DNA from: a virus
Virus record (IMG/VR): IMGVR_UViG_3300045988_060405
Span: 1 to 41,348 of that record
Reading direction: 5' to 3' (one strand)
DNA length: 41,348 bases
Each line of letters begins with the position of its first letter. The first letter of the stretch is position 1. The notes beneath the pieces were generated by a model. The model made no database searches. It was given only the letters and a program-made list of their open reading frames with translations, and was not told the origin of the DNA. Shown one piece after another: positions 1 through 41,348 of the stretch. Made by a program: the position numbers and the translations under genes.

Positions 1-99
1 CCCCACGCCAGCTCTGCGCCACAGTATGGACAGCATTTATATTCTTTAGCCACACCCATTCCACAGGTGCAATTATATTCTGGTTCTGGCGCTTCCGTC
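1..99. repeat. Terminal overlap; identical to 41250-41348 (circular closure of the contig)
   Basis: Direct comparison of both ends: the 99 nt are identical. Confidence 0.95.
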
Positions 100-152
100 C
101 CCTGTACGAAATAAGCTACAATTTCTGGCACAACTATCTTAATCAATCTCAT
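1..152 (-). CDS. 5' portion of a junction-spanning small zinc-ribbon-like protein (67 aa in total; continues 41249->41198)
   Basis: ATG at 150-152 is preceded by GAGGTGA. The frame stays open to the window edge and continues in frame at the other end. Product MRLIKIVVPEIVAYFVQGTEAPEPEYNCTCG...CCPYCGAELAWGQVKK... Confidence 0.6.
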   Translation of the reverse strand, partial: MRLIKIVVPEIVAYFVQGTEAPEPEYNCTCGMGVAKEYKCCPYCGAELAW

Positions 153-176
153 CCTTCTCACTGCATCACCTCAATC

Positions 177-398
177 TTAATTCTGTGCCTGAATCCAATC
201 CCTGTACCGTTCTGCATCGTGGATAATCGCGTTGAGCACAGGGGTAATCTCTTTCAAAATGTCGGTGTCTTTCTCACGGTACATTTTTAACCTCAGCTCG
301 CAAAGCTGTTCTAATCCTGTCTCGATATCTCTCTCATAATCCAGTTCATCATCGTACAATTGCGCATAATCTTTCATTCTGCACCTCCTAAACGTCAA
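177..398 (-). CDS. Hypothetical early protein (73 aa)
   Basis: ORF track. Acidic, helical-looking product, co-directional and tightly packed in the early operon. Confidence 0.6.
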   Translation of the reverse strand: MTFRRCRMKDYAQLYDDELDYERDIETGLEQLCELRLKMYREKDTDILKEITPVLNAIIHDAERYRDWIQAQN

Positions 399-539
399 TT
401 ATCTATTGATAAACCACAAATTCCGAATCTTCTTGCACTTCTTGCAGTAAAACTCATGAACACTCAAAGCAATGCGAAATCTGGTTCCGTGAAACAATAC
501 AATTCTTTCTGCCATACAAATAGATTCCGGGTAATGCAT
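399..539 (-). CDS. Possible small protein (46 aa from an internal ATG)
   Basis: ATG at 537-539 lies 2 nt after the stop of the upstream LexA-like gene. The longer 70-aa version would overlap that gene. No recognisable domain. Confidence 0.3.
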   Translation of the reverse strand: MHYPESICMAERIVLFHGTRFRIALSVHEFYCKKCKKIRNLWFINR

Positions 540-541
540 TT

Positions 542-793
542 TTAGACACTTACTTTTCCGCATTCTGCATCCCCTTCCCATGTGATCTTTACTCCAGTCA
601 CCGCAATACACCTCGGCTGCCCCGGCACCATTTTAATGATCCCCGCGTCTGCCATCTGCTTGAGATGCAATTGTACACTGCTCGTGCTCTCCAGCCCTAC
701 GCCTTCCCCGATTTCACGTACAGAGGGAGGCCAGCCGTGGGATATGGTGTACTGTACAATGTAATCCCTGATCTGCTCATGACGCTCTTTCAT
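542..793 (-). CDS. LexA N-terminal winged-helix DNA-binding domain protein (83 aa; no cleavage site and no S24 peptidase domain)
   Basis: [35 protein letters not shown]...PGQPRCI matches the LexA_DNA_bind signature (compare B. subtilis [25 protein letters not shown]). The ORF ends about 10 aa after the domain. Confidence 0.8.
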   Translation of the reverse strand: [83 protein letters not shown]

Positions 794-1568
794 GGTCTGC
801 CTTTCCGGCCTCGTGAAGCATCTCAGCTACGGTCTCCGCAAATTTCTTTTTCAGGTCTATATCATTGTCAACAAGTTCTTTACTTTTGATGCTCCGTTTG
901 CTTCTGGTTTTCTCTCTGTACCTTGCCTCTGCCGCCTCGAAGTCAGCACCATTTTTTCGCATCTCCCGCCATACTGCCGCATAGGTTGAGCAGCCGTTTG
1001 TACTCCTGTCTGCTCTCGCCTCAATAAGTGGTTGAATGATCTCCTGTCTTGTCAACGCAAGTTTTGCAGCTTCCGCCGCCTGAGCTTTCTCTTCTCGTAA
1101 TCTGCATTCCTCCTCAAAATTGAAAAGGATTGATTCGAAAAGATTCCTTAACTTCTCGCTCTGTGAAATGGCCTCAAGTGTTGATGGTTTTTTATCCGAT
1201 CTGCCTTTACAGTCTTTTACTTCCTGCGCCAGGCAGACCCCATACTGCCGATCCATCTTAAGATATATTTTCCGCAGCACGGTATTTAACGAATCATTCT
1301 GCTTCGGATATCTCTTCGCCAGTTCAGTACCTCTTTTATTCATGTTCATTTTCCAGATCATGCACGGGTCCGGCTCCCCTTCCTGTTTTCTGACCGGCCC
1401 TGCTGTCTTCTTTTTTTCCGCCGGAGGCTCCGACTCTGTATTTATCATTTCCTGCAGCTCCCGTAATCTGCCGTCAAAGTATGTAATCAATTCCGTTCTG
1501 AGTTCCGCAAATTTGGAATCCATGTATACCCTGTCAACAAAGTTTTCGGGATTATATCTCTTTCCCAT
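777..1568 (-). CDS. Hypothetical early protein (263 aa)
   Basis: ORF track. Start moved to the ATG at 1568 behind GGGAGATGG. Charged, coiled-coil-rich product with no domain recognised. Confidence 0.7.
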   Translation of the reverse strand: MGKRYNPENFVDRVYMDSKFAELRTELITYFDGRLRELQEMINTESEPPAEKKKTAGPVRKQEGEPDPCMIWKMNMNKRGTELAKRYPKQNDSLNTVLRKIYLKMDRQYGVCLAQEVKDCKGRSDKKPSTLEAISQSEKLRNLFESILFNFEEECRLREEKAQAAEAAKLALTRQEIIQPLIEARADRSTNGCSTYAAVWREMRKNGADFEAAEARYREKTRSKRSIKSKELVDNDIDLKKKFAETVAEMLHEAGKADHERAS

Positions 1569-2355
1569 GTTCACCATCTCCCATATTCTGTAGTCCCTGC
1601 ATTACCAGAGCGTCATAATCAACCTCACGCTGTGGGAACTGCTGGAACTGGTTTGTTTTCTGTTTTCCTGTCCTTCCTTTGTCCTTCTGCTCAGCTTCTT
1701 TCACCGCATTTATCACCCATTTGCGGATTGCCAAATAATGACTCTTTGCTTTATAGCCTTTCATCTCGATATACTCATCAAGAAACGTGACTGCTTTTTC
1801 CGCCATCCCCTCGCCGTACTCAGCCTGTAGTTTTCCCTTTTCATCATCTGTTAACATAACATGTTTATATTCGCCATATTTGTGTTTTACTTTAACGTCA
1901 GGTGAGGGTGGAGCGTCAGCGGAAGCCGGTATATTATTATTAATCTTATCTATACTAATCTTATCTAATCTAATCTGAGAAGCCGAAATGGATACAGGCT
2001 GTACACATTCTGTATCCAAAGTGTATACGCCGGTCTCTGTCTGGGTCAAAAGTGCCTTTTCTTCGAGGTGGATTGTCTCCTTGTAGCGGTCCCTCTGGAT
2101 GTAGTTATGGACCCACCAATGTGTGATTACACAAATCCCTTTTTCCATCTGGATTATGTAATTTTTTGCCACCAGAATCTTATAATCATCCTCACTGGCT
2201 CCAATGCTACGCATGATCTTTTTTGCATTGTCAAGGAATCCATCGTCATCCGCCCTCATACCAAGATGGAAGTAAAGCGCCTGGGCTGATTTCGGCATAT
2301 CCAGGAACATATCGCTGTCAATAATTGCCTTTGAGAACATTCTCTTGTTTGCCAT
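1552..2355 (-). CDS. Phage replisome organizer (Phage_rep_org_N plus DnaD/DnaB_2-like C-terminus)
   Basis: N-terminus MFSKAIIDSDMFLDMPKSAQALYFHLGMRADDDGFL...ITHWWVHNYIQRDRYKET is typical of PF09681. The C-terminal KGYKAKSHYLAIRKWV is DnaD-like. Confidence 0.85.
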   Translation of the reverse strand: MANKRMFSKAIIDSDMFLDMPKSAQALYFHLGMRADDDGFLDNAKKIMRSIGASEDDYKILVAKNYIIQMEKGICVITHWWVHNYIQRDRYKETIHLEEKALLTQTETGVYTLDTECVQPVSISASQIRLDKISIDKINNNIPASADAPPSPDVKVKHKYGEYKHVMLTDDEKGKLQAEYGEGMAEKAVTFLDEYIEMKGYKAKSHYLAIRKWVINAVKEAEQKDKGRTGKQKTNQFQQFPQREVDYDALVMQGLQNMGDGEHGKEI

Positions 2356-2357
2356 GT

Positions 2358-2837
2358 CTACACCTCAATTCCTGTTTTTCTGGCGTTCTGTGCCGGGGTA
2401 ACGATCCGCAGGTTGTCTTTCCGGTTGTCCGCCCGATTATGGTTGATATGGTCAATCACAAGCCCATCACCGCGATACTGGCCGACTAACAGCTCATGCA
2501 TTCGCATCATTTTTCCGTTTACCCTGGCCTGTGGGTATCCATCTATTCCGATCGACCATGAATGTTTTGACAGCCGGTCTACATCTTCGGCATCTACGTT
2601 AATTTCATCACCCTTGTGGGTACGTATAACATAGCTATTTGTATCCCTCTTTCCGCGTGTCTCCTGCTCTTCCTTCAAGCAGCCACAGGACTTTACATTC
2701 CCCAGTCTAAGATGCTCTCCTTTGACCAATTTGTCTTTTCCGCAGTTAAGACATTGACACTTCCAGTATCCCTTTCCTGCATATTCCCGAGCCACCAGAA
2801 ACCCAAAATGCATACCGCTTAAATCTATATAACTCAA
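2358..2837 (-). CDS. HNH homing-type endonuclease
   Basis: VIDHINHNRADNRKDNLRIVTPAQNARK is an HNH_3-type motif. Probable TTG start at 2837, 7 nt after AGGAGG; the ORF-track ATG at 2900 has no SD. Confidence 0.8.
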   Translation of the reverse strand: MSYIDLSGMHFGFLVAREYAGKGYWKCQCLNCGKDKLVKGEHLRLGNVKSCGCLKEEQETRGKRDTNSYVIRTHKGDEINVDAEDVDRLSKHSWSIGIDGYPQARVNGKMMRMHELLVGQYRGDGLVIDHINHNRADNRKDNLRIVTPAQNARKTGIEV

Positions 2838-2966
2838 TTGTAATTCCTCCTTTGTTCCCCCGCCGCTAGACGAAAGACGGCGGAGGCAGTACCATGGCAA
2901 TTATTATGTTCGTGACACATTAATTCTTGCCCCCTATCTAAAGGCTCGTTTCAGAGCCGACAAGGC

Positions 2967-3593
2967 TTATTCTTTATATTTGATACCGTATACCTTATAT
3001 TTCTCTGCAAAGCTGTTAAAACCGGTTGTATGAGCCTCTGTATGATGCACACGGCACAGACATATCTTTCGATGATCCGAATCATCAAGCGTCCTGCGAT
3101 CATTTCCCATCCCGATTGCATCAACATGGTGGACTTCTCCCGGCCTTCCGCAGATAGCGCACTTTTTAAGCTTCAGACATGCATACAGGTAATGTCCAAT
3201 ATCATCAGTGCGGTTAAGCGCGAAATCTAATAGCGGTACTCCAGCTTCCAGCGCATAATCCAGTATCGTGTTGATATATTCCCGGGCCGTATCCATAGAG
3301 CAAGATGAGAGCGAAAAGTACTCGCAGCCTGTACGGTAAATATGCAGATACTTAAGCCACTCTTTCATGACTTCCGGCATCTCTCCTGTGAAAGCTGCAA
3401 TGTCGTTAATCGTTGCGTATGCTTTCTTCCGCTGCTCTGCGCTTATGTGCCGTCCATCGTCAAGCCAGACGTTACATGTCCGCATGTGCTTTTCCTCCAG
3501 CGGACCCATAAGGTTTTTACCTGGAATGAACACCTGCAAATACGTCCCTTCCTCTACTGGCTTGTAAGCCGTTATATGTGCAAATTCATACAT
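2967..3593 (-). CDS. Putative HNHc-type nuclease (HNHc_6-like), recombination module
   Basis: C-terminal CAICGRPGEVHHVDAIGMGNDRR...CLCRVHHTEAH metal-binding HNH-like motif. Located next to ERF. Confidence 0.7.
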   Translation of the reverse strand: MYEFAHITAYKPVEEGTYLQVFIPGKNLMGPLEEKHMRTCNVWLDDGRHISAEQRKKAYATINDIAAFTGEMPEVMKEWLKYLHIYRTGCEYFSLSSCSMDTAREYINTILDYALEAGVPLLDFALNRTDDIGHYLYACLKLKKCAICGRPGEVHHVDAIGMGNDRRTLDDSDHRKICLCRVHHTEAHTTGFNSFAEKYKVYGIKYKE

Positions 3594-3605
3594 GCCATCA
3601 CCCCA

Positions 3606-4253
3606 CTAATTAAACGGTAATCCATTATCATCTGGCGGCGATAATTGTTTCATTTCATCGTCTGAGACTGGAGGTGGTATCTTCTCTTTATCCGGCTTCG
3701 ATTTAAGCACCTTTACAGCTTCGCTATACTGGTCAGCCTCCATCTCCTCCAGAGTCTTAAGACCATAGTTCTTTAAAAGCCCCTTTATTCCAACGCCTGT
3801 TCTTTTCAGCTCCTCTATAATTTCGTTTCGCTGGTCCTCATTGATTTTCCCGTTGGAGTCAGCATCTTTGTTATCATCGATACAGAACAGGCCATTAAGC
3901 GCATATTTTCGGGCGTAACTGCTTGTACTTCCAGTTATTTGAGAAGCGTCCATGCCCTTCTTTTCTTCCTCTTCCCGTGCATATGCCTTATTGGTAATTT
4001 CGGCCCCGGTCTCGCAATCAACAAATTTTGCAATGCCCTTAACATAATACCGGTCCCCTATCTGCTCTATCTCATCGTTGAGGAAAAGCACAGCATTCAC
4101 AGATTTTAAAAGCGGTTTTACGGCCTCCTGTATGTCCTCGCAGTTACGATAATAATATTTCCCAAAGAGATTATACTGGCTTTTCGGTACTTTGAGTTCC
4201 TGCTGTACTTTCAGCAACTTCTCATACACATTCATTACACGGCTATCGCCCAT
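3606..4253 (-). CDS. erf: ERF-family single-strand annealing protein
   Basis: VYEKLLKVQQELK...YYYRNCEDI...GSTSSYARKYALNGLFCIDD is the conserved ERF core. The start overlaps the upstream stop (TAATG). Confidence 0.85.
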   Translation of the reverse strand: MGDSRVMNVYEKLLKVQQELKVPKSQYNLFGKYYYRNCEDIQEAVKPLLKSVNAVLFLNDEIEQIGDRYYVKGIAKFVDCETGAEITNKAYAREEEEKKGMDASQITGSTSSYARKYALNGLFCIDDNKDADSNGKINEDQRNEIIEELKRTGVGIKGLLKNYGLKTLEEMEADQYSEAVKVLKSKPDKEKIPPPVSDDEMKQLSPPDDNGLPFN

Positions 4254-5149
4254 TACACATCTTTCCTCTCAAAATACAGTCCCAGACTGTTGAGCGCAGT
4301 TTCCAGTTCTTCCAGTTCCGATTCAGTACCGAGAACCGTATATATAACTTTTTTTGCTTCCGGTGCAACCGGCCAGACTCCGGCAAGTGATTCATCAACA
4401 GATTTCAACTCATCTACCGTCTCCCGGCGCGTCTCTTCTCTGATCTGCTGTTCCTGAGCTACCCGCTCACGTTCCTCACGGCGGATTCTCTCGATTTCAA
4501 GATCACGTTTTTTCTCTTCCTCTCTGCGGAGGATTTCGAGACGCTGGGATTCGTAATTGTTGATATATCTAACAGCGTTCGCAAGACTCAGGTCACGCTT
4601 GTACATTTCAAGCGCCTTCGGAACCACTTCGGAATCCATATTTTTAATGGTCGTAACTTCTTCGTATACCTTTCCGATCAGCTCGATCATAGCCTTTTTA
4701 ACTGCCGGTAGCTTTACAGAAGAATTTTCCCATTTTGTATCATAAATTTTCTCGAGGGAAAGATATTCCTGCATCTCCCCGATCACACTGTCATATAATG
4801 CCTGGATATCTTCCTTTCTTTTTGCCACCCTGACAGCCTCCATTTCCTTAAGCTGGCTGTCGATAAGGTTTACTGGCTTGTCCACGATCTCCAGAAGGCC
4901 GTCAACGCGCACTTTAAAAGCATCGTACGGCTTCATCCACTCTGCCTTAACCTGTTTCCGGCTGTCTTCGATCTCTTTTCTCAGCTTCCGCAGATTTGCA
5001 AGTTCGCCTTTTGCTGTAGATTTTGAATCTTCCGTGAAAACGGCGCCTTCGTACTCAGAAAGCTTCTCTTTTAGCCCTTTTTCAAGCTCCTCGAAATTTA
5101 CTTTTATAATTCCGTTTGTCTGTGCGACTTCGAATTTTAATTCTGACAT
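4253..5149 (-). CDS. DUF1351-family phage protein (usual partner of ERF)
   Basis: The N-terminal ELKFEVAQTNGIIKVNFEELEKGLKE...AKGELANLRKL pattern and its position directly upstream of erf. Confidence 0.75.
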   Translation of the reverse strand: MSELKFEVAQTNGIIKVNFEELEKGLKEKLSEYEGAVFTEDSKSTAKGELANLRKLRKEIEDSRKQVKAEWMKPYDAFKVRVDGLLEIVDKPVNLIDSQLKEMEAVRVAKRKEDIQALYDSVIGEMQEYLSLEKIYDTKWENSSVKLPAVKKAMIELIGKVYEEVTTIKNMDSEVVPKALEMYKRDLSLANAVRYINNYESQRLEILRREEEKKRDLEIERIRREERERVAQEQQIREETRRETVDELKSVDESLAGVWPVAPEAKKVIYTVLGTESELEELETALNSLGLYFERKDV

Positions 5150-5433
5150 GATATTAATTCCTCCATATTCATTTCATACTGTTGTCCGTTCAGCCGTATC
5201 CGCTCCGTGATCCTGTGCCGCTGCTCTGCTTTCCGCTGGCACTCGTCACACGTGCGACCTTCTCCGGGATCGAGATAGCAACCACACTGGTCACACTGAT
5301 ATCTCATTTTTCTCACCCTCTTGATTTCTTTCGGCTCGTGTGATATCATGAGCCTGTAAAGTTTTTTCGTATTTGCCGCTGTGAGTTCGCACCTCACGCG
5401 GCTTTTTTCTTCCCTTGCCGTTTCCCCATCCAT
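5137..5433 (-). CDS. Small zinc-ribbon protein (98 aa; alternative 56-aa form starting at 5307)
   Basis: C-terminal MRYQCDQCGCYLDPGEGRTCDECQRK. The ATG at 5307 has a good SD (GAGGGTGAG) and the ATG at 5433 a distant GGAGG. The coding frame between 5310 and 5480 is ambiguous. Confidence 0.45.
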   Translation of the reverse strand: MDGETAREEKSRVRCELTAANTKKLYRLMISHEPKEIKRVRKMRYQCDQCGCYLDPGEGRTCDECQRKAEQRHRITERIRLNGQQYEMNMEELISCQN

Positions 5434-5496
5434 ACGGATTCCAACCTCCGGCCGCTGCCGCTCTGTATGTACCATTTTTACGCTTGCTCAATACCA

Positions 5497-5652
5497 TCAC
5501 CCTCTTACTAGACATAATATAATAGCTACCAGCGCCGCGATCACTACGGCCTCGGCCTGCGCCGCTGTCCGGTAACTTCTCCGGCCCTCGTACGCTTCGT
5601 GAAACATACGGTTCCAGTAGCGGGCGCTGAAGCCTGCAAAATAGTTCCGCAT
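5497..5652 (-). CDS. Possible small membrane protein (51 aa; below the ORF-track cutoff)
   Basis: Hand translation: MRNYFAGFSARYWNRMFHEAYEGRRSYRTAAQAEAVVIAALVAIILCLVRG. GGAAGGGG lies upstream and the C-terminus is hydrophobic. Confidence 0.35.
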   Translation of the reverse strand: MRNYFAGFSARYWNRMFHEAYEGRRSYRTAAQAEAVVIAALVAIILCLVRG

Positions 5653-5657
5653 CGGTA

Positions 5658-6005
5658 TCACCCCTTCCCACCAAAAACAATATCCTTCATGGTTACTTCT
5701 TTCTCAGGCCCTCTTTTCTTTTGCGGCCGGATCATCGATTCAGATTCCGCGCCTGTTCTCTCGGCTTCTGAATCCTCTTTGTAAAACTGGCTCGTCGGTA
5801 TCCTCCAGTCCCCTAACTTCCGCGTGGCCTGTATCCTGCCACTCTTAATATAGTTGAGTACGGTTGACTTCGAGCAATGCATTTTAATCGCTATGGCTTT
5901 CGGGGGAAGAAACTCATCCAGCCCTACGGCTTCCAGGTACGCAACGCGGTCTTTCAACGCTGCATTTTCTTCCTCCAGTCGGTTAAGACGGTCTTCGATT
6001 CCCAC
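5658..6005 (-). CDS. Excisionase-family (HTH_17/MerR-like) DNA-binding protein with an N-terminal coiled coil
   Basis: AIAIKMHCSKSTVLNYIKSGRIQATRKLGDWRIPTSQF. Probable GTG start at 6005, 8 nt after AAGGAGG. Confidence 0.75.
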   Translation of the reverse strand: MGIEDRLNRLEEENAALKDRVAYLEAVGLDEFLPPKAIAIKMHCSKSTVLNYIKSGRIQATRKLGDWRIPTSQFYKEDSEAERTGAESESMIRPQKKRGPEKEVTMKDIVFGGKG

Positions 6006-6025
6006 GGTTATCACCTCCTTACATC

Positions 6026-6054
6026 TTGTATAATTTTCCTTCTCCCTCTATAAT
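6026..6054 (+). promoter_or_regulatory. Sigma70-type promoter for the plus-strand gene at 6103
   Basis: TTGTAT (6026-6031), 17-nt spacer, TATAAT (6049-6054). Confidence 0.55.
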
Positions 6055-6102
6055 GTAAATATCAGCACTGCCATGCTGAAATACTAAAGAAAGGAGATTT
6101 CT

Positions 6103-6312
6103 ATGGAAGTCAATTTATCTAATACAGATGCTCTTTTCATTTACGGACATTTTCGTAAAGAGGCCCACAAACTTGAAGCACTAAAAGCTATGCCAGATTG
6201 TCCAATCTCAAAAGAAAATCTGGATCAGGATATTCAGCTCTACAATTCTATTGCCGACAAATTCCGTGATGCATATCCTGAGCTATCTGGTCTCGACAAT
6301 TACAGAATCTAA
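6103..6312 (+). CDS. Hypothetical protein (69 aa) encoded opposite to the early operon
   Basis: Strong SD (AAAGGAGA) 8 nt upstream of the ATG. It has its own promoter and terminator. Confidence 0.7.
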   Translation: MEVNLSNTDALFIYGHFRKEAHKLEALKAMPDCPISKENLDQDIQLYNSIADKFRDAYPELSGLDNYRI

Positions 6313-6313
6313 T

Positions 6314-6484
6314 TTAAGAAGCCTTGGATGCTTCAGCCTCCAGGGCTTCTTTCATTTTTCTAATAAGCATATCTGTAGATTCATATTTTTCAATTTTAAC
6401 AACGTAAGTCATGCCTTGATGCTTAACCGCTTTCACGTAATCGTGTTTCTTACAGTTCAAAAGCCAAATAAATATTTTCCACAT
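6314..6484 (-). CDS. Small early protein (56 aa; below the ORF-track cutoff)
   Basis: Hand translation: MWKIFIWLLNCKKHDYVKAVKHQGMTYVVKIEKYESTDMLIRKMKEALEAEASKAS. GGAGGTGAGAGAG lies immediately upstream of the ATG. Confidence 0.55.
   Translation of the reverse strand: MWKIFIWLLNCKKHDYVKAVKHQGMTYVVKIEKYESTDMLIRKMKEALEAEASKAS
6318..6359 (+). terminator. Intrinsic terminator of the 6103 gene, embedded in the 3' end of the convergent minus-strand ORF
   Basis: GAAGCCTTGGA...TCCAGGGCTTC stem (one mismatch) followed by TTTCATTTTTC. Confidence 0.6.
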
Positions 6485-6518
6485 CTCTCTCACCTCCTAT
6501 TAAATTTTCAACGTGCGC

Positions 6519-6695
6519 TTATCTGTCTGTTTTTCTACTGCTACATCGTTTCTTCTTATGAGCATTCTGACTAGCAAGCAATATGTTTCCATTCATAAGC
6601 CATAAGTTCCGGTTAGTATCCTGAAGACTCTTATAAATTTCTGCTATAGCCTTTAATTCTTTCTCTTCTACTGGAATGTTTTTTAAGTCTACCAT
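6519..6695 (-). CDS. First gene of the leftward early operon (58 aa)
   Basis: ATG at 6695 behind GAGGTGAAAGA. The ORF-track start at 6743 would overlap the promoter. Confidence 0.6.
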   Translation of the reverse strand: MVDLKNIPVEEKELKAIAEIYKSLQDTNRNLWLMNGNILLASQNAHKKKRCSSRKTDR

Positions 6696-6729
6696 GTCTT
6701 TCACCTCGCTTTCTTGTTCATCTGCCACT

Positions 6730-6758
6730 ATTATACGTCGCATTTAGTCATTAGTCAA
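6730..6758 (-). promoter_or_regulatory. Leftward early (lytic) promoter
   Basis: On the minus strand: TTGACT (6753-6758), 17 nt, TATAAT (6730-6735). Confidence 0.7.
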
Positions 6759-6791
6759 GAACTTTTTTGTTCATATGAGACTTTTTGTTGA
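6758..6791. promoter_or_regulatory. Operator-like repeats between the divergent promoters
   Basis: AGAACTTTTTTGTTCA (GAAC-N6-GTTC dyad, 6759-6772) and a second GAGACTTTTTGTTGA copy that overlaps the -35 of the repressor promoter. Confidence 0.4.
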
Positions 6792-6816
6792 CAATGCCAC
6801 ATTTTCATACTATAAT
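6788..6816 (+). promoter_or_regulatory. Repressor-gene promoter
   Basis: TTGACA (6788-6793), 17 nt, TATAAT (6811-6816): perfect consensus. Confidence 0.75.
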
Positions 6817-6842
6817 TGAATAAGAAAGCGAGGTGAAAAACT

Positions 6843-7229
6843 ATGATGGGTAAGCAATTGAAAATGCTCAGAAAAACGTTGGATTTAACACAGCAGGAAT
6901 TTGCTGATCGAATAGGGATAAAGAGAAACACGGTTGCTTCATATGAGACGAAAGACGACAGGGAACCAGTTGGTGCGGTTGTATCATTAATATGTAGAGA
7001 ATTTAGTGTTAATGAGGAATGGCTTCGAACTGGAGAAGGTGATATGTTTATAACACCACCAAAAAACGACCTTATCGCTAAGGCCGCTGTATTATTAGGT
7101 CAGAAGGATCCAGTTTTCGAAGCATTCGTTGATACATATAGCAAACTGGACCCTGCTAACCGTAAAGTTTTAATAGAATGGGGGCTTGATTTTCTTAACA
7201 ATTTGAAGCAGCGTTCTGAGGACATTTAA
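6843..7229 (+). CDS. XRE-family HTH repressor (cI-like; no S24 peptidase domain)
   Basis: LKMLRKTLDLTQQEFADRIGIKRNTVASYETK is a classic HTH_3 sequence. The protein is 128 aa with no Ser/Lys autocleavage domain. SD GAGGTGAAAAA. Confidence 0.85.
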   Translation: MMGKQLKMLRKTLDLTQQEFADRIGIKRNTVASYETKDDREPVGAVVSLICREFSVNEEWLRTGEGDMFITPPKNDLIAKAAVLLGQKDPVFEAFVDTYSKLDPANRKVLIEWGLDFLNNLKQRSEDI

Positions 7230-7353
7230 TTTTATCCGACCTGCTATTATCTGGATAGGAATTAGCAAAAGTATAGACAGCAAGTATATATTCTATATCA
7301 TCGCTAGCCTCTATACGTTGAATAGTTAGGATTTTTATATCATCAGTTGTCAT
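7195..7353 (-). CDS. Small protein (52 aa), candidate SOS-controlled antirepressor; its 3' end overlaps the repressor gene convergently by 35 nt
   Basis: ATG at 7353 behind GGAAAGGGAGG. It lies downstream of the LexA-box-flanked promoter at 7610-7638. Function is inferred only. Confidence 0.5.
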   Translation of the reverse strand: MTTDDIKILTIQRIEASDDIEYILAVYTFANSYPDNSRSDKIKCPQNAASNC

Positions 7354-7580
7354 AAATATGTACCTCCCTTTCCGAGAATACCAGTAAATTGTATGTACTA
7401 TACATATATTATAACACAAAATTGTTTATTTTGTATATTTTATAGTACAATAGCTATTGGCAAATTCTGGTATTTTCCATTTTTTGCCAGTATTTTTGTT
7501 CAAAAAGCACAATATTCTGAAAATGCCATGCATCAACACCGGGAAAGGAAGTATGACACATTATGTGGGATAGCAGATCA

Positions 7581-7592
7581 GAACATATGTTC
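7581..7592. promoter_or_regulatory. Cheo-type LexA (SOS) box 1
   Basis: cAGAACATATGTTCTg is a perfect GAAC-N4-GTTC palindrome. Confidence 0.75.
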
Positions 7593-7609
7593 TGTTTTGT
7601 TCTATAAAA

Positions 7610-7638
7610 ATTATATTACTATTAGGACTAAAAATCAA
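7610..7638 (-). promoter_or_regulatory. Near-consensus leftward promoter bracketed by the two LexA boxes
   Basis: On the minus strand: TTGATT (7633-7638), 17 nt, TATAAT (7610-7615). Box 2 lies just upstream of the -35 and box 1 at about +11 to +22. Confidence 0.7.
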
Positions 7639-7647
7639 CCCTTTTCA

Positions 7648-7659
7648 GAACATTTGTTC
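7648..7659. promoter_or_regulatory. Cheo-type LexA (SOS) box 2
   Basis: cAGAACATTTGTTCTg, GAAC-N4-GTTC. Confidence 0.75.
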
Positions 7660-7685
7660 TGGTGGATTTCTTACAAATTATTAAA

Positions 7686-7710
7686 CCCTCTGTGTTGGTC
7701 GCACAGAGGG
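7686..7710 (-). terminator. Hairpin (9-bp stem) with a T-rich tail on the minus strand; possible insulator upstream of the SOS promoter
   Basis: CCCTCTGTG-ttggtcg-CACAGAGGG. In the minus sense it is followed by TTTAATAATTT. Confidence 0.4.
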
Positions 7711-7853
7711 TATAAACAGACATACCGGCATAGGGGCCGATACAATATTATAGAGCACTTATATTGTATCATTTCGTGCACCTACTGTAAACCGGTATGG
7801 TGTATTTTTTGCGCTTAAAATAAGGCTTTTAGGCCAGAAAGAAGGATGATGCA

Positions 7854-9071
7854 ATGAGTATTCAGGAAAGTAATTATATATCAAAAAAGACCGGGAAAAC
7901 AAAAACGAGGTATTTCGCCAATGTATGGTACGCTGAAGAGAAGCGGGCCATTACCGGCCCCATGCGCGATTCCAAACCAGAAGCCAAAAAGGACGAGGCA
8001 AGAATCATACTGGAGATCGAGGCCGGCCGGGTCCCTGCTCCGAAGACGAAAAAATCCGAAAAGGTGGACGAGGTATATAAATTATGGCACGAGTCCACGA
8101 AACCACCAGTATATGCTAACAGCACATGGAATGTATACGCACAGTTTTACGGCGATTATATACAGGAAGTGTTCGGAGACAGAGCCATATCTGATATTAC
8201 AAGTATACATATACAGCGGTATGTAAATGCCATGAAGGAAAAGCATAGCCCAGAGACAGTAAATAAATGCATCACGGTTCTGGTAAACTTATTCGGATTT
8301 GCCATTGATCCGCTTAAGTGCATTACCAGTAATCCAGTAAAAGGTATTAAACGGTGTAAAGTGCCGAGAAAAAAGAAAGTCACCTGGAACGATGACATAG
8401 TCACTTATTTTCTCGATCTGCCAGACGTCAAGTCTTCACATTATTATCCCATGTTCGTGATCTCCGCTCTCCTGGGCGCACGGCCCGGGGAAGTCTGCGG
8501 CCTGCGAGAAAACGGTTTAAACAGCAAGCCCACGTATATGATCGATTTTGAAAAAGGGTATGACAATTGGGAAGTGGATACCGATCTTAAAACCGGCGGA
8601 TCACACCGGACGCCGCCGATCCCCAAATATTTATACGATATCATTCACCGGCGCCTGATCTGGAAACGGAAAAATCATATGGTAGATCACTCGTGGGGAG
8701 ACAATGATTACCTTTTTGTAAGCCAAAATGGAAATCCGATCAAACCACATCAGTACGGAGAGGCTTTTAAACGGCTTTTAAGGGCACATAACCGCCAGAT
8801 GGAGGAATACAAGAAAGAACACGAAGAACTGCCAGAAGGGGCATTTCTGTTGCCTGAAATCACATTGTACGGACTCCGCACAAGCTTCGCCACAAATAAT
8901 ATGCGACGTTGCCCGAATGCCGCTCTTATCTCCTCAGTAATGGGTAACAGCCCTAAGACGCTTATGCAGTTTTACGCGCAGGCCGAAACTGATATGCAGA
9001 TGGATTTAATTAACGGATACGCTTCAGGGAAGCTCGAGGCAAGAGAAAAGGGGGTCAGAAATGCACTATGA
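7854..9071 (+). CDS. int: Tyrosine integrase
   Basis: Box I ALLGARPGEVCGLR, box II LYGLRTSFAT...VMGNSPKTLMQFYAQ. It lies adjacent to attP. Confidence 0.9.
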   Translation: MSIQESNYISKKTGKTKTRYFANVWYAEEKRAITGPMRDSKPEAKKDEARIILEIEAGRVPAPKTKKSEKVDEVYKLWHESTKPPVYANSTWNVYAQFYGDYIQEVFGDRAISDITSIHIQRYVNAMKEKHSPETVNKCITVLVNLFGFAIDPLKCITSNPVKGIKRCKVPRKKKVTWNDDIVTYFLDLPDVKSSHYYPMFVISALLGARPGEVCGLRENGLNSKPTYMIDFEKGYDNWEVDTDLKTGGSHRTPPIPKYLYDIIHRRLIWKRKNHMVDHSWGDNDYLFVSQNGNPIKPHQYGEAFKRLLRAHNRQMEEYKKEHEELPEGAFLLPEITLYGLRTSFATNNMRRCPNAALISSVMGNSPKTLMQFYAQAETDMQMDLINGYASGKLEAREKGVRNAL

Positions 9072-9090
9072 TAGTAAGACGAACAATGAA

Positions 9091-9115
9091 AACTTTAAGC
9101 AAAAACTTTAAGCAA
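9091..9115 (+). repeat. Two tandem AACTTTAAGCAA repeats (candidate integrase arm-type sites, int-proximal arm)
   Basis: Exact copies at 9091-9102 and 9104-9115. Confidence 0.6.
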
Positions 9116-9185
9116 GTTGCATTATGTAAACAAAAAGCGAGTTCCCAAAACTCGGGAACCCGCATAAACACTAGGTTTTCAGAAG

Positions 9186-9231
9186 AGCGCGAGACGGGGA
9201 TCGAACCCGCGACCCCAACCTTGGCAAGGTT
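9186..9231 (-). other. attP core: 3' half of a tRNA-Gly(GCC) gene (anticodon loop through acceptor end)
   Basis: The minus strand reads AACCTTGCCAAGGTTGGGGTCGCGGGTTCGATCCCCGTCTCGCGCT. This is the TTGCCAA anticodon loop, variable loop, T-arm and 3' acceptor strand. There is no 5' half upstream, so it is a fragment and not a gene. Confidence 0.8.
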
Positions 9232-9331
9232 ATTTACTGCATTTAATAGGAAGTAACACACGCAAAAAGTGGCTTAAAATCGAGGTTTTTCAAAAAGTAT
9301 GTAGCGTATAATACCATTTCAAACACATATC

Positions 9332-9354
9332 AACTTTAAGCAAAACTTTAAGCA
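9332..9354 (+). repeat. Two more AACTTTAAGCA repeats (candidate arm-type sites, distal arm)
   Basis: Copies at 9332-9343 and 9344-9354, in the same orientation as the 9091-9115 pair, so the four copies flank the tRNA-like core. Confidence 0.6.
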
Positions 9355-9368
9355 TTTTTTAATAGCGA

Positions 9369-9381
9369 AAATAGTGATTTA
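9369..9381 (+). other. Recombination-type site A (AAATAGTGATTTA)
   Basis: One of four copies of the 13-mer. It is read in frame as N-S-D-L with the downstream cassette. Confidence 0.7.
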
Positions 9382-9879
9382 GGTGATTGCTATAAGTTGA
9401 AAAATAAGAGACTTGTCCCCAGTGGAGCAGATTTGAACAATTATAGAACTCCAGGGACTTATCTTATCAATTCAGCAGACCTAAGCACTATACTCAACAA
9501 ACCGACTGGCTGGACAGCTACTGGCGGAATAATCTTAGTTGAGGACTGGGTTGATCCTAAAGTAGTTACAATGACCGTAAAAACTTATAACGGATCTGTC
9601 TTTTGGCGTAATTATTTAAGTGGGACATGGACCGAGTGGGTGTCTGGTACTGTCACTACAGATTTATCGACGGTAAATCCGAGTAGTTTAATACTACAAT
9701 CCAGATCTACAGGATACCCAAAGCCCACCTTTTTTGCGGATAGTGCTGGTGCTTTGTTTATGAGATGCTATCTTAATGCAACCGATTATTATGAGTTATC
9801 TCTTAACAGTGTTGGGGCATACGTCAATAAATGCATAGGCGGTAAAATTGTTTTTACCAATAAATTTGTAACTTTTTAA
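9370..9879 (+). CDS. Silent tail-fibre C-terminal cassette A (knob-like; no ATG, no SD)
   Basis: The frame is open from the site: NSDLGDCYKLKNKRLVPSGADLNNYRTPGTYLINS...NKPTGWTATGG. This parallels the expressed tip NSDLGDVKTDISLQPVTGIDILTLTTGRYYATNCTNLPTGWVAAY. The ORF-track TTG start has no RBS. Confidence 0.7.
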   Translation, partial: NSDLGDCYKLKNKRLVPSGADLNNYRTPGTYLINSADLSTILNKPTGWTATGGIILVEDWVDPKVVTMTVKTYNGSVFWRNYLSGTWTEWVSGTVTTDLSTVNPSSLILQSRSTGYPKPTFFADSAGALFMRCYLNATDYYELSLNSVGAYVNKCIGGKIVFTNKFVTF

Positions 9880-9880
9880 A

Positions 9881-10213
9881 TCATCTTGTGGTCGGATAAA
9901 TGCAGCTCATACTCAGATTAGTAGACAATGCCTTACTTATATATATGTACAGCTTGTTTTCCGCAGCTTTTAATGTACCGTTGACCTGTATAGCATTATC
10001 ATCTGCTATCGTGCTTCGCGCTCTATACACGGGTACATCCATAAGCGGCCTGACATCATCATCACAAAAGGCTACCTCAACCCAGCCGGACGATCCGGCG
10101 GATATCGTAAAAATACATTGCACCATATGTCCGATTTTATAAGCCAATACGTAAGACACCGGTGCGTTTTTGTAAAAATGCGCAGTGACGTCTTTCACAG
10201 TTAAATCACTATT
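9881..10213 (-). CDS. Silent tail-fibre C-terminal cassette B (105-aa tip type), tail-to-tail with cassette A
   Basis: The frame is open through site B: ...NSDLTVKDVTAHFYKN.... It is 1 nt from the cassette A stop. About 92% nt identity to cassette C, with mostly synonymous differences. Confidence 0.7.
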   Translation of the reverse strand, partial: NSDLTVKDVTAHFYKNAPVSYVLAYKIGHMVQCIFTISAGSSGWVEVAFCDDDVRPLMDVPVYRARSTIADDNAIQVNGTLKAAENKLYIYISKALSTNLSMSCIYPTTR

Positions 10214-10214
10214 T
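10202..10214 (-). other. Recombination-type site B (inverted copy of the 13-mer)
   Basis: The plus strand reads TAAATCACTATTT. Confidence 0.7.
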
Positions 10215-10271
10215 TTTCCAGTTGCATACCAAACATTTGTTTGTTATGATTAAACCAAAGGAGATGATATC

Positions 10272-10445
10272 ATGGCAAACATATGCACACTGGCACCTGA
10301 TATTAACCGGTGCCCACATTACAGCAAGGAAACACAGACATGCAGCGGCGGCCCGGAAGTCTGTGGATTTTACAAAAAATTAGAGACGGAGAAGCAGCCG
10401 GAAGCACCCAAACAACCTAAATGGTTTGAGCAGTATTTAAAATAA
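10272..10445 (+). CDS. Small Cys-rich protein (57 aa; below the ORF-track cutoff)
   Basis: Hand translation: MANICTLAPDINRCPHYSKETQTCSGGPEVCGFYKKLETEKQPEAPKQPKWFEQYLK. SD AAAGGAGA. Confidence 0.55.
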   Translation: MANICTLAPDINRCPHYSKETQTCSGGPEVCGFYKKLETEKQPEAPKQPKWFEQYLK

Positions 10446-10494
10446 GCATCACACCGATCCTCAAAATACGTTATACAGGTACAGGGGGTAAACC

Positions 10495-10626
10495 ATGAGA
10501 AATAGGATGTCAGAATTGCGAAAAAAGCAGTATTTAACATTACGGATCGACCGGATCAGGTCGGCCAAGACCAACTTTTACCGAATAGACGGACCGTTTT
10601 TCTGCATAATAAAGGCCAGGGCGTGA
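10495..10626 (+). CDS. Possible 43-aa basic peptide
   Basis: AGGGGG lies 6 nt upstream of the ATG. Product MRNRMSELRKKQYLTLRIDRIRSAKTNFYRIDGPFFCIIKARA. It ends inside the terminator stem. Confidence 0.35.
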   Translation: MRNRMSELRKKQYLTLRIDRIRSAKTNFYRIDGPFFCIIKARA

Positions 10627-10648
10627 TTGCTCTGGCCTTTATTTTTTT
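10611..10648. terminator. Bidirectional intrinsic terminator
   Basis: AAAGGCCAG-12 nt-CTGGCCTTT followed by ATTTTTTT. There are A/T runs on both sides, between convergent genes. Confidence 0.7.
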
Positions 10649-11126
10649 ATCGGTTGATTTCGAACGGGAAGATATCCCTCTTGTATAAGTCAGGATATTC
10701 ATTGCATAACGACATGTATTGCTCATACATTTCATTCCGCATCATGTTTCCGGGATATTTATTCATATTCATAAAAGAATTTACTTGCTCTATGTTATGG
10801 GAGAACTTCCACTGTTTGTAACTTAATTCTTTAAGGCGCCTATATGGGGCGGTTTTAATATGATAATTATATAACCAGGACATCCCAGCTTTTTTAAAGA
10901 CGGATTCCTCTCCCAAGTGATCAAAGAGGGGATTTACAACTTTGAGCATTCCAGAAACAAATTTATAATATTCTTCTCCGGTAGCAAAACTTTCTCCTGT
11001 ATCGAAAAAAGGTTCTGTTTTAGCAGGGCTGAATAATATTATTTCTAACTCTTCGATTTCCTTTTTTGTCTGTTTCATTTTTGAAACATACGCATTATAA
11101 TAATTTTCCCATCTCTCATTTTTCAT
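10647..11126 (-). CDS. Accessory-island protein of unknown function (159 aa)
   Basis: ORF track. SD AGAAGGA. Last gene of the four-gene minus-strand operon. Confidence 0.75.
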   Translation of the reverse strand: MKNERWENYYNAYVSKMKQTKKEIEELEIILFSPAKTEPFFDTGESFATGEEYYKFVSGMLKVVNPLFDHLGEESVFKKAGMSWLYNYHIKTAPYRRLKELSYKQWKFSHNIEQVNSFMNMNKYPGNMMRNEMYEQYMSLCNEYPDLYKRDIFPFEINR

Positions 11127-11140
11127 AAATTCCTTCTTTC

Positions 11141-11167
11141 TCCCGGCCTGTTCCCGGACCGGGGCGG
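11141..11167 (-). repeat. GC-rich intercistronic hairpin, copy 1
   Basis: The minus sense reads CCGCCCCGGTCCGGGAACAGGCCGGGAGAAAGAAGG, running directly into the RBS. Confidence 0.5.
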
Positions 11168-11177
11168 ATGAATGTGA

Positions 11178-11414
11178 TTACTGGTACCTTTTAAACAACT
11201 GATGATATTCGGATATCATCTTATCCATTGTTTTGATATCATTTTCAGAAATTGCTTTTTCCAGCACATCGATGTCAGATTCAACTTTGTCTATGTCGCA
11301 TCCCTTATTATCGTAGTAGTAATCATCGGCCTTATTTTGCAACTTGCAAAGTAGTGTGTCCGCATCATCAACCACATGATATCTGATCCCGTTTACCGTC
11401 CTATGTGTATTCAT
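11178..11414 (-). CDS. Accessory-island protein (78 aa)
   Basis: ATG at 11414 behind GGGAGAAAGGA. The longer ORF-track version would cover the GC hairpin. Confidence 0.65.
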   Translation of the reverse strand: MNTHRTVNGIRYHVVDDADTLLCKLQNKADDYYYDNKGCDIDKVESDIDVLEKAISENDIKTMDKMISEYHQLFKRYQ

Positions 11415-11425
11415 AACGTTCCTTT

Positions 11426-11452
11426 CTCCCGGCGTTACCCGGCCGGGGAGGG
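11426..11452 (-). repeat. GC-rich intercistronic hairpin, copy 2
   Basis: CCCTCCCCGGCCGGGTAACGCCGGGAGAAAGG. Confidence 0.5.
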
Positions 11453-11458
11453 TGAATA

Positions 11459-11734
11459 TCACAGTTCCCATATGTAATCTTTTGGAAGTCTTTTTATTGC
11501 ATTTTCAAGGCAAGTTGCTTTTATTGTCATGCTTACTTTTCTTCCAGTTAAACTTTCTACGCCATCAAAATGCATATATTTGTAACTTTGTCCGCGAACT
11601 CCCGATTTCTTCATTCGATTATCAGGAAGCATAACAATGATGGTCTTTGTTTTCTCATCATAGCTTCCGCGAACGACTTCGCAATCAAAATAAGATTTTT
11701 TGTATTGCCTGTATAGCATTCTTTCTTGCTGCAT
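11459..11734 (-). CDS. Accessory-island protein (91 aa)
   Basis: ORF track. SD GAAGGAG. Confidence 0.65.
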   Translation of the reverse strand: MQQERMLYRQYKKSYFDCEVVRGSYDEKTKTIIVMLPDNRMKKSGVRGQSYKYMHFDGVESLTGRKVSMTIKATCLENAIKRLPKDYIWEL

Positions 11735-11737
11735 ATT

Positions 11738-11763
11738 CTCCTTCTTTCTCCGGCGGAGCCGCC
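11738..11763 (-). repeat. GC-rich intercistronic hairpin, copy 3
   Basis: CCGGCCGGCGGCGGCTCCGCCGGAGAAAGAAGGAG. Confidence 0.5.
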
Positions 11764-11777
11764 GCCGGCCGGTTACT

Positions 11778-12143
11778 TTATGCTATTAAATCAATCGCCT
11801 GTGGTACATATTTGCTGTTATCAACATCCCAGTAACCACAATCAGCGGTTCTGAGGTTGCCTGCCAGCGTGTGGCGAACAGCCTTGATGTAAACGCGGCA
11901 CTTGTCGTATCCGTTCCACTCTTTAAAATAAACCTCTTCGTATTCGCCACTCATAACCAGCTTATGAGCTGCGGCCTTGATGGTATCCAATGTGATGACT
12001 GCTACGGTCTCAACGGCTTTCTTTGCTTCGGCCCATGCTCTACGTAAGCACTCTGAGAAGCTTAACTTTGTTGCGAAACTCTGGAACTTTCTGTATGTTT
12101 CCCATGCTCTTTTCATGATCTGGCTTAAGTTATATTTTTTCAT
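11778..12143 (-). CDS. Accessory-island protein (121 aa)
   Basis: ATG at 12143 behind CAGGAGGG. N-terminal NLSQIMKRAWETYRK...FSECLRRAWAEAKK helix pair. Confidence 0.7.
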   Translation of the reverse strand: MKKYNLSQIMKRAWETYRKFQSFATKLSFSECLRRAWAEAKKAVETVAVITLDTIKAAAHKLVMSGEYEEVYFKEWNGYDKCRVYIKAVRHTLAGNLRTADCGYWDVDNSKYVPQAIDLIA

Positions 12144-12194
12144 CTTTATACCCTCCTGTGTGTGTTTTTTTGTTTTCCTGTTCCTTATGATTAC

Positions 12195-12223
12195 ATTATA
12201 CTTCATTCGTACGAATATGTATA
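12195..12223 (-). promoter_or_regulatory. Promoter of the four-gene accessory operon, with operator 1 in its spacer
   Basis: On the minus strand: TATACA (12218-12223), 17 nt, TATAAT (12195-12200). Confidence 0.55.
12205..12216. promoter_or_regulatory. Operator 1: ATTCGTACGAAT (perfect 12-bp palindrome)
   Basis: Read directly from the sequence. Confidence 0.7.
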
Positions 12224-12239
12224 TAGTAATACTTCACAA

Positions 12240-12250
12240 ATCGTACGAAT
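12240..12250. promoter_or_regulatory. Operator 2: ATCGTACGAAT (variant)
   Basis: Read directly from the sequence. Confidence 0.6.
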
Positions 12251-12262
12251 AATTTTTATGCA

Positions 12263-12274
12263 ATTCGTACGAAT
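12263..12274. promoter_or_regulatory. Operator 3: ATTCGTACGAAT (perfect)
   Basis: Read directly from the sequence. Confidence 0.7.
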
Positions 12275-12286
12275 ATAATTATGACA

Positions 12287-12315
12287 TTGATTTGTTTGTA
12301 CGAATAGTTTATAAT
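12287..12315 (+). promoter_or_regulatory. Promoter of the AbrB-like gene, with operator 4 in its spacer
   Basis: TTGATT (12287-12292), 17 nt, TATAAT (12310-12315). Confidence 0.7.
12296..12305. promoter_or_regulatory. Operator 4: TTGTACGAAT (variant)
   Basis: Read directly from the sequence. Confidence 0.55.
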
Positions 12316-12337
12316 CAAGAAAAAAGGAGGTTTTAAT

Positions 12338-12517
12338 ATGGAACAAATCAGAAGAAAGGTACTCTTTAATAAGCCAGGGGGAACAGCCAGCAAGAACTCC
12401 ATAATGGCTCGCTTAACACTTCCGCCGGAATTTGTAAAAGAACTTGGAATAACATCTGAAGATAAAGAAGTCATAATTAGTTTAGAAAATAAAAAAATAA
12501 TTATCGAAAAGGCTTGA
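12338..12517 (+). CDS. AbrB/MazE/SpoVT-family DNA-binding protein (59 aa; below the ORF-track cutoff)
   Basis: Hand translation: MEQIRRKVLFNKPGGTASKNSIMARLTLPPEFVKELGITSEDKEVIISLENKKIIIEKA. It has the looped-hinge swapped-hairpin motif (LTLPPEFVKELGI..D.V). SD AAAGGAGG. Confidence 0.75.
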   Translation: MEQIRRKVLFNKPGGTASKNSIMARLTLPPEFVKELGITSEDKEVIISLENKKIIIEKA

Positions 12518-12519
12518 TT

Positions 12520-12531
12520 ATTCGTACGAAT
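12520..12531. promoter_or_regulatory. Operator 5: ATTCGTACGAAT (perfect), 3 nt after the AbrB-like stop
   Basis: Read directly from the sequence. Confidence 0.7.
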
Positions 12532-12592
12532 AGTGTTATAATAAAGATAGTTAAGAGAGGCAAGACCTTAACGAATACGAGGAGGAAGGAAC

Positions 12593-12751
12593 TTGAGCGA
12601 AGAGATGAGTGTATTTAAAAGTTACTTACGAAGACTGTTACAGGACTTAAAAGATTTGAAAGAAGCACTGAAAAACAAAGAATACGAAAAAGCCGACACC
12701 ATGGTTGACAAACTGATCGACGACACACAGAAGGGCATCGAGGACAATTAA
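12593..12751 (+). CDS. Small coiled-coil protein (52 aa; TTG start)
   Basis: GAGGAGG lies 7 nt upstream of the TTG. Product MSEEMSVFKSYLRRLLQDLKDLKEALKNKEYEKADTMVDKLIDDTQKGIEDN. Confidence 0.5.
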   Translation: MSEEMSVFKSYLRRLLQDLKDLKEALKNKEYEKADTMVDKLIDDTQKGIEDN

Positions 12752-12866
12752 AAAAGCCTACATAATAGGCTTAAGGTCTTAGACAAGGGAGGGCGGGCTT
12801 GCCACCGCTCCCCCATCTACAAATAGAATAACATACAATTAAAAATAAATCAACGGAGGTAATAAG

Positions 12867-13187
12867 ATGGAAAAAACATTTAAGGGCTACATTAATTATG
12901 GCTGCTTAGCGGCAGAAAAGCACCCGGTATTTACGGCTGGAAATCCACAACCCACGGCCACTGTTAGCGATCCAGTAATTTTTGAAATTCCTGAGGAATG
13001 GGAATTAGGCGAAACAGGAGCAGGAAATGTTATTGTAACTGCTCCGTGGGGATGGGATTATGAACCAAACGAATTATTTGCGGGTAGAAAAGGAAACGAA
13101 ATAGAAGCGCTAAATACACCGCATTTCAAAGGTTATGATAAAGAAGGCAAATACTTTTCAATCCCCATAAAATACGAAGAGGTATAG
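12867..13187 (+). CDS. Hypothetical protein (106 aa)
   Basis: ORF track. SD ACGGAGG, followed by a strong terminator. Confidence 0.7.
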   Translation: MEKTFKGYINYGCLAAEKHPVFTAGNPQPTATVSDPVIFEIPEEWELGETGAGNVIVTAPWGWDYEPNELFAGRKGNEIEALNTPHFKGYDKEGKYFSIPIKYEEV

Positions 13188-13222
13188 AAAAAAAGGCGAT
13201 CCGCTATGGGTCGCCTTTTTTT
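13188..13222. terminator. Bidirectional intrinsic terminator
   Basis: AAAAAAGGCGA-tccgctatggg-TCGCCTTTTTTT. Confidence 0.75.
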
Positions 13223-13310
13223 ATACTACTTATCTTATAATTTCAATCCACACGTTTTCCCGTGACCTTATGTATATAGTATAATTCACGGAATTATTTT
13301 TGTCAAGATT

Positions 13311-14054
13311 TTACACTGTATTTTCCTGATCTGTGTACCACACTTCCATGGCTCCGTTATCCCGGCTGTGCCAGCACGCGCCCTCAAAGGGTCCGCCCTG
13401 TATCGGGTCAAAGTAGTACCAGTCTCCAGAGCCATCTTCCGGGTCACATACATTTCCGTTCCACCTGTGCCAGCTCGTGCACATATATCCATCAGAATTG
13501 AACAGATACCAATGGTGGTTAATGATCTCCCACTTATTCGCGGGGTATGTGCCGTCTGGCCTACGATACCACCAGCCATTGGCCGTACTAATCCAGCCCG
13601 TCCGCTCCTCCACCGGCTCCCAGGTGCGCATAAACTCATCCGGATTGCGGTACAACCGCTTAATTCCGGCCGTGGAGCTGCCCCAATCTGAAAGCTGGAA
13701 GTGCGGTTTGTCTACCGGACTTTTCCAGTTACCGCCCCACTCCAGCCCCAAGGCGACGCCGATCTTACCAACTTTAGTGAAAAATCCATCGTTATCATAG
13801 TAAGCGCCGCGGCCATCGTTGCGGAAGAAGTCGAATGCTGTCCCCCACTGGTGATAGGAACTGTAACTGCTACCCGGTGCATTGGTCACAATCGGCCCCG
13901 GCTTCGTGCGGCCCTGTGCATATAATGCGTCCTGCTCTGCTACGGTCCGCAGCGTCTCACCGATCTTAATCTTAAGCCCCTGCTTATTGCATTCCTCGAC
14001 CAGTCTCTCCGCAAGCGCCTGAAGACGCGGATGGCATAATGTAATGTCTCTCAT
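13311..14054 (-). CDS. Endolysin: M15-family (VanY / L-Ala-D-Glu peptidase-like) catalytic domain plus C-terminal cell-wall-binding repeats
   Basis: SYHQWGTAFDF...GLEWGGNW...DKPHFQL are metallopeptidase motifs. The C-terminus has aromatic-rich repeats: GWWYRRPDGTY...HHWYLFNSDGYM...GDWYYFDP. Confidence 0.85.
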   Translation of the reverse strand: MRDITLCHPRLQALAERLVEECNKQGLKIKIGETLRTVAEQDALYAQGRTKPGPIVTNAPGSSYSSYHQWGTAFDFFRNDGRGAYYDNDGFFTKVGKIGVALGLEWGGNWKSPVDKPHFQLSDWGSSTAGIKRLYRNPDEFMRTWEPVEERTGWISTANGWWYRRPDGTYPANKWEIINHHWYLFNSDGYMCTSWHRWNGNVCDPEDGSGDWYYFDPIQGGPFEGACWHSRDNGAMEVWYTDQENTV

Positions 14055-14062
14055 TTCTTTTA

Positions 14063-14093
14063 CCTTCCTTCCAAAAAGAAAAGGCCCGGGATT
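14063..14093 (-). terminator. Terminator-like hairpin between holin and endolysin
   Basis: The minus sense reads GGCCTGGG-gcaat-CCCGGGCC followed by TTTTCTTTTT, directly upstream of the endolysin RBS. Confidence 0.5.
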
Positions 14094-14122
14094 GCCCCAG
14101 GCCCATAAATAAGTACAGTATC

Positions 14123-14150
14123 ACCGGCTCTCACCCTGCCGGCCGGGAGA
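14123..14150. repeat. GC-rich hairpin, copy 4 (same family as 11141, 11426 and 11738)
   Basis: The minus sense reads TCTCCCGGCCGGCAGGGTGAGAGCCGGTG. Confidence 0.45.
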
Positions 14151-14169
14151 TATGCGGATCACCGCCTTT

Positions 14170-14664
14170 CTATTCCTGCTTATCGCCCTGTCCATAATCT
14201 GCACTGTCAATCTTATCTTTCAGTACCGCAATGTATTTTAATAACCAATCTGGCACCGCGGCGCCCATTCTGCCCGCATTTTCGATAATGGACAGTAATT
14301 CATTGAGTAAGTACCAGACAGCCACCAGAAGCCCGAAAAATGCGCTGGCCGGCATCGTAAAGCCAAGTGTTCCAGATACGGTAGCAATCACATAATCCAC
14401 TACCATAGCAACCGCAATCACGCAAAGATAACCAACCTTTTTAATAATCCCTTTTGCGCCCTTCTTGCTGCTCCACCCATAGGTGATGTCATCGGGGTGA
14501 TCCATAGCTTCCCGTTTACTTGCCAGCATTCCGGTTACATAGTCCACAACCATCATGGAAGCAAGCGCACAAAGTACCGGGAAGAGTATCCCCAGTTTAT
14601 CACTTAAAAAGGCAACAACCGCCGCCATTGCCCCCTGAATTCCGATCATATACTCTCTTTTCAT
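14170..14664 (-). CDS. Holin (Phage_holin_4_1 / toxin-secretion-lysis holin family)
   Basis: Multiple transmembrane segments and the conserved WYLLNELLSIIENAGRMGAAVPDWL motif. Confidence 0.85.
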   Translation of the reverse strand: MKREYMIGIQGAMAAVVAFLSDKLGILFPVLCALASMMVVDYVTGMLASKREAMDHPDDITYGWSSKKGAKGIIKKVGYLCVIAVAMVVDYVIATVSGTLGFTMPASAFFGLLVAVWYLLNELLSIIENAGRMGAAVPDWLLKYIAVLKDKIDSADYGQGDKQE

Positions 14665-14668
14665 AGTC

Positions 14669-14782
14669 TTATTCCTCCGGATTTTCTTTCAGCCAAACTT
14701 CTGTTTTCGATCTCCAAAAATTGGGGACCTCTTTAATGGTAATAATACCGCGTCTGATCCGCGTTCCATAGAATGCGCCCAT
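14669..14782 (-). CDS. Small conserved late protein (37 aa; below the ORF-track cutoff)
   Basis: Hand translation: MGAFYGTRIRRGIITIKEVPNFWRSKTEVWLKENPEE. TAATG overlap with the upstream gene. The holin SD lies in its 3' end. Confidence 0.55.
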   Translation of the reverse strand: MGAFYGTRIRRGIITIKEVPNFWRSKTEVWLKENPEE

Positions 14783-15162
14783 TATACTGTACCTCCTTCT
14801 GCTATTGTTCCAACGGCTTCCCCAAGGTCGTTAATGGCACCGTCCTGTACTGCCTGGCCTGCCTCCAGCGCGTCCAGACGCTTTTCCTCCGGGGTTTTCT
14901 CGCGGAGGCTATACGTTGTAAGTACTGTGCCGTCAGCAGCCACCACGGAGGTCTCAGACACAAGCACGAGGTCAGCATACGTTCCAGCGACGATTCCTTC
15001 CCCAGTCTTAACCTGTACTGCCGTCAGGTTATCCGGCGTCAGCGCTTCCCAGGTTGCTACCATAGCCGCCCGGTCTGCCGCCGTTACCTGTAATGATCTC
15101 ATACTTGCACCTGCCTCAAGTTCGATAATAGTTCCATTTTTTAAGATTAATGTGTCTTTCAT
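14782..15162 (-). CDS. Hypothetical late protein (126 aa) between the fibre and lysis genes
   Basis: ORF track. SD GAAAGGAG. Confidence 0.7.
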   Translation of the reverse strand: MKDTLILKNGTIIELEAGASMRSLQVTAADRAAMVATWEALTPDNLTAVQVKTGEGIVAGTYADLVLVSETSVVAADGTVLTTYSLREKTPEEKRLDALEAGQAVQDGAINDLGEAVGTIAEGGTV

Positions 15163-15200
15163 GTAAGGACACTCCTTTCTTCTCCCTATATGGGAGAGAT

Positions 15201-15230
15201 AAAAATAAGCCCTTAAACTGGGCTTTATTA
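15201..15230 (-). terminator. Intrinsic terminator downstream of the fibre module
   Basis: The minus sense reads AATAAAGCCC-agtttaa-GGGCTTATTTTTAT. Confidence 0.6.
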
Positions 15231-15249
15231 ACGGGTTTCTTATTCAGTT

Positions 15250-15262
15250 AAATAGTGATTTA
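15250..15262 (+). other. Recombination-type site C (AAATAGTGATTTA)
   Basis: The extended match TTA(T/C)TCAGTTAAATAGTGATTTAG is shared with the reverse complement of site D. Confidence 0.75.
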
Positions 15263-15583
15263 GCAGTGAAAGACGTCACCGCACACTTTTACAAAAACGC
15301 ACCGGTGTCTTACGTATTGGCTTATAAAATCGGCCATATGGTGCAATGTATTTTTACGATCTCTGCCGGATCGTCTGGCTGGGTTGAGGTAGCCTTTTGT
15401 GATGATGATGTCAGGCCACTTATGGATGTGCCAGTGTACAGAGCGCGGAGTGCAATAGCAGATGATAATACTATACAGGTCAATGGTACATTAAAAGCAG
15501 CAGAAAACAAACTGTACATATATATAAGTAAGGCATTGGCCACTAATCTGAGTATGAGCTGTATTTATCCAACTACAAGATAA
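15251..15583 (+). CDS. Silent tail-fibre C-terminal cassette C (105-aa tip type), tail-to-tail with the expressed fibre gene
   Basis: The frame is open through the site (…IQLNSDLAVKDVTAH…). No SD. Its stop lies 4 nt from the stop of the 15588-16454 gene. Confidence 0.75.
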   Translation, partial: NSDLAVKDVTAHFYKNAPVSYVLAYKIGHMVQCIFTISAGSSGWVEVAFCDDDVRPLMDVPVYRARSAIADDNTIQVNGTLKAAENKLYIYISKALATNLSMSCIYPTTR

Positions 15584-15587
15584 TCAT

Positions 15588-16454
15588 CTACATAATCCAG
15601 TAATCCGTCCGTGTCGCCCCATTATAAAAGCCAAACTTAATATTTTTGGTGGCTGTCAAAAACTCAATATACAAATAATTAACAGCCGTTGTATACATTC
15701 TAATACTCGTAGCTGTCGAGTTTTGCGCAAAAGTCACTTTTCCGACACCCTCAAAGCTTATTTTATCATCCATTATGTCTCTCCAGCCTCGCCATGTACC
15801 ATTATCTTGTTTGGTGATTTGTGGACTATTTGGACCATCATACGGAGGCCACGCCGTGATGCGACACCATTTGTTATCGAGACGCTCAACGTCCAGATAA
15901 GCAGCGACCCAGCCCGTGGGTAAATTTGTACAATTAGTTGCATAGTAACGTCCTGTGGTAAGCGTTAGGATATCGATGCCTGTTACTGGCTGGAGGCTAA
16001 TATCGGTTTTTACATCACCTAAATCACTATTTAACTGAGTAATCTTGTCATCGAGGGACTTCCCCATCGGACCGCTTAATACGGTTGTTGCGTCCGTCGC
16101 AAGCAGATTATTTACGATCTTACTTTTCTCAATGAGTTTTGTCATGACCTTATCGGCGATCGCGTCAATTAGTTCCTGAGATGTCACGCTTGCTCCTGCC
16201 TCTCTCAGTACTCCGCTTGTATCCACAGCGGTGATTGCAGAAAGTGCCTCAGCCGCAAAGCCACGCGCCATATACTTCCAGTTCGCTCCCGGTGCAGGAG
16301 TTACTCCACGTAAATTATCCTTCAACGCAACCCAAGTACTCCCGTTATAATATACCACATCACCGGTTCGATATGTGGTACCTGACGCATAATTTCCTTT
16401 GTCCACAAAACCTATGCGTCCTAATTCTGTATATCCTTCTGGTGCTGCCATCAA
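15588..16454 (-). CDS. Tail fibre / receptor-binding protein: constant N-terminal part (aa 1-145) plus the currently fused knob-like tip (cassette D)
   Basis: N-terminal GTTYRTGDVVYYNGSTWVALKDNL...PGANW motif. Site D is encoded at aa 142-145 (NSDL). SD GAGGAGG. Confidence 0.8.
   Translation of the reverse strand: MMAAPEGYTELGRIGFVDKGNYASGTTYRTGDVVYYNGSTWVALKDNLRGVTPAPGANWKYMARGFAAEALSAITAVDTSGVLREAGASVTSQELIDAIADKVMTKLIEKSKIVNNLLATDATTVLSGPMGKSLDDKITQLNSDLGDVKTDISLQPVTGIDILTLTTGRYYATNCTNLPTGWVAAYLDVERLDNKWCRITAWPPYDGPNSPQITKQDNGTWRGWRDIMDDKISFEGVGKVTFAQNSTATSIRMYTTAVNYLYIEFLTATKNIKFGFYNGATRTDYWIM
16020..16032 (-). other. Recombination-type site D, inside the expressed fibre gene
   Basis: The plus strand reads TAAATCACTATTT. 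In the minus sense it is ...ACT CAG TTA AAT AGT GAT TTA GGT GAT... = TQLNSDLGD. Confidence 0.75.
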
Positions 16455-16476
16455 ATAGTACCTCCTCTTTTCTTTT

Positions 16477-17022
16477 TTATACCATAATTTTCCAATAGAG
16501 CACTGAATCCACGACAGTAAAATTCACACCTACCCCCGCTTTTATATAGAGGGTTGATTCTGCCGGATCAAAATAAAAACCAGGCGCTACAATCTGCGAG
16601 TACTGCGCGGCCCTGTCTGCGTCGTTTTTGGCATTGTCCGCATAAGTCCCGGCCTGCCTGCTGTAATACTCGCTGTTATTGGTATTCTCTCCCTCTCGCG
16701 TCCCGGTTCCACCGATTGCCCAGCTTTTTGCCTCCGTAGCACTTACTGCGGAGTTTGTAGCCTGCTCTGTAGCACTTCCGAGAATATCATCCGCATGATT
16801 CAAGGTTTCATTTGCTCTCGCTGTTGCCGCATTCGCATCGGTCACAGCTTCATTGGCTAAAGTAATTGCATTATTAATTCTTGTAACTTGCACCGCTACG
16901 TTAGCTACAACATTTTCACCCTCTTTATTGACCTTTTCAGCCAATGAGATCATAGAGCCACGAACGTCTTTCCCTTTCCGCGCGCTCCTGAAATTCTCTA
17001 TTTCTCTGCTTATATCTGCCAT
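16477..17022 (-). CDS. Tail fibre proximal protein (181 aa)
   Basis: Ala/Asn/Thr-rich repeats (ATARANETL..ATNSAVSATEAKSWA) typical of fibre shafts. Located directly upstream of the RBP gene. Confidence 0.7.
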   Translation of the reverse strand: MADISREIENFRSARKGKDVRGSMISLAEKVNKEGENVVANVAVQVTRINNAITLANEAVTDANAATARANETLNHADDILGSATEQATNSAVSATEAKSWAIGGTGTREGENTNNSEYYSRQAGTYADNAKNDADRAAQYSQIVAPGFYFDPAESTLYIKAGVGVNFTVVDSVLYWKIMV

Positions 17023-17041
17023 GTTTCACCTCACTTTCCTC

Positions 17042-17695
17042 CTATCCGACCAACTGTTTAACACTGTTTTCCTGAATGAAATCTCTGATTTTATCATATC
17101 CCCAGCCACAATTAATAAGGCCGCTGACAAGCATTTCCATAGATTGAACCGCAGATAATTCCTCAACAGTAAACCTATCTCGTAAATTGTCCTGGCTTCC
17201 TATTCCATATAATTCTCTGAGCTGCTTCGCATTTTTCCCGAATATCGCCTTGTAAATTGCATTTGTATAAGTAGAGTACGCATGTCCATGCATTCGTTCG
17301 TTTTCCTGGGAACGCTGAAGTGTATTTGTAAGCGCTTGCCGTACAGCTATACCTTTTTCACGTTCCTTCATTTTACCGATTAATGCATTTTCCATAGCAT
17401 TGAACTGCTTTATGTATGCAAGTTTAAATTTAATAGCCTTTTCTCCTGTATATCCCATTACAAGCAGTGTGAAACCATCTCTTGTCATGTAATACATCGG
17501 GTTCTTTTTTCCATTCGTCGCTACATAATAGCTTTCACTGAATAGCCCCGAAATATCGGGGCTACTGATACTCGCAGATAAATTTCTTATATCCTCAATT
17601 ACGTGGTAGTGTTCTTTCCCGAATGTTTCAGCAACATCTAAACTTGTGCATGTGGCAACTTCTTCTTTATTAAATTTTCTGATTTCCACTAACAT
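17042..17695 (-). CDS. Rha-family phage regulatory protein (antirepressor-like)
   Basis: N-terminal TSLDVAETFGKEHYHVIEDIRNL is the Phage_pRha signature. Confidence 0.75.
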   Translation of the reverse strand: MLVEIRKFNKEEVATCTSLDVAETFGKEHYHVIEDIRNLSASISSPDISGLFSESYYVATNGKKNPMYYMTRDGFTLLVMGYTGEKAIKFKLAYIKQFNAMENALIGKMKEREKGIAVRQALTNTLQRSQENERMHGHAYSTYTNAIYKAIFGKNAKQLRELYGIGSQDNLRDRFTVEELSAVQSMEMLVSGLINCGWGYDKIRDFIQENSVKQLVG

Positions 17696-17733
17696 AGATT
17701 CTTATCCTCCGATCTATTTTCTGTTTTTGGCAT

Positions 17734-17762
17734 AGAAAAAGAGCACCTGTTTTCAGGCGCTC
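17734..17762 (-). terminator. Terminator-like hairpin in the leader of the Rha gene
   Basis: The minus sense reads GAGCGCCTG-aaaa-CAGGTGCTC followed by TTTTTCT, between the promoter and the RBS. Confidence 0.5.
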
Positions 17763-17783
17763 ATCACTGGTTTTCCTATTTTA

Positions 17784-17818
17784 AATTGTAGCACATTTGG
17801 GTGTGACAAACGTGACAA
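17784..17818 (-). promoter_or_regulatory. Extended -10 promoter (TGcTACAAT) preceded by a tandem TTGTCAC repeat
   Basis: -10 at 17784-17789. TTGTCAC copies at 17803-17809 and 17812-17818 (plus-strand coordinates). Confidence 0.45.
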
Positions 17819-17831
17819 TTTACTTGACACA

Positions 17832-17861
17832 GAAAAAGAGCGGGGAAATTATCCTCGCTCT
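17832..17861 (-). terminator. Intrinsic terminator after the secreted-protein gene
   Basis: The minus sense reads AGAGCGAGG-ataattt-CCCCGCTCT followed by TTTTCT. Confidence 0.55.
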
Positions 17862-17873
17862 CTGTAATTTTTA

Positions 17874-18419
17874 TTATTCATGGCTTGTGCACGCTGGCAC
17901 GTACTGGGTATCCAGCCATGCCAGAAATTCGGGATTGTCTGAGTTGACTACTCCATCAGCTCCGGTTGTCAGGCCATCGTAATATTCGTAGCCCTCCATT
18001 AATTCTCCATATCCATTAAAGGCGTATAAAACATCATCTATTTTCGTTACTCCCAGCGGGATGGTCTTATCATCAAACTCGAATGACCATATTCCTTTTT
18101 CGCTCTGAGTCCACTTCCCAGAATATGTGTCCCTCTTTTTTACAACACCGGTTCCATCATCCCCATTTACCGCCCACTGTGGAAGCAGTCCCATATTGAA
18201 TTTTCTCTCAATATGTTCTCTCTTTAGTTTATCATCCTTAGTTGTAAACTGTACACAATGCTCGTCATTAAGCCACGTCCATTCATATGATGAATTTTCC
18301 TCTTCATTCAGCGGAGATTTACGTATGAAATCACCATTAACTACATCAGCCATAGCAAACGAACCAAAAAGCAAACTAAATGTTAAAACAATAGTCAGTA
18401 AAGACATTTTTTTAAACAT
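17874..18419 (-). CDS. Secreted protein with a signal peptide and a cell-wall-binding-like repeat (moron)
   Basis: MFKKMSLLTIVLTFSLLFGSFAMA|DVV is an SPase I-type signal. The C-terminal VLYAFNGYGELMEGYEYYDG is repeat-like. The gene has its own promoter and terminator. Confidence 0.75.
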   Translation of the reverse strand: MFKKMSLLTIVLTFSLLFGSFAMADVVNGDFIRKSPLNEEENSSYEWTWLNDEHCVQFTTKDDKLKREHIERKFNMGLLPQWAVNGDDGTGVVKKRDTYSGKWTQSEKGIWSFEFDDKTIPLGVTKIDDVLYAFNGYGELMEGYEYYDGLTTGADGVVNSDNPEFLAWLDTQYVPACTSHE

Positions 18420-18445
18420 TTTATATTTCACCCCTTTCTGACTAT

Positions 18446-18474
18446 ATTATATCATCTATATACCTTCGGTTCAA
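18446..18474 (-). promoter_or_regulatory. Sigma70-type promoter of the secreted-protein moron
   Basis: On the minus strand: TTGAAC (18469-18474, overlapping the Tal stop), 17 nt, TATAAT (18446-18451). Confidence 0.65.
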
Positions 18475-20465
18475 CCCTCCAATCCATCTATTCTATCCCT
18501 CAAATCTCTTACTCTGCCATACAAATCCTTAAACATATCTAGTGCAGACATATTTTCCGTCCAAGGATCATCGAAAATTATATCTCCTGTGACAATACCA
18601 CTATAACCAACACGGGTTATCATTCCATCTCTTTTTAATTCAAGTGCTGGCCCTGTTCCATCAAATTCTTGAGTAGATAATACAATAGAATTACCTGCAT
18701 CTTTACTATATATAGTCATGTCAGAAATGCCAAACCCATTAATCCATGCATAATTTTCAGTAATCAGCACATTCCCTATATTGATCTCACCAGAATTTAT
18801 AATCACTGATCCGTCGCTGTCCACCTCAAATGTACCATTACCGATATTAATCCTGCCGCCTATAATTGATGATCCTTTGATGGTACTACCCTCAATAATG
18901 CCAAGAAGCACATGCAAGCCGGTCTTATCCCATGTACCGATCACCTCGCCCTGTGCATTCTTAACGGTAATGCTCCCATCTTTCGCCAGGCCAGCGCCGC
19001 CCACCTCGAGAATGCCGCCGCGAATTCTGTCCGCCAGCATCGTACCGGATGTTATGAAATCAGCCACAAGATTACCATCAATCGTCCAGGCATTCCGGTA
19101 TGGTCCATTTATGCCGGTTGTAGAAAAGCCAAGGCCGTTCTGATTAAGCTGAATCACATGGGTAGCCGTGTTCTTATCCGGCGTGTTCATCACCAGGATT
19201 CGCCATGGGTGGATTTTCTTACCGGTAACGGGGTCCTCGACGTCCAGAACCACATACCCACCAAGTCCGCCAGTAATCAATGAGGTGGCATTCTCCACCT
19301 TACGCCTGATCTCGCTCGAGGCAGATTCCCCTACCTTCTTTATGGAATTTGATAGTTCCACCTGCTTACTTACATTTGCAGCTGTGAATGTCTTTACGGT
19401 TGATCCAAGGGATATACTCCCTTTTTTCGGATCGTCAAGATATAGGTCAAGCCTCGCAAGCAGCATATCTTTCTTAACCCCGTGGGGCTTGCTCTCCGCG
19501 GTTGTCCACCGGCCAACCTTAAACCTACGGATATCTACCCCCGCATAATTAAGATCAAGAGCCTTAACGGTTAGTGTATCCGGTATGTTGGTCAGTTCCT
19601 TAATCAGTGCTTTCGCCTTTTCAAGTAGTACGGAAGGCTCCGTTACATCAGCCCATTGATAGGTGACTGTTATGATTCCATATTCATCAACCACGCTCTG
19701 ATCTGCCGTAATATAATCGCTTCCGTCATTCACAGACGTGATATCAACGGTTTTTGTCTGCACTTCCCCGTTCTCGTCTTGGTACTCCACTTCCGCGCCA
19801 TAAGGTATTAACCGCGTAGCGATTTCCGTCGCATCCTGGTATTTCGTCAGATCAAGCAGATTCACTCCGAAACGTATCTTCTGCTCATTGTATCCGCCAT
19901 GGTCATAGGTGTAATTAAGATACTTCTTACCGCCCTTATACTCCACGTACAGGCAGCCCCCATACTTGCTTATCAGATAGGTATTAACCGTGTTCCATGT
20001 GTTTTCCAGTTTTGTGCTTTCCCGCTTAATGTTGGATTCATCATCGACCACATTCACGGTTCCAAGCAAAAACTGTTTTCTTTCCTCCACCTGACGATTA
20101 TGGTTATCAATCAGGTAGGCCAGGAAATCACGGATATTACCGGTATGGGAAAACGGGCGCTGGATACTGTCGATCAAGTACCCCATGCTCCCCTCGCATA
20201 CAATCTTCTTTACATTGTAAAAATCTGCTTCATCCGAAATTGCCCGCCCCTCATAAAGCAGCTCCCCATCTTCAATCACCCGTATGATGGATTTTAGTTT
20301 CTTGATGGTATTATAATACTCATGCATTGGGGGAATCATAAATTCTAATTGCCCAGTCTTATTAATGGTTAATATAAGGCGCGGCTCAAGCACTCTTAAA
20401 ACGTCACTTTTCTGGTCATGTATGGGGTATACATGGCCGTCTACGATATTCTGTATCAGATACAT
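18471..20465 (-). CDS. Tail-associated / minor structural protein (Tal; prophage tail endopeptidase-type N-terminus)
   Basis: Size, position after Dit, and an N-terminus typical of siphovirus Tal proteins. Confidence 0.8.
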   Translation of the reverse strand: MYLIQNIVDGHVYPIHDQKSDVLRVLEPRLILTINKTGQLEFMIPPMHEYYNTIKKLKSIIRVIEDGELLYEGRAISDEADFYNVKKIVCEGSMGYLIDSIQRPFSHTGNIRDFLAYLIDNHNRQVEERKQFLLGTVNVVDDESNIKRESTKLENTWNTVNTYLISKYGGCLYVEYKGGKKYLNYTYDHGGYNEQKIRFGVNLLDLTKYQDATEIATRLIPYGAEVEYQDENGEVQTKTVDITSVNDGSDYITADQSVVDEYGIITVTYQWADVTEPSVLLEKAKALIKELTNIPDTLTVKALDLNYAGVDIRRFKVGRWTTAESKPHGVKKDMLLARLDLYLDDPKKGSISLGSTVKTFTAANVSKQVELSNSIKKVGESASSEIRRKVENATSLITGGLGGYVVLDVEDPVTGKKIHPWRILVMNTPDKNTATHVIQLNQNGLGFSTTGINGPYRNAWTIDGNLVADFITSGTMLADRIRGGILEVGGAGLAKDGSITVKNAQGEVIGTWDKTGLHVLLGIIEGSTIKGSSIIGGRINIGNGTFEVDSDGSVIINSGEINIGNVLITENYAWINGFGISDMTIYSKDAGNSIVLSTQEFDGTGPALELKRDGMITRVGYSGIVTGDIIFDDPWTENMSALDMFKDLYGRVRDLRDRIDGLEG

Positions 20466-21163
20466 TACAAGCTTCCTCCCCGGTATATTACCGTCACAGT
20501 CCCTTTTCCAGAAAACTGCAAGTGATATTCTCCATTTCCAATTAATATGTCAGTGATATAATTCACACCGGCGCTCAAAGCATATTCAACGCCTTCAAAT
20601 ATCACTTTCATGGCTTCGGAACACTCTATTTTAGGGATAACAGGCATAGGGCTTCCGTCAACTACAAGATCATATGTACCATTTACCGCTATGTTTCCAT
20701 ACTCCCGGATGACTCCGGTCTCGAAATCGAACGGGTCCCATAACCAATCCTCATCCGATGCAAGCAGGTCCAGTTTATACGGCTTGCAGTCAAACGTAAG
20801 TGTAATCTTACCGTATCTGCGATTATTCTTTTCATATTCGCATGTTCCCCGGCCGTCATAGTAATATCCCTCATCAAAATCAAATATCAGCTTTACTGGT
20901 TTTCCATGCAGATAGTTGCTGATATCACTGATTCTCGCGGCCCAGTTACTATATCCCTTATCCTCAAAATCACATTCCACCTTTATTTTCCGGTTCTCAT
21001 ACCGGGTTCCGAAATAGTCCGTCATATCAACGTAACCATCGGCGCCCGGTATGTCAATAAGGCTCTTTTTTACTTCCGGCAGACCTATATTGACCGAAAT
21101 AATACGTAGCCCGAAATCTCGGTAAGAATGCTTTTCGTCATTAAATGTGATTCCTATAGGCAT
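20465..21163 (-). CDS. Distal tail protein (Dit; Sipho_tail family)
   Basis: GITFNDEKHSYRDFGLRI...IPGADGYVDMTDYF. Located directly after the tape measure gene. Confidence 0.8.
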   Translation of the reverse strand: MPIGITFNDEKHSYRDFGLRIISVNIGLPEVKKSLIDIPGADGYVDMTDYFGTRYENRKIKVECDFEDKGYSNWAARISDISNYLHGKPVKLIFDFDEGYYYDGRGTCEYEKNNRRYGKITLTFDCKPYKLDLLASDEDWLWDPFDFETGVIREYGNIAVNGTYDLVVDGSPMPVIPKIECSEAMKVIFEGVEYALSAGVNYITDILIGNGEYHLQFSGKGTVTVIYRGGSL

Positions 21164-24100
21164 TACATGACACCTCTTTCCTCCGTCTTAGATACATTAC
21201 CAAGGCTTTCATTTACCGGCTCTGAAACGAGATTACCGACCTTTTTATTATCCATATACACGCCGGTATTCTCCATGGCCTGCCCCATCTCGCGGCCCAT
21301 ACGTTTATAGTCGATTGCATAACCAGGGCCATACCCTTCATTTCCATAGCTGGACGCAGGTATCGACGCTGTGCCGGTTACATATCCCGTACCTGCTAGA
21401 GCTGCATCAACTGCATTTCCTGCCGTTACCGCGTCTATGGCGCTTCTCATGGCATTTCCAACGACTTCTGACATAGCCGCATAGAGATTTCCAGACATGG
21501 AATTAATACCTTCAATCATTTCAGTGATTGCAGTCTTTCCCAGGTCCTTCATGTCCGTTGGAAGCGTTTGTACCGCTCCTAACACATTCTGTGCAATTGC
21601 CTTGAATTTGTCCATATTCTCGGTTGTTCCGGACGCTTCCTTTACTGATCCGGCCATAGCGGAAACCAATTCAACCGCATTTTGAACCGCGGTAAGCTTC
21701 ATCACCTCAAGTGGTTGATTCAGTGATACCCCCAGTTCCAGCATGGAAGCCGTGTACTCCTGCTGGTACTTCGCAAGTTCCGCAGAGGTTTCCTGTTGCA
21801 TCTTTGTAATCTGGTCTGCAATATCCCTCCGCATCGGTTCCAACTCTTCTACGGCCTGTCTTCGTGCAAGGCGGTTTTTCTCCCTGAAAAGATCAACATA
21901 TTCGTCTAACTCATCGTCGCTCATCTCCGTGAGCAACTGGATTTCTGCCGCTGCCTTCGGGCCAAGCTTCTGTAACTCTTCCAGAAGTTCCTTTCCGATT
22001 CCGCGGTCACTTAAATCGTCTAAGTTTTCTCTCCACTGTTCCAGCCCGTCAACCTGTGACCGGAGATTATTCAGGAGATCATCAGATGATAATTCCGTAT
22101 CCGCAGAAAACTCGTCAAAGAGTCCGAACGCTGACTTTATTTCATCTGTTCTCTGACTTACTGCATCTTCGTACTGTTTATTCAGATCAAGAATCTTATC
22201 GTTTAAGTCTTCATATGCTTTTGCAACATTATCAGTGTACTTCTCCTCGGCCTGGAGCATCTGATTTTCAAGTTCTTTCTTTGCTGTAAAGTATTCTTTA
22301 TCTGCGTCGATCTTTGCCTGTGTGCCTTCTTTTACCTGCTTTCTGGCTTCGTCCCAATAGGCCGCCTCCTCTGCAAGTGTGAAATTATTATATACTTTGT
22401 AGTTGTCCAGCCGCTTCTTTGCAGAGTCGAGAACTGCCTGTGCGATCTCTTCCGCGCTGCTCTTCGCATACTTCTTGTTTCTCGCAATACCATCAGCAAT
22501 GCCAAGCGCTATATTCCTGCCTACCTCGTCACGGAATACCCTGGATGGGGAGTGGATTCCCAACATATTTTTCAACCCGTTAAGAGCTGATTTCCCTACT
22601 TCTTTTGCAGCACCAACAACCGCACCGACCGCGTTTTTTAGCCCCTTCGCGATACCATCTACAATATCTTTTCCGATCTTCTTCCAATCAAATTCAGAAA
22701 ATGCATTTTTGATTGACTCGATGATTTCCGGTATCTTTTTTATAAGATCAGGGATTGCCTTTATAAGGCCTACCGCCAACTCTCCAATCAATTCAATGCC
22801 TTTTTGTAAAAGTTCCGGAAGATGGGATGCAATTGTAGCGATTAATTTTGCAAGTACAGAGGCAATAGACGTAATGACAGCAGGCAGATTGTCAAGAAGA
22901 CCATGTGCAAGCTGCCCGATTAATTTCGCACCAGATTCCAGAAGCTTCGGTAAAGCGGTCATAATCGCATCAACTAACCGGTTTAATATATTTCCGGCAG
23001 CTGAGATAACAGATGGAAGGTTGTTCAGTAAACCCTGTGCGAATTTTCCGCATACTTCAAGACCCTTGCTCACAATATTTGGGAGTCCAGTACTAATTCC
23101 CACTGTCAAATTATCCAGGAGCATTTTCCCCTGCGCCTGAAGCTGACCGGAATTTGACCGTATCCCTTCAATTACACCGGTAATAATCGACCAACCAAGG
23201 GAAGCTACCGAAGGAATCAACGTAATGATTCCCCGTGCAATCGCCATAAGTAGCTTTGCGCCTGCTTCCATCAGTTGTGCTGTGTTTCCGTCCAAGCCCT
23301 GTATCAGCATGTCAATGAACGAAACAGCAAGGTCAATAACGGCTGGCAGCTGTTCGATGATCCCAGTTGCAATGTCAGTTAAAAGGCTTGACCCCATCTG
23401 TATAAACTGGTCCGCACTACCTTCAAATTCCTGCCATAATTCCTCTATCACCATTGGAATTGTCTCGGCCAGCCTCGGAACGATTTCCCCAAGGTTCTTT
23501 CCCACATTACGGGCAACCGTGGCAATCGCATCCGCCAGTTCCTGGGCATTGCCTGATCCATTCAAGAAATTGTCAAAGGCTGCCTTGGCGGCATTCATGG
23601 AACCTTCTATGGTAGTTGATGCTTCCTTTGCGGTAGTCCCTGTTATGCCAAGTTCTCCCTGGATCACATGGATAGCTGAATAAACATCATTTAGGTTGCT
23701 GATGTCATATTTTACACCCGATATTTTGGTGGCATCTGCAAGAAGGCGGTTCATCTCTTCTTTTGTTCCGCCATATCCTAGTTTCAGGTTATCCAGCATC
23801 GTGTAATTCTGCTTTGCAAATCCCTGGTACGCATTCTGGATAGAGGACATGTCCGTGCCCATCTTATTGGCGTTATCGGACATGTCCACCATTGCCATGT
23901 CTGCAATCTTTGCCGCTTCTGCCGTGTCTCCGGCCACGCTCTGTAATAAGGAGGCGGAGAAACTGGTGACACTCTGCATATACTCATTGGCGGATAATCC
24001 GGCAGTCTTGTAAGCATTATTAGCGTTTTCTATGACTGTCTTAGCATTCTCTTTGAACAGCGTTTCCACGCCGCCCACGTTCTGTTCCAAACTGGCTACG

Positions 24101-24294
24101 GAACTTAAAGCGGCTTTGGACATGCCGCCGAATGCGGCAGTGATTCCGCCAATGGAGGCGCCAAGAACCGCAAGACCGCCTTTTGCTATTCCACCAAGTT
24201 TACCGAGTCCGATGGAAAATCCTTTTTCATCAATCTTTGTATCAAAATTTAAATGACCGTCAGCGGCAAATATTTGTAAGTCAAAATAAGCCAT
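21163..24294 (-). CDS. Tape measure protein (1043 aa)
   Basis: Length, Ala/Gly/Ile-rich helical repeats and a coiled-coil C-terminal half. The N-terminus carries DLQIFAADG. Confidence 0.9.
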   Translation of the reverse strand: MAYFDLQIFAADGHLNFDTKIDEKGFSIGLGKLGGIAKGGLAVLGASIGGITAAFGGMSKAALSSVASLEQNVGGVETLFKENAKTVIENANNAYKTAGLSANEYMQSVTSFSASLLQSVAGDTAEAAKIADMAMVDMSDNANKMGTDMSSIQNAYQGFAKQNYTMLDNLKLGYGGTKEEMNRLLADATKISGVKYDISNLNDVYSAIHVIQGELGITGTTAKEASTTIEGSMNAAKAAFDNFLNGSGNAQELADAIATVARNVGKNLGEIVPRLAETIPMVIEELWQEFEGSADQFIQMGSSLLTDIATGIIEQLPAVIDLAVSFIDMLIQGLDGNTAQLMEAGAKLLMAIARGIITLIPSVASLGWSIITGVIEGIRSNSGQLQAQGKMLLDNLTVGISTGLPNIVSKGLEVCGKFAQGLLNNLPSVISAAGNILNRLVDAIMTALPKLLESGAKLIGQLAHGLLDNLPAVITSIASVLAKLIATIASHLPELLQKGIELIGELAVGLIKAIPDLIKKIPEIIESIKNAFSEFDWKKIGKDIVDGIAKGLKNAVGAVVGAAKEVGKSALNGLKNMLGIHSPSRVFRDEVGRNIALGIADGIARNKKYAKSSAEEIAQAVLDSAKKRLDNYKVYNNFTLAEEAAYWDEARKQVKEGTQAKIDADKEYFTAKKELENQMLQAEEKYTDNVAKAYEDLNDKILDLNKQYEDAVSQRTDEIKSAFGLFDEFSADTELSSDDLLNNLRSQVDGLEQWRENLDDLSDRGIGKELLEELQKLGPKAAAEIQLLTEMSDDELDEYVDLFREKNRLARRQAVEELEPMRRDIADQITKMQQETSAELAKYQQEYTASMLELGVSLNQPLEVMKLTAVQNAVELVSAMAGSVKEASGTTENMDKFKAIAQNVLGAVQTLPTDMKDLGKTAITEMIEGINSMSGNLYAAMSEVVGNAMRSAIDAVTAGNAVDAALAGTGYVTGTASIPASSYGNEGYGPGYAIDYKRMGREMGQAMENTGVYMDNKKVGNLVSEPVNESLGNVSKTEERGVM

Positions 24295-24336
24295 ACTACT
24301 CCTTTCGCAGTAGCACGGCTCACAGGCTCACATATG

Positions 24337-24549
24337 CTATATCTTTATTTCAAATTCTTTTTTACACTCTTTACATTTCATGTATACACCATTGCTCTGT
24401 GCTGTGTTGTCATATAACACAGCGTTCTTTCCGCAATGGGGGCATTGATACCAATCACGCCTAGTTGGCGGTTTCTTAATTTTAGGTAATTCGTGAGAAA
24501 GTTCTTGTTCATTTACTGTTGCAAAATAGCTAATACCTTTCCATCTCAC
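24337..24549 (-). CDS. Cys-rich zinc-ribbon protein (Cys_rich_KTR-like, 70 aa)
   Basis: CPHCGKNAVLYDNT...YMKCKECKKEFEIKI. Confidence 0.6.
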   Translation of the reverse strand: MRWKGISYFATVNEQELSHELPKIKKPPTRRDWYQCPHCGKNAVLYDNTAQSNGVYMKCKECKKEFEIKI

Positions 24550-25121
24550 CAGAACATACCTCCGATCTCATCATCAGATGGGGCAGACTGCGGAATTGCA
24601 ATCTTTCTCTGTATTCTCAAAATACGGTTACGCTCTTCAACGTCTTTTATCCGTGATGCATCGGTATTCCGGTACATAACACGCTGCTTAAATTCCGTGT
24701 CAGATGATAGGCCGTCTAGCAGTATCCGGAACTTCCACCAGTGCATGTGCGCTTTCGTTAAGTCAATCCGGTAATCATGCCAGAAGCCGGCAATAATACA
24801 GCGCGCGTCATATCGGAAATCATACAGCGGTTTTATGTTCCCCGTTTCTTCCTCTTCCTCATAATCAGCCTGATAACTCTCATCTTCTGCCTCAGCCATC
24901 TTAAAAAAGTCTATCAGCGGTTTGCAGGCATTTGCCTGATCCGCAAACGGGAGAGGATCACAGTAGAACAAGAGTATGGACTCGAATTTTTCTTCCGGCC
25001 CATACTCATCATCTTTCAAAAGGTCAACAAACCTTAGCCAGTCCTTAAAATCCGTTACAATCTCACGATGCTTACCGTTTAGCATCACCGAATTGGGATA
25101 TCTGTCATAGATGAGGTTCAC
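24546..25121 (-). CDS. Phage Gp15-family protein (tail assembly)
   Basis: NLIYDRYPNSVMLNGKHREIVTDFKDWLRF resembles PF06854. GTG start overlaps the upstream stop (GTGA). Confidence 0.7.
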   Translation of the reverse strand: MNLIYDRYPNSVMLNGKHREIVTDFKDWLRFVDLLKDDEYGPEEKFESILLFYCDPLPFADQANACKPLIDFFKMAEAEDESYQADYEEEEETGNIKPLYDFRYDARCIIAGFWHDYRIDLTKAHMHWWKFRILLDGLSSDTEFKQRVMYRNTDASRIKDVEERNRILRIQRKIAIPQSAPSDDEIGGMFW

Positions 25122-25510
25122 TTATTACCGCCACCATTCCGGTTATGCCGTCTCTGCTGCCTGTTCTGATGCGGTGCATACTTATTAAGCATCTGGCCTC
25201 TGCGCTGCATGGCCTCCTGATTACTGCGCCGTGCGGCATCAATAAAAGCCGAATAGGCTGCGTCACACATACCAGCATTTACTTTTCCCTCAAACATCTT
25301 TCCAGATGTCCCTTTTCCATAAATACAATCAAACAGGTTAAAAAACAGCCCACAGTATCCGCGTATTACCTCGCTTGTTGTGCCCGCCTTCTGCACTCGT
25401 TTTTCTTCCTCTTCCATCTGCTTAAACGCATTTTCGTAACGTTCTGCAAAATCCGCATCCTGTAAATCCACCTCAAACTCAAGATTGTTATAACTCCACT
25501 TCTGGCTCAT
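25118..25510 (-). CDS. Tail assembly chaperone-like protein
   Basis: Position between the major tail protein and the tape measure. Acidic N-terminus and basic C-terminus. Confidence 0.6.
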   Translation of the reverse strand: MSQKWSYNNLEFEVDLQDADFAERYENAFKQMEEEEKRVQKAGTTSEVIRGYCGLFFNLFDCIYGKGTSGKMFEGKVNAGMCDAAYSAFIDAARRSNQEAMQRRGQMLNKYAPHQNRQQRRHNRNGGGNK

Positions 25511-25527
25511 AGGCTCACTCCTCTTTG

Positions 25528-26316
25528 TTATTGTTTAGATGTGACGGTTGCAATACCGGCTTTTCTGGCCTTATTCCCTGTGCATTCTACAACAAGGATT
25601 TTTTGCCCATTTGCAGCCGTAATATCTGCTGATCCATCCCAAGTCTGCATTTCGCTGCAATCCGTATCATAAGCAGGAAGGGAAACATTTGTTCCTGTCT
25701 TATATCGGTATGTATTATCTGGCTGCTTTGCTGGGGTAACCGTTAATTTAATAGTCCCAGAACCAGAACCCGCTACGCTGTGCACAGTTAATTCCCCCAA
25801 TTCATGAGCCTGACCTTCTACAAATGTTACTGTCTGCCACTTATCGGAAGAAGTTGCAGTTCCCAGTATCATTTCTCCGATCGCCCGAAAATTACCAGAA
25901 TAGATTAATGCGTCATTTCCATCACCGGTAGTATCCGGAATAACCGCATAGGTACGCTTTCGTGCGACCTTCGTTTCCCCCTCGGCAAAAAGATCTACCG
26001 TTACGATCTCGACATAAGCATCTGATCCGGTATATTCACCATCGGTAATCTCTGCAATCTTTTCATGCGTTGAAAGCGGGCTGTGACGGTCAAAACTATA
26101 ACCGATCTGTGTTGCATATCCAACCACATCAGACCGCTCGGAATCCTCATCTACGTACGTTCTTGTGTACTGTTTCGGGCTTTTGGATTCAGACATAGAT
26201 GAAAAGCCCTGCATGCGCACAAACTTAGGTTCTTCCCCGGTTCCGACGTTCATGAAAGCGACTCTCTTAGACCGCTTTACCAACTTTGCTTCATTAATTT
26301 TGTCAACTGTTGCCAT
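25528..26316 (-). CDS. Major tail protein
   Basis: Position, size and a beta-rich product with an Ig-like C-terminal extension. Confidence 0.7.
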   Translation of the reverse strand: MATVDKINEAKLVKRSKRVAFMNVGTGEEPKFVRMQGFSSMSESKSPKQYTRTYVDEDSERSDVVGYATQIGYSFDRHSPLSTHEKIAEITDGEYTGSDAYVEIVTVDLFAEGETKVARKRTYAVIPDTTGDGNDALIYSGNFRAIGEMILGTATSSDKWQTVTFVEGQAHELGELTVHSVAGSGSGTIKLTVTPAKQPDNTYRYKTGTNVSLPAYDTDCSEMQTWDGSADITAANGQKILVVECTGNKARKAGIATVTSKQ

Positions 26317-26327
26317 GTTGTTTCCTC

Positions 26328-26750
26328 CTATTCATAGAGTAATCTTAATTGTATCTGATATCTTGCAAGGTCCCCGTCCGAGTCGAAAAGATAATAGCTC
26401 GATATCATGACATTCGAAATAGCTGAATATCCTTCCAGTTCCGGAAGAATATCATTATCGTTTTGATCTTCTACCCAATTAGACAAATTCTGATAAAAAT
26501 ATGAATTGTCTATCATGGTACGGGCGTCTCCGTCGTAAGCTTCTTTTGACGTGAAAGAGTATTGGAATTGATATACCTTCCCTCCGTCCACGTATTCTTT
26601 GTATACCGGATCAGCCGGTATTGGGTCCAGGCTGTACGCTCGACTGTTGGGGAGATAATCAATATTAAATTCCCCGTCGTGCAAGAATGGACACTGCATG
26701 AAATATTTCCTGAGTGCGCCTATAATAGACTCATTGTTAATTGTTCGCAA
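26328..26750 (-). CDS. Head-tail joining / tail completion protein
   Basis: Position in the connector block. ORF track. Confidence 0.55.
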   Translation of the reverse strand: MRTINNESIIGALRKYFMQCPFLHDGEFNIDYLPNSRAYSLDPIPADPVYKEYVDGGKVYQFQYSFTSKEAYDGDARTMIDNSYFYQNLSNWVEDQNDNDILPELEGYSAISNVMISSYYLFDSDGDLARYQIQLRLLYE

Positions 26751-27138
26751 TGATCTTTTCCGCCCCCTTCCGAATCGTCTCGCCTTTCGCGGTCTTCATA
26801 CGCTCAAACCATAGTTTACCGCGGTTTCCGTTGTCTCCGTGGTTCTCATAATACTTCCGCCGCGCATACGGGGCCAAGTACTCTATTTCTGCACTGCCAA
26901 TTACGGTTCCAAGCTGCGCGGACTTAATCATGTACCCGGTTCTTCGTGGCGTCATCGGGTCCATGTACCGCAGGCACTCAGAATCGACAAACTCCTGTGC
27001 CTTTGCAAATCCTTTTGATTTCTGCTGACCGAATCCCGGCGCCCATTCCAAGTGCGCGGTTACACTGCCGTTGCTGCTCTTCTTCTGATACAACTCTCCG
27101 CGTGGCGTGGATATCTGAAAAACCCTTTTCTGTGCCAT
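26737..27138 (-). CDS. Minor capsid / head-tail joining protein
   Basis: Position. LAPYARRKYYEN...LWFERMK motif seen in minor capsid families. Confidence 0.6.
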   Translation of the reverse strand: MAQKRVFQISTPRGELYQKKSSNGSVTAHLEWAPGFGQQKSKGFAKAQEFVDSECLRYMDPMTPRRTGYMIKSAQLGTVIGSAEIEYLAPYARRKYYENHGDNGNRGKLWFERMKTAKGETIRKGAEKIIANN

Positions 27139-27536
27139 TAAATACCACCCACTCTCCAGTGCTGCAAGCTGCCAAAACGATTATCAGACCATGATGTGAT
27201 TTTAAACACCTGATACAGTTCCTTCTGCAAATCAGAAGGCTTTTCTATTTCCTTCGCTATGGCTCCACGCGCTATATAGTCATCGTTCTTTAAGGTCCAT
27301 GTATTTTCCTTGCCTGTGTACTCTTCCGGCGCAACATAATGTGATCCGGAAAACTCCGCATCTACTGGTATCCTAACTTTAAAGGAATCCGCAGAAGCAA
27401 GGCCGCCGTCTGTTACGCTGACTTTATTATCAACATAGAACCACGCCTTTTTTATCACTGTCCTGCGCCATTCTTTCAACCGTGTATCAGGATTCAGGAA
27501 AGAGTTATAGACCGTAATATCCGCATTTGTGGTCAT
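27138..27536 (-). CDS. Head-tail adaptor-type protein
   Basis: Position in the connector block. ORF track. Confidence 0.55.
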   Translation of the reverse strand: MTTNADITVYNSFLNPDTRLKEWRRTVIKKAWFYVDNKVSVTDGGLASADSFKVRIPVDAEFSGSHYVAPEEYTGKENTWTLKNDDYIARGAIAKEIEKPSDLQKELYQVFKITSWSDNRFGSLQHWRVGGI

Positions 27537-27930
27537 TGTGACACCTCACCTTTCGATTCAGCCAGCCAGTAGGCAGCAGATACATATACACAGCATCATA
27601 AGCCTTCCGTCTAACCGCTTCTTCCGCCGTCTGGCCGTCTGTCTGTTCCACTACATAAGACACAGAATAGCCGTCATTGTTCTCAGACCGAACAGGGCCA
27701 GCCTTTCCGTCCGCCTTTCTCTGCTCCTGCTCCTGTTCGGCCACATAATACACATCTGCCGCTGCACAGACCGCATCCTTTACCATGTCATTCGGTATGG
27801 AAAATATGTCACCATTCAAATGGGTAAGGTATCGGATGTACGCTTCTGCCTTGCGTTTAGCTGCCGGGAATGCTTCTTCCGGCATTTTTCCACCATACTC
27901 GGCCCGATAATATTCATAATCCACATACAT
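27505..27930 (-). CDS. Head-tail connector (gp6-like)
   Basis: The N-terminal YEYYRAEYGG...AEAYIRYLT pattern and its position after the capsid genes. Confidence 0.6.
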   Translation of the reverse strand: MYVDYEYYRAEYGGKMPEEAFPAAKRKAEAYIRYLTHLNGDIFSIPNDMVKDAVCAAADVYYVAEQEQEQRKADGKAGPVRSENNDGYSVSYVVEQTDGQTAEEAVRRKAYDAVYMYLLPTGWLNRKVRCHNDHKCGYYGL

Positions 27931-27941
27931 CCTGAATCCCC

Positions 27942-28220
27942 CTATTCCATGGCGCCGCTTGCTTTCAGCCCATCAATGATTGACTTTATTGCAGATGCGC
28001 ATGTTTCTGCTGTTGCTCCTGAAACGTTAAATGTCACAGCAGGTGCCTTCTTGACTCCACCGATAGCATCTGTTTTCGCCGCAGGCAACGTATATCCTTC
28101 CCCACTAGGCCAGTTATCCGCCAATTTCTGTACTAATTCAGCAATCTGCCCGTCAGTAGGGGCAGATGATTTCCCTGTAACCTTCTTATAGAGATTTTTT
28201 AATGCATCTGTAATCTGCAT
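27942..28220 (-). CDS. Small head-associated protein (92 aa)
   Basis: ATG at 28220 behind GGAGGA. LPAAKTDAIGGVKKAPAV motif. Confidence 0.55.
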   Translation of the reverse strand: MQITDALKNLYKKVTGKSSAPTDGQIAELVQKLADNWPSGEGYTLPAAKTDAIGGVKKAPAVTFNVSGATAETCASAIKSIIDGLKASGAME

Positions 28221-28231
28221 ACACAATCCTC

Positions 28232-29206
28232 CTATGCGTTCTTCAGGATAGCAAACGGGCATCTCTTGTTTTTATCAGTCTGGACCGAGTTGATTGGGTT
28301 GGGAATTTCCCATCCCAGCCTCATGACCGCCCTAAGAGCCACCATGTCATTCTGCATCAGGTTATAAGCAATCGAGCCATCCGTGTTCTGTACAATACCC
28401 TCAGTAAACAGCTTAAAGGTAATATCCTGACGGATTGCATATACCATCTGATTGAAGTCTCCCGAGATCATCAACGCTTTGGACTTATCGAACGCTCCGT
28501 TGTTCGGGAAGTTCATCGGGCTGCCGTCCAGAGAATATGTAGTACCGCTCTGCATATCAGACTTAAAAATTGGATTTCCCGTCGAATCCCGCAAACCTCT
28601 CAGCTTCGCCCTCATGGAAATATCAGCCATATGGCCGCTTACAAAGTATCCGGAATCCTCTACCTTCGCAATTACGCCGTTCTCGGCCATAATCTTATCA
28701 TACAGGGAATCACCTTCGGCAAGCGTTACAACTGCATTCGCTTTTGTTGCTGTAGCAACAAGGCCATCTCTCCAAGAGGTGGGCTTGTTAACATTGAAAA
28801 GGATTGCTTCGTCGATCAACTTACCGAACGCCTCAACAACTCTCGGTTTCACTTCTCCCCAAATGTCATAATCCGAATCATCAAGTACAGCTTCCGGAAT
28901 CGGAACGATAACGGCGATTTCCTCTGCTGTAATGACCTTCTTATCCCACTGCTGTTTCGTGGTCTTTTTGGCTCCGGTATCACCGTCCACAAAATAGGCA
29001 ATCGGGAGCATGTCAAGCACCGGCATTTTATAGGTTTTCGTTGACATGTTAGGGAGCTTACGGCCCCTTGAAAGTACCGTAGACTGAGTAACTACCCCCT
29101 GGATAATTTCTCTGGCTGGCTCTTCTGGAATTAGAGAATCTGCCCCACTTCTGTCAATAATCAATGCATCGTCTGCAAAAATCTGTAAATTGTACTTATG
29201 TCTCAT
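28232..29206 (-). CDS. Major capsid protein (HK97-fold type) with a Prp-type N-terminal leader
   Basis: Size and position. N-terminus MRHKYNLQIFADD. Confidence 0.85.
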   Translation of the reverse strand: MRHKYNLQIFADDALIIDRSGADSLIPEEPAREIIQGVVTQSTVLSRGRKLPNMSTKTYKMPVLDMLPIAYFVDGDTGAKKTTKQQWDKKVITAEEIAVIVPIPEAVLDDSDYDIWGEVKPRVVEAFGKLIDEAILFNVNKPTSWRDGLVATATKANAVVTLAEGDSLYDKIMAENGVIAKVEDSGYFVSGHMADISMRAKLRGLRDSTGNPIFKSDMQSGTTYSLDGSPMNFPNNGAFDKSKALMISGDFNQMVYAIRQDITFKLFTEGIVQNTDGSIAYNLMQNDMVALRAVMRLGWEIPNPINSVQTDKNKRCPFAILKNA

Positions 29207-29217
29207 ATTTGACCTCC

Positions 29218-29811
29218 TTATCGTCTGGCCGCCATTCTTATGGCGTTATTAATATAGTCGTTCGTGTCCTCAGAAGCTCCGGCGCCGCCTGTATGTGTCG
29301 AGGTTGTCACCTTGTATGACGTCTGGCCTGCAAACTTCGGATTCTCCTTCAGGAATTCCGCCGCCGCCTTGTCAAAAGGAAGTTTATCCGTAACCTTCTG
29401 ATTAACTTTAAATAGCACATAGTCGAGATCATCAGGTTTTACACCTTTGTCCCGCAGAAACCCGCTGTTTTTAAGCTGTTCGAGTTCCGTTTTATATTTA
29501 TCCCGTTCGAGTTCGACCGCAGAAATGTTAGGCTTATTCTTTTCCTTATTCGTCTTGTAATCTTCCATGGCCCGCTTTACTTCGTCCTCGCTAAGTCCGT
29601 GCTGCTCAAAGTAAGATTTCAAGGCCGCCGCCTCTGCTCTCTGTGCTCGTGCCGCGGCAATAGCTTCTGCCTGCTCGAATGTGTAAGTTGCTGTACTACC
29701 GGCGTTCTGGCTGCCGTTACCATTTCCGGCTGTCGTGCTCGTTGTTGTGCTCGTTGCTGCACCGCCTTCGCCGCCGTCTGCGAAAAGCTGTAAATTAATT
29801 CTCTTTCTCAT
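29218..29811 (-). CDS. Scaffolding protein with a Prp-type N-terminal leader
   Basis: N-terminus MRKRINLQLFADGG. Helical and charged. Located directly upstream of the capsid gene. Confidence 0.8.
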   Translation of the reverse strand: MRKRINLQLFADGGEGGAATSTTTSTTAGNGNGSQNAGSTATYTFEQAEAIAAARAQRAEAAALKSYFEQHGLSEDEVKRAMEDYKTNKEKNKPNISAVELERDKYKTELEQLKNSGFLRDKGVKPDDLDYVLFKVNQKVTDKLPFDKAAAEFLKENPKFAGQTSYKVTTSTHTGGAGASEDTNDYINNAIRMAARR

Positions 29812-29882
29812 CCTAATACCTCCGTTTTAAGTACGTTAACTATTCCGATGCTTTTAAAGCCTTCACGTTTCGGGCATGATTT

Positions 29883-30167
29883 TTAAACGTATGTGATGCA
29901 ACCATATTCCTGATTAATTAAGCATATCCCAAGAAACCAGGCGTCAATAATCGTCTTCCCCTTATCATTGATCCGCTGCCATCTGACGGATATGTTTCCT
30001 GTATCCATGACGGTTTTAAAATCTCCTTCAGCCAAAGCATTCAGGCTTTCGGCAAGCGTCAGGGTAAGCGCAGATACCGCAGCACATACCAGATCACGCC
30101 CAGGCGGCGCAAATCCGGCATGTCCTTTTACAGATATCTCATTCTCTCTTACCATTACCTGTATCAT
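29883..30167 (-). CDS. prp: Prp-family cysteine protease (ribosomal-processing protease homologue)
   Basis: VKGHAGFAPPGRDLVCAAVSAL is the His...Cys signature of Prp/DUF464. Confidence 0.8.
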   Translation of the reverse strand: MIQVMVRENEISVKGHAGFAPPGRDLVCAAVSALTLTLAESLNALAEGDFKTVMDTGNISVRWQRINDKGKTIIDAWFLGICLINQEYGCITYV

Positions 30168-30183
30168 AATCCCCCTCCTTTCA

Positions 30184-31347
30184 CTACGGCGCTACACGCC
30201 CTCTCATATCGTAGTAGATTCTCTCACGCTGCTCTACGAGTTCCATTTTCCTGCAAAATGCCTTGTACTCATCAAGCTGCGCCTGATACTTGCATCTCGC
30301 AAGCATAACCATGTCTTCATCTGCTCCGGCCTTCTGTAATAACCTTACCTTCTCACGCTGCGCTCTCATATTCGTTTCAAGGTATCGCTGGCGCTGTGTG
30401 GCCTCGTATTTTGTGTATTCCCGGCCTTTAAAACGCTTAGGCTTATCTTCCTTCGCATTCTGTTCGGAAAGCCACTTATCGCTGAATTGCCGCTCAGAAA
30501 TACCAGGAATAAACGGATAATAGCTATGGTAGCAATTCGCGCCGTTAAGCCCGGTTACAGTTCCAAGGCCGCATACGGTCCGCAATTCTTCACGGCTCCA
30601 AACTTTGCCTTGCCACACTCTGTGTGTCGGTCTGGCTCCCTCGTGCCAGTCAATCTCGAAATAGTCTGTATGCAGCTTCTTGGCGTTCATTTCCGAAATC
30701 TTCCCGGTAAGCTGTGAAATCCCCGTCATAACTGCCCTTCTGGCAGCTACATCACAACGGCTTGTATATCCACTCGCATAATCGACGGTACGCAAGCCCG
30801 AATTCGTCATTTGTGTTACCACACGTCGGATCACGGTGTTATAATCGAATGCCCCGGAAGTGATCTCAACAATGGCATTATCAAGATACTCATTGTAATA
30901 GTCTGCCAGCGGCGAAAAAACCAGCCGGCCGCCGCCCATATCAACCTTAAACCCCAGGGATCGAGTGATATTATACAGTTCATCGTTGGATTGCTGAACA
31001 AGAGCGTTGGTAAGTTGCTGTAATTCCTGATTCGCTTCATAAGGGACAAAATTCTCATTCACCTGTTCATATAGCTGCTTCGCTCTCGTATAATATTTCT
31101 CGATCACTTCGTCGTACAGCTCGAACGTTTCCGGGAAGGAATCTCCTACTGCTTTTTTAATGATATCCTCGATATCCTTTGTACTGTTTCCCAGTATGTA
31201 GTATCTAAGGAGTTGATAATCGGCGGTTGACGTGATCGTTCCGGTCTTCTTAATCCGGCGTATCACATCTTCCATAATTCGAGTTTCGAGGTTCCGATAC
31301 TTCTTCTCGATTCCCGTAGCCAGATAACTTTCATAGCTTTTGTTCAT
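30184..31347 (-). CDS. Head morphogenesis protein (SPP1 gp7 / Phage_Mu_F family)
   Basis: DWHEGARPTHRVWQGKVWS...GANCYHSYYPF. Located after the portal gene. Confidence 0.85.
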   Translation of the reverse strand: MNKSYESYLATGIEKKYRNLETRIMEDVIRRIKKTGTITSTADYQLLRYYILGNSTKDIEDIIKKAVGDSFPETFELYDEVIEKYYTRAKQLYEQVNENFVPYEANQELQQLTNALVQQSNDELYNITRSLGFKVDMGGGRLVFSPLADYYNEYLDNAIVEITSGAFDYNTVIRRVVTQMTNSGLRTVDYASGYTSRCDVAARRAVMTGISQLTGKISEMNAKKLHTDYFEIDWHEGARPTHRVWQGKVWSREELRTVCGLGTVTGLNGANCYHSYYPFIPGISERQFSDKWLSEQNAKEDKPKRFKGREYTKYEATQRQRYLETNMRAQREKVRLLQKAGADEDMVMLARCKYQAQLDEYKAFCRKMELVEQRERIYYDMRGRVAP

Positions 31348-32777
31348 TACGGAATCACTCCCGTCTGTTCAGGGATTTTCTTCGCTGCCTGCTCCTCTGT
31401 TTCCCCGTACCACTTCGCCCGGTATTCTGCTAGGCTCATAACCCCCATAGCTACGTCCTGCCGGTCCTCTTTGCGCTCCGTCTGCTTATCCTCAATGATT
31501 GAATCATCAAAGTCGATTGTTATCTCTGTCTCTTCAGATAGGCCAGGGACTTTCGCCACAATCCCTAACCGTATGATAATTTTAATCAGCCTTTTGAGCA
31601 CAGCATCAAGTACAATCTCGTGCTTCTGCAACGTCCGGTACATATCGGAATTTTCCGAGATCACTTCCGTGGCTGTTGTTACGCCTCCCTGCTCAAAACG
31701 GTAACGCTGTGTTCCGAACCCACATTTCATTGAAAGATAATTAAGATCATCATTAATAGCTTTGCTGTGCTGCTCTACCCTCAGCGTCATATCAATTTCT
31801 TTAATAGGCTCTTTCGAGTCCTTTAAATAATCATCTGGGAGGCGATAAAACACAGTATCACCAGTATCAAAAGTCGGATTTCCGTCTTTATCCTCCAGCA
31901 TCTCAGGCGCCACAAATATTCTCTTCCGGCCAAGATCAAACTCGTTCGCGTACGAGTCATATTCCAGGTCTATCTTCCGGAATACATCAATGGAATTCGC
32001 CAAGAGTGACATACCCATCGGGTTATTATCGTCTTCCGCCGCATTGTTCACCAGATTCAGCCGGTCAATTACGTACTGTGGTTCTTTCGATCCGGTCTCT
32101 ATCCTGTCAGCCAGCCCCTCAAACGGTGGTAATGCATTCCACTGTTCAGGCGTCAACTCCTTCCCGGCTCCGTTCGTGCATTCAACCACCACATTCTCGA
32201 TGATATAGTTTCCTGCCGCTTCTCCGGCCTTCTCAGTTCTGTGAAACTGTATCTGTACGTACTTCTTTCGATTGTACGTGTGTGGGAATAAGAAAGCGCA
32301 TTCCGTGATTTCACGGTTGTTCCATGACAGAGGGAAAATGTTGGGGGCCTCCAAATAGTTTATTCTTACTTCTCCTCCGTGCACATTCCCGGCCTCGTCA
32401 ACGTCCATATTGTCGAGATACGGAATATAGGCCACTGTCCCGGTTGCCGCCTTGCGCTCCTGGTATTCATTTCCGATATTCCAGAAATCGTTTTTCTGCA
32501 ATACTTCTTTGACGAATGTGTTCGTTGTCTCATCAGACAGCGTTACTTTCACCCGTTCATTAAGAAGCAGGTTAGCCATATCCTCGCATACCTTTTTCGG
32601 CATTCCGAGGCTGTGACGATGACATTTCGTCCATGTCCCCTGACCACCGTATATCCGGTAAACGTGGAACTTACGGACATTGCTCCGGTACCAACTATAC
32701 CATTCCGATATTTTCGAGTAAAAGGAACTGTCTACTGTGTCAATTCCTTTCTTCTTGAAATAGCTAAATATATTCAT
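31347..32777 (-). CDS. Portal protein (SPP1 Gp6-like)
   Basis: Size and position after terL. ATG at 32777 behind GAGGAGG. Confidence 0.85.
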   Translation of the reverse strand: MNIFSYFKKKGIDTVDSSFYSKISEWYSWYRSNVRKFHVYRIYGGQGTWTKCHRHSLGMPKKVCEDMANLLLNERVKVTLSDETTNTFVKEVLQKNDFWNIGNEYQERKAATGTVAYIPYLDNMDVDEAGNVHGGEVRINYLEAPNIFPLSWNNREITECAFLFPHTYNRKKYVQIQFHRTEKAGEAAGNYIIENVVVECTNGAGKELTPEQWNALPPFEGLADRIETGSKEPQYVIDRLNLVNNAAEDDNNPMGMSLLANSIDVFRKIDLEYDSYANEFDLGRKRIFVAPEMLEDKDGNPTFDTGDTVFYRLPDDYLKDSKEPIKEIDMTLRVEQHSKAINDDLNYLSMKCGFGTQRYRFEQGGVTTATEVISENSDMYRTLQKHEIVLDAVLKRLIKIIIRLGIVAKVPGLSEETEITIDFDDSIIEDKQTERKEDRQDVAMGVMSLAEYRAKWYGETEEQAAKKIPEQTGVIP

Positions 32778-34146
32778 CTTCCACCTCCTCATCCAGCGGA
32801 TTCCGGTATTCCTTTTCGTATTCCTTCACCGGGAGCCAGTGTTTCATTTTTTTCCAGAACCCCATGACGAGATACCGGATAGCATCCATGCAGTGATCGT
32901 CCACCTTCACAGGTACTTCTTTTCCGCGCTCGATGGATTTCTTGTCATATTCATAAGTTCCGAATTCCTCCACTGCGTATTCCTGCAATGGTGAGATCGT
33001 CATAATCCCATATGTCAATAGCTTCTGTACTCTTGATATTCCGAGTTCTACCTCATTCTCGGCGCCTCGGATTAGAACAGTATAATCACAATCCCTCGTC
33101 GCTCTTTTGATCTCCTCCGCCAGCCCTCGCGCGGAAGGATCGATAAAAACATAAAAGTAACTGCACTCATACTTTTCATGCAACGCGTCTGTGAAAGAAA
33201 TAAAGTCTTTCGCATAATCAGACGGGCTTTTCTGCTTTCCCGTTTCCCTGCCTGAGTAATAATACTCTGCAAGCCCGGTTAATCGTTTCTGGTATTCATC
33301 AAGGCCGGCCGCTTCATAAACGGTCGCGTTCTGCTGTCCGTAATCTACTCCAATACCAATAATCCGATACCGCCTATTTTCCGGCCTCTCCTTATGCTTG
33401 TCAGAAAACATGTAGTAGATTACCTCATCTACCCCTATGCTCTGCCCCAGCCATACCCACCTGTATTGTCGCTCATCTGCCGCCTTCATGATCTCCGCAG
33501 ACTCTATCAGGTCTTTTCCAAGCCAGTCCTCCGGAACGTCTCTATAGTCCGTGTGAATATGGATACAGTCCGCCCGCTTCTCCATCTTCTTGCACCACTT
33601 GTTGATTGGTGCGTTCGGATTCTTTGGCGGGTTGTATAGATATATCATCTGGAATCCGCTGCTGTTGCCACGGATAAACGTAGCCTCGATATTCTGTAGT
33701 TCGTCTTCTCCCTCGCCATCATCAAAGAATTCGGTAAGTTCATCGAGGATAACCAGCTTAATAGGCTTGCTCTCATCAATGATACCTTTTGTATCGTCGA
33801 TACCATCAGAACCGGCGAAATACATCGTAGTGCCATATTTACGGTACGTGATTTCCATGGGTGATTTCCCGATCCGGAACGCCCTCTTGTCGATTCCCAG
33901 CCGGTTGATACCTCTCAGCATCTCCTTGTACACCGTCTTCCGCAGCTTGTTATGATGCTTTCTGAGCACTACTACGGAACCGTTCGGGTCGTTGATTAAC
34001 TGGAAAATACTCCGAACGCCCGCGTAACTTGATTTCGTACCGGCTCTTCCGGATGTTAAAATGATATGGCGGTGTGTCTTGTCGTTAAACAGCGGAAGAT
34101 ACTTCGGTATGATCGTCTCTGATATCCTGATCTGCTTGCGGTGCAT
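32764..34146 (-). CDS. terL: Terminase large subunit (PBSX/Terminase_3 type)
   Basis: Walker A-like LTSGRAGTKSS, followed by the nuclease half with DDHCMDAIRY. Confidence 0.9.
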   Translation of the reverse strand: MHRKQIRISETIIPKYLPLFNDKTHRHIILTSGRAGTKSSYAGVRSIFQLINDPNGSVVVLRKHHNKLRKTVYKEMLRGINRLGIDKRAFRIGKSPMEITYRKYGTTMYFAGSDGIDDTKGIIDESKPIKLVILDELTEFFDDGEGEDELQNIEATFIRGNSSGFQMIYLYNPPKNPNAPINKWCKKMEKRADCIHIHTDYRDVPEDWLGKDLIESAEIMKAADERQYRWVWLGQSIGVDEVIYYMFSDKHKERPENRRYRIIGIGVDYGQQNATVYEAAGLDEYQKRLTGLAEYYYSGRETGKQKSPSDYAKDFISFTDALHEKYECSYFYVFIDPSARGLAEEIKRATRDCDYTVLIRGAENEVELGISRVQKLLTYGIMTISPLQEYAVEEFGTYEYDKKSIERGKEVPVKVDDHCMDAIRYLVMGFWKKMKHWLPVKEYEKEYRNPLDEEVEDEYI

Positions 34147-35014
34147 CGTTTATCACCTCCACGCCGTCGCCGTTGTCTCCGCCTGCGCTCTCCCTAATGA
34201 TCTTCCCGGTCTGTGCCTGTATATGGTCAATCCTTGCCCGCTGCTCTGGCGTCGCAAGGTCCATGTGGTCCGCAAGCCATTCCAGTGCTTTCATGCGGTC
34301 AGCCAGTTTAATACTGGCTCCGTCCCGCCCCTGCTTAACCTCCGTTATGATCGTTCCGTCAACCACATCGGATTCACGGAAACGAACGCTGTTAACAGTT
34401 TTCATGAGCGGAACTTTTTTCCCTGTTGCCGGGTCCTCAACCTGTATAGGCCCGAATGCTCCCATGGCCTGTGTTTCCTCGCGGCCAAACTCCACATAAT
34501 CGGTAATGTCAGAAAATGCAATGTCCATGTACTTCTGGAAAATATCGTGTTCGTCAAGCATTTCCCGGTTTAGCCGGTCCTGCTTAAGCCGCGTGATTTC
34601 CGCCCTGACCTTTGGATTTCTTAGTAGTTTGCACCCTTCGACCATTGCCGTCTCGTAACTGCTGTTATACGCTTTCTGGTATGATCTCGTTGCATTGAAG
34701 CATCTCACATACCGGATGCAGAAAAGCCGCTGCTTGTCGGTCAGGTTAGGATTCTCTAACACCTGTATCACTTCTTCAGCAACAGCTTTCTTTTCTTCTT
34801 TCCGAACGTTCGCCTTTTTTTCTGAGTGTTCGCGTTTGTTTTCCGAACGCTCGCTTTTCTTTTCCGAACGTTCGCTTCCCCACTTATATGTTGATTTCCA
34901 GCGCCGTACTGTCCCTTCCGGTATCCCTAGCTGCTTTGAAATCTCCACTAATTTCTTTCCGGCAAGGAACATTGCTTCTGCCTGTTGCACTCTCTGATCT
35001 GGCGCTCTTGCCAT
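34085..35014 (-). CDS. terS: Terminase small subunit (N-terminal HTH plus Terminase_2 domain)
   Basis: LGIPEGTVRRWKSTYKW is the HTH. LTDKQRLFCIRYVRCFNATRSYQKAY...LLRNPKVRAEI is the Terminase_2 core. ATG at 35014 behind AGAGGTGA. Confidence 0.85.
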   Translation of the reverse strand: MARAPDQRVQQAEAMFLAGKKLVEISKQLGIPEGTVRRWKSTYKWGSERSEKKSERSENKREHSEKKANVRKEEKKAVAEEVIQVLENPNLTDKQRLFCIRYVRCFNATRSYQKAYNSSYETAMVEGCKLLRNPKVRAEITRLKQDRLNREMLDEHDIFQKYMDIAFSDITDYVEFGREETQAMGAFGPIQVEDPATGKKVPLMKTVNSVRFRESDVVDGTIITEVKQGRDGASIKLADRMKALEWLADHMDLATPEQRARIDHIQAQTGKIIRESAGGDNGDGVEVINDAPQADQDIRDDHTEVSSAV

Positions 35015-35036
35015 AGTATCACCTCTATTCGCGTAA

Positions 35037-35070
35037 AATAAAGGCACCCGTTTGCCGCCGGATGCCTTTT
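35037..35070 (-). terminator. Intrinsic terminator immediately upstream of the terS RBS
   Basis: The minus sense reads AAGGCATCCG-gcggcaaa-CGGGTGCCTT followed by TATTTTA. Confidence 0.6.
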
Positions 35071-35296
35071 ACAAGAAGGAACAAAAAATGAAAGAAAAAG
35101 CGGAACACCACGGAATCGAACCGGAACCCAGGGCGCGACCCTGTCCATCTGCCATTGATGGTATGCTCCACATATACCGGATTGTCTCCGGTATTGCCTT
35201 TATTGATTTTGTAAGGTCTATTAAGGAAGAACTTTTAGACCTTGCCGTAAAAGCGTGTCAGGGTTGTGTTTTATTGATACACTTTTCTCATTTTAA

Positions 35297-35305
35297 ATTA
35301 TAACA
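35297..35305 (-). promoter_or_regulatory. Candidate late promoter (extended -10 TGtTATAAT)
   Basis: The minus sense reads CCTGTGTTATAAT, 30 nt after the stop of the late-regulator gene. The -35 is weak. Confidence 0.4.
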
Positions 35306-35333
35306 CAGGTACCCCGGACGCGAACGGACACTT

Positions 35334-35783
35334 TTATTTTTTTTCCAATTCCCTATTAATTTTCTTTCGGCAAGCCTCCCCGGTATATCCTTCTCCCATG
35401 GCGTCAGCCACTTCATTCCATGTTTTTTCTTCGATAAAGAAGAATCTCATCATGCGCCGTGTCTCACTGTCTGGAATCTCGTTTATGTACTCCTCTACAT
35501 CAAGGATCATATTTTCGATCCGGGCAAGACGTAATTCCTGCTTTGCTTTCCTTTCCCGCAGCCGGGCTCTCTTGCGATTAATCTGCGTATTGTCCTCATT
35601 TCCGTGTATCGTACAGATTCCGAGGGGTTTCTTCCCTCTTTTTCCCTTTGTTACCACGTCAGTGACTTCTTTGCAGATGGGAGCCATGGCCTGTATCTCT
35701 GTATCCATCTCCTGTATTCTTTTTTCCTCGTCTGCAAATTCCCGTTTAAGGCTTGCGCACTGCCGTAATATGCTCTTATCCAT
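35334..35783 (-). CDS. Putative late-gene transcriptional regulator (sigma-70 region-4-like HTH; ArpU/RinA-like position)
   Basis: C-terminal IPDSETRRMMRFFFIEEKTWNEVADAMGEGYTGEACRKKINRELEK. It is the last gene before the terminase leader. Confidence 0.6.
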   Translation of the reverse strand: MDKSILRQCASLKREFADEEKRIQEMDTEIQAMAPICKEVTDVVTKGKRGKKPLGICTIHGNEDNTQINRKRARLRERKAKQELRLARIENMILDVEEYINEIPDSETRRMMRFFFIEEKTWNEVADAMGEGYTGEACRKKINRELEKK

Positions 35784-35792
35784 CATTACCTC

Positions 35793-36884
35793 CTATGCCG
35801 CGAATAACTCATGTACCTGTTTCATTGATTCGTCGTCGTCGATGATATAACACTCTGACGTCGTATTGATATTGCTATGGCCGAGAATCCGCTGGATATC
35901 CTTAATTGACGCGCCATGCCTAGACATATATGTCGCAAGGTATGCCCGGAACATATGTGGGTGGAGATTAAGCCCGATCAGGCGTTTGTCAGACTCCACA
36001 ATCGCATTAAGCATGTGCCGGATACTATCATCACTCAGCCGTGTGTATATCCCACCCTTGCGGCGGAAGTTAAGGAACAACGCCGGATCGCAATCTGTGA
36101 TCTGCCTGCGCTCCGCCAGATACTCCTCCAGGTGTACCAGCGCCCGCGGTGTGAAGAATGCCGGCCGCTCCTTGCGCCCCTTACCGTATATGATGCATTT
36201 CCCGGCCCTGATATCAATATCATTAAGGTCAAGCCCTACAAGCTCACTCACACGCATTCCAGTCGCGATAAGGACCTCAACGACCGCCCTATCTCGTATA
36301 GTCTGGCAATCACACCGGATTATCTCGGCCTGCTCATCCGTCAGTACTGTACGCAACTTTTTCTCCGTCTTAACCTTGTTGATCTTGTCCATGGGATTCT
36401 TTTTCGGTTTCCTCATCAGACTGCCGCCGTCCTCGATCAAATCCTCCGACATGATCCACCGGTAAAAAGACTGTAAGGCGTGATACTTATTATTGATTGT
36501 CGTATCGCTGTTATGCTTAACGATCTGTCTCCAGGACAGGTATGCCCTTACGTCGTTGGTCGTTATATCTGCATAATGCTTTCTGCACCACTCGAAAAAG
36601 TTTCTGAGTTCCCCGCGATAGTTCTCAATTGTCCCGGCAGTCCGTTTCTCTAGCTGCATACACCGGAGCCACATTTCCACCACGCGCGGGGTATCGTCTA
36701 TATACTCCGTCGGAAGCTGCCGGCCGGCGTAATCGTCTGCTAAGATCGTCTTGTCCATCAGATTCATGTAGAGGGCTGCCTTCACCTGATTAAGCCGTTC
36801 CTGCTCCGCCCACATGTCCATACTTGCCATCAATGTTTCCATCACCGTCATAACAAAATTGTCTGTATTAATCGCTGTCTGCAT
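35793..36884 (-). CDS. Second tyrosine recombinase (XerC/XerD-like, with a SAM-like N-terminal domain)
   Basis: Full catalytic set: ATGMRVSEL (R), GKGRKER (K), HPHMFRAY (HxxR), LGHSNINTT (H), ECYI (Y). Its stop overlaps the SD of the late regulator. Confidence 0.9.
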   Translation of the reverse strand: MQTAINTDNFVMTVMETLMASMDMWAEQERLNQVKAALYMNLMDKTILADDYAGRQLPTEYIDDTPRVVEMWLRCMQLEKRTAGTIENYRGELRNFFEWCRKHYADITTNDVRAYLSWRQIVKHNSDTTINNKYHALQSFYRWIMSEDLIEDGGSLMRKPKKNPMDKINKVKTEKKLRTVLTDEQAEIIRCDCQTIRDRAVVEVLIATGMRVSELVGLDLNDIDIRAGKCIIYGKGRKERPAFFTPRALVHLEEYLAERRQITDCDPALFLNFRRKGGIYTRLSDDSIRHMLNAIVESDKRLIGLNLHPHMFRAYLATYMSRHGASIKDIQRILGHSNINTTSECYIIDDDESMKQVHELFAA

Positions 36885-36964
36885 ATTATAATCCTCCTCA
36901 TGGTATGATTTTCCAGTTGATTTATCACGCCTGAGTCGGTTATAATATACTCAGGCAATAGCTA

Positions 36965-37008
36965 AGCGGTGGCGCATATCTTCCAGGATATCCACCGCTT
37001 TTTATTTG
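36965..37008 (+). terminator. Long hairpin with a T-run on the plus strand only
   Basis: AGCGGTGG...CCACCGCT (with an inner ATATC/GATAT stem) followed by TTTTTATTTGTTT. No convincing plus-strand gene lies upstream. Confidence 0.4.
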
Positions 37009-37038
37009 TTTCGATCATATGTTCTCTTCTCAAGTTTT

Positions 37039-37329
37039 TTATTTCCGGGGATTTCTCCCCGGATTCTTTCTCTTTCGCTGCCTCATCTGCAATACCAGGT
37101 CCGGCCATAGTACGCTATCCAATACGCCACTCGGCAACCGCACCAGCGCAAAACGCTTATACTTCTCCACGATCTCCGCCTTGTGTTCTTCTCCTGTGTG
37201 CCCCATTGCTTCCACGCCCTGGGCCTTGTAGGTATGTACCGTTACCGTGCGGCTGATCCGGTAATACCGCTGTGCGGCCTGTATCTCCTTCTGGGTTATG
37301 TACCCTTTCGGGATTTCTTGATGTTTCAA
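37039..37329 (-). CDS. Hypothetical protein (96 aa)
   Basis: ORF track. Basic C-terminal tail. Confidence 0.6.
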   Translation of the reverse strand: MKHQEIPKGYITQKEIQAAQRYYRISRTVTVHTYKAQGVEAMGHTGEEHKAEIVEKYKRFALVRLPSGVLDSVLWPDLVLQMRQRKRKNPGRNPRK

Positions 37330-37544
37330 TTTATGTACCTCCTGACCTCTTCGACTGCGTCATACCATCCGCGTGTATACAGTATATGGTATTCGTGAGG
37401 CAGTTCCATGCCATTTATGCGCTCACGTATCTCTGCCAGGCGCATTCGCAACGCCTCATTCTCCTGCATTAGATCATCACAGTGCTTTTTATATTCGTCG
37501 CATTTGTTACATCCTCTTATTTTACAGCTTGTGTTGTCTATCAC
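37326..37544 (-). CDS. Hypothetical Cys-containing coiled-coil protein (72 aa)
   Basis: ORF track. 4-nt overlap with the downstream gene. Confidence 0.6.
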   Translation of the reverse strand: MIDNTSCKIRGCNKCDEYKKHCDDLMQENEALRMRLAEIRERINGMELPHEYHILYTRGWYDAVEEVRRYIN

Positions 37545-37571
37545 GTTTCAAACCTCCTTCATATTACGATT

Positions 37572-37847
37572 TTACTCGCAAAACTCATGGATCGCCCAAA
37601 AGGGAAAAGTAACAATCCATAATATAATCATCACGATTCTTAATAAAAATCCGATTGCCACCTGAAGTATACATTTTAGCAAATCACTTACCTTCAACAT
37701 CCTTCTGTGGTGTACTCTCCATAAATGAATTTCATGTTTTAATGCGTGTAACGGGTGTATAAATATCTGGTTCAAATCATTCCCTTTTATCGATATTTCC
37801 TTTCCGCAAACAGAACAATATGAACTCACCTTATTTGTTTTGAACAC
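37572..37847 (-). CDS. Small membrane protein with an N-terminal CxxC motif (91 aa)
   Basis: YCSVCGKE... at the N-terminus. Hydrophobic C-terminus VAIGFLLRIVMIILWIVTFPFWAI. Confidence 0.55.
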   Translation of the reverse strand: MFKTNKVSSYCSVCGKEISIKGNDLNQIFIHPLHALKHEIHLWRVHHRRMLKVSDLLKCILQVAIGFLLRIVMIILWIVTFPFWAIHEFCE

Positions 37848-37870
37848 TGATTTTCCCCTTCTTTCTCGAT

Positions 37871-38446
37871 TTAGTCATCTCTCAAACGAGCCGGTAAAAC
37901 AATTTTTAAATTCTCCCGCTCTCCCTTTCTTCCCGTTCTGATAATCACTGGGGATACAGAGTCGTATATATCTATCTTCGCCATTTTTTTATCAGAATCG
38001 TAGGTGCTAATGGAATCCAGTGCGTCTTTTAAGTACTTTGCGTTAATCCCTATCGTAATCATTTTCTCTTTTTCTTGATATTCCTTCAGTATCTTGTCAA
38101 CAGGATAGTACTGGCCTTCCGGCTGCACATATCCCATGATTGACTCTCCCACCTGCACATACAGCCGGCTATTACTCACTTCCAATTCCGCATAGTTATC
38201 GCGTTTTGTGATCTTCGGAATTGTTGGCCTTATGTAACAGGTAAATGATTCGTCAGCTTCTACCAGCTCCGCATATTCAATCGAGATTCTGTGGCCCTCT
38301 AACGCTGTGGCCCGGATTACTTTTTCTTTCGCGTCGATTTCTAAGTATGTCCACCGCATTAACTCCGAGAGCGTTCCGTCACCCACAAATCGCTTTGTAT
38401 TATCAATAATTCGTTTAAATTCTCCAGCGCATATTTTTGCCTTCAA
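37871..38446 (-). CDS. Short DnaN (beta sliding clamp)-like protein (~192 aa)
   Basis: GINAKYLKDALDSI...DSVSPVIIRTG...KIVLPARL resembles DnaN domain III motifs. Probable TTG start at 38446 behind GAGGAGGAAAG. Confidence 0.55.
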   Translation of the reverse strand: MKAKICAGEFKRIIDNTKRFVGDGTLSELMRWTYLEIDAKEKVIRATALEGHRISIEYAELVEADESFTCYIRPTIPKITKRDNYAELEVSNSRLYVQVGESIMGYVQPEGQYYPVDKILKEYQEKEKMITIGINAKYLKDALDSISTYDSDKKMAKIDIYDSVSPVIIRTGRKGERENLKIVLPARLRDD

Positions 38447-38468
38447 TTTCTTTCCTCCTCTACATGAT

Positions 38469-38690
38469 CTAATCAATTATGTCTCGTGGGTCTAATTCTT
38501 TTTCGTATTTCATTCCACAAATCGGGCATTTTGAAAGTAGGATGGGAACTTCCCTTTCTCTCTTCTTCCCCGGCTCTCTGGCAGTGAAAGATATATATAC
38601 TCTCCCTGACAAAATTTCAACGGGTGGCTGTACATGTTCATATCCCTTTTCTTCCAGCCTTTTTTTCATGTCATATATGCAATTACACAT
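38469..38690 (-). CDS. Small zinc-ribbon-like protein (73 aa)
   Basis: MCNC... at the N-terminus and CPICGMKY at the C-terminus. Confidence 0.6.
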   Translation of the reverse strand: MCNCIYDMKKRLEEKGYEHVQPPVEILSGRVYISFTAREPGKKREREVPILLSKCPICGMKYEKELDPRDIID

Positions 38691-38728
38691 TCCGTTCCTC
38701 CTCTAAATGATCGTTTTACGAATTAACC

Positions 38729-39766
38729 TTACGGTAATACTTCCGGAAAGTCTGTTATACTCATCTGCCCCTGTGCCTCCCATGTGGTCCATGGTATCCC
38801 TACATAATCCAACACTTCAGCCATACCCAAACCGCCCTTACATACTGGTTTCATGCAGAAATCATATTGATGCGGGTAAGAGGTTGCCATACGTTGGAAT
38901 CTGTTAGGCTCTGGCTCCAGGTGTGCACCGAATGCGCAAAACATGCAGCCGGTCCGCTGCTCTCCAGTGAGGTAATACTCGCCGCATGGAGTCTGTTTGA
39001 TATCGCCGTACACAGAACAAATTTCAAGATCGTTTTCCACAACGTACCGTAGCACATCCTGTTTTGTCCAGAATCCCATAGGCTGGCTCTTGATTGTCTT
39101 GCCATCGTAGACGTTGCAGCCGGTATGTGCATATTGATGCGCCCTTTTAAAGCCTTCGTCCTGGGTGATCCCAATGTATGGATAACGTCCAGTTTCCCTT
39201 ACAAACTTATCAAATGGCTTCTTTTTCATCATTTCACAACACTTGTCCGTGGTCTCAAACGGTGCATTAATCAGAAATTGCCACTTGTCCGCCAACTTTC
39301 CAAAACTTCCTCTTTCATCTCCATTCAAGAGATAATTTCTGTGCCTGTCCGACAAATTACCATGTCGTAGCTTATACACCTTTCTGGCTGTTTCCTTGCT
39401 TATGAGCGGATATCCATATGTAGTAATAACCTTACGGAATGTGATCCGCTTACCGTCTTTATCGACCGGATAAATTTCCCGAAATTCCCCACTGGCCTGC
39501 CGCGCAAACTTTACAATTTCAGGGAATTCTAATCCTGTGTTGGAAAATACCGCCGGCACATCGTTTCCGACGGTCTCCCGAATCAGATGTAACAGGACCC
39601 GGCTATCCAGTCCTCCAGAATAACTCAGGTATACCATTCCTCCCCAGTTATCATACCATTCACGGATTCGTGTTTTGGTAAGCTGAAGCTTTATTTCCCA
39701 TGGTAGGTATTTCCTCTGGCCGAACTGCCAGTCATTAAGTTTTAAATCGTCCTCTTTAATAAACAT
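38729..39766 (-). CDS. PP-loop / PAPS-reductase-family enzyme (IbrA/DndC-like) with a Cys-rich C-terminus
   Basis: VYLSYSGGLDSRVLLHL is the SGGxDS PP-loop. C-terminal CGEYYLTGEQRTGCMFCAFG. Confidence 0.8.
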   Translation of the reverse strand: MFIKEDDLKLNDWQFGQRKYLPWEIKLQLTKTRIREWYDNWGGMVYLSYSGGLDSRVLLHLIRETVGNDVPAVFSNTGLEFPEIVKFARQASGEFREIYPVDKDGKRITFRKVITTYGYPLISKETARKVYKLRHGNLSDRHRNYLLNGDERGSFGKLADKWQFLINAPFETTDKCCEMMKKKPFDKFVRETGRYPYIGITQDEGFKRAHQYAHTGCNVYDGKTIKSQPMGFWTKQDVLRYVVENDLEICSVYGDIKQTPCGEYYLTGEQRTGCMFCAFGAHLEPEPNRFQRMATSYPHQYDFCMKPVCKGGLGMAEVLDYVGIPWTTWEAQGQMSITDFPEVLP

Positions 39767-39823
39767 TTTCTGCGAAAGGAACCCGGCGCGCCTGTTTTCC
39801 GGAAAGGTTCCGGCTCCTTTCTC

Positions 39824-40153
39824 TTAATCAGTTTTTAGTGTATAAGTTTTTTCCGGTCGGGACCTCTGCGGATCAAAGTATATTTCATCAACAAGCCCGC
39901 GCTGCCGCTTTCCGTCATAATACACTAACCTACGGCGTCCACTATCCCCCTCTACAATCTTTTCTACCTGAACAACTTTGTACCAATTGTGACTTTCTGT
40001 GCTCATATCCATCACAATCAATTTTCCCACCATATCCGTAATCTCGTTGAATGTTAATTCTCTTCCAAGGCAACATTCCTCGATCCAGTCCCCCGGCTGG
40101 AATTCCTTTGCCATGAAATCAAACAGGCTTATTTGTCCTTCCATATTTCCCAC
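39824..40153 (-). CDS. Hypothetical protein (109 aa)
   Basis: ORF track. Confidence 0.6.
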   Translation of the reverse strand: MGNMEGQISLFDFMAKEFQPGDWIEECCLGRELTFNEITDMVGKLIVMDMSTESHNWYKVVQVEKIVEGDSGRRRLVYYDGKRQRGLVDEIYFDPQRSRPEKTYTLKTD

Positions 40154-40179
40154 CCCCTTGTCCCTTCATACGGAAAATA

Positions 40180-40497
40180 TCAGTTTTCTTGATAAAGCGC
40201 CTGACCACATTTAGGGCAATAGCTATCACCAATCAAGTAAATATCACCACAGTTGTTTTGTTCTCCACATGCAGGGCAGAAATATTCATCTACGTGGATC
40301 TCCTTTACTTTCATAGGTATCTGTTTTTGCAAGGATTCTTTTACCCTTTTAAAGTCAAAATTTATCTCCTTAACATCTTCCTCTCCTTTTCCGTCTACAT
40401 TCGTTTGTCTCACTCTTTTAATTAACAAGTCTCTGATGCAATCCATATTCTCTATGGTATTCTCCATGCTCCACGGCATTTTTAAGTTTCTCTCCAT
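40180..40497 (-). CDS. Zinc-ribbon protein (105 aa)
   Basis: CPACGEQNNCG...YCPKCG. Confidence 0.6.
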   Translation of the reverse strand: MERNLKMPWSMENTIENMDCIRDLLIKRVRQTNVDGKGEEDVKEINFDFKRVKESLQKQIPMKVKEIHVDEYFCPACGEQNNCGDIYLIGDSYCPKCGQALYQEN

Positions 40498-40542
40498 ACT
40501 ATTCCTTTCCCTACCTAAACCATAAAATATTAATACTACCGA

Positions 40543-40746
40543 TTATCGTTTTTCTGTTGAAAATAAGACGCAATCAGACACTTCTTTTTCTCCTGTTACC
40601 ATTTCTCTGATATACTGGTGAGGCACATCACAGTTTACAGCGTTCATAAGCAATTCAGTTTTGGCACCTGCGCTTAACATTTCACAGAGTTGGCTCAACT
40701 TTATTTCCGTTCGATCCTCTTTCTCAAACACATCAATTAATCCCAT
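40543..40746 (-). CDS. Hypothetical protein (67 aa)
   Basis: ORF track. Confidence 0.55.
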   Translation of the reverse strand: MGLIDVFEKEDRTEIKLSQLCEMLSAGAKTELLMNAVNCDVPHQYIREMVTGEKEVSDCVLFSTEKR

Positions 40747-40790
40747 GATTTTTTTCCTTTCTTCCGGCAGTCCCGGAATATTAATCTAAC

Positions 40791-40925
40791 TTATCTTGTC
40801 GTCACCTTCCGAATCCAGCCACATTTCTTGCACAAATACGTCGTTACTGTCTTGTCTGGATACTCATTTTGTTTTACTATTTCAAAATCATGTATACAAA
40901 GACAATGTCGAATCCAATTAAACAT
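40791..40925 (-). CDS. Small zinc-ribbon-like protein (44 aa; below the ORF-track cutoff)
   Basis: Hand translation: MFNWIRHCLCIHDFEIVKQNEYPDKTVTTYLCKKCGWIRKVTTR. SD GGAGTGGAGGAAAG. Confidence 0.45.
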   Translation of the reverse strand: MFNWIRHCLCIHDFEIVKQNEYPDKTVTTYLCKKCGWIRKVTTR

Positions 40926-40959
40926 GTATCACTTTCCTCCACTCCTCCGGAATTTTCAA

Positions 40960-41169
40960 TCATGATTCCCCAAAATCAGGCAATTTCAAGCAATCACACA
41001 TCTCTATAGTAACATCAGTTTTAAAAAATTCTTTTGAAATAACATAACTCTGAATTTCGTAAATCGTTCCCATAAAAAAGACCTTGTCTTTAAAATCCAG
41101 AGGAATCACCCCATATTTTTTTAGAATCCTATGTGCCAGTTTTAATAATAATTTCCGCAATCTCATCAT
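40960..41169 (-). CDS. Hypothetical protein (69 aa)
   Basis: ORF track. Weak SD spacing. Confidence 0.5.
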   Translation of the reverse strand: MMRLRKLLLKLAHRILKKYGVIPLDFKDKVFFMGTIYEIQSYVISKEFFKTDVTIEMCDCLKLPDFGES

Positions 41170-41197
41170 CCTTTCCGGGTATCTTGAAAATACTAAT

Positions 41198-41348
41198 TTA
41201 CAATCGTTCCAGCATTTTGCTGAATTCTTTTGATGGCTTCTTTACCTGCCCCCACGCCAGCTCTGCGCCACAGTATGGACAGCATTTATATTCTTTAGCC
41301 ACACCCATTCCACAGGTGCAATTATATTCTGGTTCTGGCGCTTCCGTC
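41198..41348 (-). CDS. 3' portion of the junction-spanning zinc-ribbon gene (same gene as 1-152)
   Basis: In frame with the 1-152 segment once the 99-nt overlap is collapsed. TAA at 41198-41200. Confidence 0.6.
   Translation of the reverse strand, partial: TEAPEPEYNCTCGMGVAKEYKCCPYCGAELAWGQVKKPSKEFSKMLERL

What the first reader, a model, noticed from the sequence alone, without database searches (positions are those of the whole stretch)
7195..7710. SOS-box-flanked strong promoter drives a 52-aa ORF and antisense transcription into the repressor gene: candidate LexA-controlled antirepressor module
Two perfect Gram-positive LexA boxes lie between the repressor and integrase genes: AGAACATATGTTCT at 7580-7593 and AGAACATTTGTTCT at 7647-7660. 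They bracket a minus-strand promoter, TTGATT-17-TATAAT (7638->7610). One box sits just upstream of the -35 and the other at about +11 to +22.

The transcript runs about 250 nt to a well-SD'd 52-aa ORF (7353->7195). The last 35 nt of this ORF overlap the 3' end of the repressor gene on the opposite strand, and no terminator is obvious before the repressor coding region. The repressor has no autocleavage domain, so induction probably needs an antirepressor. LexA-controlled antirepressors are established for coliphage 186 (Tum) and the Gifsy prophages, but this small protein resembles none I can recognise. The antisense component would add a second layer of control.
Basis: partly seen in the sequence, partly recalled or inferred. 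Interest (0 to 1): 0.72.

Follow-up and report, generated by a model that had tools for sequence, protein, structure and literature searches.

The report
SOS-controlled small antirepressor gene in phage
A gut-bacterial phage carries a tiny gene, placed tail-to-tail with its repressor gene and guarded by two binding sites for the host DNA-damage sensor LexA; it most likely encodes a small protein that switches the repressor off after DNA damage, a design recently shown in Bacillus phages and seen here in a large unannotated family.

Summary
The only two GAAC-N4-GTTC sites in the 41-kb window lie 67 bp apart and bracket a minus-strand TTGATT-17-TATAAT promoter. That promoter points at a 52-codon ORF with a strong ribosome-binding site. 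The ORF overlaps the last 35 nt of a 128-aa XRE repressor gene that has no cleavage domain.

The ORF is a genuine gene. Seven further diverged lineages keep a 40-55-codon reading frame, and for six of them I measured pS 0.43-0.92 against pN 0.27-0.46. As a subfamily it matches a broader small-protein family (HHalign 94%, E 1.6e-7). That family has at least 485 clusters at 50% identity, no Pfam or PHROG match, and no functional name from any source.

Family members sit convergent to relatives of the repressor that share a 'SVNEEWL' motif. Thirty of 34 family-bearing loci have a LexA box (at most one mismatch) within 200 nt upstream of the small ORF.

The closest known system is AimX-AimC of Bacillus arbitrium phages (bioRxiv, November 2025). 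Here there is no arbitrium system and no detectable homology to AimX. Antirepressor activity is inferred, not shown.

Features not covered by the precedent are a conserved leader with motifs complementary to the ribosome-binding site, a conserved second promoter-like site, and a terminator inside the repressor coding sequence.

Verdict: new member of a known kind, moderately interesting.

The parts
6843..7229 (+). Prophage repressor gene. 128 aa: an XRE HTH domain (residues 1-63), a linker, and a three-helix C-terminal domain (74-125). No autocleavage domain.
   Evidence: Pfam HTH_3 E 2.6e-10 and PHROG transcriptional repressor. AF2 model pLDDT 85. Foldseek hits match through the HTH domain only and include the phi106 repressor-AimX complex 9sf2_A.
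7195..7353 (-). 52-aa small ORF (candidate antirepressor). Conserved core S.D[IL].Y[IL].AV[YF][ST]F[AS]..YPD[KR][ST]. The last 35 nt overlap the repressor gene.
   Evidence: Seven further diverged lineages keep the frame. pS 0.43-0.92 against pN 0.27-0.46, measured on the window and six of those lineages. HHalign of the subfamily against the wider family gives 93.9%, E 1.6e-7.
7363..7373 (-). Shine-Dalgarno region GGAAAGGGAGG, 9 nt upstream of the ATG.
   Evidence: Conserved in L061 and L069.
7408..7437 (-). Proximal promoter-like site P2: TATACA-18-TATAAT with a TG extension.
   Evidence: The TGnTATAAT island is conserved in L061 and L069 while the flanks diverge. I did not see it in L064, L065 or L072 (visual inspection). 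Activity unknown.
7541..7574 (-). Conserved pyrimidine-rich leader motifs. ATCCCAC lies within GCTATCCCACA (7574->7564). CTTTCCC (7547->7541) lies within CUUCCUUUCC (7551->7542), which is complementary to the SD.
   Evidence: (I23). In the window the predicted SD pairing probability is 0.83, against 0.63 +/- 0.11 when the upstream leader is shuffled (1 of 100 shuffles reach it). Folding in other lineages is inconsistent.
7580..7593 (.). LexA (Cheo) box 1, AGAACATATGTTCT, at about +11 to +24 of the promoter.
   Evidence: A box at the equivalent position occurs in L061, L036, L040 and L026.
7610..7638 (-). LexA-bracketed sigma-A-type promoter, TTGATT-17-TATAAT.
   Evidence: The same box / -35 / -10 / box layout occurs in L061, L036/37, L040/41 and L026.
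7647..7660 (.). LexA (Cheo) box 2, AGAACATTTGTTCT, ending 8 nt upstream of the -35 hexamer. Start-to-start spacing to box 1 is 67 bp.
   Evidence: Spacing is 66-68 bp in five lineages.
7675..7710 (-). Minus-strand intrinsic terminator: CCCTCTGTG-N7-CACAGAGGG followed by TTTAATAATTT. It lies directly upstream of the LexA promoter and would insulate it from leftward read-through.
   Evidence: I8. Conserved in L061, where the U-run is cleaner.
7055..7088 (-). Terminator-like hairpin plus T-run for the small-ORF transcript, embedded antisense in the repressor coding sequence.
   Evidence: Present at 106-134 nt past the small-ORF stop in the window, L061, L069 and L072. One compensatory stem change (A-T to G-C) separates the window from L061.
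6730..6816 (.). Divergent switch promoters: the repressor promoter TTGACA-17-TATAAT (6788-6816, +) and the lytic promoter TTGACT-17-TATAAT (6758->6730, -). This is the presumed target of the repressor.
   Evidence: Repeats CTTTYTTGTTCAT in this region are candidate operators.

Best explanation
This is an SOS-input module of a temperate phage of gut Clostridia, probably Lachnospiraceae.

**In the lysogen (inferred).** The 128-aa HTH repressor holds the leftward lytic promoter shut. Host LexA occupies two Cheo boxes that bracket a strong minus-strand promoter. An upstream terminator shields that promoter from read-through.

**After DNA damage (inferred).**
1. RecA-stimulated LexA self-cleavage frees the promoter.
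2. A transcript with a roughly 250-nt leader is made. It encodes a 52-aa protein and probably ends at a hairpin inside the repressor gene.
3. The small protein binds the repressor, most likely its three-helix C-terminal domain. This blocks oligomerisation and DNA binding and so de-represses the lytic operon.

**What is shown.** The sequence elements exist and recur in diverged phages. The small ORF is under purifying selection. It belongs to a large small-protein family found next to LexA boxes. Its similarity tracks the repressor's C-terminal domain.

**What is inferred.** LexA binding, damage-inducible transcription, and the protein-protein interaction.
For: 1. The two boxes are the only two GAACN4GTTC in the window, and they bracket the promoter. 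GAACN4GTT[CT] is the LexA operator reported for Bacillus and Clostridium species (PMC4234289).
2. Thirty-four of 60 loci held carry a small ORF of the family (the remaining loci include 11 near-identical copies of the window module, which the HMM does not detect). Of those 34, 26 have an exact box and 30 a box with at most one mismatch within 200 nt upstream. Only 55 exact boxes occur in the 415 kb of those loci, and at least 46 of them (28 in the 26 family loci, 18 in nine window-like loci) lie in this promoter position.
3. Two recurrent promoter designs appear. In one, the box fills the -35/-10 spacer. In the other, two boxes flank the promoter 66-68 bp apart.
4. Window-like small ORFs from the neighbourhoods of diverged repressors (L061, L064, L065, L069, L071, L072, L076) keep a 40-55-codon frame. 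Synonymous sites are near saturation while amino acids are conserved.
5. The subfamily matches the wider family at HHalign 93.9%, E 1.6e-7. The family has 485 clusters at 50% identity with E <= 0.001, almost all 32-90 aa.
6. Small-ORF similarity correlates with repressor C-terminal-domain similarity (Spearman 0.61, Mantel p 5e-4) and not with HTH similarity (partial correlation -0.05). The window and L001/L042 differ in the HTH half (similarity 0.39) but share the C-terminal domain and small ORF (0.94 each).
7. In relatives without LexA boxes the same small ORF follows a 65-aa HTH gene and a palindrome (L004, L051, L076; L005 has the HTH gene), so the input varies while the output stays the same.
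8. Experimental precedent exists. AimX is a 29-80 aa ORF convergent with, and sometimes overlapping, the short repressor gene aimC. In phi106 a LexA site lies just upstream of it. [quoted passage not shown] Sar is a LexA-controlled small antirepressor in SPbeta-like phages.
Against: - No experiment or complex model was possible.
- The small ORF has no detectable similarity to AimX, Sar or any solved chain, nor to the repressor's C-terminal domain. The repressor resembles AimC only through its HTH domain.
- The small ORF physically abuts the part of the repressor gene that encodes the C-terminal domain. Linkage alone could therefore produce the co-variation signal.
- In the window the ORF starts about 225 nt beyond box 1, not the 30-60 nt seen in most relatives. 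The leader contains a conserved extended -10 (P2). If P2 were constitutive, an antirepressor would be made without SOS.
- The long leader is predicted to sequester the SD, which would work against efficient translation of the LexA-driven transcript.
- The single-sequence AF2 model of the small ORF is uninformative (pLDDT 55).
Confidence: 0.63

Rival explanations
1. The small protein is SOS-induced but acts on something other than the phage repressor. It could modulate LexA or RecA, as GIL01 gp7 or Listeria AriS do, or serve excision or host takeover.
For: LexA control and coding constraint are equally compatible with this reading. Small phage proteins that bind LexA are known (PMC4551915, listed). 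No direct evidence links the small ORF to the repressor protein.
Against: - The gene sits convergent to the repressor gene in every locus where I identified both, whatever lies on its other side: integrase, lysin or an HTH gene.
- Its similarity tracks the repressor's C-terminal-domain class.
- In some relatives the input is a different regulator rather than LexA, which fits a switch output better than an SOS modulator.
Confidence: 0.14
2. The boxes do not control the small ORF in this phage. The ORF is transcribed from the proximal promoter P2 (7437->7408). The LexA-flanked promoter makes a mainly non-coding structured RNA. Alternatively, the palindromic boxes serve as the terminator of the repressor transcript or gate integrase expression.
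For: - P2's TGnTATAAT is a conserved island in the window, L061 and L069.
- The long leader is predicted to occlude the SD.
- Both boxes are scored as weak plus-strand terminator-like hairpins. Box 1 is followed by TTTTGTTCT.
- Integrase starts 194 nt beyond box 2.
Against: - In L064, L065, L071 and most family loci there is no P2, and the LexA-box promoter is the only one upstream of the small ORF.
- In many relatives the module lies next to lysis genes, not integrase.
- No terminator separates the LexA promoter from the small ORF.
- The two-box geometry of 66-68 bp around a leftward promoter is conserved.
Confidence: 0.1
3. The effector is RNA. Convergent transcription or antisense pairing from the LexA promoter across the 3' end of the repressor gene lowers repressor expression, and the peptide is incidental.
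For: - The small ORF overlaps the repressor gene by 35 nt.
- The probable terminator lies about 140-175 nt inside the repressor gene.
- No terminator is evident after the repressor stop codon, so the two transcripts may overlap extensively.
Against: - The peptide sequence is under purifying selection across lineages in which the DNA is saturated.
- Some relatives have a gap of 40-130 nt, or whole genes, between the repressor gene and the small ORF.
- In phi106 and phiW23, recoding the overlap or mutating the aimX start showed that the protein, not the RNA, is the effector.
Confidence: 0.07
4. It is a LexA-controlled type I toxin of the TisB, DinQ or SymE kind, with a structured leader and an antisense partner.
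For: The locus has LexA boxes, a long structured 5' leader predicted to hide the SD, a small ORF and an antisense overlap.
Against: - The peptide is charged throughout.
- Its longest uncharged run is about 13 residues (YILAVYTFANSYP), too short for a membrane helix (sequence).
- Family members are amphipathic and acidic or basic.
- The obligate partner across loci is a phage repressor gene.
Confidence: 0.03

Closest known systems
AimX-AimC antirepressor-repressor pair of 'extended arbitrium' Bacillus phages (phi106, phiW23, BMBtp14, Wbeta, Waukesha92). Kabel et al., bioRxiv 10.1101/2025.11.23.689978; PDB 9sf2 and 9iaq.
   Same: - A short XRE repressor of 80-140 aa with no cleavage domain, built from an HTH domain plus a small helical C-terminal oligomerisation domain.
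- A 29-80 aa ORF convergent with the repressor gene and sometimes overlapping its 3' end (30 bp in phi106, 35 nt here).
- A LexA site just upstream of the small ORF in phi106.
- The small ORFs are highly divergent and track the repressor.
- A divergent lytic operon on the other side of the repressor.
   Different: - No aimR-aimP upstream. Only a terminator, then integrase.
- LexA appears to be the sole recognisable input, through two boxes 67 bp apart.
- The host clade is gut Clostridia, not Bacillus.
- No detectable sequence similarity of the small ORF to AimX, and similarity to AimC only through the HTH domain.
- A leader of about 250 nt with conserved motifs and a second promoter-like site.
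- Kabel et al. report very few close AimC/AimL homologues outside arbitrium systems.
LexA-controlled antirepressors of Gram-negative phages: coliphage 186 Tum, Gifsy GfoA/GfhA, N15 AntC (from my own knowledge; Lemire et al. 2011 is cited in PMC12629997).
   Same: The logic is the same. The repressor cannot be cleaved, a LexA operator sits on the antirepressor promoter, and SOS leads to the antirepressor, which leads to induction.
   Different: Those proteins are unrelated and larger. They use the CTGT-N8-ACAG type of SOS box, and the genes are not convergent or overlapping with the repressor gene.
Sar-SroF of SPbeta-like phages (bioRxiv 10.1101/2025.11.27.690993).
   Same: A small, LexA-box-controlled antirepressor in Gram-positive phages, specific to its cognate repressor.
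   Different: The repressor SroF has an integrase-like fold. Sar is a dimeric DNA mimic of about 72 aa. The genomic layout differs.
Transcription-factor plus small-ORF modules of Vibrio linear plasmid-like phages (Silpe et al., Nature 2023, PMC10432266) and SinI-SinR.
   Same: A small protein inactivates an HTH repressor. In relatives of this window (L036, L051, L076 and others) a separate small HTH gene and a palindrome precede the small ORF, which resembles a transcription-factor plus small-ORF input.
   Different: The window itself has no such transcription-factor gene. There is no sequence relationship. SinI-like mimicry of the repressor's C-terminal domain is not supported (HHalign 0.2%).

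Membership tests
LexA-controlled antirepressor module (functional class: Tum, Gifsy, AntC, Sar, phi106 AimX) | A LexA operator overlaps or flanks the promoter of the antirepressor gene. | tested here: met
   Two perfect GAACN4GTTC boxes, at +11 to +24 and just upstream of the -35 hexamer. The arrangement is conserved in relatives. Actual LexA binding was not tested.
LexA-controlled antirepressor module (functional class: Tum, Gifsy, AntC, Sar, phi106 AimX) | The prophage repressor lacks a RecA-stimulated autocleavage (S24) domain. | tested here: met
   128 aa, HTH_3 only. The AF2 model shows an HTH domain plus a three-helix domain.
LexA-controlled antirepressor module (functional class: Tum, Gifsy, AntC, Sar, phi106 AimX) | The gene product binds the repressor and abolishes operator binding, and its expression induces the prophage. 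| not testable with these tools
Only indirect co-variation with the C-terminal domain is available.
LexA-controlled antirepressor module (functional class: Tum, Gifsy, AntC, Sar, phi106 AimX) | Transcription is induced by DNA damage. | not testable with these tools
   No expression data.
AimX-AimC extended arbitrium system | aimR-aimP signalling genes lie immediately upstream of, and co-directional with, the small ORF. | tested here: not met
   Upstream of the promoter there is only a terminator (7710->7675), then the integrase gene on the other strand.
AimX-AimC extended arbitrium system | A short single-HTH repressor (80-140 aa) with a helical C-terminal oligomerisation domain, and a convergent 29-80 aa ORF that sometimes overlaps it. 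| tested here: met
   compared with the description.
AimX-AimC extended arbitrium system | Sequence or structure homology to AimC and AimX. | tested here: not met
   9sf2_A matches through the HTH domain only (phmmer E 0.068; Foldseek E 1e-2, TM 0.45). The small ORF and its family profile hit no PDB chain. The C-terminal domain alone could not be searched.
AimX-AimC extended arbitrium system | A divergent cro-like HTH gene (aimL) heads the lytic operon. | tested here: inconclusive
   A divergent first gene of 58-74 aa exists (6519-6743, -), but it has no HTH or other family hit.
Unannotated small-protein family (consensus xxEEY+QKIIELIxKxDDxxxLKxIY), convergent to 'SVNEEWL' repressors | Profile-level sequence similarity. 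| tested here: met
   The window ORF alone is weak (HMM 3.5 bits; HHalign P 9e-4). Its subfamily of 7 lineages against the family gives HHalign 93.9%, E 1.6e-7 over 34 columns starting at the first Met.
Unannotated small-protein family (consensus xxEEY+QKIIELIxKxDDxxxLKxIY), convergent to 'SVNEEWL' repressors | Position convergent to, and downstream of, a homologous XRE repressor, with a LexA-box promoter upstream. | tested here: met
Type I toxin (TisB, DinQ type) | A hydrophobic transmembrane peptide. | tested here: not met
   Charged residues occur throughout, and the longest uncharged run is about 13 aa (sequence).

The most novel reading that the evidence does not exclude
The antirepressor gene is gated at two levels.

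- The conserved leader motifs (ATCCCAC and CTTTCCC) resemble the 16S anti-SD sequence and are complementary to the ORF's own ribosome-binding site. They would form a cis translational lock on the LexA-driven transcript.
- The conserved proximal extended -10 (P2) would provide a second, LexA-independent input.

Induction would then need SOS plus a second event, such as leader processing, an RNA or protein that opens the lock, or relief of convergent repressor transcription. Together with the terminator embedded in the repressor coding sequence, this would be a new regulatory layer on small antirepressors, and it is not described for AimX or Sar in the parts of those papers I read.
Probability: 0.2. 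Interest if true: 0.62.

Novelty: new member of a known kind. Interest (0 to 1): 0.5.

Why it matters
Most prophages of human-gut Clostridia have short repressors with no cleavage domain, and how they sense DNA damage is largely unknown.

This locus and its relatives point to a very small protein that gene callers and annotation usually miss or leave unnamed. The family has at least 485 clusters at 50% identity. It appears to be a widespread SOS-wired (and sometimes otherwise-wired) output that inactivates the repressor.

If confirmed, this would have three consequences:
- It would extend the AimX and Sar concept, just discovered in Bacillus, beyond arbitrium systems and beyond that genus.
- It would give a simple sequence signature for predicting which gut prophages are SOS-inducible: an 'SVNEEWL'-type repressor, a convergent small ORF and a Cheo box.
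- It would supply orthogonal repressor-antirepressor pairs for engineering.

Tried and rejected
- **AF2 of the small ORF alone.** pLDDT 55, with one helix at residues 20-32; uninformative.
- **SinI/SinR-type mimicry** (small ORF as a paralogue of the repressor's C-terminal domain). HHalign 0.2%; rejected at sequence level.
- **Rfam.** Nothing at gathering thresholds in the whole window. Permissive mode gave only sub-threshold hits, for example rliF at 29 bits against a threshold of 60. No tRNA or tmRNA.
- **Leader homology.** The 226-nt leader has no BLAST similarity to other loci apart from the LexA boxes. Only short motif islands align with L061 and L069.
- **SD sequestration as a conserved structure.**
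  - In the minimum-free-energy fold the SD pairs with the pyrimidine motif in the window and L065, and partly in L072.
  - It pairs elsewhere in L061, L064 and L069.
  - Only the window exceeds the shuffled control, so I do not claim a conserved fold.
- **Direct homologue search with the 52-aa ORF.** Only three near-identical clusters were found. Close relatives are at least 95% identical over 7001-7900 and therefore uninformative. Diverged homologues had to be reached through repressor homologues.
- **Other collections.**
  - The viral scan added one lineage, L076.
  - The genome scan gave host names only: Lachnospiraceae, Roseburia, Acetatifactor and other Clostridia.
- **Other small minus-strand ORFs in the leader** (35 and 37 aa). 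They have no SD and no family resemblance, so I rejected them.
- **The 141-aa plus-strand ORF at 7393-7818.** It is truncated in L002/L003 and looks like composition junk; rejected.
Full report
**1. Context**

The window looks like a circularly permuted, complete temperate phage genome of about 41 kb. Almost all genes are on the minus strand. They include ERF, DUF1351, HNH nucleases, a lysin and structural genes.

Only two sizeable genes are on the plus strand. One is a 128-aa XRE repressor (6843-7229) and the other a tyrosine integrase (7854-9071). The integrase is followed by a 3' fragment of a tRNA-Gly gene, which is probably the attP core.

The repressor and a leftward lytic operon start from back-to-back near-consensus promoters at 6788-6816 (+) and 6758->6730 (-). 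Relatives of the repressor in named genomes come from Lachnospiraceae, Roseburia, Acetatifactor and other Clostridia.

**2.

- GAACNNNNGTTC occurs exactly twice in 41,348 bp, at 7581-7592 and 7648-7659. Shuffles give 0.33 on average, and 5 of 100 shuffles have two or more.
- The two sites are 67 bp apart and bracket a minus-strand TTGATT-17-TATAAT promoter at 7638->7610.
- GAAC-N4-GTT[C/T] is the LexA operator reported for Bacillus subtilis and clostridia (PMC4234289).
- The 52-codon ORF runs 7353->7195. It has GGGAGG 9 nt upstream of the ATG and overlaps the repressor gene by 35 nt.
- The repressor has no cleavage domain. Pfam finds an HTH domain only. The AF2 model (pLDDT 85) shows five HTH helices, a linker and a three-helix C-terminal domain.

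**3. The small ORF is a real, conserved gene**

It has no Pfam or PHROG match. A direct search of 5.8 billion proteins found only three near-identical clusters. Contigs carrying those are at least 95% identical to the window from 7001 onward, so they say little.

Searching with the repressor instead gave 3,107 homologues. I then looked up the contigs that encode progressively more distant ones. Convergent small ORFs at the same position turned up:

- L061: MTIDDMKSIIKKHVEDSSDLKYIIALYSFSVSYPDKSR...
- L064: MDISIYQKRIMELVETSQDIDYLVAVYSFASNFPDKSK...
- L065: MDVNSYKKEICNLVKESQDIEYLKAVFTFAVNYPDKSK...
- L069, L071, L072 and L076 as well.

Across the window and six of these lineages (L061, L064, L065, L069, L071, L072) the synonymous difference is 0.43-0.92 per site. 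The non-synonymous difference is 0.27-0.46 per site. Where dN/dS can be estimated it is mostly 0.15-0.5 (range 0.02-0.51). The peptide, not just the DNA, is therefore under selection.

**4. It belongs to a large unannotated family wired to LexA**

Loci fetched with the repressor from viral contigs usually have a 32-48-aa ORF convergent to the repressor. An example is MENEEYRQKIIELINNCNNNHWLKTIYSYVKTLLK.

- The window ORF alone matches this family only weakly: 3.5 bits, and a pairwise HHalign P of 9e-4, though aligned in register from the first Met.
- The 7-lineage window-like subfamily matches it at HHalign 93.9%, E 1.6e-7.
- The family has no Pfam domain, and sources call it only 'hypothetical'.
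- A profile search of 1.84 billion cluster representatives found 485 with E <= 0.001, almost all 32-90 aa.

Of the 34 loci carrying the family, 26 have an exact LexA box and 30 a box with at most one mismatch within 200 nt upstream of the small ORF. Only 55 exact boxes occur in the whole 415 kb of loci. At least 46 of them lie in this promoter position: 28 in the 26 family loci and 18 in nine window-like loci.

Two designs recur:

- One box fills the spacer of a TTGACA...TATAAT promoter (L007, L010 group, L064, L065).
- Two boxes flank the promoter, as in the window. The start-to-start spacing is 66-68 bp in five lineages whose intervening sequences differ (window, L061, L036/37, L040/41, L026).

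In several relatives without LexA boxes the same small ORF follows a 65-aa HTH gene and a different palindrome (L004, L051, L076; L005 has the HTH gene but I did not identify a palindrome there). Some loci have both kinds of input (L036, L040, L067). The output is constant while the sensory input varies.

**5. Link to the repressor**

Across 19 lineages, small-ORF similarity correlates with similarity of the repressor's C-terminal domain (Spearman 0.61, Mantel p 5e-4). It does not correlate with HTH similarity (0.17; partial correlation -0.05).

The window and L001/L042 are a natural example. Their HTH halves differ (similarity 0.39), but the C-terminal domain, small ORF, boxes and integrase are nearly identical. 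The breakpoint is at 7001, inside the repressor gene.

This fits a C-terminal domain plus small ORF functional unit. However, the small ORF physically abuts the coding sequence of that domain, so linkage alone could give the same pattern.

**6. Comparison with known systems**

Kabel et al. (bioRxiv 10.1101/2025.11.23.689978) describe the closest known system.

- In about 75% of Bacillus arbitrium systems, a short HTH repressor (AimC, 80-140 aa, no cleavage domain) is inactivated by a 29-80-aa protein, AimX.
- AimX is encoded convergent to aimC and sometimes overlaps it. The overlap is 30 bp in phi106, where a LexA site lies just upstream of the ORF.
- Recoding the overlap and start-to-stop mutants argue that the antisense RNA matters little.

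The companion paper shows LexA-box control of the small antirepressor Sar in SPbeta-like phages. Tum, the Gifsy antirepressors and AntC are the classical Gram-negative analogues (my own knowledge).

The window shares the AimX-AimC architecture but not its membership criteria:

- There is no aimR-aimP.
- The repressor resembles the phi106 and BMBtp14 repressors (PDB 9sf2, 9iaq) only through the HTH domain.
- The small ORF hits no solved chain.
- SinI-like mimicry of the C-terminal domain is not supported.

**7. Features specific to the window lineage**

*(a) The leader.* The leader is about 250 nt long, against 25-125 nt in L071, L064 and L065.

- It folds more stably than shuffles (z = -3.5).
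- CUUCCUUUCC (7551->7542) is complementary to the SD, GGAAAGGGAG (7373->7364).
- The predicted SD pairing probability is 0.83, against 0.63 +/- 0.11 when the upstream leader is shuffled (1 of 100 shuffles reach it).
- The motifs ATCCCAC and CTTTCCC recur early in the leaders of several lineages. CTTTCCC is in all six examined (window, L061, L064, L065, L069, L072). ATCCCAC or a close variant is in five of them, and not in L072.
- Predicted SD sequestration is not consistent across lineages, so this remains a lead.

*(b) A second promoter-like site.* An extended -10 (TGnTATAAT, 7416->7408; 'P2') is a conserved island in the window, L061 and L069. I did not see it in L064 or L065 on inspecting their leaders. 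If active, it would be a LexA-independent route, which sits awkwardly with a simple antirepressor model.

*(c) An upstream terminator.* A minus-strand terminator (7710->7675) directly upstream of box 2, conserved in L061, would insulate the promoter.

*(d) An embedded terminator.* A terminator-like hairpin plus T-run lies antisense inside the repressor coding sequence (7088->7055). It recurs in L061, L069 and L072, with one compensatory stem change. This would give an antisense overlap of about 140-175 nt with the repressor mRNA.

**8. Verdict**

LexA control of a conserved small protein gene is strongly supported. The antirepressor role is the best-supported mechanism (about 0.63), but it is inferred from architecture, co-variation and experimental precedent in another clade.

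This is a new member of a known kind: a LexA-controlled small antirepressor with AimX-like architecture. It is notable for belonging to a large unannotated family in gut Clostridia phages and for extra regulatory features in its leader.

Noticed in passing
window 6696-6720 and 6817-6841: A 25-nt inverted repeat (92% complementary) makes the 5' UTR and SD regions of the divergent lytic and repressor genes near mirror images. Repeats CTTTYTTGTTCAT (6709, 6762) and GAAC-N6-GTTC (6759-6772) lie between and around the two promoters and are candidate repressor operators.
   Followed up: no
window 7739-7748 / 7761-7770 (with promoter-like sites + 7717-7746 and - 7791->7763): A perfect 10-bp inverted repeat, GATACAATAT/ATATTGTATC, carries two face-to-face TACAAT -10 hexamers about 100 nt upstream of the integrase gene. 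The minus-strand one would give a short RNA ending at the 7710->7675 terminator. This may be integrase regulation or a small RNA.
   Followed up: no
window about 9186-9234: A 3' fragment of a tRNA-Gly gene lies just downstream of the integrase gene (BLAST hits to annotated tRNA-Gly). It is probably the attP core. ARAGORN finds no complete tRNA.
   Followed up: partly
L004, L005, L036, L037, L040, L041, L051, L067, L076 (upstream of the small ORF): A roughly 65-aa XRE HTH gene ending in ...DLxDSPYK lies upstream of the small ORF. In most of these loci it is followed by a short palindrome (GTCCCA-N4-TGGGAC, TGTCCA-N6-TGGACA or TCCACATATGTGGA). It occurs with or without LexA boxes and looks like an alternative or additional sensory input to the same small-ORF output.
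   Followed up: partly
L006 4004-4807; also P0054, P0059, P0061-63, P0082 (about 196-267 aa): Some relatives of the repressor carry two to four tandem copies of the HTH-'SVNEEWL' unit in a single polypeptide.
   Followed up: no
window 7001 (breakpoint inside the repressor gene): Near-identical phages (L001-3, L042-49) share everything from 7001 rightward but have a different HTH half and immunity region. This is a recombination junction between the DNA-binding and C-terminal halves of the repressor.
   Followed up: partly
window 38729-39766 (-): A PAPS-reductase-domain protein (PF01507) is encoded among the phage genes.
   Followed up: no
P0169 (1,123 aa): The top hit of the small-ORF family profile is a 1,123-aa protein with 15 matched stretches. 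It may be a repeat protein or a low-complexity artefact.
   Followed up: no
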